A DNA stretch of 64,000 nucleotides, from assembly GCA_964035545.1 (NCBI GenBank), contig OZ037765.1, positions 992,001-1,056,000 on the forward strand. The letters run 5' to 3'. This stretch comes from Bugula neritina (taxonomy: Eukaryota > Animalia > Bryozoa). Positions 1 through 64,000 of this stretch are shown piece after piece (position 1 is the first letter of the stretch; every line of letters begins with the position of its first letter). The notes below the pieces were generated by a model. That model saw nothing but the letters and a program-made list of their open reading frames with translations, was not told the origin of the DNA and did no database searches. The position numbers were made by a program, and so were the translations under genes.

Positions 1-3000
1 TTTACTGATGGAATCTGTTGCCGTGGTAACCAACAGACAACTTTCTCGGTCCCACCCACTTTATAGACTACTTGCTCCACACTTTCTATTCATTATGAAT
101 ATCAACTCGTAAGGCTTTAATTTAACATGAAAGTTACCAATTATGTTAAGTTTATTTGTAATAAAAGGATCAAGTCATTTACATTACGGACTTTTAAAAA
201 AGTTTCTGAATAAAATGTAATTTTGAACAAGAAGTTTGAGTTTTGTTTAACTCGTACTGTTTTATTATGTAATAGTGAGATAAACTGTAGGCGGCAGTAA
301 GCAACCGTGTCTTTTCAAATTATATATATGATTGGTGCAAAAGAGTAAATATGGCTTTAGTTGTATTTTAGCCACAACAACCTCTGTTTCTAATTTTAAG
401 CAAAAAGAACTCAGAGCTTTGAGCTCTTGACTTCCTGTAGTGACAGCGTGCCATTATAGGCTTTATCAACAACATAAATTTTTAAGTATGCACATGCACT
501 TTTTAAACTAAATATTATATACAACCTTTAAATCTTTACTTAAAATTGCAGTCTAGCAGTGGAAGCGCTGGTGTCGGTGGGAGGCTGGGTGGATACGGCC
601 ATGAATATAGGACGCACTGGTATGTTCAACATAATCAAGGCAAATTGGAAGGACTGGAAGCTGGAGACTCATGGTAACTTGCCAGCAAATCTGAAGATCC
701 GAGGAGTAGAGGAAATTCCCAACTACTTCTACAAAGATGATGCACTTCTGCTGTGGAATGCCATCAACAAATACGTGGCAGAAGTGGTCAACCAAGTCTA
801 TGGTGAGCTCTGTTTAGCCTTGGTTCTCCATTATATAAAACTTTTTAGTAAATCTTTTACAGTATTCTTTGGCAAATAAGAGGTCTTGTTTATGTCATAA
901 CAAGCACCAAGTCTTTTAGTCTTGATACATAGTTATTCAAGAAGAACTCAAATTACTTTGCTGTGTTGTATTATTTCAGTATAGGCAACAAATTATTGTT
1001 TAACTAAGCTAGTTATCATTATTTTATTTTATAGCTAAAAGTTGAATTATAGGCCTTCAAAAAAGTATGTGCTTAAATTTATAGGTTGTCAAAAAGTTTC
1101 CATTTAAAATTTTTTGCCAATTTTATAAATTAAACAGACTTTTATTCACAGAATTTGAAAGGAGTTCCTCTCAATACATATGAATGTAGTTGTCTTACCA
1201 CTTTACAAAAATTGTGTGCATTGACAAACATCTTAAAATTTTAGACACGGAGGAAAAATTTAGTGAAGATTATGAGCTGCACAATTGGTTGAAGATGTTA
1301 GAAGAGGAAGCAGAAATAGTAGGCACCTTTTCTATACTCTTAAATTAAATTAGTTTTCTTTATCACACTCTCCATAACTTATTCTGTAACTGCAGTTTCA
1401 ATGTTGTGTTGAATATAGAATAAAGCAAAACTATTTGCATTTCATTCTAAACAATAACCATGCAACACACATCAATTGTCACTTTCATTTTTAAAATTGC
1501 ATAGACTTTGCGCTGCTTTCACGCATAGTTTTTTTTAGGAATTTATTACATGATAACCTAAATTACATAAAAAGTTAAGTTACATAAAAATTTAAACAAT
1601 GTGAATAAAAATTTGCTTTACTAAAATAAAAGCTATATAAAATTAAACACTTACCAGTTGTTATTCTCACTTTGAAATTGTTAATATATATGAAGTTATC
1701 TTCTCAGGGAATGCCTAAGGAAGTGAGCAGAGAGAAGTTGATAGAAATACTGACTGTCTTTATTTTCACTTCGAGTGTTCAACACGCTGCTGTCAACTTT
1801 GGTCAATACGATGAGTACGCCTTTCCACCAAACTACCCCGCTGACCTTCATGGCACCAGACCTACAAGCAGAGTGAGTCATCGGTTTTCAATAGAATTAC
1901 ATCTTTTACTTTGCTAGCAAATGTCTGCTTGGGCCATCTAGGATCTTTCATTGAGAATAACTTCACTATCAAAGTAGAACTTGGGTTACCTAAAGAGTGT
2001 ACTATACCAAAAGCCTGTTTCTCGGTGTATCAGATTTGATAGGGCTGTGTTTTGCTATGGTACTAAGGCTGCAGCAACTATCCAGTTTGACAACTCAGTT
2101 TATTAGGCATATTCTAAAAGCTGTACTTTCTCATTTTATCTTTCAAATAAATTACAGTTTTGAATATACAATGAATAGTTTTTGGAAAAAGAAAACAACT
2201 ATTTATAGTCCACTCTGTTTTGTGAAATCATAATATTCAAAGCATGTTTCCACAAAAGTTACTGTATTTCAGAATGGGCTGACAGAAGACTCAATAGTAC
2301 AGATGGTACCAGACAAGAAACAGACGTTAGACATTCTTCAAATTACTCATGTGTTGAGTCAGAGAGGAACTAATGAACTCGGCAACTTTGAGATTCGCTA
2401 CGGATATGACCCCATAGCTTCCAAGGCTTTGGACAGGTAACTGATTTTCCTTTGAAATTTTCTGTGTTTATCTAAACTTTCTAAATCTTTGTACTCCATA
2501 AAAAAAAATATTCTAGAATAACAAAATATTAAAATTTTATTTAATTTTATTTGCATCCAGCATCTCAAAGAGCTTTCTGAGTGTTTTGTATCGTAGAATC
2601 CTCGTTTGAAGTATAATTATTTTTATAATAAGCAGATATAGTGAATATCTATCCCCTTTGTTGTAATAAACAATGACAGGTTACTAAGATGACATATCAT
2701 TAAACTATTATTTGCACAATATCTACAAGACTTATGTGTTAGAATTGTCTCACCATGCATACTTATAAACTCACCAATAACAGAGCCATCTTTTTTTGTC
2801 TTTTTGTTGCGGTAGACTGTGGAAAAACTTGCTTTTTTCAAATTTTACGTAACAAAATCTTAAAATTTACTTTAACTTGACTGAATATTTTTCGCCCAAT
2901 CTTAAAACCAGCTTTACAGATTTTTATTTAGAACCTCATTTATTAATTACTGAAAAGTTATTCTTATTTTACAAGCTTCTCGTCATAAATATAAAATATA

Positions 3001-3190
3001 CTTTTTTAGTTATCGTGTTTTCAAGTGTAATATTTTTATGGATGTTTAGAAAAGTTTTTATTATTTTATTGCTAGCTTTAAAGAAGAACTAAAAGCCATA
3101 CAGTCAACGATAGAAGAAAAGAACAAGACAAGGAAAAGGAAGTATGACATTCTGCAACCTAAAGATGTCCCTAATGCTATCAGTATTTAA
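1..3190 (+). CDS. Lipoxygenase paralog A (animal-type arachidonate LOX), 5' part outside window
   Basis: Exons <1-108, 552-802, 1245-1318, 1708-1872, 2273-2436, 3076-3190, all GT-AG and in phase. Motifs [11 protein letters not shown]...[27 protein letters not shown], iron-ligand QHAAVNFGQ and C-terminal PNAISI-stop (terminal Ile ligand). Confidence 0.95.
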
Positions 3191-3207
3191 ATATTGGGAA
3201 GCATATG

Positions 3208-3209
<2 letters not shown>

Positions 3210-3279
<70 letters not shown>
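3210..3279. repeat. (TA)n microsatellite in LOX-A 3' UTR
   Basis: About 35 TA units 20 nt after the stop; a shorter, degenerate TA tract sits at the same place in paralog B (~17503-17565). Confidence 0.95.
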
Positions 3280-3282
<3 letters not shown>

Positions 3283-5440
3283 AACAGCGTGTAAGCTAAG
3301 AAAAAACTCTTAGAAGAGTGTTGTCTCTTCTTCTTCCACATTCAATCATAAAATTGCAACTGACAAACTCATAGTGAATGTTTCTACAAAGAAATTAATT
3401 TGTTAGATTTTATTAAAAAGGTGTTGGTGGTTTATTGATATAATTTATTATAGAACATGGAAATTTTTTGAGGTTAAGATTGACATCAACTTTATGCTAT
3501 GAAACTGAAAAATTGCTCAAATTTTATTAAATTATTGTAATTCGATTTAAAAATTTTATAATTATTTTCATAATGTCATCTTCTGTATTGCTTGTACTTG
3601 GTTTTGGTGTTTGTATTTTATTATGCTATTTTATTGCATGGACATTTTTCTAAAAATATAATCAAATGGTGTTACATTTATGCACAATAAACATTTGAAC
3701 TATTCATATATTTAGACAGGAGTGTCAGTACTACGTGTTCTTATGTTTGCTAATTTGTCAAAGTACTCAAAAGTTTGCACCAAATATCAACAGTTTATTA
3801 TCAACAGTTCATTATCAACATTTCATTATCAACATTTTATTATCAACGCAGTTCATTATCAGCACTTTATATGAACAATAACTTCTACATTCAGCATTAG
3901 TTTAGGTCGCAACTTGATAAATTTCAACTACAATAAATATTATGTAAATTAACTATTAGCACAAATATTGACAATAGAATGAATAAAATTTCATTAAAAT
4001 TTTCAAAAATTTAATGCTCAAATTAATGGCTGAGATGTAAACAAAAAAATGAAGAACTGAAGCTATACGTTATAGTCTCACGGCTATTTATAATAGTTTT
4101 CCACTTGCAACATATTAGATGGCATCACCTAAGAATGCTGTCTAATTGAGAAAGTATTCTATAATTATTTTTGATTGGTTTAGATGTCACATAATGCAGA
4201 CTTCACCAGGTCAAGAGCATGGAAGTAGTCATAGCATAGCTCTTCCAGGCATCACCATAGAAGAAGTGCTGTGTGGTTATGGTAACACAGTGCATCAAGT
4301 GAAGCATGAAATATTGCTGACTCAAACTAATGTCAAGAATGGAATGGCTGAGATAGGTTGTGTGCTATTAATAGTTGCAGTGTAGGTCTGCTAGAGTCTT
4401 CCCAAATAGCATTTATTTGGGGTGATGTGGTAGTTAAGTCTAAATAGTGTTCCAAAATCCAGCAGTTGGATCAAAATACTGAAATTTATTAAATGACAAT
4501 TTTGTTTTATTATATTGTATGTATTATATTTCAGTGGCCAAGTAACTACAAATATAAAAATTCCAAGGCTGTAGCATACAAGTTATGGAAGGCATTGCTT
4601 TTGTCTATCTATAATATAATATATGATATAATATGATATGATACAATATAAAACAAAGAAAACATTCAAGATAGATCATATAGTGGTTTTCAGTTTTATA
4701 AAGCTGTAAAAAGTATCAATTTTAAAACAAATAAAGTTAAAGCTACCATGTTTATTCAATATATAATAAACTATTTTTTATTTAATGCATATGTTGGATG
4801 TATGAATTTGGTGAAATTCTGCAAATTGATTCCATAAACTCAATTAAGTTTTTGATCTATTATTCTACTGGACTCGCTGTAATTTCAAACAATTCCGTTG
4901 CTCATAGTCAGAGGTGTATAAAACACTTATTCAGGTAGCAAAAAGCTAGAAATGTATACCAAAAGCTAGAAATGTATACCAAAAGCTAGATATATATAAA
5001 TGGCATGTGAGTAAAAAGCTTTCAAAGTTAAACCTAAAGCTCTTTATGAGTTTACAGTTTAATAATAGTTGAGACTAGTTTTATAGTCAACGAGAAGAGT
5101 TATTTTTATAAATCTGGGACTAAAAGAGAGTTTACTCAAAAATATATTCATGAGTCATAATCAGTGTTAAGGTTAGATCTATCAAGTCATGTTGAAGCAT
5201 GAAATACAGAATTGAAACTCTAAACTCTAAATGATTAAAAATAAGGTTTTCAAGTATATTACAGATATGGAGCAGCCATGTTCTAGTGGCTGACTCAGAG
5301 TGACAAGAGTTGAGTCCTGGTCACTAGGGATTTCTGGAAGAGCAGTTAAGAAAGTACAACTAATGTTTTGAGTGACAATATGGGACATGAACAGAGCCTA
5401 ACACGATAGGGTAACCACCCATCCGTGACATAAACACAAG

Positions 5441-5480
5441 TATAAAAGAAGGAGCTGTAAGCCGCTGTCTCTCATATTTC
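5441..5480 (+). promoter_or_regulatory. Core promoter of LOX-B (TATA box plus Inr-like element)
   Basis: TATAAAAG at 5441-5448, TCATATT about 30 nt downstream, ATG at 5501. Confidence 0.6.
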
Positions 5481-5500
5481 AAACTCAACAGTCAAGAAAC

Positions 5501-8500
5501 ATGGGAGCTGACTTAGGTAAAGACAAGCCAACACATCAGGTGGTTGTATACACAGGAGACAAGAAAGGGGGCTCAGTACGAAATATCACCGTAAGTTATC
5601 CAACGCTTCTGTTTCAAGTTAAATAGTTATTATTTATTATATTGTTTGTAAACTGAAAACTATGTTATAAATATGCAGAGAAACTATTTGTTTTTAGTTT
5701 GTTAATTCAATTTACAATGTTTAGTCTTGCTTTCTGACAACTTTTACTTAACCGAGCATATCTTTAGGAAATTGTTGACAAATAAACAACTTTCAATATT
5801 ATAAAACGAAAGATTTATGTATCCATCACAGCTTGTGTGTTCACATAGACAAACCCTGCATTTGCTTAAACTTTAACACCATGTTTTCAAGCTTTGCATT
5901 ATGTGAATAGATTTTTTATTCAGTGTTTGAAACCGTTGCATAAAATGAAACCGCAACTATAAGTTCATGCAAACCTGCAACCACTAATTCATCTACACCA
6001 ACATCCTTTTCCGTTTTCTGGAAACAGCAGTTAATGTGAATAACATGTATGTTTCAAACTCTGTAATAAAACTAGTTATTATACTACTATACTATAGTAG
6101 TTTACATATGTCTACATAATCCTAGCATTTCATCATGGTAGATGGTAAAGATTTTTTTTCAACATCCATTTAAATTTAGGAAAGCATTGATGAATTTTGC
6201 ATTTTATAGAAATATATCAATGATGCATTTTAACAACTAAATGTTTATAAATGATGTTTCTATTAGGCTAAATACTGTAGTCTCTAAACTGATATATATA
6301 ATTGTTAGTAGCGCATCTGTTCATTTACTTCTTATTTATTACATATTTTTGTTTATCCACTTTATTTTCTGTGGGCCTTATATGGATACTTTCATTTAAT
6401 TTATCTTCCGTCACTAAGTTTTGCTTTATCACTTTTGTTCCCATTGAGCGTCCCTACCATTGCTTTCTTTTAATAGACCTCTACATCAATACATTTTATT
6501 TTGCTTTATACTTGAAAATTTTTTAAAAATTTGCTATTATAGTAACTCCTTGATCTCTGAGGCTTGAACAATGGTCCTACGGGATCTGCTGAAAAATCTA
6601 CTTCATACACATACAGATACCATAAACTTCTTTCTATTTAAATATTTAAATTTTTTTACCGTTTAGGTTTTCTTATATCTAAAAATACCCCAACAAAACT
6701 TTGTGCATTTACTTCTTGCTAGAGGCTTTAGATTATTCTCTCGTATTATATTGATATGATGGAACCCATTGGGCTATGACTTATATTTCATTGTCTATGT
6801 CCTCTATCTTGGTGTAGACTAACTAAGCAGGTCATGCTACCACAAGATAAAGAATTAGGATCACATGTCTGTGTGTCTAATAATTATGACAATCCTGCTG
6901 GTTATTATAGCTACTATTTCACTAAACTTCAAAGCGAGATGGTTTCTTGTAGCCCAATATCTTTATAACATGTAGGTTTCATGATTTTGGCTAAATTGTC
7001 CTAGCTCTTACCACACTAGTGGGTGTGATAGACTGAGTAATACATAATGTTAATAGCTGGAGTTGTCATAACATCCTAGTTCACAATTTTACAGGTTTTC
7101 CTGACGCTGACAGATGTCTCTGGAGAAATCAGTGAAGAGCAGAAGCTGACCAAGTGGCATGACAATGACTTTGGTAAACGGGATCGTGAAGAAATCAAGT
7201 TGACGTTGCCCGGATTCACAAAGATTACAGATATTGCTATTCGTCGAGGCGATGGAAGAAAGAGAGATGAATGGCAAGTTATCAGCTTGTTATCTCTACC
7301 TTTGACTGTTTTTTGTTCTGGGTCAGTTTACTTCATTTAGTACACACCAGCAAATTATGACCTAACATTAAAGTTTGCTCCAAATCCATTGAAATTTACT
7401 ATACATGGTATTTTTATGTGCTGGTTTTAATTACGCATAACAGCAAAGGCTGGGAGGGGATTCCCCAACATTAAAGCACAGGTCATTGTCATATGCACTT
7501 AATATTCTATATGCACGGACCGTTACGAAAAAACCGTAACGGTCCGTAACCAAAACTAGCTGAATAATTAGGGAAAAACGTGGGAAATGAAACAAAATTA
7601 AAAAGAACTTTGATTATTTAGGTGTATTTATTGGTGCTTGACTAGTTTTGGCCAAAAAACCATGCTCATTACCAGCTAAATTGTGAAAAATAGCTAAAAA
7701 CTGAAGATTTCGAGTGTGTACTAAATTAAGTAAAATGACCCTTCTACTTTTTGTTTTCATTTGTTATCACTGCGAAAGTTTTAAACATTCTCTCCTTAAT
7801 TAGTCTGAGGAACTCTATCAACCTATTATTTTATGTAGTGCAGCTGAGTAATGGTAAACTCACGAGAAGTAAGGTATAAATTACATGCATCAGTCGAGGC
7901 AATATTAATATCTCATCATGTTCTTAGCATAATTTATTCAAAAACGAATTGTGATACGTAATATTTTCGGTTCTAATATGCAAAATATCCATTAATTATT
8001 TTAAACAAGTGAATACCTTTGCAGACGTATCAAACACTTTACAGGTACGTTGAGAGAATAGTGGTGGAGCACCGAAATGATGAGGGCGGGGTACAACACT
8101 CGAGTACATTCCCTCTAAACAGATGGATAAATGCTGGAGATAGAATGAACTTTGTAGAGTTTGATAGTTGTCTCCCTCAGTTTGATAAGTACTCTGCACA
8201 GAGGAAACAAGAGCTGCAGGAAATGAGAAAAGAGTATGTGTTGGTGCAGAAGATAGATGGAGCACCTCATCAGGTGAGAATGTATGACTCAATACAAATG
8301 TAGACTGTTTGAAGATACTTTAGAGTATTTTTAGAAACTTTAAAATGTTTGTAGAAACTATAGATTGCCCTTCTAAACTGTATAATATGTAGAAGTTATA
8401 AATACTATGCAAAGATATTTGTTAGATTTACAAATGGCTTTTCTTTAAACTTCAAATAACTGTTTTAGGTCGAGACTATGCCTAAAAGTGAAGCATTCAC

Positions 8501-11500
8501 AACAAGATATTTTGTAAGTATAACTATATAGCTCTAAATCTATTTATATAGTTCTTAGTCTAATTTGCAAGTTTCCAGTCTATCAATTTCATGTTATTGT
8601 ATCAAGTTTCAATGTCTTTAGAAATCAAAAGCGTAAAAAAGCTACTTGAGTGCCAACTTAAGTCAACTCAGCTGTTACTAAAAGAATAGTTAGTTCCAGA
8701 CTAGACTCTACAGACAAAGCAGTCTAGGAAGTTTTGCAGATAATAACTTTTACGCAGTTCTGTTTCAGATTGACATGAAATCTGTTATTTCACAGGTAGA
8801 CGTGTCTTCCAGTCTCTTAGTGGGTGGCATCAAGACAGCAATTGTCGGAAGACGTACTGAAGAGTTTGATAGTCTCGTGGACATTGAAGCTCTCTACGAG
8901 GATAAGTTCCCAACTCCAGAAGTAAGATAATCTTTTGCGTACGACATACACTTTTGAGCTTTTCAGTAACATACTGACTAACTAGCTAACCAAGGCTTGG
9001 TAAAACAAGTGCATGACGTCAATCGGCATTATAAGCTAGTTGGTGTGAGACTTTGAACGTGTGACTTTTAACCTATTACGAGAAGTTATTTAGACAGAGA
9101 ACTATCAATGCTGTTTGTTATAGACCTTATTTATTCTTAGACATTAGAATTTTACTTTATACTCTTTGGTATAGCTATAACTGTTTTAGCAGATCTGGCA
9201 TTCCAATCTTTGTATGTAGGGTGTAAACCGGTGGAGAAGTGATGAAGAATTTGGTAACCAGAAACTGGCCGGTTGTAATCCAGTTATCATTAAGAAATGT
9301 CACAGCGTGCCAATGCAGTAAGTTCCCGTGATTATATCTTTCTATTATTCAGTTAGATTTTGTGTTTTATCAGTTGAAAATCGATTACAGTTGTTTCAGT
9401 TAGTGGGTAAATAATTCTTATAAAAAGAAGAGAGCAACAACATAAATAGCTTGTTTAATAATTTTAAGTAATTCTGCTCATCTATATAATTATAGAGGTA
9501 TTTTTTAGTTTTTGCATCTATATTTAGTTCAGCACTATCTACAAACTGTAATTGTAATTTATAAAAAGAACTAAACTAACTCTCTTTGTTTCCTTAGAAC
9601 GTAAAAAGTGTTTGACATGTCGAGTGACAAACTACTTCATTTCTTTAGTCTAGGAGTTCAAAATATTTTGCTTTGACTTTAATTAAAGTGTTCGCATATT
9701 CAAAGCATATAAATTGGATTGCATTCTATAGCTAGTGATCCTACAAGCAATTTTACTTGCAGTATGAGAGAGCTGGTAACCAACCCGAGCTTGATAGAGT
9801 CACACTTAGAAGGTATGACAGTACAGCAGGCTATAAAAGCTGGAAAACTGTATGTTATTGACTTGAGGTACCTTGCAGATATAGAGTGTACAAATGGTAG
9901 GACGGTACGTAATGCAGCAAGAATTTCTCATTAGTTTAGTTTTGTAGGCTACGACAAAAATAAGTACATGGCTTTCATATTTAAACACTATTTTAAGAAC
10001 ACGCCCGTTCTCTCCTCTCTTGTGTAAAGACTTATTAATATTATTGTATGCAAAAAGCTGCTATAAAAGATTCTGCTCTAATTCTTGGCAACCAAATATT
10101 AAACTCTCTATCTTTTAGCCTCAGGGTTCTATAAGAGTATGTTATCCAATTACCAAACTGTTTGGTATAGGTCTCACAATCATCAAATGAATTTTCGGCT
10201 ATTTGCGCACTTTCATATTCGTAATAACTACACTTCTCAAGGCACCAGCAGCATACCTCCTCTATTTCTGTTCCTTTGATTTCCATCCAGTCATTTCATC
10301 ACTTCGATCCAGACTTGTGTTAGTCATTAAATTTTTCTTAGTTTATCGACTGCCCTAATTGTTTTGCAGTATTTAATTTAGTGCTAAGAGTTCTAGTGCT
10401 ATAACTGTGTCTAGTACTACTAGTATTATTAGTGATATTAGTACTACTCTATTTATAGTACTGTTAGTACTACTGTATTTAGTACTATTTGTAGCCTACT
10501 ACTAATATACTAGTGCTACTAACTAATTGGTAGAGCTATAGATCTGAAATAGAATTGTTCATCTTGACCATTTGTTTCGCACTTTTACAAAACATAAGGG
10601 ATCAACTGCTTTTAGGATTACTTCAACAAAAATTTTTTTCTAAATATAATATATTAGTCACTAAAATCACGAGTAGGTGGGTGTGAGGGCTACAGCCAAA
10701 GTATTCTGCTGGGTGAATAAAACTTAGCCTAAAGGTGTAGGATTTTGGGTATAGGGTTTGGGTTTGAGGCGTGACTACTTTATTCCATAGATAGACAATT
10801 TCTCCCACTAAAGGGCGTTTTAGAACCTGGGCTTTTTTATTCAAGCAGAATTCTACATCCATCTATTAGCAAATCATTAGCAATAAGTGTTGATAGTTTT
10901 AGCTGAAGAAAGTAGTCTACAGGAGTTAATATGTGTACTTGCTACCATCTACCTGTCATGACATGTATTTGAGACTTCCTTTATCACGGCTGGTCCAATT
11001 AATCTGCTTGTTGCATTATTAAATTGAATGTGGTAAAATAAATTGTTTGATTGGCCAACTACAATATACGTTTATTTGTTAGAATTTTGTTGTGAAAATT
11101 GCTTATAAAAGCATTTCAGAAACTGTCGAGACATGCTTTTCAACACCACTCGAGTATTGTGTAACTCAACTTCCTGTTCCTGTTTACTGCAGTTGCCCGG
11201 ACCAACATGTCTCTTGTTTGTGAGACACTCTGGAGATCTGGTGCCAGTAGCCATTCAGCTGATGCCAAATGCAGGAGCAGACAACCCTGTATGTACTTCA
11301 ATAAAATAAATATAATATAATATAGATATAGCAAATAATATAAATATTATTTATACATTAAAACAATAGCAAGAAACTGGTTAAAATATAGCTTAGAATT
11401 TAAAATCTGAAAGATCTACAAATTAGAGTAGTGGGTGAATTAGATTATTAAATAAACAGATGTTGTTAGAAAAGAATTTATATTTTACAAAGAACTAGTT

Positions 11501-14500
11501 CAGTGCAATTTATAATATAGATATGAAATGTTTTGGCTGTGCATTATGCATGATGTATAAACCTAATAATTGTATACACTAAGGCTAAGTGCTAATCAAC
11601 ACTTATTTAAAACATTTTTATGTCACAGATAAAGTAACAACTCTTTATGTATGATTATAAACTCCATTTTTTCATATCTTTCCATATAAAACCTCATTAT
11701 TTTAATAGTTTTTGGCAACAACCAATAATCAATAATCAATACATGTATTGGCTTTGTAGATCTTCACTCCAAGTGATCCTGAATACACTTGGCTGGCTGC
11801 CAAAATGTGGTTCAACCTCGCTGACTGTTCGCTTCACCAGTCCGTCTCCCACCTTGGTAGGACAACTTCTAACCAATTACCTAAAGTACATACTTGCTAA
11901 GCTTTCTATCACTATCAGATGTGTTGTACTATTATATAAAGGAATTCTATTTTAATGAAGCGTCTGCATAGGCTAATTATTTTCATACACTTGACAGGTA
12001 TGACTCATTTGCTGATGGAATCTGTTGCCGTAGTAACCAATAGACAACTCTCTCGGTCCCACCCACTTTACAGACTACTTGCCCCACATTTTCTATTCAT
12101 TATGAATATCAACACGTAAGGCTAATTTAACATGCTGTCTATTGACTCTCGGGTTTACTTGTAATAACCAAGGTCAAATCATTGGCATCACAAGTTCAAG
12201 TTTTCAAAAATTTCTGAATAATATGTGACTTTAGAAGTAAAATAAATTCTATTATGTAATACCCAAGTAAACTGTAGGAGCTGCAGTATATAGCCAATCA
12301 TGTCATTCCAAACTGTTGATATGATTGGTGCAAGAAGCAGCTACAAGTATATTAGAAAAGGGAAAGCAGATTCTGTTCTTCATAGGTATAAGAGCTGAGA
12401 GCTTTTTAGTGCCAACATGCCATAGGCATTGATAAAAATTTATATTTTTAAGTATGTTTAAACTAATTGTGACATGCAACCTCTAAATTTTCATTGACTC
12501 GTAGACTGGCTATGGAAGCGCTGGTGTCGGTGGGAGGCTGGGTGGATACGGCCATGAATATAGGACGCACTGGTATGTTCAACATAATCAAGGCGAATTG
12601 GAAGGACTGGAAGCTGGAGACTCACGGTAACTTGCCGGCAAATCTGAGGATCAGAGGAGTAGAGGAAATCCCCAACTACTTCTACAAAGATGATGCACTT
12701 CTGCTGTGGAATGCCATCAACAAATATGTGGCAGAAGTGGTTAATCAAGTCTATGGTGAGCTCCGTTTAGCTTTGGTTCTCCATTATAAAAACTTGTTAA
12801 AGGCTTTTCAGCTATCCTTCCCAACTGAAAGTCTTGTTTACAACATGATAGGTTCTAAGTCAATATATATGACTATTTACAAGAGCTCTAGGGTTACTTC
12901 ACCGTAATGTCTTTTTTTGTTTTTCACTCTTCTAGTTTGTAGCCTACTGATAACAGATTACCAATTACTAGTTGTGAGTTATACTTGTTACTAGTTACTA
13001 GTTACTAGCTATTAGTTCCCAGTTACTAGTTACCAGTTACTAGTTAGCAGTTACTAGTTACCAGTTACTAGTTCCCAGTTACTAGTTTACAGTTACTAGA
13101 TACCAGTTACTAGTTACCAGTTTATTTCACAGCTAAATTCAAAATTATTTGCCTGCAGCAAAGTATATGCCTAACTTTATTAGATGTCTAAAATTTCAAA
13201 AGTTCCCTTAGTATAGAATAGGTGATCACTGCTACTGACCATAGTTTCCTTAATTCTTTACACAAAAGTAAGTCTGTGACCAAAGTTTTCATATTTTAGA
13301 CACAAAGGAGAAATTTACTGGAGATTTTGAAGTCCAGAACTGGTTAGAGGAGTTGGAAGGAGAAGCAGAAATAGTAAGAAACTTTATAATATCCTTGCGT
13401 TGAATTAGTTTTCTCTATCAGATCTGCTGCTCATCACTTACTTGATGGTCACAGTTCGTTTAAGGTCATACTTTTCATTTTCTGGCTCTTTGCCAGGTGC
13501 TTTATGTTCTATATGAACAATGTTCCACTGATAGCTCGAACAGGTTGAATGTCACAGGAACAAAAAAAATATGAAAAGATAAAGAAACTTATGTTCTCCA
13601 ATATACTTTTTTATTTTTTTCAAAAGCCAATTCATGTTTAAGTTATAGCTTGTTGAAAAACATAGTCCCCCTTCCACATTCTTTTTAATTTATACGCTCC
13701 TGACTTGTTATTGTGTCTCAATATGCCTTGTATTTGAGTGCTTGTTAGTCTCGCTTCACTAACTTTGCCTATACTTCACAAGTGCCAGTGCTGCTGGCTC
13801 AAAAGCTAAATGTTATAAACTGTCAGCTAAAACCCAATCTTGTATTCCTAGGTTGGTTGGCCTAAATAAAACAATAGTCAAATCATGATTTTATGTTTTA
13901 AAAATTTACTCTATTCTAACCTGCTGCCTAGCTAGTTCTATTTTTGATGTATAATTACAAAATTTGTGATACATTTTTTTGGCAACCATGTGATTTATAA
14001 AATGCAGTAATGGTACTTATAATATTATATTATTATCATTATAATATATTATATAGTATTATGTGTGTTTTTATTATACTGCATAATATCTATTTTATTA
14101 TTGTTGTTGTGCAAACAAGTGCAATTAACCTAGTTTTCAAAATGTACCTCTAAATTATCAGAATATCAGTTTAGATATTTTCATGCTTTGTAAGGTAAAC
14201 CTAAAAAAAGAGGCTGTATTCCCAAAGTAAAGGGTGTTGAACTATGAACTATATTAGATTAGCCACTCTGCTACCAAGTGCATCAGTATAATATTATATG
14301 AATAGCTCTGATGCTTTGTCTCCGGTGGCTGGCTGCGATATGATAACTTGGCCAACTTCCAAGAGTTTAAAATTGGCGCAATTATTCAAGAGGTTACATA
14401 CTGCACAGAGCTAGCAGTGATAGTAACCTTGCTATCGGCTGTACTTATTACAACTGCCAGCATATAAGCTGCATTGTAGAATGCCGTTGGGGTAGGCTAG

Positions 14501-17485
14501 TAAAACCAAATTCTGCTCTCTAATATACCTTAGACACAATGCAGCAACATAATTGTTCGTTTCAAATTACATTGCCACCCTTACATGAGCTGTGGGCTTC
14601 ATAAAGATTCATATGATTTATGCTATAGGCTAGCTATGGTGAAAAGAAAACACCATTGTCAAAGTTAACTTCAAGTATGTTGTTTTCCAGAAACTCAGTA
14701 ATGTCCATTTATATCTCTCGCATACAAATACTTATGTAATAGCATACAGCTTAAGTTTTATTTTAGAGCACATCTGCAAACTCTACAATAAGAGCTTGCT
14801 TTACCAGTCTATTTCAGACCTGTTTTTGTAGCTAGTAATACGCAAGCTACTTATTTTTAAACTTTTGGGTTATTTGTTCAAAACCATTAGCTTTGCTAGT
14901 AACCCGAGACTATTGCAACAGTTGACTGCTATCAACATGAATTGACAGCCTAATAATTATAACCCATTTGCGCGCAAAATATTTATGTACTCATAGTTAC
15001 TCATATAGTTGGAAATTTATTACCGATGACTGCGTGGTCCAGAGGTTAAAGGCGTCGGCGAGAAGCTGGTTGGTCAGGGTTCAATCCTAGTATGCTGCAT
15101 TTTTTTTTGTCAATTTATGCAAATCCTACGCATGTATAATAAATATGGCTATAATTGTAAAGTTTTTTTTAACTTTTGTTCAACAGTAAGACAACATACA
15201 TGCATAATACTTAGCTACTGAACACTGGGCTAAACTTTAAATTGATCTTATAGAATACAATGTACTTAAAATAATCATATGTGAATTAGAGAAACTGGAA
15301 GTACAACTGCTGCACTATAGACAGACCTTTACTGACAAGACTGCAAAGTGAAGTGATTTAGCTGAAATTAACTCTGCCAAACAAACAAAGAATTATGTTG
15401 TGCTGAGGCATTGTCAATAGATTGTAACATAGTGAGATGATTCAGCTAAGTGCTAATGTAAAACAGGGAACATTATATTGGCAGAAATCCAATAGATTGC
15501 CAATTTGTGCGAGAGGGTACTATATGTTATTGTGATAGCGCAGAGCGGCAAACGTACTAGGAATGTTATAATTAGTCACAGGAGCGTAGCTAGAACCACC
15601 ATATGAAGAATTTAGATAATTGCAGTGAAACTTGCAAAATGGTGTATGTTTTTACCAAATTGTAAAGAGCATAAACAGAATTTCAAAAAACAAAGAAAGT
15701 ATATTAGAGAAAACATATCAAGGAATGTCAAGTTTAACTTTTAGACTTTATAAAATGAATCCCCTGTGCTACAGCAGTGGAACATGGAGGGTGTAAAATT
15801 TTACTTATTATGCAACAACTTTCTCAGAAAATTTTTTATTGAAAAATTAAAAAAGTATATGAAAGAGGAATGCAAGAGCTATCTTTTCATGTAAAATTTG
15901 TTAATGTGAGACAAAAACTGTTCGAGCTATCCCCTGGAAACCGTTTATATATAACATAAAGCAGTGCCTGAATGTGGAAAGTAATGACCTTAAACTAACT
16001 GTGGTCTCATAATATTATTGCAATCCAAATTTCCAATAGGAGTTGTTCCTCTTTTTACTTGCTAGCAGAACAGCATTAAGTATATCAGTTGATGGAAGCA
16101 TTTATATTATGGTCCATATGATTTTTTTACAAAGATATTATGTTTTAATTCTTATATTTTCTATAATTAATTTATTATGATTCATTTTAAAATTACGTTT
16201 GCTTTGAGCTGCTTTCATGCATAGTAATTTAAGAATTTTTCAAATAATAATTTAAATTACATAATAGTTTAAAAGACATGAAAGAAAAATTTGCTTCACT
16301 GAAATAAAAACAATATAAATTCAAATATGTAGAAAAATTGATAGTCATTTAGGCTATTATAAACAACTATTACTCAGCACTCATCAAATGTTATTCTCAC
16401 TTTGAAATTATTAATATATATATGAAGTTGTCTTCTCAGGGAATGCCCAAGGAAGTGAGCAGAGCGAAGTTGATAGAAATACTGACTGTCTTTATTTTCA
16501 CTTCGAGTGTTCAACACGCTGCCGTCAACTTTGGTCAATACGATGAGTACGCCTTTCCACCAAACTACCCTGCTGACCTTCACGGCACCAGGCCCACTAC
16601 CAAAGTGAGTCATCAGCTTTCAATAGGCAATTATTTTACAAGGGGTTTAGGTTTGGGGATAGGGATTTGAGTATGGTAGTAATTATTCTGTTTCAAATAA
16701 ATGAAAATTTTCAACAATTTTATACAAAAATTTTATATAAGATAATTTTAGCACTCGTATCTAAAGAGTTTTTGTATATAAAATCATTCGCTGTGTTTCA
16801 GGATGAGCTGACGGAAGACTCGATAGTAAAGTTGGTGCCAGACAAGAAGCAGACGTTAGACATTATTGAAATCACTCAGGTGTTGAGTCAGAGAGGAACT
16901 AAAGAACTCGGCAACTTTGAGATCCGATATGGATATGACCCCATAGCTTCCAAGGCTTTAGACAGGTAACTGATTTTACTTCTGTGTTTATCCAAACTTG
17001 CTCACATTCTGTACCCCGTAAAAAAATTCTCTAAAATTTAAAATGGCAAAATTATATATACAGACGTTTGTAGGTCATTTTACATTTTTCAGTAGGTACA
17101 CACAAGCAAGTTAGGATTTAATATAAAAATTGGTTAAAAATTGTTAAAGTGAGAATTTTAATTATGTGTATAGAAAATCTTTCAGTTTGGAACTGCATAC
17201 TTCCAACTCTATCTGAAATCTAACTCAACAGACTCATTTTTAAAACTTTATTCAATGCTTACTGGAAAAGTCTGTTTACAAGTTTCAGCATAATGGTAAA
17301 ATAATTCTTTTATTTCAAGTACAATATTGTTTATGAATGCTTAGAAAAGTTTATATTATTTTATTGCTAGCTTTAAAGAAGAACTAAAAGCCATACAGTC
17401 AACGATAGAAGAAAAGAACAAGACAAGGAAAAGGAAGTATGACATTCTGCAACCTAAAGAAATCCCTAATGCTATCAGCATTTAG
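5501..17485 (+). CDS. Lipoxygenase paralog B, complete PLAT + LOX catalytic domain, 662 aa, 15 exons
   Basis: Exons 5501-5590, 7095-7273, 8045-8273, 8469-8513, 8796-8921, 9220-9317, 9763-9904, 11193-11288, 11760-11856, 11998-12115, 12505-12755, 13300-13373, 16440-16604, 16802-16965, 17371-17485 (1989 nt). PLAT motifs VVVYTGD, DEWYVERI, FPLNRW. LOX motifs [56 protein letters not shown]-stop. Intron 2 needs a GC donor. Confidence 0.95.
12965..13121. repeat. 7-bp (AGTTACT/AGTTACC) tandem repeat in LOX-B intron 11
   Basis: Visible heptamer array, absent from the equivalent LOX-A intron. Confidence 0.85.
13450..16003. mobile_element. Non-autonomous TIR DNA transposon, CMC/EnSpm(CACTA)-like, 2554 bp
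   Basis: Left end CACAGTTCGTTTAAGGTCATACTTTT...GCTTTATGTTCTATAT...GATAGCTCGAACAG is the imperfect reverse complement of right end CTGTTCGAGCTATC...ATATAACATAAAGC...AAAGTAATGACCTTAAACTAACTGTG. GT flanks both sides (candidate 2-bp TSD). The intron is 3066 bp here versus 389 bp in LOX-A. No transposase ORF. Superfamily is inferred from the CAC termini and 2-bp TSD. Confidence 0.8.
15028..15108 (+). pseudogene. tRNA-derived Pol III unit (tRNA pseudogene or SINE head) inside the TIR element
   Basis: A-box TGGTCCAGAGG (15035-15045), B-box GGTTCAATCC (15078-15087), T9 terminator at 15100-15108. Acceptor and T stems pair poorly, so it is not a functional tRNA. Confidence 0.6.
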
Positions 17486-19130
17486 ATGTTTAAAGAAGCA
17501 TTATATACAATATATATATAACAGATATAATAAAAGTTATATATATATATATATTATATATAGATATCTAAAATATGCTTCAATTGCTAAGAAAAAGCTC
17601 TTCTATCAATCATAAAAATATTCTGACAAACTCATAGTGAATGTTTCATTGTAACAATCATTTTATAAAAAGAAATTAATTTGCTAGACTTTAATAAAAG
17701 GTGTTGGTAGTTTATTGATATAATATATATTATAAAGCACATAATTTATTCTAAAGTCAATACTGAGATTAATTTTTATGTGATAAAACTGCAATTATTA
17801 CTCAAAGTTTACTAAATTATTGCAATTCAGTTTTAACATTATATGATTAGTTTTATAGTGCTATTTTTTACATTATTTGATTTTGGTGTTTGTATTTTAT
17901 TATGCTGTTTTACTGCATAGAAAAGTTTTTCAAAAAAATGTTCAAATATTGTTGCATTTATGCCAAATAAACATTTGAAATAATATGAATATTTTTATAC
18001 AAGAGTGTCTGCACTATGTACTTTTATCTTTTCTAATTTCATCACAAGTTGTTTTCAAACAATCATAGCTTTAAGGTCGTTTCTTCAAATTCTTCATCAG
18101 TTTGAACCAAATATCAACAGTTTATTATCTACAGTTCATTATCAACATTTCATTATCAACAGTTCATTATCAACAGCTAATTATCAACAGTTTTTGTTAT
18201 CAACAGTTTATTATTAACAGTTGATTATCAATAGTTCATTATAAACACATTATGATTAGTAACCATTATTTAGCATTAGATTTGCCTTATTGCAATAAAT
18301 ATACTATTAATACAATAAAACACTATAAATTTCATTCAAATTTTCAAAAAGGTGATGTTCAAGTAGCATAATATAAAAGTTAATAATAAAATTGAAGAGC
18401 TGAAGTTATTTTAGTCTCACTACTATTTATATATCATTCTTCTACTCTGATACTGCATATTATATGGCATTACCACACACGTCTAAGAACGCTGTCTGAT
18501 TTCAGGAAATGCGTAATTTATAACTGCTTTAGACTGGCTTAGATGTCCCATAATGCAGACTTTACCAGCTGCCAAGGTAATGGAATTAATCATAGATGAA
18601 GTGCTGGCTGGTAGAAATTAATAAGCAATCAGCACAATGAGGTGTACATATATCTAGCGTAGTTAGAGCTATAATGTAGTAGGTGCATTATAGAGCTCAA
18701 TAAGTTTATTTATCAGCCTTACAGCCTTTATCAGCCTTTTTCCCTTTTCCTCATTGTTTTTGTACAGTGCTATGCTATAGCGCTATTGTACAGTGCTATT
18801 GTGTAATCCTATTGATGCGGGTATTATATTACAAAAAAGCTAATAAGGTTAGTAAAGGTAAAGTGAATTACTAAAGACGCAGTTTTTTTGCTGGGATTAC
18901 ATACAGATGTACAGACAGACATAGGCACAGACAGAAGAATTCGTAGTAATTCTGCCTAGACCAGGTGATTTAGTTTAATCAAGACAAATGACTCAGAGTT
19001 ATAATGAAATGAAAGCCGATTCAAAGTAACTTATTTGGAACATCTAACATCTAACTCCATAGCAAAGTAAAGGCTTCGTTGTTTTGAAATTAATCAATCT
19101 AAACAGTCAATCGTGTTTTTTACAACAAGA

Positions 19131-19362
19131 ACTGTAGTATAGTAACTGTAGTATAGTAACTGTAGTATAGTAACTGTAGTAACTGTAGTATAGTAACTGT
19201 AGTATAGTAACTGTAGTATAGTAACTGTAGTAACTGTAGTATAGTAACTGTAGTATAGTAACTGTAGTAACTGAAGTATAGTAACTGTAGTATAGTAACT
19301 GTAGTATAGTAACTGAAGTATAGTAACTGTATAGTATAGTAACTGTAGTATACTAACTGTAG
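19131..19362. repeat. 14-bp minisatellite (AGTATAGTAACTGT)n about 100 bp upstream of the ankyrin-caspase ATG
   Basis: Directly visible array with interspersed 9-bp deletion variants. Confidence 0.9.
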
Positions 19363-19467
19363 TGCAGTGTCTGAAGTAGGTATATTATGGCTGAATCATC
19401 AAATCAGCCATATTACTACAACCACTGCTTAATTCTTTCAAATTTTTTAATTTAATGAAGGAAAAGG

Positions 19468-22400
19468 ATGGATGAAAATAATAAAAGTGAGTCTGGAGAT
19501 GAGTCAGAGAATGACTCAGTCTCTGACGGACCTGACTCTCTAAGTTCAGACGACTCCTCCGAGTCCAGTGGTGAAGATTTCTCTCCAGATTTGTCTGATG
19601 GTGAGTTGGAGTGGAATCAAGATGACAACACAACTCCAGCTGTAAGTTTCTTAGTATTCAATGCAAAGCAACTGTTTACAAAGTTAATAACTGTATTCTA
19701 TGTGGAGCTTGAGATACTTCCAATAATAATGAATATGAAATAAACTCCTGTAGTCCAAAATATTTTGGAATAAAAGATACTAAAATTAGAAAACCAAGAT
19801 TTTGTGTGTTGGTACCCTAGCTACTCCTAATGATCTTAATCATACATTGCTAAATAATTCAATGACCAAACTCGTTTGTTTAATTGCAACAACATTTTAA
19901 ATTGCCTGCGTAACAGCAAAATATGTTTATGTGAAAAAGTAATTTTATTTTATCTATCCTCAGAATCAGTTGAAAATAGCAGCCATGAATGGTGACATAG
20001 AACAAATGAACTCGATTCTGAAGAAAGACACAGGTCAGAACCTACTGCTGAATACAGACAGTCAGGGGCGCACAATTCTCCACAACTGTAGCACAGTGGA
20101 GTCGGCGAAATACATCCTGTCAGTTTGTCCCGCAGAGAAAAAGAAACGCTTACTTGAGACCAAAAGTTATTCTGGGGAAACAGTCTTACATTGCGCCGTG
20201 CAGACCGGATGTCCAGACTTGACTAGACTTTTCCTGAATGAAGTAAACCCAAATTCTAAGAAGTTGCTATTTGAAAAAGACGGGCATGATAGTACAGCCC
20301 TCCACTTTGCAAGGAATGTCGAAGTAGCCCAAGTGTTGCTAAATGCACTCACTTTTGAGGATCAGATTGAATTTATATTTTTGACAGATGAGTTTGGTTT
20401 GACTGCACTTCATCAGGCGTCTACACATAGATGCCTGGATGTAATATCGCTTTTCCTTAACACAGTCAAGAGTGAAAGTCAAAAGCTGTTGCTTCAGTCG
20501 GACGTGTATGGCCGTACCTCCTTAGCCTATGCTGGAAACTCAGCAACCGTTGAACTGCTAGTAGGACATTTTAATGGTGATCCAACTGAGTACATTTATC
20601 ATGCAGACCTGGAAGGTAGAACTCCGCTGAGAGTGACGATAGATGAAGGTTATCGATTAGATGTTATTAGATACTTTATTGAAATGTTTGACTCCGAGAA
20701 ACAAAAATTGATTCGAATGGCAGCAAAAGATGGTAGCACAACTCTCCACGGAGTAGAAAATGTAGAAACAGCTCAAATCTTGGTAGAAGCTGTGGCTCTG
20801 GTGGATAGGATTCCTTTTATCTTCCAGGAGAACACAGAAGGCCAGACAGCTTTCCATTCAGCAGCAGAGTTTGACAAAGAAGAAGTCCTAATTTATTTGG
20901 CTGATCAAGTAAAAACTGATTGCATAAAGTTGCTGACTGCCAGAGACAAACAAGGTCGAAATGCGTTGCACCTCGCCAATGAAAAGGCAACAGCAAGAAG
21001 ACTCTTGAAGTTGTTCACAGCTGCGTTGGAGTTGAGCCCAGATTCCAGTGGAGGTTTGATCAACGGATGCTCATATATAATGCAACTAGATAACTGTGGA
21101 GACTCAGCAGTGAGCATCGCTTTAGTGAAAAACGATGTCCAATATGATACGTTTAAATACTTGCTAAAACATGCTCGCGAACATGGCACAAAACAAAATT
21201 TAAAGTTTCTCTTAGAGCACAGAAATATTTCTGGAAGAAATGTTTTTCATTTAGCTTGTCTTTCCTTTTCCATTGAGAAGTTATTCCGAGTTTTAGAAAG
21301 CTATAAGAATTTTGTGGATGTTCAAGCTGTAGTTTTACCTGACAAATATGGAAACAGCCCTGTAAGTTACATAGCTGCTAAATACTACACACACTGGTTT
21401 GCCGACATTCTAATGCAGCTGCCATTACCACTAAGACGAATTCTGTGCGCAAGTAAAAACACAAGAGGTGTCAATGTGAAGGAGATCGTTCATCGTCAGC
21501 AGTTTGACAGGAAGTACTTTCTGGAGTCGATACTCGGAGAGCCATACATGTTTGTCAAAGGTGCTGAGGGCAGTTCTCAAGCTCAAAGGACAGACAGTTA
21601 CTACCGAACATCTTTCCAAAACTTTGTGTACAAACCAAAGAGACGTGAAGATGACGTCATACTGAAAGTCATCAATTATGCTTTGAACTACTATTCCATC
21701 ATAGATCCTGGTTCAGTCACATCTCTTGCTCTCTGTGTTGATTCATTGGATCAATCTTCACACCACCAGTTCAAGAGAGGCACTATTTCAAAGGCAAGAA
21801 TTTATAATTAAAAATTGGCAATCAACCAAAGAGTGCTAACTTTAACAAAATAGCAGAACGCAGTTTTGCTGTTGATAAGATTTTATAGAAGTCCATATGC
21901 CTGAGCGTTTCACTGTTTTTATTTGTTTATTATTTTAAAACAGGTGAGTAAGAAAATAGACTTAGCAATGAAAGAAGACGGGTCGGCTTTGTGGCTGTTC
22001 CTTCAAAGTGGCTGTGATGATGATAAACTGAGGCTAACTCAGCAAGCAATCAACTCTATGGACAAACCATCTTACCATGGTAAACCTAAAGTAAGTTACC
22101 TACCGGGTTATAGCTGCCTTCTATAATGTTTCTTGGGCGTGAAACTGTTTATCATCTCTATAGATAGATTGTTATATGTGGTTATATGCTCTAATTTGCT
22201 TTCGAATTGAAAATACTATATATGCATCAGAATAATTGTAGGAAATTTTTAAAACCTGCCTTATATGAAAGTTAGTGTGCAAGAAAAAGTAACTCGAAAA
22301 TTAACTGGTAAAATGCACGCCCTATTTTAAGTTTAGCATATTTTATATTTATTAAAATAAAGTTTTTCAGCACAAAAGTTGCTGCAGCAACTTTTTAACA

Positions 22401-25400
22401 TTCAACAATTATAGGCTTTTAAAGCCTCTTTCGCCACCTATATCATAAGAAACAACTTGCTTTTTTTATTCTAAACCAGAATTAATATTATAGCTTTAAT
22501 ATAATCAAAATTTTAAATAAATTGTAGACATGCTTGTACATTTGCTCAGTTATTTGCAGTGACAGTTCTCATCTTACACATGTTACTAGGTAGCTGTTGT
22601 ACAAGTAGTAGCACCACCACCAGATGATATGCAAGGTTCTCATCACCAGACTAGTCTTATTCCACCTGGTCCTGATTACCTCATCATTTCAGCTTTTCTG
22701 AGAGCAAATCACGAGAGAGATGAGTAAGTAGTTAACTTTCTCACCTAGAGGGTTGTACTCCTGTATGTGTAGCCGTATAGTAAGCTGTAATTTCAGTGAA
22801 GTTTTAAATTTGTTTGCTAGCAGTATTTGGTTATAGACAATGTCATTAATAAACTTAGTCTGCTAAAACAAGTCTGTTCTACAGCTTTTTCAATCCATTA
22901 AAAGTCTTAAGGTTTACAAAATCCACTTATAATAATTATATCATGTACACAAGTAGGAAATCTCGTGATATTAGAGAGGGTAAGTGTCATATGGCTGAGT
23001 TATGAAATGGTTAAGAATAGTCCTTAATATGGTACTTTTATTTCTGACAATGTATAAAAATGTATGCATATGGGGTAAAAGTCACTTCTTTAGTTAGAAT
23101 CAGCTTTTTAATGACATGAAACAGTAAAGGGTATCAAAATAAGTCTAAGCAAAATACGAATTGATAGATTATCTATTAAGGTATTTTTTTTATTCTAGAT
23201 ACTCACTTATAAATGCAATAATTGCTAAGGAAATACAGAAACAATTGTTATACATTATGAGTATATACCTTATGTTGAAACTTGACTTTCTGAATGAAGA
23301 CATCACTGAGGCATAACATATGCAGCTAATGCTATTCCACACAGGTCCTGTGAGAGATGGACCTTCAGTTCTCAAGACACATTCAGATGTGATATAGACG
23401 CAGTGTTGAAGAGACTAGAAAGAGACAGCAATGTGAAGGATGTCCTAATCAACTCAACTCTTGGGAGACAATATCAGTCAAGTTCTCCGTTGACTGAATC
23501 AGAACAGGATATCTCTGAACACCCTCGAGTGGATTTTGGTGAAGCGTATGGAGGTAAAGCTCTGCTCATCTGCAATACATTGGGTCGTCGCAACTGGGAG
23601 AAAGAGCTGCTTGATGCCCAGACAGTCACTGAAAAGTACTTTGGACTTCAGGTGAGAAAATTAGCCCTATTTCCAATAATATTTCTCTTAAATACCAGCT
23701 ATGGAACAGTGGTTAGAGGTTACAATTCTATATTTAAAATGCAACAGATTTGCTGGTGCCAATAACTCTTTTGTTCTATTAATAATTCTATAACTGCCAA
23801 GATAGTTTGAGTAAAAGTCTGTAGAATGTTGTTAAAAATCCAACTAGTTAGATTTTATAAAGGACTTTATACTGAAAATATGAGTATTTCTAGTACAACC
23901 TCATTACATTCTCTGATGGGTAAGGTTTTTTAGTTTTAACCAGGATACATAGGATATAGTGAGGGTACATGGTATAGTGAGGGTACATAGTATAATGAGG
24001 GTATATAGTATAGTGAAAGTGCATAGCTGTCATACTAACGATCTTGGACATCTTGCAGACGACAACCAAGAAGGACTTGTCCAGCGCAGACATGATACAG
24101 GCCGTAGCAGAGTTTAGCCGACTTCCTTCTCACGGCCCTGTAACCTGTCTCATTATCATGTCTCACGGTGATCAGAGAGGAGATATTGTTGACAATGCTG
24201 GCTCCACCTGTACTGTGCAGAGTTTGCTCCATGCTTTAGTCTCCCCTGAACTGTCCCCAACGTACAAAGTAAGTGAAAATCAGTTTTAGTCTGGGAAATA
24301 TTTTCTGCACCGCATCTGCTTGTCCTAATGTGAGTTTATACACTGCGGCATTTAAGTCAATGGTACATAGATATATAATAAAGTCTCATTTTGATTTCCA
24401 AATGCTGATTTCTTTTAGCTGCATTTAATATTGTTTGCATTGTGGGCATAGTTAGTACTACTTATTTCACTTGTTATTAGATTTAGTAATATTTATAGAT
24501 GCTTGTTGAGAATTCTTTTCCATGTACTTTACAGATTGCGGTGTTCTCTTTCTGCCGGGGTAGTATACGGCGCAGCTACACAAGAGTAGAGTGTAGCTGG
24601 GAGTACACAGAACTGCCTAACATCCTACGCTCCAAGGACGTGCCGCTAGTACAAAAGACTTTGACAGAACAAGAACTTTTGAAAGAATGGGAAGACAACC
24701 CTTTACCCGGCATCCATATTCCTAAAGATGTGTTTGTATGCTTTACTACTCTCCCAGATAGCAAGTGAGTTAAATAGTTTATTATATTTTTTATTTAAAA
24801 TTAGCATTTTTGAAAATTGAAATATCGAAATAAAAATTCCTTGTAAAAATTTACAGGAGCAAACGAGGCTTGTTCCTGGATGCATTGAGAAGTAATTTAT
24901 CGAATATGTGTAAATACAATATGGCTGACAAGTTCAAGGACTTTCCTACACAAACTACAAATTCAATTCCCACAGAATGCAGCATCGTCAAAGAGTCTTT
25001 CACTAAAGTTACTTTAGAATTATCTACATCTGTTGAAAGTCATTGTAATAAAACTAGTGAGCTCACAAACAATAATAACATAGTTGACTACACAGAAACT
25101 AATGAGATCATCAACAACGCCATTACTGATGACATCACACCTAATCAAGCCAACATTACGGTTGACATTTCTATGACTGACAAAGTCCAACAAAACCCGC
25201 TGTTGAGTGACGCTACCACTGCAATGAGGAGCGAGAATTATAGACCTCCGAGAAGCAAAAAGAGAGAGTTTTCCAGCGTAAGCCCTGCCCACACACAAGA
25301 AAAGATGGCGTGGAAAAAAAGAAAAAGAAGCCAAGTGGATTTGGTGCATTTGATAACGGATGTAGCAGCCGAAGTACGTGAGAACTCAGGGTATGCAGTC

Positions 25401-25451
25401 TACATCAACTACTGCTACAGACCAGATAAACATGTCATGTTATCTTTCTAG
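19468..25451 (+). CDS. Ankyrin-repeat / pseudo-caspase / caspase (peptidase C14A-like) fusion protein, 1208 aa, 8 coding exons
   Basis: Exons 19468-19641, 19964-21793, 21944-22090, 22590-22723, 23345-23651, 24059-24268, 24535-24764, 24857-25451 (3627 nt, phases consistent; intron 2 donor AAG|GCAAGA). About 13 ankyrin repeats (GRTILH, GETVLH, STALH, GLTALH, GQTAFH, GRNALH, GRNVFH). Caspase motifs GKALLICN..RR, CLIIMSHG (His 24164-24166), IAVFSFCRG (Cys 24553-24555), IPKDVFVCFTTLP, GLFLDAL, DLVHLITDV. Confidence 0.85.
21944..23474 (+). other. Degenerate, catalytically dead caspase-like domain within the ankyrin-caspase gene
   Basis: ALWLFLQSGC (position of ILSHG, no His), YHGKPK|VAVVQVVAP (position of LxGKPKLFFIQACRG, no Cys), IPPGPDYLIISAF (IPxxADFLxAYS) and INSTLGRQY (STLxKxLY) occur in caspase order. 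Intron phases 0/0/2 match those of the downstream active domain. Confidence 0.7.
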
Positions 25452-26697
25452 GATTCTTCTAGAAGCACACTTGAGCTTTAAACTCCAGCGATCTACATTT
25501 AGTTTTGATTTGCCAGGCATGAACTAATCAACAGCTTGAAAGATTAGTCAACTGCTAATCTGAACTTGTTGAAGGAGAAAATATTTTATCACTATGGAAT
25601 AGTGTGGATAATATTCATATAATGTTTCATATTGTTTTATACTCTGTTATAATACTGCAATTGATATATTAAAGGGAAGTAAATCCTATATGCTACTATA
25701 TTTACAGCATACTTATGCTATTTATTGCAACATGGATCATAAGACAGATTACTGCTTTTTGGGAGATTTAATGGAAGAATTATTTTCACAACTAATCAAC
25801 ACAATATGAGTTGGACAATATATTTTACAAGCTTTTTATCTACAACTTTCCTGTGCATCACATCTAGTAGCAATATATCCTGCACGGTTATGCTGATAAG
25901 TTGGAGTTGCACTATCTTATTCACGAAGGAAAAATAACTCCAATTTCCAGACATGCACAAAACTGAAATAATTACTTATATAAATACTGGAATAAGAGAG
26001 AACAGAGTTGATGTAAATATAATTTGTATTTCCGTTACACAGAAACAAATGGACAAAATTATGAGAAATAAAATCAATCAATAAAATACAGAAAATACAA
26101 AACATAATTGCAGAATACTATAATCATTGTAAATCGGTATTAAAATATAATATAATATATTATACCCACACATACTATGTAGTTAAAGCCAACATAATGT
26201 TGTTTATCAAGCCAGCATAAATAGAGTTGTTTCCTCTCTGAGAAAACTAATATAAAACTATTTATGCCAGTCCCGCAAAATATTATTATTACAAGACTAT
26301 GCCAGTAAACACTATAAGGAGTTGTCATTCATTAAGCTGTTACCATTTCCATAATTATTTCCAACACAGCAGATATGCAGTTTTAGTGGCAGCATTCAAC
26401 GAAGGCGGGATGAGTTAGACTCAAATTGACAGATTAAGTCGGGTGGGGCGTGTTGCACCCCAACAAACAGGCACTTTACTTAGTTCAACAGAGCTGTAGG
26501 CCTCAAAACTTTCTTTAATACTAACTTAAACCTGGATGAGAGGTCATGTATTTTGAATACAGGACACGGCAGAGCTTATACAGTGCTTAGTGATGTCACA
26601 AGAGTGGTACTTGTGATGTCATAAAGTTCTCTACTAGTGTTATTAGAGCAGCTGTGATGTCATAAGGGCGCTGTGATGTCATAAGGGCGCTGTGATG

Positions 26698-29600
26698 TCA
26701 CGGATTTTCATCTGATGATGTCAGCTGCTTTTCGTGGTCATACTTTGAGGAGCCTTGAAAGAAAATGAAAATGAAATTTAGAAAATTACTTGCAGCTCAA
26801 AACTCAGACAAGAACATAAAAGGTCCAGAACGAAAAGTTCAGCATAGAGTGAGTAGATAGAAGTATAGAGTGAGTAGATAGAAGTATAGAGTGAGTAGAT
26901 AGAAGTATAGAGTGAGTAGATAGAAGTATAGAGAGAGTATATAGAAGTATAGAGAGAGTAGATAGAAGTATAGAGTGAGTAGATAGAAGTATAGAGTGAG
27001 TAGATAGAAGTATAGAGTGAGTAGATAGAAGTATAGAGTGAGTAGATAGAAGTATAGAGAGAGTATATAGAAGTATAGAGAGAGTAGATAGAAGTATAGA
27101 GTGAGTAGATAGAAGTATAGAGTGAGTAGATAGAAGTATAGAGTGAGTAGATAGAAGTATAGAGTGAGTAGATAGAAGTATAGAGAGAGTATATAGAAGT
27201 ATAGAGAGAGTAGATAGAAGTATAGAGTGAGTAGATAGAAGTATAGAGTGAGTAGATAGAAGTATAGAGAGAGTATATAGAAGTATAGAGAGAGTAGATA
27301 GAAGTATAGAGTGAGTAGATAGAAGTATAGAGTGAGTAGATAGAAGTATAGAGTGAGTAGATAGAAGTATAGAGAGAGTAGATAGAAGTATAGAGAGAGT
27401 AGATAGAAGTATAGAGAGAGAGAGAGTAGATAGAAGTATAGAGAGAGTAGATAGAAGTATAGAGTGAGTAGATAGAAGTATAGAGTGAGTAGATAGAAGT
27501 ATAGAGAGAGTATATAGAAGTATAGAGAGAGTAGATAGAAGTATAGAGTGAGTAGATAGAAGTATAGAGTGAGTAGATAGAAGTATAGAGTGAGTAGATA
27601 GAAGTATAGAGAGAGTAGATAGAAGTATAGAGAGAATAGATAGAAGTATAGAGAGAGTATATAGAAGTATAGAGATAGTAGATAGAAGTATAGAGAGAGT
27701 AGATAGAAGTATAGAGAGAGTATATAGAAGTATAATGTGAGTATATAGAAGTATAATGTGAGTATATAGAAGTATAGAGATAGTAGATAGAAGTATAGAG
27801 TGAGTAGATAGAAGTATAGAGTGAGTAGGTAGAAGTATAGAGAGAGTAGATAGAAGTATAGAGTGAGTAGATAGAAGTATAGAGTGAGTAGATAGAAGTA
27901 TAGAGTGAGTAGATAGAAGTATAGAGTGAGTAGATAGAAGTATAGAGTGAGTAGATAGAAGTATAGAGTGAGTAGATAGAAGTATAGAGAGAGTAGATAG
28001 AAGTATAGAGAGAATAGATAGAAGTATAGAGAGAGTATATAGAAGTATAGAGATAGTAGATAGAAGTATAGAGAGAGTAGATAGAAGTATAGAGAGAGTA
28101 TATAGAAGTATAATGTGAGTATATAGAAGTATAATGTGAGTATATAGAAGTATAGAGATAGTAGATAGAAGTATAGAGTGAGTAGATAGAAGTATAGAGT
28201 GAGTAGGTAGAAGTATAGAGTGAGTAGGTAGAAGTATAGAGTGAGTAGATAGAAGTATAGAGTGAGTAGATAGAAGTATAGAGTGAGTAGATAGAAGTAT
28301 AGAGTGAGTAGATAGAAGTATAGAGTGAGTAGGTAGAAGTATAGAGTGAGTAGGTAGAAGTATAGAGTGAGTAGATAGAAGTATAGAGTGAGTAGATAGA
28401 AGTATAGAGTGAGTAGATAGAAGTATAGAGAGAGTAGATAGAAGTATAGAGTGAGTAGATAGAAGTATAGAGTGAGTAGATAGAAGTATAGAGTGAGTAG
28501 ATATACTGAGAGAATATTTACCTGGTAAGAGCGGAGAGAGAAGAGAACTGGCAGTAGAGTTGCTATTCTGTCTAGAGAGTTGTCTCCCCACCACTCCTCC
28601 GTTACCAGCAGACTTAGTGTTTGATTTGATAGATTCCGGTATGAAAGTGGCAATAACAATGGCGGCTAAAACTAAGATGGCTCCCAGGGCGAAAGGAGGC
28701 CCGGGTACTAACTGTAAAGGAAATGGAACACACGTGAGCATAAACTGGTGACATCACAACTCTCCCCGAATAACTTGACAAACTCTCAATACTAAATTAA
28801 TTCTGTGAAGCTGTCTTAATGATGAGTCATACTAAAAATTTCATCTTATAATCATTTGAGTTCATACATAAAGCTGTTGCGGAGTAAGCCAACAAAGACG
28901 ACATTCCATAGAATGATTGAAATTATTCATTAAAACTGGTATGCAAACAACAATGACATCAGCACACATATTGATTACATTATCACGTATATGGATGACA
29001 TCACGACTTACGCGATCAGTGAGACTCGTGCTCTCAGCCTGCACAGTTCTCGTGTCAGGCATGATGTTAGACTTTATAGAGCCTTCCTTTTTGTCGTTGA
29101 GATCAACATTGAACAGATAGAAGACGAATCCAAACAGCGCGGGTCCCAGTCCCATACATAATCCTCTAATGCCCGTCACCACCCCCTGCGCTACACCTGC
29201 AACAAAATTGACGTCTACAGTTACTCTCACGAGGCGATGATAGCTACAAACTACTTGATTAGCTAGGATTTGAATGATGAGACTGAATTTAAGTTGTCTT
29301 ACCCTGCTGGTCAGGATTAGCCTGTGAGGAGACAAAGGCGCTGATAGCTGGATAGGTTATACTAGAAACTGAGGCTACAAATCCAGCCACCCACATGACC
29401 CTGTAAACATCCAATATACTACAATCAGTACCACAATACAATCAGTACCACAGACACTACAATCAGTACCACAGACAGTACAATCAGTACCGCAGATAAA
29501 CAAACAAGGAGTTACCTCCCCATACACTAGGGTAGTATAAATAGTTTACCAATTGGTGGACCCGAAGCCATATAGCGTCAGCTGTATAGTCTCTGCTGAT

Positions 29601-32600
29601 AGACCTATTATTATGGCAGTTTTAGCACCAAGATACGACATCAAAATGGCCAGCAAAACAGTCTACAACAAAATGGATTATTATTACAAAGAAAATCAAT
29701 ATAAAAGAAAGTCAATAAAACAGTCTACAATAATATTATCCTAATGAAGTAAACTGATAGATGAAAGGAAAAAGCATTAGACTAATTACAAAAATGTTAT
29801 TAGAGGTAACACTGCATAAATATAAATTAACAATACACCATATAATATTAGCTTAGCCTCAGCTCACTAACCTGGGCCAACACGGATAGGATGCCTACAA
29901 AGGCTATGTATGACGCCACAGCCTGTTCACTGAAGTTCATCACCTGCAAGAGAGGATAACTCAGTGAAACAGTGTGTAGCAGTAGACAAGGAATAGCTGG
30001 CTACAGGTGAAGGTCACTGAAGAGATGAAGGTCACTGGAGAGGTGAGATCACACTTACCAGTTTGAGGTAGACAAAGAAACAAGAGTATTCCCCAGCTTC
30101 GGGCAGATAAGAGAGTAGAACAGTGAAACAGAGAAGTAAAATGAGCTTGTCGTGACCCAGTTTCTTCAACGCCTGCAATGAGCATTACCACTGTGACGGT
30201 ACACACAGCATTACCACTGTGACGGTACACACAGCATTGCCACTGTGACGGTACACACAGCATTGCCACTGTGACGGTACACACAGCATTACCACTGTGA
30301 CGGTACACACAGTATTACCACTGTGACGGTACACACAGCATTACAGTGAAAGTGATAACACAGCTAACTAAAGTGAAAGTGATGAATCAGCGAATCAGAT
30401 AGCTGTTATCAGGAAGCAAGAATTTCATCATAACAATCAACACAAGTTTGTCCTCAGTGTATAAATAGAGAAACATTATTCAATATTGAGACTTGAGTTG
30501 AAATAAATCAATCAATTGTCAGTATTTATCTACTCTCAGATCTGTTATGAAGGACATTGTACTGTCAACTGGCATTACTTTGGATCAACTGGTTTATACT
30601 GAATATGGTACAGCTGAACTATCATATACACTACAGCAGAATATAGGTACACTCAGCCCAGTGGAATATCAACAGTATCTGAAAGGAAAGAAGCGCGAAA
30701 CCCCCCCCCCCCCCTTACATTCAGAGACGGTAAAGGACACTTAGGCTAACAAGTAAAGGACACTTAGACAAAGTCTTACCCCGAACGGGTCTGCTTTCTC
30801 CCAGGAGATGTGGGAGCCCCAGGAGGTTGTGGGTCTCATCTTGTCTGGGAGAGACTCGGGCATGAATACGAGAATAAAGAGGATGTCTAAGGCAGCGACA
30901 GCGCTGGCTATTATAATGACTACATTCTGACTATATACATTCTCTATGAAAGCACCAATAGCTGGGCTGGTGATGAGACTGGCAGCAAATGTTGCTGACA
31001 CCTGAAAATAGAGTATGACACCTTGCTGACACCTTGTATATAGTATATACTGACACCTTGCATATATTGTATACTGACAGCTAGTATATTGTATATACTG
31101 ACACCTTGTATATTGTATATACTGACAGCTAGTATATTGTATATACTGACACCTAGTATATTGTATATACTGACAGCTAGTATATTGTATATACTGACAG
31201 CTAGTATATTGTATATACTGACAGCTAGTATATTGTATATACTGACAGCTAGTATATTGTATATACTGACAGCTAGTATATTGTATATACTGACACCTTG
31301 TACATATTGTATATACAGTATATAAAGAGACACTTACCAGACCATAAGCCGAGCTCCTCTCTTCTTCAGACGTTATGTCTGCCACGTACGCAAAAACTAC
31401 GCTAAACGTTACAGCAAACGCTCCTGAGAGAGAGATTAAAGCAAAGTACCACCTGGAAAGTGTATATATGATAATAATATAGTATAATATAAAATACATT
31501 ATAACACAACATATAATACAACACAGTAAATATGGAGAGGTGACTTGATATTAAGATCTAACAACTCCAGTTAGTATCCAGTCAACACCCTGATGTAAGT
31601 ATATGCTGTGTAATATGTAATCATATGTAGAGTTCATGACCTTTAGATGATGTCATTGAGTTTTCGTATGATGTCCTACACACTCTCATCTACTGACTAG
31701 TTACTAGGTAATAGTTACTAGATAATAGCCACTAGGTAGTAGTTACTCAATAATAGTTACTAGATAGTAGTCACTAGGTTAGAGTTAATAGTTGATAGTG
31801 ACAAACTCACCACGGACTAATCATCATGAAAGGTATAGGCGCGCAGGTACAAGCCACTGTGAGTATAAGGAAAGGTTTTCTACCTATCGTGTCGGACATG
31901 GCGCCAACCAGGGGGGCACTGAGGAAGGAGAGAATACCCTGTAATAAATACCATGAGGATAGAATGGAGGGTATAGAGTGGAGAGTATAGACTACAGAGT
32001 AGGGAGTATAAACTAGAGAGTATAGAGTGTAGAATAGAGAGTAGGGAGTATAGACTAGAGAGTATAGAGTATAGAATAGAGAGAATAGAATGTAAACTAG
32101 ATAGTGTATATATTGCAGACTAAACTCTAAAGAGATATAACTCTGAAATAAAGAGCACACTTGTAATATAAGAGAATACAATATATAACCACATGCCTGT
32201 GGATCATAATATGACAGTCACACACCACATCACGTACAAAGATATGCTTCCCTCCCTTATCAGACACACAGACAGACACACACACAGACAGACACACATC
32301 TATTCTAGTAAGTCACGGAATATTTCACCATATATATTAACTTGACTACATTTCCTGTTACACAACACTAACACTAACACTCTACAGTTTAGTTTCACAT
32401 ATAGAGTAGAAATAAGCTAACAGTAGGCTACAAATCCTGGTATATTTTACCAATTCTTTTGACTGGGAGATTACTGAAGTGAGAATATAAGACTAAGGAG
32501 GGCTTACAGCTGTTCTGTGACATAATAATAAATGATATGAAAAGAATTAGACTATTAAATAGAATAGTTGAAGAGATGGAGACAGTAGAGCTGTAGTACA

Positions 32601-34807
32601 GAGTACCAGTGGCATGTGTGAGTAGAGTAACAGAGTACCAGTAGCATGTGTGAGTAGAGTAACAGTGTACCAGTAGAAGTAGAGTACACTAACAAAGTAG
32701 GTGTAATCTGCAATGCTTTGTGAGATTATGGAAGATAATAACAGCTGTTCAGTTCATCTCTCTACTCAGTGGCTGGTAGTGGTAGTATTGTGTGGGTACA
32801 CTGCTTAGCTGAGAGAGTAATGGTAGTATTGTGTGGGCACACTGCTTAGCTGAGGAAGTAATGGTAGTATTGTGTGGGTACACTGCTTAGCTGAGAGACT
32901 AGAGGTGGTATTGTGTGGGTACACTGCTTAGCTGAGGGAGTAGTGATAGTATTGTGTGGGTACACTGCTTAGCTGAGAGAGTAGAGGTGGTATTATGTGG
33001 GTACACTGCTGGTGAATAAACTTATCAGTAACGGGGTGCTCCACTGTTACACTTGCTTACACTGTATGCAGGGTACTATTATTTACAGTGTATGCAGGAT
33101 AATCACTCACCTTGACCCCTTGTATAAGCCCATTACATAGAAACGTGTGCTCTGGAAAAGTAGCATGTGTGATCTAAATAAAATAGAGTAGATAAATATA
33201 GAAGTTTTCCACTCTAATGTTATGTAGACAAGAGATAAACATGTATGCTCTGCAGTAAAGGACTGCCAAAATATCATCGGTTAAATTTCTAGAGATCTAA
33301 ATGATTTACTTACATCACTAATAGTGTACCTACTCTCAAAATGTACTCACACTGATGGTATACTTACTCTTATAATGTACCTACTCTTATAGTATACTTA
33401 CAGTTACAGTGTACTTACACTGATAGTAGGTGTAGTCAGCAATCCCCAAGCAAAGAACTCGAGGAATATAACCACTAGAGCGTGATAAACAGACGGCTTA
33501 ATGTTACTCTCAGACTAAAACAGAGAATAAAATAAGATTCACTCAACTCTATGCTTAGAAAGTTGCTGCTAAACAATTCTGTTATCTAGATTCTAACAGA
33601 ACGAAGACTACTGTGCTTATTGAATTTGGCAGAACTTTACGCCATTAGCCTTGGGATCTCAATATGTCATAATAAACAGTAGAATTGCCTGAATCTTACA
33701 GGTGAATAGCATGCAGAAGATATCTGACTAATATTTTACTAATTTATGAAAACTTCATTGAGAAATGTTGTTGAATTTGAAGAGATATGCCAACAGGTGA
33801 AACTGTAAGAATGTGACTAAACCAAAGTTATCAACCAGTCTATCTAGGTCCTAGGTCTATATGTCATTGACCTGTAAACTAACAGCTCCAAAACTGGATA
33901 CAATTCAAATGACATCTATGAGATATATAACTGAAGATGCGAGATGGCGGCAGATGCTCTCTAATCAACATGTTGATGGGGATTGAAAAACTTGACAAAT
34001 TCAAGTAAATTTAGTAACACAATCATACAATGTGCTGATAACCAACATGCCACAAATGATTCTAATGAGTCTATTTGACTTCCATCAGTCCCACACAAAC
34101 ACAGTGGCATATTGAAGACTTCAGAATAATGGTCTAGAAGTACCATCACAATACATCAAACACAGACCACTGAAATGCATGGGGCAGTAGAGGCTAGCGT
34201 AGTTTTACACAAAGAACTTCAACTACTACTAATAGACAAGTAGTACTAGTCTACTATGTCTATGATTTCTAGTTCTAAAGCAAAACGTTATCAGATATTT
34301 CACAGATATTTATAGTCTTAGTTATGGTAAAATCAAACTCACTACTACTAGTAGTAGTAGTCCTTAATAACTAACACAGTATCAAGTATTTGCAGTTTAG
34401 TACAATTAACAGCTAGTATTACTGTTAGTGTTGGAACGTACAACTCTAAAAGCAAAACTGAAAGTGGAAACTAAAAGTAAAATTTAGGGTTTGAGACGAA
34501 TAGTTAAACTTAAACTTTTAGTAAAAGTAGGAACAAGTTCAAGAACTACCAGTACCACTACTACTAGTACTAGTACTCTACTAGTACTAGTAGTAGCACT
34601 AGTAGTAGTAGTATAAAAGTACCTAAAACGATTAATTTCAAATTATTACCTAAAGCTAATGTTAAACTTAATAGTTAAAAACTTCAACTTACAGTTACTC
34701 TTAGAGTTATTGTTAGTACTTACAAACTTTGCTGAGTCGTCCAAGAGCATTCGTTTTCCACGAATTGTGCTACCGACCACACGCTTAGTTCTTTTAGCAC
34801 TGATCAT
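26698..34807 (-). CDS. MFSD14: Hippocampus abundant transcript 1 / MFSD14 family MFS transporter, 511 aa, 13 exons
   Basis: Exons (minus) 34807-34724, 33514-33419, 33173-33111, 31938-31811, 31452-31338, 31001-30780, 30172-30059, 29943-29872, 29662-29550, 29400-29303, 29196-29012, 28711-28522, 26753-26698 (1536 nt). HIAT1 signature segments PSVYHALVVIFLEFFAWGLLT, GAMSDTIGRK, FAVTFSVVFAYVADIT, SWEKADPF, QGVVTGIRGLC.GLGPALFG, PGPPF. Confidence 0.95.
26843..28503. repeat. 21-bp minisatellite (AGAAGTATAGAGTGAGTAGAT) x ~79 filling the last MFSD14 intron
   Basis: Directly visible; source of the 645-aa and 606-aa repetitive ORFs. Confidence 0.97.
30181..30343. repeat. 26-bp minisatellite (AGCATTACCACTGTGACGGTACACAC) x ~6, MFSD14 intron 6
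   Basis: Visible array abutting the exon 7 acceptor. Confidence 0.9.
31025..31320. repeat. 24-bp minisatellite (TACTGACAGCTAGTATATTGTATA) x ~12, MFSD14 intron 5
   Basis: Visible array filling most of the 336-nt intron. Confidence 0.9.
32783..33010. repeat. 41-bp minisatellite x ~5.5, MFSD14 intron 3
   Basis: GTATTGTGTGGGTACACTGCTTAGCTGAG core recurring every 41 bp from 32785. Confidence 0.88.
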
Positions 34808-34809
34808 AA

Positions 34810-35652
34810 TATAACAGTGGCCAACATAGAGAGCATTTGTTGCTAGCTAAACCATTTTAACCTAACTGGAAATTCAATATACTAAAATAAAATCTTTTAC
34901 CGAGAATATTTATATTGGACTTGGTATTCGTATTGTAAAGCCTATGGACTATGGCTATAGTAATGTAAATGACGCTACACAGTCAAAAGTGGCAAAGTAA
35001 TAATCACTGCCTTGACCCAAGAATAATTTATTTAGATTTGTCTCCCCAAAATCCTATGTTAAAGCTATTCATCAATAAGGTGAGGATCAATAACAATAAA
35101 TTATTGTAATATTTAAGTCCACCACCCGATTAGGAAATGGCAGAGAAAGATGAAAAGAATAGGATTTTTAAAACATAACTTTTAAAATAAAATTTCCGTT
35201 TTTATTCTATATTTTCATTTCATGTGTGAGAAAGCATTATTGATGCAATGGAAGAGTTGTTTTCCCACCATGCAAGAATATTCACAGAACTAAAACATAA
35301 TTTTATTACAAAATTATGTAATTTTCCCGTAGAGTTATTTTTCGACAGGAACCCTCTCGTGTTATTGTCAATAACTGAATCACGGGCTATTCGTCTCTCT
35401 CTTGCTCATTGGACGAAAATGCTACCGCGAATACTTTATAACAGCATTTGATTTAGATTTTCACTAAATCTTGAAGCTTTGTGAATGGAACGTCCCCACT
35501 ACTGACTACTACTACTACTACTAGGCTTTACCATATCATTATTTTTATAGGGTTTTATTAAATCGTACACAGTGTCAATCAAGCCTAACCTTGAATATTG
35601 TTTTTAAAGATTTAATCGCAATACGAACAGCCGGGATCCGGATACTGGATAG
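34810..35652. promoter_or_regulatory. Divergent (head-to-head) promoter region MFSD14 / ARL6IP6
   Basis: MFSD14 ATG at 34807 (minus). A likely non-coding first exon of ARL6IP6 ends at the strong donor TAG|GTAAGT at 35652. CpG is locally more frequent. Confidence 0.55.
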
Positions 35653-35744
35653 GTAAGTGACTAAGTCACTAAAAGTAAATTAACAATTTTTAGTTTTACT
35701 AAATCTAAGTTAGTGTTACTGTTGCTCTAAGTGAGTCACTGCCA

Positions 35745-35910
35745 CTAGTAGTAGCTGTAGTAATACTAGTACTATAGTACTAGTAGTGCTAGTGCTATTA
35801 GGAGTACTACTACTAGTAGTAGTACTAGTAGTACTAGTAGTAGTAGTAGTACTACTACTAGTAGTAGTAGTAGTACTACTACTACTAGTAGTAGTACTAA
35901 TACTAATAGT
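35745..35910. repeat. (TAG/CTA)n low-complexity microsatellite
   Basis: Mixed-orientation AGT/ACT triplets. Similar tracts at ~34545-34615 and ~43105-43250. Confidence 0.85.
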
Positions 35911-36569
35911 AGACGCAGTCATGTGAATCATTAAATCTACTTCTTTCATTTATTCAATCATCAATGTCACAAAACTTAAACTAGAGTGACTATACTAATA
36001 CTATGATTATCAGTATGTCTTATGACTATTTACACTATTTGTCTCATTTTGATTGTAAATATTATTGGTGTTGGTTGTTGCCACTGTCATGACTTATAGT
36101 AATACTTCACTCACATAAACTCAAAGTGATAATTACATTTACAATGATAAGTGTAACAGTTGCTAGCCCTAATAGTTAGTGTTACTTGAAGTTATTATAA
36201 TTATTATTTCTAATGACCAATTACTGTGATTTAGATAGCATTACTACTAGTTGCCAATTAAGTTAAACACTGAAATGGAACACAAAAAACTGCATTTTTA
36301 TTTTAGCTATTCTAGTGCCAGTATCATTATGAGTATTATTTATACTTATAAATTACTGAGTAATTACTATTGGTATTAATAATAATAATATATCGCTTAC
36401 TGTTGTATTAACAATTAAGGATGCTATCACTGTGAGTATAACTGAAAGTAGACAACTGAGTAGCAGCATCTATATTATATATAGTTGACATAAATATCAT
36501 TTTGGATCAGAAGTAATTAGCGTGGTATGGATGCATTTCTATATTTAATAGCAGTTGTCTACCCTGAGA

Positions 36570-39500
36570 ATGGTGCTCACTCGTAGTGGTACTGTCGTAA
36601 AAAGGCCTGGAGTGAGATTCAAGAGAGGTTCTGGTGTGCGGAAAGTACTCGAGTTTGACGACAGCGGCGTGTTTTCAGACTTTGACGACAATCTTTCTCC
36701 CGTCATTCACACTCAAAAACCAAAGGGGATATTAAAAAGCACTCAATCAAATAACAGTTTTCAACTAGCAGACGATTCTTCTGATGGACAATCATTTGCC
36801 GAGGAAGAATTCTCTGACTGGGCAGACAACTCTAGTACAGATGGGATGTACGATGTTAGTGGTGAGACTGCACAAAGACTCAGTAGTCTGTGTAGAGATG
36901 CTGTTATATTTCTCCTGGTCACCTCTGTGTGCTACTTTGTCACCTCTTTCATCTGTAAGTATAGCAAACATGAGAACACTTATGTGGGTTACTACATAAT
37001 GTTTACGGTTAAGAAAATTGTTGAATTTTTGACTCATCGATTTTGCCGAGGCAACAAAATTAGGCTAAGTTTTGTGGAATAGACTTGACTCTACCAACCC
37101 TTCCGCTTCCCAATGAAAAATTTTTGTTTTAGTTTAACCTTAGTAGTTTGAGGGATTTTTCACTTTTAGCAATACATATAATCGTCAAATAGCATCGTAC
37201 TGCCTGCTTGCAGATGTCCACTGGGGCTACTATATCTACACTCTGATTTGCTCACTCTACATCTTTATATTCTCATACAACATAACCTACTGTGATAGTC
37301 TGAACCCTGGAGTTATGCCCCCTGCACCAATCTCTTCATTCAAATACAGGTAGGCCGGACTGCTTTATATTAGACATTTATTTATCGTGAGGATATTAGC
37401 GTGCTGTCATATTGTTGGATTATTAAGGCAGCGGACAACTGTGGTTTAGTAGATAGAGACACGAATTAAGGTAGTAGATCAAACTTTAGCAGGGTCCTTT
37501 GTGATGTCAGGGAGAGCATCTGTAGTACACCTATAAATACACACCTTGGGGTTCCCTCTCACACTGCTGGGGTTCCCTCACACTCCACTGGGGTTCCCTC
37601 ACACACCACTGGGGTTCCATCTCGCACCACTGGGATTCCTTCTCGCACCACTGGGGTTTCCTCTCACTACTGGGGTTCCCTCACACACCACAGGAGTGGG
37701 ACTTTAAAGAACCTGAGTTTCAATGGGGAAAATTTGTCAAAGGGACATCTTTTTGTAAGACGACATTCATTCATCCAGTACTTAACAGCCAGTGACTCTG
37801 TGAATCACATTTGGAACTTTTATATACAATAAAACAAGCTGACAGCACTCTAGTGTACTGTCAGCACTCTAGTATAAGGCAGCAGCTATCACACTGGAGG
37901 TTAGAGGGTGCTCTATTGTTTCAGTCAGCGTAGAGGGTTAGCATCTCATACTCCTTCAATCAGTATAAAACAAACACTACAGTTATAGCTCCACTCCACA
38001 CAATACCCCTAACATTGTATCAAATCACTTATTGCAGCTGGTGTTTGCTTTCCATTCAATTTAATATTATTTGTGGTACGGACTCTTGGTCACCCATTGT
38101 ATGATTGGCAGGAATTTAAGGCTAAAACAATTGCAGCAAATTAATTGTTATCATTGTGATTGTGTAGGACTCTTTCTATTCAGTATAATGGAGTGACTGC
38201 AATGTTTGCTTGTGAAATTAATCGATGCATCACATTGTTGATAGGCTAATACTACCAGCTCTTAATGAATTTACATAACTTGTAAAACTAACATCTCTTG
38301 TCAATGCAACTCATACACGCTGCTTGAGGCAAATAAATATCCTGCTGTTTAATGTACTGCGGCTAACTTCTAGTAGCTTTGGACAAGGTCTTCTTTGAAA
38401 TGAAAATTATACCCATTTGGCAAAAAACTACACAACCTTTGCTTTGATTTTTGATTTCTGACCAGCCTGATAAAAATGTCTTAAATGGTGGGATTTGAAT
38501 CATCACTAACACTAATAGTCAATAAGTTAACTTTTGAGTCTTGTTTTTTTTTAATAAAATATAATAACAAACCAAATCGACTATATATAGTATTAATACT
38601 CAATGTATATTATATACTTTTATATCCAACTGTTTATATAGGAACTTCTGCGTACAGAATAGCTTCGGTAAAATTTTGAGTCTTGCATCTAAATTAATTC
38701 ATTTTGAGAACTATTGATTAAAGAATTCTTTTTTATTGAATACTTTAGTTAACTCTTGAAGTTTCACACTAGAATGCTCCTAGTGGGAATATTAGTTGTA
38801 TATTTGGCTACACATGAAACAAGTAGTAGAAAGTCTTGGCTCCTTTCATTGGCTGAATACGACTAGTTGACACCCCATTGGTTTACAAGTGGTTCAATAC
38901 TGACTCTTCACCCCCATAATCCCCTTGACGCTGTCTTGCTTTGTCTCAAGGACTTCTAAAGGGCAAGTTTTAGCTGTGATTAGCTATAACCAGGAAGTAG
39001 TTTGAGAGTATCATGAAGTTGTTTCCACTTGAGCGGTTTGGCTGTGGTGTGTAGTCACTGTGTGTGGTCATTTGGTGATTTACTCTCTTATGTGGTAATA
39101 AATCTAATATATTGAAGTGACAAAGTTTACAGGCTGTGTGACTCACTCGTGTTGTCATAGCAACAGCTCTAAATAATTTACTCATGTATGTCTACACTCT
39201 CCACTATCATTAGCATTATTAGTGCATTGGTACAGCTAATCATAGAAAGTTAATTTTATTTTGTCATAATAGTTGTTGATTCACCAAAAAGTTGTTTTTG
39301 AAAATTTGATGTGGAGTTGTGGGTCTAACGAATGACTTGACAATGTTTTTCCACAGTAAGTAGACTGAAAACTGTTCCCTTAACTTGCAGCAATACAAAA
39401 GGCTTTCTCTAGATATTTTCTAAATTTAGGTAGTTTTGTTGGGGTGGTTGGTGGATCACCCTTACTCTATACACGAGCATTAGTGGCTCTATTGTTCGAA

Positions 39501-39805
39501 CCCAGTCTATTTATTATATTCAACTAAGTATTTAACTGTGATGCAATGTTAATATTCCATTACATTAGCAATCATAAATTGGTTTATTTTAATATTGTTT
39601 TGATTATTGATTATTATTCTAAACCTCACCCTGATGAATTGGCATATGTATAGCCTGTGGTACTGAAACTAAACATCATGTACTCTATTGTAGGGCCTCC
39701 TCTGGGCACACATTCCACCTCAGCTATGTCATGACTCTTATAAACGGAATTGTCTTCTTTCTGGTTGAACCTTGGGTTATCGGCATTGCTATTCCATCAG
39801 CATAG
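36570..39805 (+). CDS. ARL6IP6: ARL6-interacting protein 6 homolog, 210 aa
   Basis: Exons 36570-36954, 37214-37349, 39694-39805 (633 nt). C-terminal TYCDSLNPGVMPPAPISSFKYRASSGHTFHLSYVMTLINGIV matches the ARL6IP6 signature (YFDS.EPG.FPPTPLSP.RF....GHSFH.GY.MA.LNGIV). Three hydrophobic segments. Confidence 0.85.
37545..37692. repeat. ~21-23-bp GC-rich minisatellite (CACCACTGGGGTTCCCTCACA-like) x ~7
   Basis: Visible degenerate array in an ARL6IP6 intron. Confidence 0.8.
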
Positions 39806-40412
39806 CCTCGTTTCTACCGAAGCCATCCACGTGCCAAACTAACGTGTTTGAATCTCAGTCTAATATTATTCCAGATCTCATTGATTATACCAAATGAGCA
39901 CAGCATTGTTTTAGTGCTGTTCTCAGCCTCCATTAGTAGTATTAAAGTATTCCAACTACCTCTTTCTGATGAAGCTAACTGTAATATTGATTGTATTCAT
40001 TGACATTTCCATTACTTCTGTTGGCTAATTCTGTTCCACATTTCAGTATCAAGTTTCTACCAGACATAATTAAATAATTAACTCTGGTGTATAGATTAAA
40101 CTCAATCATACTTAGTTAATACATAGTCTGAGTCCCTGAATATCTTCCCTGTTTACTCTCTTCTAAATCAAATTACAATCTTGTATAGGATTTATTTATA
40201 GGTTTATTTAGATATTATGCAGTATTCTAGTTTGTATGTTTCTACTTGGTTGTGTATATATTTCAGGCAATTTTGATATTATTTTGATATGCATTTCTTG
40301 TCCAGTACTATTTTTAATAAAAATAATATTAATATAGAATTCGTATTTTATGTCATTTGCAACACCTCTACAGTATTAAGTATAATTCTCCTTCATTAGT
40401 CAGCTGTGTCTT

Positions 40413-40752
40413 GTATACAGTAATACACTATACAGTAATACTCTATACAGTAATACACTATACAATAATACACTATACAGTAATACACTATACAGTAATA
40501 CACTATACAGTAATACTCTATACACTAATACTCTATACAGTAATACACTATACAGTAATACACTATACAGTAATACACTATACAGTAATACACTATACAG
40601 TAATACACTATACAATAATACACTATACAGTAATACACTATACACTAATATACTCTATACACTAATACTCTATACAGTAATACACTATACAGTAATACAC
40701 TATACAATAATACACTATACACTAATACACTATACACTAATACTCTATATAG
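40413..40752. repeat. 15-bp minisatellite (TATACAGTAATACAC) x ~22 between the convergent ARL6IP6 and METTL5 3' ends
   Basis: Visible array; gives the spurious YTVIH and YSVLL ORFs. Confidence 0.93.
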
Positions 40753-41419
40753 TAAAGTTATTGAGATGAGTTCAGTCAACAAAACCTCATGTATTTGGAA
40801 AACAGCAAGTAGGCTGTAAATTTGGAGTTGTGTGTTCTTTTCCAAGACAAGTGCAAATAAGCAGACAACCCCCAATCAAGTGAAGTTTACAAATAAATAA
40901 ATAGTTTAGCTGGAGCATTCTCTCTCTACTAGCTAATATAGTATTTAGTATTGACTAGAATAAATATAAATAAGACACCTTCCATCATACTATATAGCTA
41001 CTATATATACATTTTATTTCACTTCTGTACTGAGTGTAAAAGCAGTGAATTTAAATACAATAGTTACATAATATTTTCTACAAAGCTTTGTATAAACAGC
41101 AGTCATCAAATATTTGACTCAAAACTCACAGCAATGCTAGAATATCCTGCATGTATGAAAAATAGGCATTCATTGAAGTATTTCCATATACTGACCACAG
41201 TTTTACTGATATCTGAACAAGCACCATGTCCAGATGTTTCCAAAAACACAATAGACAGAATGCGACATATGCAATGAGGTGATAACTCTGTGCTTTAGCA
41301 TGTTTAAATACAGCACCAATAGAGTTCAGCGTACTATTAAAGCATCCAATCAGTTTCCTCTTAAGACAGAACTATTGCCAGTGTCCAATCAAATTATCCC
41401 AACATATACTTATTATGAC

Positions 41420-43624
<2,205 letters not shown>

Positions 43625-43660
43625 CTACTTGCCCTAACATATTTTACCAAGGGAAAGAGT

Positions 43661-43693
43661 GAACATGGGGGCTGCCATGTTTTATCACGTGAC
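43661..43693. promoter_or_regulatory. METTL5 / SRCIN1-like divergent promoter motifs: inverted YY1-like AACATGG...GCCATGTT and E-box TCACGTGA
   Basis: Motifs lie 65-95 bp upstream of the METTL5 ATG. ATCACGTGAC is near the USF/TFEB consensus. Confidence 0.5.
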
Positions 43694-45078
43694 TCTTGTC
43701 ATTAACAAATAAGCGCTACGGCTTTTGTTTACTATTCTCAGACATAGCCTTAGTTATTTATTAAGTAACGTGCGTTTAGCTTGCAGGTAGCCACTTTAAT
43801 TATAGATATTATTAAATGTGTAAGCCACAGTCTTGGAATCAAGCACGTTTCTTTGAATAGGCTCACATGTAACAGCGGTGGTAAAAGATAAAAATTCTTT
43901 TGTTCACTATTCACGAATAATAATTTAATTATAATATTAATAAGCTTTTAATCTTTCAAACTTCTATTCTGGATGCAAATAACTCATTGCCTATTGGTTT
44001 GATATTTTAGTAAGTATCATTATGCTTAAAGTTAATTAAGCTGTAAGTCTTGAAATCGATCTTAAAGTTAATATTTTACTTTTAGTTTTACTTTTACTTT
44101 TACTTTTACTTTTAGACTCAGACTGAAACTTCTACTTTTAGTTTTACCTTTTCTTTTAGTTTTTTAATTATTGTTAGTATAGGTATTACTTTTCAATATT
44201 ATTAATACTAATAGTGTTATATTTACTCTCATATTTGTAGTTATTATTGATATGATTAATATAATAAATAAAATCAATGCGGATACCATCAATGATTATC
44301 ATAAATGATAAATAATTTGTAAGCATTATGATTATAACTTATTTCTATGAGTATCAGTATGAGCTGTTTCTATGAGTATGAGTCTCAGTGACTATGAGTT
44401 ATGAGTTTATCGTTATGAATATAATATTTTTTTATTTTCAAGTTAAAAAGCTTTATTCGTATTTTTAGTAATAACTATGTAGGTATTATCATAATTTATA
44501 ATTTATTTAATTGTCATTGTTAATCATAAAGTGGTTATGGTAACCATATTCATATTGATATTGATATTCAGAGCTATTTAAAAATGATCTCACTTTACTT
44601 AAGCTTTCAATTTTTTCTTACTTCATAAAATAAAATCACTCTAGTACTAACTTGTGGCCCAAGTTAAAATTGTGGTGTAAAGCTCATGAGTGATTTTCCT
44701 GTTGTTTTTTAGATAGAATAATATTTGTCATCTATGTGAAATTTATCTGACTCTAACATGTACTTGTAACTAAGAGTAATAAATAGTTTGACCAGGTGAC
44801 AGTGTGGAGGTAAAATAATTTTAATAAAATATCACATGATATACCATATGTAGGTATGAATGATTATTTCATGAACTCCCAATCATGTTTAGCAGGTTTT
44901 TCATTATTTTTCACCGTCAAGTAAACTAGATTCTAGTTGATGCACTACTATTATGTAAAAGAGTTTAACTGAATAAACCATAATGACAGTGAAATTTCAA
45001 TTCTATCTTTGAACCATGTCTGTTAATTTTTTCAATACTTTGTTAGGTGAAATACAATGTAACTAGAAGATTCTTGAG

Positions 45079-48000
45079 ATGGGATTATTTAGTAAGAAAA
45101 AGTCTAAACCTGCTGACAGCATTGCTGTTAGTAACGAGAGAATAAAGTCAGTCGCTGACACTGCTGTCACCAACTCCTCAGCATCTCAGTCCCGTCTCTC
45201 CAGGACGCTGCCGTATCCTAGTAAAAGTGTCAGGTTTGCAGCAGGTGAATTCTCACAACCCTGTGTAGTCTTAACTCATTCACTGTGATAACTGCTAGAA
45301 ACTGTGTTGCTATTACATTTATTTAAAAGAGAATGATTTTGTCTAGACCTGACACGATTTCACAGCTTAAAATAGATTTGTTGCTATATAATACTGTCAA
45401 AGCAAAGTGTGTAGTTTACTAGTTTCATAAGATTGTACAACCTAGTTACTACTTGCACCGCACCTATATTTTCATTACTAGTTAGCAATTTCAACACAAT
45501 GCTGTATAATTGTCTATTGAAAATCAAATACATTTACTTATAATCATAGGGTCATTAACTAGCCACTAACATTAACTAATCTTCGTTTATTTATATTATT
45601 TTATGTAAGTTAGTTCATTCAGTGCTTATTTCTCAAAGATAGTTAATTGTACTAATGAATAGATCAGGTACTATTATATTGGCATGGTGTTCCCATCATA
45701 TCTAGTTGTGTGTTGCTTGATCCAAGAAACTTAGTGTACCTCAAGGTTTTTTAGTATTTGGGTAGTTATTTTAATACTTGCTGGGTTTGCCAAAAGAAAA
45801 GTGTTTTATCATATATCTCTTATTTGTTTCTTGTTTCAAGTTCGTTGTTTTCATCTTTATTTCAAACTAATGGGTTTAGCAAAGAGCTAGTTCTACTACT
45901 TAGCCAATCACTACTAGTGATTACATTTACTGGGCATGCTCAAGCATCTCTTCAACTTCACTCCCCAATTACTAATCAATACAGACGGACCTCTTCACTC
46001 CCCATACGTGTGTAACTACCCTGTCGTCTGCAACTATACTCTCTAGTCTGCAACTACCCTGTCGTCTGCAACTACACTCTCTAGTCTGTAACTACCCTGT
46101 CGTCTGCAACTATACTCTCTAGTCTGCAACTACCCTGTCGTCTGCAACTATACTCTCTAGTCTGTAACTACCCTGTCGTCTGCACACCCCACTCTTCTCT
46201 CTAATACAGTCTATCAGCACTAGGCAAGCCTCCTATGTTTACTCTAGCTCTAAGGTCGATGTTTTTATAGATTTGAAAAACTCTGCGCACAATGCACCGC
46301 AGTAGTGAAATATCGAGCCCTAAGTGTAGGCATTGATAAGTGTGTTTGTATTGGCAGTGTTTTCGCTTCTCGCCTTTCCTGGGAATGTTTTGCTCCACAA
46401 CTGACACCAACGTTGCGCTGATATGCTATCGATAATGACATTGCAATATGTTTTAATACATGTGTGTACACAAATGTGTCTAAATACACAGTGTTGAGTG
46501 TGGGCATAGGCCTGGTAAATGTTCTAGTACTACACACACCAACACACGCACCACACACACACTCTCTCACACACACACACACACACACTCACACACACAC
46601 ACTCTCACACACACACACACACACACACTCACACACACACACTCTCACACACACACACACTCTCACACACACACACACACACTCACATGCAAACACACAT
46701 TCACATACAAACAAACACACACTCTCACACAGCACCACAGTTTACGGAATCACTTCATTTTTCACGTACACCAAATAGGAATAACATTCTTCAAGGTAAA
46801 TTTTGTGTAATACAAACTTCATTATACTGTCAAAAGTTACAATGAAATTGCCTTAGTTCTAAGTAGGACGAGAAAGTTTATAAACAGAACTACGTGCTAA
46901 TTATTTGCTCCCAGTTCTTGTTTTCACATCTTTATTCCTGTGTGGCCTTTTCTTTCTCCACAGATGTTAATATATTCAGTTTATTCTAGTAGTTCAAACT
47001 ATAAGAAAGATGCATAAAGAAATTTACATATTTTATACTTTGAGGAAGCAGACATTCAGCAGACGATCTACTTACGTCTGCATATCTTTCTGTCATCATA
47101 TCATTATATACAATCATATTTATTAATGACAGGTTTAAAAGGTTTTCCAACACAACTGAAGCTCATAAGCTATAAAATTAGTTATTTCTTGTTGATAAAG
47201 CTAACAGGGTAAAGATTACACCATGTAGTAGTTATTTCATTGTCTACAGAAACTTTTGAACTACTGAGCACTAAAACTTGGGGGAGGGTGTTTTATTTTC
47301 TTAAGTCACAGTATCTCCAACTGCAAGTGCTTTAAGTGTCACTTAAAGGCAGGTGGTTATTAGCAGGAGTCAAGAGAGGAGAGATAATTGTTATTATAGG
47401 GCAGACTTTGAAAGGGCATAATCAGTATAATAGAGTGAGCTACTTCAGTCAACTGTAAAGATCAAATCTCTGGTAGATTGAATTCAACTAACAAAAGATG
47501 TTTCAACATCTTCACCAGTCTTGATTTCCCTGCCTTATGAGTAGTTCATTGCTACGTGCAGGTTGATGCTTTTGAAAGTAACTTCTGATGGAAATTGAAA
47601 TGTGTTGAAAATGTTGTGTATATTTTAATCCCGGTTGATTTATTTTAAGCTATTCAAAAGCTGAGAATTTATGAAATTGCAAAGCTTAAATTTTGGCCTG
47701 TTTTTAGTAATGCTTTATTTACAGCTCATTAAACTTAAATGTGCAAGTTTCAGTACTGAATATTCACAATTTTTAGAGTTTAACTTCAATATCTAATTTA
47801 AGTTTGGTCTTCAAGCTCAGTAGAAATAGGTTCTCCCATAATGATGGGTTCAGTGGCAAATTTGAGTAGCTAAAGTAGTTTATTTACCTTATTGTTACAC
47901 TTCCATAAATAAACTATTAAACTGAGTTTAATTTAATCGATAAGTTTTGTAATTACACGTGATATTGAATGTGCACTCAGTGTACGATATCCCAATAGCA

Positions 48001-51000
48001 TTGACTTAGTTCATAGTCTCTTAGTGCAAAGAACTCTTGCATTCAAGTGGGGATTATAGGTGTACATTACACTTATATCAACTTACTCCCTTACACTTCA
48101 CAAATTATTGCTATTAGTTATCTAACTAACACCGTAACTAAAGAAATAGGATCACGTTATACTGTGTAGTTTGTATACAGTATTGTGTGCTGCAGTTCAT
48201 GTTTCATTACCAAGTCTTTCTCATAACCCCAAACCTTACAAATTATTGTGTTTTTCAGCGGTCAGTGATGACGAGGGAGGTTTCGTTACAGACTCTGAGC
48301 TGGAGATAAACAGAAATGCTAGATATGGCTCTTTGGTAAGTGAAGGTAGAATATGTTTACCTCCCGTGAAGTTGTATGGCTGTACGTAACACAAACAGAG
48401 ATGTTCTATAGAAAGATGGTGTCTTATTAAATTGTGAGCTCACGTTGAATGAATATCTCTCTAAACCCAACAGCAGCTTTGATAGTCCCTTGCAGTACTA
48501 TTAGTAATAGTATTAGTAATACTAATAGTGATAGTATTAGTATTAGTTATAGTATTAGTAATAGTATTAGTTGAACGGTTATAACTAAAAATATTCATCT
48601 CTAAAACACAAACTGGTCCTATAAAGTTTCAGGTGTTACTTTTTATATGTTTTTTGCTCTGCTAATAGTTTTTGAGCTGATAAGCTGTCTAATGCATGTT
48701 TTATTGTCATCTGTTAATATAATGTGTTAATGTAGTGTGTTAATGTAGTGTGTTAATGCAGTGTGTTAATGCATCATAACACCTAGCTATACAACACATG
48801 GTGGTCCTGCCTTGGTAATCCCTCACTCATCTTGCTAATCTTAGTAACTTATCTCCTAGAGTCTAGACTTACATCTCTTCCTCAATAGCTATTGGCTAAT
48901 CAGTTTTACAAAGACTTTGTGACTGTAACACAGCTGTGACCGTAACATAGCTGTGATCGTAACATAACTGTCACTATAACATTGCTGTGACTATAAATAC
49001 AGACTGCACAAACATCTTGATAGACTAACACCAACAGAAGTAAGAATTGTTCAAAGTTGGGAGGAAACTGAAACAATAAAGCAATCAGTGGTCTAAGAAT
49101 AACTCCATTGTTGTTTATTGTTTGTTTTTGTTGACTGCACTAAGCTGTTGGAGAGCGACTAGAGGCAGATGTTAGTGCAGCTACTCTTCTCGCTGTTTAC
49201 TCTACACAGACTATCTGCTTCCTGTCTAGTATTTGAGTTTTTGCTAAAACAGCATCTCCATTTTGTCATTTAAGGGTTTGGTGTGTTAAGTTTAATTACG
49301 TCATTGTTTACATGTTTCATATTTACAGTGTTTACCAGGTTGATACAGGATCTATCAGTTAAACATCTTGCATGTTTCTTACTCTTGTTTTACTAAGGGT
49401 CGTGTTTTAAGAAAATCAAATGGAAAATGAAATTGAAGTCGAAAAAAATACAAAAAAATGAAAAAATCAGAAAAGGAAAAACTTGAAATAAAAAACCAGA
49501 AAATCTCTATATACAAGTTTTAACTGATTTGTTGTTTATCGTGACTAACTAGTAATATCCTAGCTGATGGAGCTACTGCCTTCTCATCCCGAATCTATTC
49601 ATCACACTTCACTCTGTTGCATTAGTTTATTGTTGACTAGTCAGGTTATTGATTAGTGTTTGTTTACACAATTCAGTCACTTGACTTTTAGTGATAAATG
49701 ATTACATGTTACCCTGAGTCCAACTGCTTGCCCCTTCCTGTACTACAGTAACATGTACTACAGTAACATGTACTACAGCAACATGTACTACAGTAACATG
49801 TACTACAGTAACATGTACTACAGTAACATGTACTACAACAACATGTACTACAGTAACATGTACTACAACAACATGTACTACAGTAACATGTACTACAGTA
49901 ACATATACTACAGCAACAAGTACTACAGTAACCTGTACTACAGCCACATGTACTACAGCAACATGTACTACAACAACATGTACTACAGTAACATGTACTA
50001 CAGCCACATGTACTACAGCAACATGTACTACAACAACATGTACTACAGTAACATGTACTACAGTAACATGTACTACAACATATAGTTGGTAGTTATGTAC
50101 TACTAACACTGTCTACCACAGCTACATGGTGCTGTATGTAACAACTGATATATTGAAGATAGATTGTTGTACTTAGCAGCTGAACTCCTCCATTTTGTAT
50201 TACATCACTTCCTGTTGTATTGTAGAGAGCTCGACCTTCCGTTCCTTTGACTATGCGGGGGAGAGAATCCTTTCTCAGGACTCAGTCTTATGATCAGGGA
50301 CGGTCTCACTCCTACTCTGAGAGACAGGTAGGATCACAAGCTATTTATTCTTCCTGTGCACGGGATTGTGGGACTGCAGGAAGTGGTATTGTAAGAGTGA
50401 AGTTACGTGAATGTCTCAGTTACTAGCTGGAGCTTGTGTAAAGTTTTAATTACACTGTTAGTTACTTTTCTCACAGCACATACTGGTGTGTAAACTTCAT
50501 TCCATTGAGGGGAAAAATCTTAAATTTTAAATTTTCAAGCCATTTCAGTGATTAAGCTGTGTGTTGCGGCAGCTATGAATAGCACACAATGGAAGTCAGC
50601 AATGATTACTGTCAGTTGTATAGTAATATAGAAACATCAGCAAGTTATCAGAAATCCTAGAATAACTCAAGACATGTTTGCACAAAGATTTGTTATAAAA
50701 CACAATTGTGTGAGCAGACAATCCTTAAACGGTCTGTAGATGATAGCTGAGGTATATTTGTGGATATTTTAATATAACACAAATTGCGTGTGTCAAGGAT
50801 TCTTTGAGTTATGCTCAGTGTTGTGTAGGTATAGTAGAAAGTGTTTTGGAAGTAATGCAGAGTTTTAATTGGTTAGTTTCTCAATATATTACGTTTCCAT
50901 CCAATCTATCATTTATCCAATCACATTTCAATATACAATATTTCCTCCAATCATATTCTACCATACAGCTTCTAGTCCAATCATATTCCAGCTTGTGTTA

Positions 51001-54000
51001 TTCCCTTCAGCACGCCAACCCGGTGGTTCAGTCGAGTCAGAGTCCGCTATGGAAGAGTAACGGCATGACATCATATCCTGTTGCTCCGGTTGAGGAGGAC
51101 TACATGTCGGACAGTTCTACTGCCAGCAGTTTCGCTAGAGGCTCCAGAGCCAGGTCCAGTTTACCCATCATCAGACACATCTCCACCAGACACGTAGGTG
51201 AGTCATACAGTCTACTTACACCACCAGACACGTGGGTGAGTCATACAGTCTACTTACACCACCAGACACGTGGGTGAGTCATACATTCTACTTACACCAC
51301 CAGACACGTGGGTGAGTCATACAGTCTACTTACACCACCAGACACGTGGGTGAGTCATACAGTCTACTTACACCACCAGACACGTGGGTGAGTCATACAG
51401 TCTACTTACACCACCAGACACGTGAGTGAGTCATACAGTCTACTTACACTACCAGACACGTGGGTGAGTCATACAGTCTACTTACACCACCAGACACGTG
51501 GGTGAGTCATACAGTCTACTTACACCACCAGACACGTGGGTGAGTCATACAGTCTACTTACACCACCAGACACGTGGGTGAGTCATACAGCCCACTTACA
51601 CTACCAGACACGTGGGTGAGTCATACAGTGTCTCACCTTCTCATTCAGCTCACTTCTGTCCTGAACTTAGAATATGTTGTTTTTAATCCAGAGATTTGTT
51701 TGAATATGGAGTATTATTCAATATTTACTGGAGTATTTACTGCCAACACTAGAAATCTAATGGCATATATAAGGCCTGTATAGCTCACACCTTAACACAC
51801 TGTTACTGTTACTATAATCTGGTGGTTATAAGACAAATACTGGTCTTCTTGTATATGTGTTTAATTTAGTATTTAGTACAAGACATTATGTCATCGGTAT
51901 CAAGATGTATTAGTGCTTCCGTTTACCTTCGGAAATTCCTTGTTCGAACATCAAATGTTAGCTCTATTTTGATTGGCTCTAGGTTTGGTGTTTCTAACCT
52001 ATCAGAACGTGACTAAGAAGACAGTGTTACCCTCTGAGATCAAGAACCTTGACACTATAAAGGCCATGTTCCTACGCTGCTTCCCCCAACAGCTGACCCC
52101 TGACCTCTTGAACTCTCCCCGCAGACGCTTCTATATACTCGATAGAAGTTCTAATCGCTTTTTCCTTCTGGTGCATCTACAGTAAGTATACAGTATACCG
52201 TAAGTATAATAAACAGTAAGTATACTATAGAGTAAGTGTAGTATACAGTAAGTATAATATACAGTAAGTATAATATACAGTAAGTATAATATACAGTAAG
52301 TATAATATACAGTTAGTATACTATAGAGTAAGTATACTATACAGTAAGTATACTATACAGTAAGTATAATATATAGTAAGTATAATATACAGTAAGTATA
52401 GTATACAGTAAGTATAATATACAGTTAGTATACTATAGAGTAAGTATACTATACAGTAAGTATACTATACAGTAAGTATAATATATAGTAAGTATAATAT
52501 ACAGTAAGTATAGTATACAGAAAGTATAATATACAGTAAGTATACTATAGAGTAAGTATAATATACAGTAAGTATAATATACAGTAAGTATACTATAGAG
52601 TAAGTATAATATACAGTAAGTATAATATACAGTAAGTATAATATAATGTGGTACAGCAAGTCTTACTCTGTGTATCAGGGAAGTGCGTGACGGGACAATG
52701 CTGAAGCTAGTAGACTCGGGCGCTCTCACTCCCAGCACCGTGAGAAGGTCACGCTCCGCCCACTCAGCCTTGACCTCTGACCTCAACTACTTCTCTGAGC
52801 CCGAGTTTGATATCGGCTCCACCAACAGTGAGTCTGGACTGTACACCCTGCCGCTCTGAGAGTGACTGGAGCTCAGGCTTTCAGTTGTAGCTCTGGTTCT
52901 ACTAATAGTTGCTGGGGTCTGAACTCAGAGCCCCGTATTCTTTTTTAGACTGAGCTCTGTAACTGTATGGAGCCATGGCACACATTTTTGACCTATTATG
53001 CCCAAATAATTCTTAGTTAATTGAAATCGCGTTTTATTGTAAAGATTTTACATTTCTAACAATCAAAATTATTTTTCAAAACTACTAAATTATATTTTTT
53101 GTCAACTACTGGTGAAATTTGGTTATTTTGCTTATCAAATGGGCCATTTTTATTCTGTAAAACACATTATCATCTTCTGCTAATGGAAATTTATTATGTA
53201 AACTTGTGTAGGCCACCAGTTGAGTTACTGAGTTACCAGAAATATTGGGAGTTATTTTCTCTTGTATAGAGGGAGGCAATTCCACATTGCCCAGTACCTT
53301 ACATAGAATGTCCATCACAAAAGAGACGAATATAGATGAGCCAGTTTCGAATAGCTGGGGCCACCACTCTGTGCCTTCCCACAATCCTCCTCCACTAGTA
53401 CAATCAGCCTATGGCCAGTCTGTGTCAGGTGAGTGCAACTCCTACTCTTAACTTGTGGCTCCCAAAACGAATTATATCAATGTTATTGAATTAATTGTTA
53501 AATCAGCCAATAAAAGTACCAAACAAATGAATTGATTTACACTACTTCAATGAGAATTTTCTCCCCATAAACATAGTAGTAGTAGTTATAGATCAAGTCT
53601 TGAAGTCCGTTGTCAATATATGTAGCTATTATTTCCTTTTTCACTGGAGAGTTTGCATTCGAAAGGCTAAATCAGACTACACACATTCTCAACTGTTCGC
53701 AGGTCACTTGACTATAAAGTTGTAATCTGCAAAAGTATTTGTAGAGTTGACAATTCCAAGTGTCTGAAATTCAATATTATGTCACTTAATAGCCAGCGTA
53801 CTACTATTTTATGGTGTATTTTGTCATTAGACTTTGGGAGTAATCATCCCATGTATTATTACTCGGCTATGAGAGAGGCATACTCTGACTGGAATGTATA
53901 CCGTGCAGGTATACACGCAGGTAACGTATTTAGATGACGTTACGCACATTTTGTTGAGTTTGGGGTGCTCCAGTATCACACGGCTGGCTGGGTTTGGCAC

Positions 54001-57000
54001 TCCTTGACCCCCTTCCATAAAACTGGCTTTTCTCAAGCTGATTGTTGGCTATTATTTGCTGCATTAGCTTGTACCTGCACTAGTTGTCGTGTCACCTAGC
54101 AACAGCTGTCATGTTGCCTAGCAACAGCTGTCATGTTGCCTAGCAACAGCTGTCATGTTACCTAGCAATAGTTGCCATGTTACCTAGCAATAGTTATGTT
54201 TCCTAGCAACAGTTGTCATGTTGTTTATCCTTTACTCTGTAGTTTACCCAATGTTACAAGTTGCACATTTTTGTAGCCAGCTCTCAGAAAACACTGCACT
54301 AGTTTTCTGTCACTTAGCAACTGTTTGAGATTAACTTATTCTAACACAGCACTCTCTATGCACTCTAAGAGTATATGATGTAATCTAGTATGACAGGAGA
54401 TAGCTGAAAGATGTATTTATACTGTATATATCTACATGTAGATTTAGTTATCATCAAATTGTTTATAATATAAAAAGTTACATTAATATATTATGTTTAG
54501 TGATTATCAAATGAATTGAAATGCTTGTTTACAGCCAATCAAAGAGAGAACATTCTGGCATCTTCTAGTCACCCACAGCCTGCGATCAGCAGCTCCAACA
54601 TGACTCAGGGAGGCTATGCCCCTCCCCAACCTTCACAAACGCTTCAGAACACGCACCTGGGCAATGAGTCATCATCTGCTCACATTGTAGGCCTGCAGAC
54701 TGGAGGTTCTAAGAAAAAAGACGAATTCGAATCGAGGTATTGCATACGAACAAACTGAAAATTTGCCATGTGAAATCAAATTTGAATTGATATTTACTTA
54801 CAAATAGACAGATTAGGTTTACAATTTTATACAATTTGTTTTTAAAACTGGTTGTTGAAGAATTAAAATATTTTTATCTCTGTTTGTAAATCATGACTTT
54901 GCTACTAATCACCTACTTTCACTCTTCCCACTGAGCTCTTCACTCTACTCACTGAACTCTCTACTCTACTCACTGAGCTCTTCACTCTTCCACTGAGCTC
55001 TCCACTCTACCCACTGAGCTCTTCACTCTACCCACTGAGCTCTCCACTCTATGTATATATCACCTGTAGAACTCGCATGGCCAAGATGGAGTCTCAGTTG
55101 GCCAGTCTGACGGCCTGGGTGCAGACGGCGCTGAGTCATAGCCGACCCGGCAGCTCAGCCAGTGACGGACTCTCCGACAGCTCTTACCCTCCCCACTCCA
55201 ACCGCAGCAGTGAGTTCTGTTGGAGTTGTGTTCTTCCTGTCACTTTGTGGACTGAATATTCTCTGTTGGTATTTTTCAACTTGAGAATACAGTTTGTGAA
55301 ATTCTCATTAAGATTTTTAAAATATCATTTTCTGTAATTGACTTTAGATTAAACTGTCTTTAAATTTCTTTATCAATGTGTATTAAATATTTATCTATTT
55401 ATTTATTGGTTGTTGTCTTCTCTCTTCTTGTTGTACTAGAAGTCATGTGACCATGTTTAGTAGACAGAGCACGTGTTGTCTGTGCTCTAGTCCATCAATT
55501 TCATCATCAAGTGTAATGTAATATGATTTGTGTGCACCTGCAATACTGATGCTATGTGTAGATCACTGTGAAATACCTAGGAAGGTTCATGCAGGTGATT
55601 GCTTGCTCAGCTTTGCTACGCAATATTTCATCATCTAATCTTATCTGTATTTGTCTGATTTATGATGTAATTTCCTGTATCTATGTGCATGCAAACTGTT
55701 AACACTGTCAGGGCGGTGATTCGCTAATCTTAATCATAATCTGTTTTCTCTCTCGTGATTGGTGGAGGGCTTCCATTTGTGTTATGTATGTTAAGAGTAA
55801 ACATAGGTAAACTTGAGGCCACATCAGTGATTAGCAGCTGGGTGAATCTCACTAAATGACTGTTAGTAGATACTAGATACGTAGAATGTATAATGTGATA
55901 CAGTCAAACTCACGTTGATACTCTAGTTGATTTAATAATTTCCACATATTCAATCACTAAAATGTGGCAGCCATCTTTTCTTGCCCGTCAATCCACTCCA
56001 ATGTAGTTCTACCTTTACCTGGTAACATATATATGTGAGTCGTCATGATAATTCATAGTTGTGTTCTGATCTAATATTTAGGTGTATCAGGGGCGTCTAC
56101 ATCTACGCCCCAACCCAGTGTGGGTGTTGAACTCCAGAAAAAGATATGCAGTGCATCAGATATGGTGAAAGATTTGAGAACCGAGTTTAAACAGCTGAGG
56201 AGAATCCATGAGGCTCAGTCTGAGACAATCCAGGATACAATCAAAGATGCTCTCTCTAAAATACAGGCACTGACTTATCATTATGTTCTATATATAGTAA
56301 CTAACTCACTCTGATATTCTATATATAGTAACTGACTCATTCTGATATTCTATATATAGTAACTAACTCACTCTGACATTCTATATATAGTAACTGACAG
56401 TGCTATTCTATATATAATAACTAACTCACTCTGATATTCTATATAGTATATATAGTAACTAACTCACTCTAATATTCTATATATAGTAACTGACTCTGAT
56501 ATTCTATATATAGTAACTAACTCACTCTGATATTCTATATATAGTAACTAACTCACTCTGATATTCTATATATAGTAACTAACTCACTTTGATATTCTAT
56601 ATATAGTAACTGACTCATTCTGATATTCTATATATAGTAACTAACTCACTTTGATATTCTATATATAGTAACTGACTCACTTTGATATTCTATATATAGT
56701 AACTAACTCACTCTGATATTCTATATATAGTAACTAACTCACTTTGATATTCTATATATAGTAACTGACTCACTCTGATATTCTATATATACTAACTAAC
56801 TCACTCTAATATTCTATATATAGTAACTAACTCTGATATTCTATATATAGTAACTAACTCACTCTAATATTCTATATATAGTAACTAACTCTGATATTCT
56901 ATATATAGTAACTAACTCACTCTGATATTCTATATATTATAGTAACTGACTCTGATATTCTATATATAGTAACTGACAAGCTATTTTGTTCACAGAAAGC

Positions 57001-57907
57001 TGTCAGCAGCATACCAGGGGCTAATGGTAGTCCTTTGAGATCTGAAAGACGCAGGATCGATGCCAATTTGGACTCTTACAAACAAGAGCACGCCATTGTT
57101 CTTAAACAAATAGGGTAAGTGTCAAGAATATGTAATAAGAAGTACATAGTGGGAATGTTATGCTCTTTTTTGCTGGAGTACAATTACTGAATATACACAA
57201 AGTATTCGCTACCTCATGTTGAATAATTGAGTATTATTGATTTGTTTATTTTAGTGAACTAGAAGCATACGTCTCAGAACTGCGTAGTGATGTCGTTTCT
57301 AAGCATTGCCATGTAAATCTCCCGGAAGTTGAAGCCTTAGCTCTTAAACTCAGTAAGGCCACGCGGGCGGCTACAGATATCAAGACTAAGTTTCCTCGTC
57401 TAGTCAAACACCTTCGAGTTGTTTCAGCCAATGAACTCGACTATGTCATAAACCAGCATGAGTACGCTTTATCTATACCTTGTGTAGTTGTCAACTTGCT
57501 ATGTAAACGTGTGTATAGTTCGACTATGTGTTGTATTCAGCATACTTTTTCTACCAATATTATCTTATTGAGAATTTAAGTTCTGGGTCCATTATAAATT
57601 TTTTTTCAAGAGTTTGTGCAGTGATTTGTTGATTATGTTGGTCAGGTTTATTAGCAAAGAGCCGGGGCATATAGAAGATGCATTGAGGAGGTGTAAAGCC
57701 ATCACTAGTGTTCTCTTTACACTCAAAAGGTAAAGAGTTACTTTAAATAGTATCTACTATTACTAGTACTACTAATACTACTGCTACTACTACTACTAAT
57801 ACTACTACTACTAGTACTACTACTACTGCTACTACCACTACCACCACTACTACTAGTACTACTACTACTACTACTACTGCTGCTGCTGCTACTACTACTA
57901 CTGCTAT

Positions 57908-57964
<57 letters not shown>

Positions 57965-57965
57965 A

Positions 57966-58017
<52 letters not shown>

Positions 58018-59238
58018 GCAAGCAATACAAATACATTGTGCCCATTACAGGCTGGCTGCGGTAGACAGTAAGAGAACTATTATAGTGCCACGTCTGAACA
58101 CACTTCCTGTTGATGAATCTGTGAAAAAGCAGCTTCTCCAACAGATACGCTCAAAGTCTCCAAATCATGTCGATAGAATGAAATCAATTAATGTGAGTCG
58201 TGCTTTGGTAACTTCTGTAACAGCTTTTGTTAGGTTAATAGAATATTTAGCTTATTCATTAATGTTTCATTTTCTATCATATCTAAAATAGTTTTATTTT
58301 TATTTTTCAAGAAAGCCGAAAAGTCTTTGGCCCGTCGCAAAGACATCATGATGTCAAAGGATGTGTTGAAGTTTGAAAAGTCACTAGAGTTGGCCTCTAA
58401 AAACCTCAAAGAGGCGGAACAGCTACCTCGGTCTGACTTTGAAACAATAAATGATTTGGATAAGCTTGCAGAAAGAGCGAGGCAGTATCAGGAAAATAAT
58501 CAGCTGTTAAGTGGAGTCACTACACAACATGTTAGTGGTGACACGTCTGCAAGCTCTGACTCACACATGTCTGTAAACTCTGACTCAAAACTAACCAATG
58601 GTGTTAGCAGACGTAACAGACCACCTAGAGGTGAACACAGTCTGCCATTCATACAAAACAGAGACTCAATTCATTGGGACATTGACTCAGAATCTAATGG
58701 GACTTTATCCGACGAATCCGTTGAGGAATTCATTGATGTAACTGAGACGACCGCCAACTCGGCATTTACAATTGTAAATAGCAACAGAGGTCAAAGTTCA
58801 AACTGTTCTCCTAGCAGTCGTGTTGTATCATCATCTCCTGGTAAAGACAGCCCGACATCTAGTGTCAAAGGTCATGCGTCACCCAATTCTAATAGCCGCC
58901 ATAGCGACCTTCAACAGCAATGTCAAAAGTTACAAGACATGCAAAGAAACCATAGACTGACTCCCACCATGCACAGTACGAGAGCTCCAACTAACACCCC
59001 TATCATTTCTCCTAATTCTCTAAATAATAGTTTTATTACTCCGGCTAGCTCTAAGGTTCCACACTCTAACGGCATGAATGGTAAACCAGCTATAGCTCCT
59101 AAACCTCAGCTAAGGTCAAACAGGCTCAAGGTTACTGTTTCCACTGCAGATGATTTAACTAGTTGTCACTCACACAGCTCATCTGACTCTCACAGTGAAA
59201 GCCTTTCTCTTAAAGAACCTAAATCAACAACTGTCTAA
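45079..59238 (+). CDS. AIP3-domain coiled-coil protein, SRCIN1(p140Cap)/KIAA1217(SKT)/CG32809 family, ~1014 aa
   Basis: Exons 45079-45244, 48259-48335, 50226-50327, 51011-51197, 51983-52181, 52679-52827, 53270-53428, 54535-54736, 55070-55209, 56082-56266, 56996-57114, 57255-57461, 57646-57729, 58051-58192, 58312-59238 (3045 nt). Family motifs RSSLPIIR, GLVFLTYQNVTKKTVLPSEIKNLDTIKAMFLRCFPQQLT, RMAKMESQLASLTAWVQTAL, ELEAYVSELRSDV, FISKEP. Ends STTV (class I PDZ ligand). The exon 10 donor is uncertain. Confidence 0.88.
46015..46183. repeat. 38-bp minisatellite built from two related halves, x ~4.5
   Basis: ACTACCCTGTCGTCTGCAACTATACTCTCTAGTCTGCA repeated. Confidence 0.88.
46532..46732. repeat. 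(CA)n microsatellite interrupted by CT
   Basis: Visible; gives the spurious HTHT ORF. Confidence 0.95.
49740..50080. repeat. 15-bp minisatellite (TACTACAGTAACATG) x ~23
   Basis: Visible; gives the spurious MYYSN and VVHVT ORFs. Confidence 0.95.
51184..51628 (+). repeat. 38-bp minisatellite x ~11.7 that includes the exon 4 end and 5' splice site
   Basis: Unit CACCAGACACGTGGGTGAGTCATACAGTCTACTTACAC; the first copy overlaps the real exon end at 51197. Confidence 0.95.
52179..52641 (+). repeat. 16-bp minisatellite (ACAGTAAGTATAATAT) x ~28 starting at the exon 5 donor
   Basis: Almost every unit carries A|GTAAGT; the first is the real donor at 52182. Confidence 0.93.
54091..54222. repeat. 22-bp tandem repeat x 6 containing RFX X-box-like motifs
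   Basis: GTTGCCTAGCAAC and variants at 54091, 54113, 54135, 54157, 54179, 54198. Confidence 0.8.
54918..55050. repeat. 21-bp pyrimidine-rich minisatellite (CACTGAGCTCTTCACTCTACC-like) x ~6
   Basis: Visible array just upstream of the acceptor at 55069. Confidence 0.85.
56285..56977. repeat. 31-bp minisatellite (CTGATATTCTATATATAGTAACTAACTCACT) x ~22
   Basis: Fills nearly the whole intron 10 of the SRCIN1-like gene. Confidence 0.93.
57754..58017. repeat. (CTA)n microsatellite
   Basis: Visible; gives the spurious poly-V/poly-S ORF. Confidence 0.95.
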
Positions 59239-61108
59239 TTAGGTTAACATGTGTTTAATTAGGTCACCTGCTGTTTAATTAGGTCAACTACTCTGTAACT
59301 AGAACTCACTATTATTATAATTCATTGCAAATACTTTTTATTATGAAGTGATATTTTATTTATTTGTAACTCTTTTATCAATATTTTAAGAAAACCATTT
59401 ACATCATCACATACTGAATGCATTCTTCTCTCATGGAGTAATATGAAACTGCCTGTTGCTTGCAGCTGTACTGATGTAGAATAATGATGATATGATATAT
59501 GTACATCAGTATATGTCTAGCAAAGTTCTAGCAATCTACCATCTACTAATCTATCCGTTTGTTCAGCTCTTTGCGTTGGATTTAGAACTGTGGCAGCTAA
59601 AAGGTATCAAATTATCTACTCAAATCAGCACATTAACAGCTTCCTTCTTAACTTGACTATATGCAGAACATGATGTTGTATTGAGCCTCCAAGTGGTAGC
59701 ACATTCAGTTTATGCATGTTTGCACTTGCACTAGTAATTAATTAAGTTATTCAATCAGTTAACAATGGCAACTTACATGCAATAGATAAATGAAGAAGGT
59801 AGCTAAAAAATTAATAAAGATTAGTCAACAGATTGATGAAGCTAATAGCAACTCATTGTTGAGAGCTGACTGCTTGTTGATTCACAGCTTGATTATATTC
59901 ATAACACTAGCTACTGTAACACAGCTTATATTATGTTAACCAATGGTCTATAGACACAGTATAGGGACACTACAACTATGACAACTAGCAGCTGGCGACT
60001 GCTGAATATTGGAAAAGGCTTGCATAATGTGATATGATGTACTTGAAGGCAGCGTAACAGATCAGGTTGAAGTTTCACTGTAACTCATCACTCAAAGCTT
60101 CACTCACTGACCTGCCCTATTACTCAGAAATTAAACAACTCACTTGGTTTACACAAGGGCAATGATATTGGGGTAATATCCAGCTTGTGCCCAGTAATAA
60201 AGCTTAAAGTAGTTTATATGCTATATTTAAAGAGACTTGAAGTCAGCGTTGAAGCTACCAACTGTTTTTATGAAATTAAACCCCTGAACTAAAACTACAT
60301 TGCATACATAGTCACAAAATATTAATTATAATAGGGCCTACACTAAATAGTTTGTTTTAACCAGCTTCCAAGACTATTAACATTATCTGCAATATTATTA
60401 AATACTGGAGTTTATGATATGAACACATTTACAATCAACAATTAATTTTGTGATGTTTTCCTCTGTTAGATTAAATTTGCCTGAAATAAATTAATAATGC
60501 ATTGTAGAAAATGCATTATAAGAAAGGCTTTTAGTTCACTATATATTTTATGTTCATGATTTACGTGGCTAAGTTTTGTGCTATAGTAACAATCAACATT
60601 TTTTTTCTAATCGCTCTTTTACTATTCCATCATACTACATATAATACTACAATAAAATACTTTAGTACTAGTCCAAAGCTGTTCCATCAAAATTATTTTT
60701 AGAAATCAATCAAGCAGTCTCAATGTATTAAAGTTTATTTAAAGAAAAAGCTGATTCGAAAATTACATAAAACTCACGGGAGAGAAAAATAGTTGTTATT
60801 ATAACAGCAAATTGTGAACAACTTTTCCAAATATTTGTAAAATTATAGTTACATTAAAAAAAGGAGCAAAGTGTAGGCAGCAGCAACAACAGCAGCACGC
60901 AGCAGAAAATTTAAAAATATGATTATAGGAAGCAAAAAGTCACAGATCACTTGAGGAAAAATCTAGGAATTTACTGAAGAGTTATTTAAGTAAGCTGTTG
61001 AGGGCACAAGCTTGTTAGAGTTAGTTTGTCAGAGTGAATACAAGTATTTTCACAAACACACTATTTAATATAGAAGAGCAGAACAAGAAAGGTTTTCTAA
61101 TATATTAT

Positions 61109-63385
61109 TTAGTGGTTACATTTTCCCAAACAGAGATCAAAGAGCCCGAACTGTTCACAGTTTGTTTCACTATCTTGTGGGCGACTGGGTATACTGGGAA
61201 TCATGATACTCATACACCCTTCTGGCTGGACTAATGAAGTGCATGGTGGTTCAATTGTCCTGCGTTTGACCCTTGTCAATTTTTCACAAGTCACTCTCTC
61301 GTCTTCTTTGTAATTTTTGCTAGCATCATGAAATATCTCCTCAAGAGGTTGGCTAGAACCAGCATGCTGAATACTCCAAGCCAGGTTGACTAAAAAACCA
61401 TTTTTTTCTTCTTTATAGCGTCCTTTGCCTTCTTCACAGGACATCATGAGCTTTACGTCTTTATACTTTTTTATCATATCATTAAGATCTGCTCTTGGAA
61501 GATGTTCATAGCATTTTTGACAAGCTTCTATAGCTATTATCTACAAGCAAAACATGTACACCTGATCATTGTATGGAAATAATATGTGTATTCTACACAT
61601 TGTACACAAAAGAAAATAAATAAGAGAAGTCTGTAATCTGATAACTGACTGTAATTTCTGAAAACATGACTTTTCAATTTCTAGAATTTTTAGGTGAGCA
61701 AGATAGTTATGCTAGTTATCATACGTAGAATAAAGAAATTCTAAGTACTTGAGTAAACAATGGCCAGTTTGTGATTACACGCTGTTGTACATCTACAGCA
61801 CTTTCATTTTGAATATGAGCTCTAAATTCATGATTGGGAACTCAAGCTAAATAAAAAGTTGTAGATATTACCAGCTGAGTCAACTTATTATGCAATAATT
61901 TTTTTTTCTGTGTTGTTTGCTTATATGTTCAGCTATTTTGTTACCACAAAAAAAGTTTACTTTAGACTATCATAAACCCAGCACTTTATGTGCTTAGAAC
62001 AATTGGGGTATAACAAAGCCTAAGCAGGTGCACATGATATTAACTGTTCTACTTATTATACACTCCATGTTCAACTATACTATCACTATCAACTGTTAAC
62101 TGCTATTATAGTCACAACTGAAGCTATAACCCACTGCTATATGACTACAACTACAACAGTAGAATCACAACTATTGCTACTAACTATTACTAATATATCT
62201 TCAGCACTGATACTGTTGGCATGGCACTGTTATACTAGCAACTATTATTTTACATACTATTACTATATAAATGTTACAAACCTTGGGTATACCTTGTAGA
62301 TGCTGATAGTCTTTAAGAATTATAAGTAGCTCTTCTATTTTCATATAATTGTTGTTATGTAAATCTACATAGTTTCCATGAAGTAAATATCCATATACTC
62401 CATGACAAAAAATAGACACGATCAAGAGAGAGCAGTGTTCTATGTTATCTAGTTCATCTCTAAATGTTTGTTTGAACTGTGGAAATACAGCGGAAGAATG
62501 TAAACGTGAAATCTTGAGTTGTATTGATTTCACCTCAACTCCCACTGCTTCTAATGCTGTGGTCATTTCATTGGCAGCTCGTTTCTCTTGTTTGGGAAAA
62601 CTGAGACCATTACCAGAAGAGCTCCCTGTGACACCTTCTAAGAATCCCGAAATAACAATACCATACATTTTAGCAAATCTTATTCCCTCACTAGGACGAG
62701 GGATTATATAAAAAAAATTGGAACATGGTTCAACAATCCTCATCATTTTTTGTGTCATGGGTGTTTTGCAGAACTCTTTCACGTTATCTTCTTTATCAAG
62801 ATAGCCTAGCAAGGAAGGGCTCACACCAAGCGCAGGACGCAAAAGTGGCTCCATAATGTCAACACAATCATTTTTGGCAATAATGTTAAAACGAGGCTCA
62901 TCTGCATTAGCTCTAGGATCAAAGAACTCATGGAACAACTCTACGGCGTTGCTTTCTATAAATCGCTTGACTGAATTGTGTTTGCATTGTCGTAGGTTCC
63001 AAAGAAACCACAACTCAGCACTCAACACAATCAACTTCCATACCTCCTGGTCATTCTTATTTATAGGTTTTAATCCATCAGATGCATTACCGCTCTCTTC
63101 CATCAGTTTATTTAGTTCCCATTCGACTGAACTATAAATTTCTGGTAATGACCATCTTTCTCTTTCATCTTCCGATTGCCTTTCAGCATTTTTATACAAT
63201 TCAAAAAGATAGTCCGGAATAGAAACGATATCCTTAGCAACTATTGGAAGGTTTTTCAGAAAGTCAACATCTGTTTTTTCTATCATAGTGTTTAGTTTTG
63301 CCATAGAAGATGTTTTACTTCGCCGCAGAAATGTTTTGAATTTCTTAAACAATTTCTTCACTTCTCCTTCTGTTAGTTCAGCCAT
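61109..63385 (-). CDS. Divergent caspase-like protease (C14 fold) with an uncharacterised ~230-aa helical N-terminal region, 511 aa
   Basis: Coding exons (minus) 63385-62282 and 61540-61109 (GT-AG, phase 0), with a 5' UTR acceptor at 63435-63436. Motifs MYGIVISG, TTALEAVGVEV (LF..LGF.V equivalent), CSLLIVSIFCHG (His 62402-62404), HLQGIPK|IIAIEACQK (Cys 61520-61522), KDVKLMMSC, GFLVNL, PLEEIF. Confidence 0.85.
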
Positions 63386-64000
63386 ATTCTAGTTTTGTAG
63401 TCTTAGAATGATATACTCAGTTAGATAGTGACACCTGTAGGTATATTAATTATTCATTGTTACAGGTAAAAAGCTTTAAATCACTACAACTCATGAGTTA
63501 AGCAGTATATCTATTATCCTATACCACTATAAAAGTCGTAGAGAACTTCGGGTCAATCAGTGGTAATGGGATTTGTATTACATTATATAGATTTCGTCAA
63601 CGATCCTAGCCTAATGAGGCGCAATTGAAATAAGTAATTGATTGGCTGGAGGTACAACCAGTTCAACTTCATTGGTTAGGCAACGATCGTAACAACTAAA
63701 ACAAGTGGTGGATACAGTTAGGGTTGACATTAAAACACGGCAATTTCTAGCAGTAATTTGCATTCTAAATCAATTTTTTCATGCAAAAGGTTTTAGAAGC
63801 TAGGAGTTATGAGAAAGAATAATATAATGTAATAATTTTGATTGAAAAGTTTTAACAAATGCAGGTCTGAATTTTTATTTAAATCCGCTCCTTTTAGACT
63901 TTGTTCTGAACAAAGGATATTAAATACTGTAGCTATTAGATAAGAATTTAGTCTTGTAAGTATTTTGAAAGCATAATTGTCTTCTCACTCAATTTCAGCT

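Follow-up and report, generated by a model that had tools for sequence, protein, structure and literature searches.

Ankyrin repeats, a probable dead half-caspase and a complete caspase combined in one chain in a bryozoan gene family

The window, a stretch of 64,000 nucleotides from Bugula neritina, contains a transcribed and spliced gene encoding ankyrin repeats, a truncated region that is very probably derived from a caspase and lacks both catalytic residues, and a complete caspase domain, in this order and in a single chain. As an overall explanation we consider duplication of the caspase exons, decay of the upstream copy and its use as a partner in cis, a scenario for and against which we find the case evenly balanced.

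Translation of the eight exons (19468-19641, 19964-21793 with a GC donor, 21944-22090, 22590-22723, 23345-23651, 24059-24268, 24535-24764 and 24857-25451; all features are on the forward strand) yielded 1208 amino acids and a stop codon, with no internal stops, in agreement with the sequence-only reading of this DNA. All seven exon joints of this model were observed in Logan RNA contigs (4 runs from 3 studies), and exons 1, 2 and 3 were joined on a single contig of 2225 nt. No single Logan contig covered the entire coding sequence. Intron 2 (21794-21943) is of the GC-AG type; the corresponding 150-nt skip was present in 4 of 4 RNA runs, and the GC donor was also found in the orthologue in B. 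neritina GCA_010799875.2. This orthologue is intact, with a dN/dS of 0.22. Further upstream, 18935-18964 forms the 3' end of a non-coding exon and is directly followed by a GT donor; two RNA contigs have loose ends ahead of position 19461 that are similar to this segment. Once the non-coding exon is spliced on, an in-frame TAG is located 5 codons upstream of the ATG. An arrangement in which the ankyrin and caspase exons belong to separate genes, considered in the earlier reading, is excluded as the RNA joints chain them into one gene and the parts co-occur in 20 of 20 family members. Exon 1 (19468-19641) encodes the acidic N-terminus (residues 1-58), which is Ser/Asp/Glu-rich as described before (34 of 58 residues).

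The ankyrin array (19964-21470, exon 2; residues 59 to ~560) matched Pfam Ank_2 with an E-value of 8e-31. A motif scan detected 12 ankyrin motifs at a spacing of 35-48 residues; with the first repeat, recognized by eye, the total is ~13, the number originally proposed. The length of the array varies several-fold among paralogues, from 10 to more than 60 repeats. In the orthologue pair, the array had a dN/dS of 0.14-0.24, indicating purifying selection, and no positive selection was detected over the array in this one pair, averaged by region. Thus, selection on the array is purifying and not diversifying, and the idea of an arms-race sensor gains no support. Between the ankyrins and the remnant lies a conserved helix (21647-21700; residues ~620-637) with a mean identity of 56% across the 20 paralogues and one invariant Asn. 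The region comprising residues 601-668 had a dN/dS of 0.03 in the orthologue pair. The sequence-only reading had let the remnant begin at 21640; however, the recognizable start is at residue ~680 in exon 3, and residues ~620-637 represent this separate helix. No CARD or DED was found in the window protein, for which only PF00656 and ankyrin families were matched.

The C-terminal domain (23550-25448, exons 5-8; residues ~831-1208) matched PF00656 and has a caspase fold that includes both p20 and p10 elements. The previously noted catalytic residues, His900 (24164-24166) in SHG (residues 899-901) and Cys941 (24553-24555) in SFCRG (residues 939-943), proved invariant in 26 models. The fold, the His-Gly and Cys-Arg-Gly motifs and the p20-p10 order are common to canonical C14A caspases (CED-3, caspase-2, -8 and -9). 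In contrast to these enzymes, the Bugula caspase has SFCRG in place of the QACxG pentapeptide, with Ser at the Gln283 position in 23 of 26 models, an inter-subunit linker that is long and conserved but contains no conserved Asp, a shortened L3 loop and a long insert ahead of α5. Arg843 and Arg1014 occupy what we take to be the S1-pocket positions Arg179 and Arg341, based on the spacing in caspase-3. Since both Arg positions are kept in the window gene, its caspase probably cleaves after Asp, judging from these residues; the S1-pocket Gln is replaced by Ser, and the Arg341 position is Ala, Pro or Lys in 14 of 15 expansion genes. The insert (24915-25319; residues ~1031-1165), missing from the earlier reading, is a low-complexity S/T/N-rich segment of ~135 residues between α4 and α5 of the small subunit. 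It evolves fast (dN/dS 0.67) and varies widely in length among paralogues.

The remnant comprises ~130 residues (~680-806), roughly half a caspase fold. It retains α3, β4, the L2'/β5 motif, one helix and β6, while β1, α1, β2 and the catalytic loops are missing. Exon 3 (21944-22090; residues 669-717) encodes a β3-like strand without the His, followed by α3 and GKPK; like exon 6, it has phase 0-0 and ends at PK. Exon 4 (22590-22723; residues 718-762), with phase 0-2 as in exon 7, encodes β4 with Val724 at the Cys position, a short linker (only ~10-12 residues in most paralogues), the PPGPD motif and β5. The P, P and D of PPGPD are invariant residues of the remnant and are located at the L2' position. 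The start of exon 5 (23345-23477; residues 762-806) contributes a helix and then β6 (INSTL). From topology we infer that this helix is α5-like, the choice between α4 and α5 being ambiguous. Both the catalytic His and the catalytic Cys are absent from the remnant of the window gene; in the remnant of paralogue L036 the His is absent and the Cys is retained, its position being assigned by spacing from GKPK. Thus, of the caspase-fold remnant initially postulated, the loss of both catalytic residues and, probably, the caspase origin hold, but it amounts to about half a fold and not to a whole domain. A variable acidic linker (23478-23549; residues 807-830) connects it to the caspase. This linker shows 16% identity across 20 paralogues, has at least ~20 residues in every family member and contains no conserved Asp site in the paralogue comparison.

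Several lines of evidence indicate that the remnant is caspase-derived. An ESM Atlas model of one paralogue's remnant, predicted alongside the real caspase domain and of low overall confidence (pLDDT 0.51), aligned to a caspase-7-like protein and caspase-8 with a TM score of 0.69 over 119-120 of 123 residues; non-caspase α/β folds reached TM 0.5-0.59. The best structural matches were zymogen or inhibited caspases, and the model is therefore uninformative on activity. Against the family caspase profile, the remnant matched in register with an E-value of 0.002, exceeding 150 of 150 shuffles, with sequence support spanning just ~30 columns. The α3-β4 and L2'-β5 segments each ranked first among ~270-280 windows, with their order kept, and 15 of 18 weak PDB sequence matches were to caspase-1 at α3-β4. 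A feature search with two paralogues pointed to caspases, and in intron phases and the PK boundary exons 3, 4 and 5 mirror exons 6, 7 and 8. That the middle region is not caspase-derived, its likeness being due to chance in a small α/β domain, would agree with the lack of any Pfam match (phmmer on the remnant alone was likewise unproductive), with the scores of the non-caspase folds, and with the non-significance of the PDB sequence matches (E 0.5-1.8). Given the structural, feature-search, in-order profile and intron evidence for caspases, we regard this as very improbable. The dN/dS of the remnant was 0.14 in the orthologue pair (caspase core, 0.19) and 0.28 among 14 paralogues (caspase, 0.24), ruling out a pseudogene or neutral sequence.

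The layout of ankyrins, remnant and caspase recurs one-to-one in 20 genes of this Bugula genome, the window protein being one of these paralogues and thus not unique. Profiles of the ankyrin tail (the last 3-4 repeats, which are family-specific), the exon-4 motif and the exon-7 motif each retrieved the identical 20 loci. The exon-4 profile matched these family loci only, which argues against the remnant being a free module for other effectors. The layout was also found in Watersipora subatra and in marine samples; no flatworm sequences were among the identified exon-7 profile matches.

How might such a protein have arisen and function? Duplication of the caspase exons behind the ankyrin exon would have founded a cheilostome bryozoan gene family, in which the upstream copy would have decayed to the parts facing the two-fold axis of the caspase dimer. 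That the remnant keeps dimer-side elements under purifying selection fits a built-in partner. We lean slightly towards the view that the remnant packs in cis on the β6 face of the active domain and provides a partner-type L2' segment, resulting in a single-chain pseudo-dimer independent of CARD or DED. The L2' would thereby be supplied in cis, as c-FLIP-L does in trans. An intramolecular pseudo-dimer with ankyrin gating is what we infer for the protein as a whole; that the ankyrin array binds a ligand or localizes the enzyme and so switches the protease allosterically is a tentative suggestion, and it appears doubtful that the complete sequence of events applies, with the dimer being completed in cis by the dead half-caspase and a ligand being sensed by a swappable array (10 to >60 repeats) that turns the protease on. 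An AF2 model with the whole remnant was poor (pLDDT 43, pTM 0.34), and a better model was obtained without the first half of the remnant, with the β6 region of the active domain weak; neither had readable contacts. In a fold search, circularly permuted caspase-2 aligned to the model's large subunit alone; the remnant is thus no substitute there for the enzyme's own small subunit. The model showed no reverse-caspase arrangement, in which the remnant would be the small subunit that completes the large subunit of the active domain, and this domain itself contains a conserved small subunit.

XIAP-BIR3 holds caspase-9 monomeric and off by covering the dimer face. The remnant could similarly cover the dimer face and keep the caspase monomeric and off until an ankyrin ligand or linker cleavage frees it for homodimerization. 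Such a blocker predicts the same conservation pattern, the short β4-β5 linker may keep L2' zymogen-like, and the linker leading to the caspase is acidic and varies among paralogues. However, this linker lacks a conserved Asp site and a mere blocker would not need an invariant L2' motif, making this role rather unlikely.

We consider it distinctly unlikely that the remnant works in trans, on a second chain's caspase domain or on other caspases of the genome's large repertoire, to form dimers or chains. Dead partners usually act in trans (PMC11545656), and the genome contains at least 179 PF00656 exon matches; yet fusion is one-to-one in 20 of 20 genes with no free-standing remnants, and the linker length is probably sufficient for cis contact in all members. 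The remnant might also be a folding cap or spacer before a conventional dimerizing caspase, with the ankyrins serving as a prodomain of the usual kind, a role suggested for flatworm ankyrin caspases (PMC11463336). Such prodomains exist, and purifying selection alone does not imply regulation, but retention of the dimer-side elements with loss of β1, α1, β2 and the catalytic loops renders this improbable.

Several described systems come close to the Bugula protein. Ankyrin-prodomain caspases, likewise without CARD or DED, are known in parasitic flatworms and the annelid Alitta virens (PMC11463336), a likeness of domain layout; the Bugula family differs from the flatworm proteins in the inserted remnant, the SxCRG motif and its 20 paralogues. 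The flatworm proteins form a clade that is sister to DED caspases. This 2024 survey of lophotrochozoan caspases does not include bryozoans or mention a dead second domain. In the c-FLIP-L/procaspase-8 heterodimer (PDB 3h11; PMC11545656), a dead caspase fold stabilizes the active site of the live partner. c-FLIP-L, with an entire caspase fold and two DEDs, is a chain of its own, whereas the dead part in Bugula is half a fold in the same chain. In Csx29/TPR-CHAT and separase, one chain carries a helical-repeat solenoid followed by a pseudo-protease and an active protease of clan CD (PMC10028731, PMC10003635), and allosteric control through the solenoid has been demonstrated for Csx29 (PMC10028731). 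Packing of the pseudo and active domains as one unit, controlled through the solenoid, is a further trait of this class, for which the Bugula models offered no readable contacts. The Bugula protein resembles them in this order, in layout only: it has no C50 or CHAT domain and no TPR or HEAT repeats, and caspases rank above CHAT in the fold search. The novelty initially suggested for the architecture therefore applies in part, these layouts having been described already, while the literature searched contained no example of a caspase remnant joined in cis with a true caspase.

The standard teaching is that animal caspases are obligate dimers whose assembly depends on death-fold adaptors. A cis-fused dimer partner of ~130 residues would reveal which parts of a partner are sufficient for activation or inhibition. 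If the proposal is true, bryozoans have reinvented the separase/Craspase design from true caspases, as a family of one-component sensor-proteases. This family would offer a compact template for ligand-gated proteases made of a single chain and would give a handle on bryozoan cell death or immunity.

The sequence-only reading had proposed a single spliced gene encoding a 1208-aa protein, and this model stood. Eight coding exons on the + strand (19468-19641, 19964-21793, 21944-22090, 22590-22723, 23345-23651, 24059-24268, 24535-24764 and 24857-25451) give, once spliced, an open frame of 1208 codons plus a stop, with a GC donor in intron 2. All 7 exon joints were seen collectively in contigs from 4 runs (3 studies): exons 1-3 were joined in one contig and the remaining joints were covered by overlapping contigs, with no contig of the 4 runs containing the whole coding sequence. 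Note that the RNA label of these runs is a guess; the presence of spliced joints indicates that they are transcript-derived. The contigs were 90-99% identical to the window and thus derive from another lineage. Overhangs at their ends indicate an upstream non-coding exon with its 3' end at 18964, which would place an in-frame stop upstream of the ATG. A short tandem repeat (~15-nt unit) occupies 19130-19360, within the 5' UTR intron. Searches and folding used database proteins and single exons, the joined 1208-aa model being analyzed in scripts only. Exon 2 gave Pfam matches to ankyrin repeats and exon 6 a match to Peptidase_C14; together with the motif count (12 motifs plus one first repeat), this confirmed the ~13 ankyrin repeats originally counted.

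The exon-2 product falls in one cluster with KAF6030367.1 (Bugula neritina EB796_011352). The junctions of this annotation match the window model to aa 762, but 14 aa and the true C-terminus are missing. Genomic DNA of the locus shares the 8-exon set and the GC donor with the window gene and also has exactly 1208 codons. Between the orthologues, dS was 0.165 and overall dN/dS 0.22, with regional values of 0.14 for the remnant (the middle region between ankyrins and active caspase), 0.19 for the caspase core, 0.14-0.24 for the ankyrins and 0.67 for the small-subunit insert. This comparison gave no sign of diversifying selection on the ankyrins. A major facilitator superfamily gene (26804-31499, - strand) lies downstream and also follows the orthologue in GCA_010799875.2, another B. 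neritina assembly; a ~1.9-kb simple tandem repeat in its region yields two long spurious ORFs (26804-28741). About 7 kb upstream of the window gene is a lipoxygenase-like exon (12494-12907, + strand; PF00305, E 5e-5). Two ORFs with no Pfam match, of 303 and 394 aa, lie at 58327-59238 (+) and 62201-63385 (-), respectively.

Three queries (ankyrin tail, exon-4 motif and exon-7 motif) each returned 20 loci in the 216-Mb genome, and the three sets of loci coincided. Spliced alignment gave the same layout in 19/19 paralogues, with an ankyrin-exon reading frame of about 490 to 3025 codons. The longest, at L034 (contig C6, ~3073000-3082000), is fused with the exon-3 equivalent. In a quick tree, 15 genes form one well-supported expansion, and the window gene is one among five long separate branches. 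In 14/15 expansion genes the equivalent of Arg341, an S1-pocket position, is Ala, Pro or Lys, and the same 14 carry up to about 12 inserted aa after beta1; these sequence changes suggest altered substrate specificity. Exon matches to PF00656 number at least 179 genome-wide and cluster on contigs C1, C6 and C7, which amounts to a very large expansion of caspases. Weaker hits to the ankyrin-tail profile, in its first half, occurred at C2:30531885, C2:31059597, C9:9343963, C3:4484471, C3:4499817 and C6:15851758. Of these, the first three are 3-4 kb away from PF00656 exons and lack the exon-4 remnant motif; they may represent a second ankyrin-caspase family without the remnant.

Against 1.84 billion representatives, the exon-7 profile produced only 29 matches, ~27 of them credible. 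The full layout was also found in Watersipora subatra, where RefSeq model XP_067930803.1 spans the caspase part only, and in marine samples. Both named species are cheilostome bryozoans, of different superfamilies; among the matches, fewer than half of which were identified, none was assigned to another phylum. The public annotations (P0015, P0047, P0061-P0065 and P0031) are all partial or mis-spliced, one bearing the name CASP9, which is probably why the layout was overlooked.

The middle region had been read as a caspase fold lacking both catalytic residues. Neither residue is present, and a caspase origin is supported, over a shorter stretch than proposed (about aa 680-806). At one paralogue, L036 (5174-5278), the remnant has no His but, by spacing from GKPK, keeps a Cys where the catalytic one would lie. 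Pfam and phmmer did not recognize the remnant, and its origin is argued by four weaker lines that agree. Residues 240-362 of the Atlas model of paralogue P0015 gave a TM of 0.69 to caspase-7-like and caspase-8 over 119-120 residues, and a feature search returned caspases for two paralogues; the Atlas model is of low confidence and includes a real caspase, so this structural line is not fully independent. The remnant profile aligned in register with the active caspase of the same family (E 0.002, outscoring 150 shuffles), with alpha3-beta4 and L2'-beta5 each ranking their own counterpart first, in order. Among 18 weak PDB matches, 15 were to caspase-1, at alpha3-beta4. Finally, the remnant exons parallel those of the active caspase: exons 3 and 6 are both phase 0-0 with a PK end, exons 4 and 7 are both phase 0-2, and exons 5 and 8 both start in phase 2. 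With structure, profiles, PDB matches and exon phases all favoring a caspase, a non-caspase origin of the middle region is very improbable. A reverse-caspase arrangement was also disfavored, circularly permuted caspase-2 aligning to the large subunit only.

The caspase sheet has the order 2-1-3-4-5-6, with beta6 at the dimer axis. AF2 predicted a helix-strand-strand-helix-strand topology for the remnant; the model that held the complete remnant was of poor quality, since the beta1/alpha1 exon is missing from the annotated protein and the alignment comprised eight rows. The strands retained are those closest to the dimer axis, those lost belong to the far edge, and the most conserved remnant motif, PPGPD, is at the position of L2', the segment normally given by the dimer partner. 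In the simplest reading, the remnant would sit on the dimer face of the active domain of the same chain. We give an activating or scaffolding pseudo-dimer in cis about an even chance. Activation by the remnant, of the kind that c-FLIP-L exerts on procaspase-8 (PMC11545656), and block cannot be told apart from sequence alone, and a remnant that blocks the dimer face is a less probable alternative. Pairing in trans is rather unlikely, and a role as spacer slightly more so. The ankyrins may also gate the in-cis pseudo-dimer, a weaker proposal made by analogy and from the variable array length.

Claims of a new architecture must be narrowed, since caspases with an ankyrin prodomain are already described in parasitic flatworms and in a single annelid (PMC11463336). 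That survey covers no bryozoan and makes no mention of a pseudo-domain or tandem domain, and the combination with a remnant was not found in the literature searched, nor was a cluster so named or annotated in the Atlas shape search, both of incomplete coverage. In the separase-like Csx29, TPR repeats are combined with a pseudo-caspase plus an active caspase-like domain, under allosteric control via the TPR region (PMC10028731); separase has the same domain order (PMC10003635). The window protein belongs to neither family and would work alike if the in-cis reading holds. The family with ankyrins, remnant and caspase is apparently undescribed so far, and the window gene is a real, expressed and conserved bryozoan member of it.
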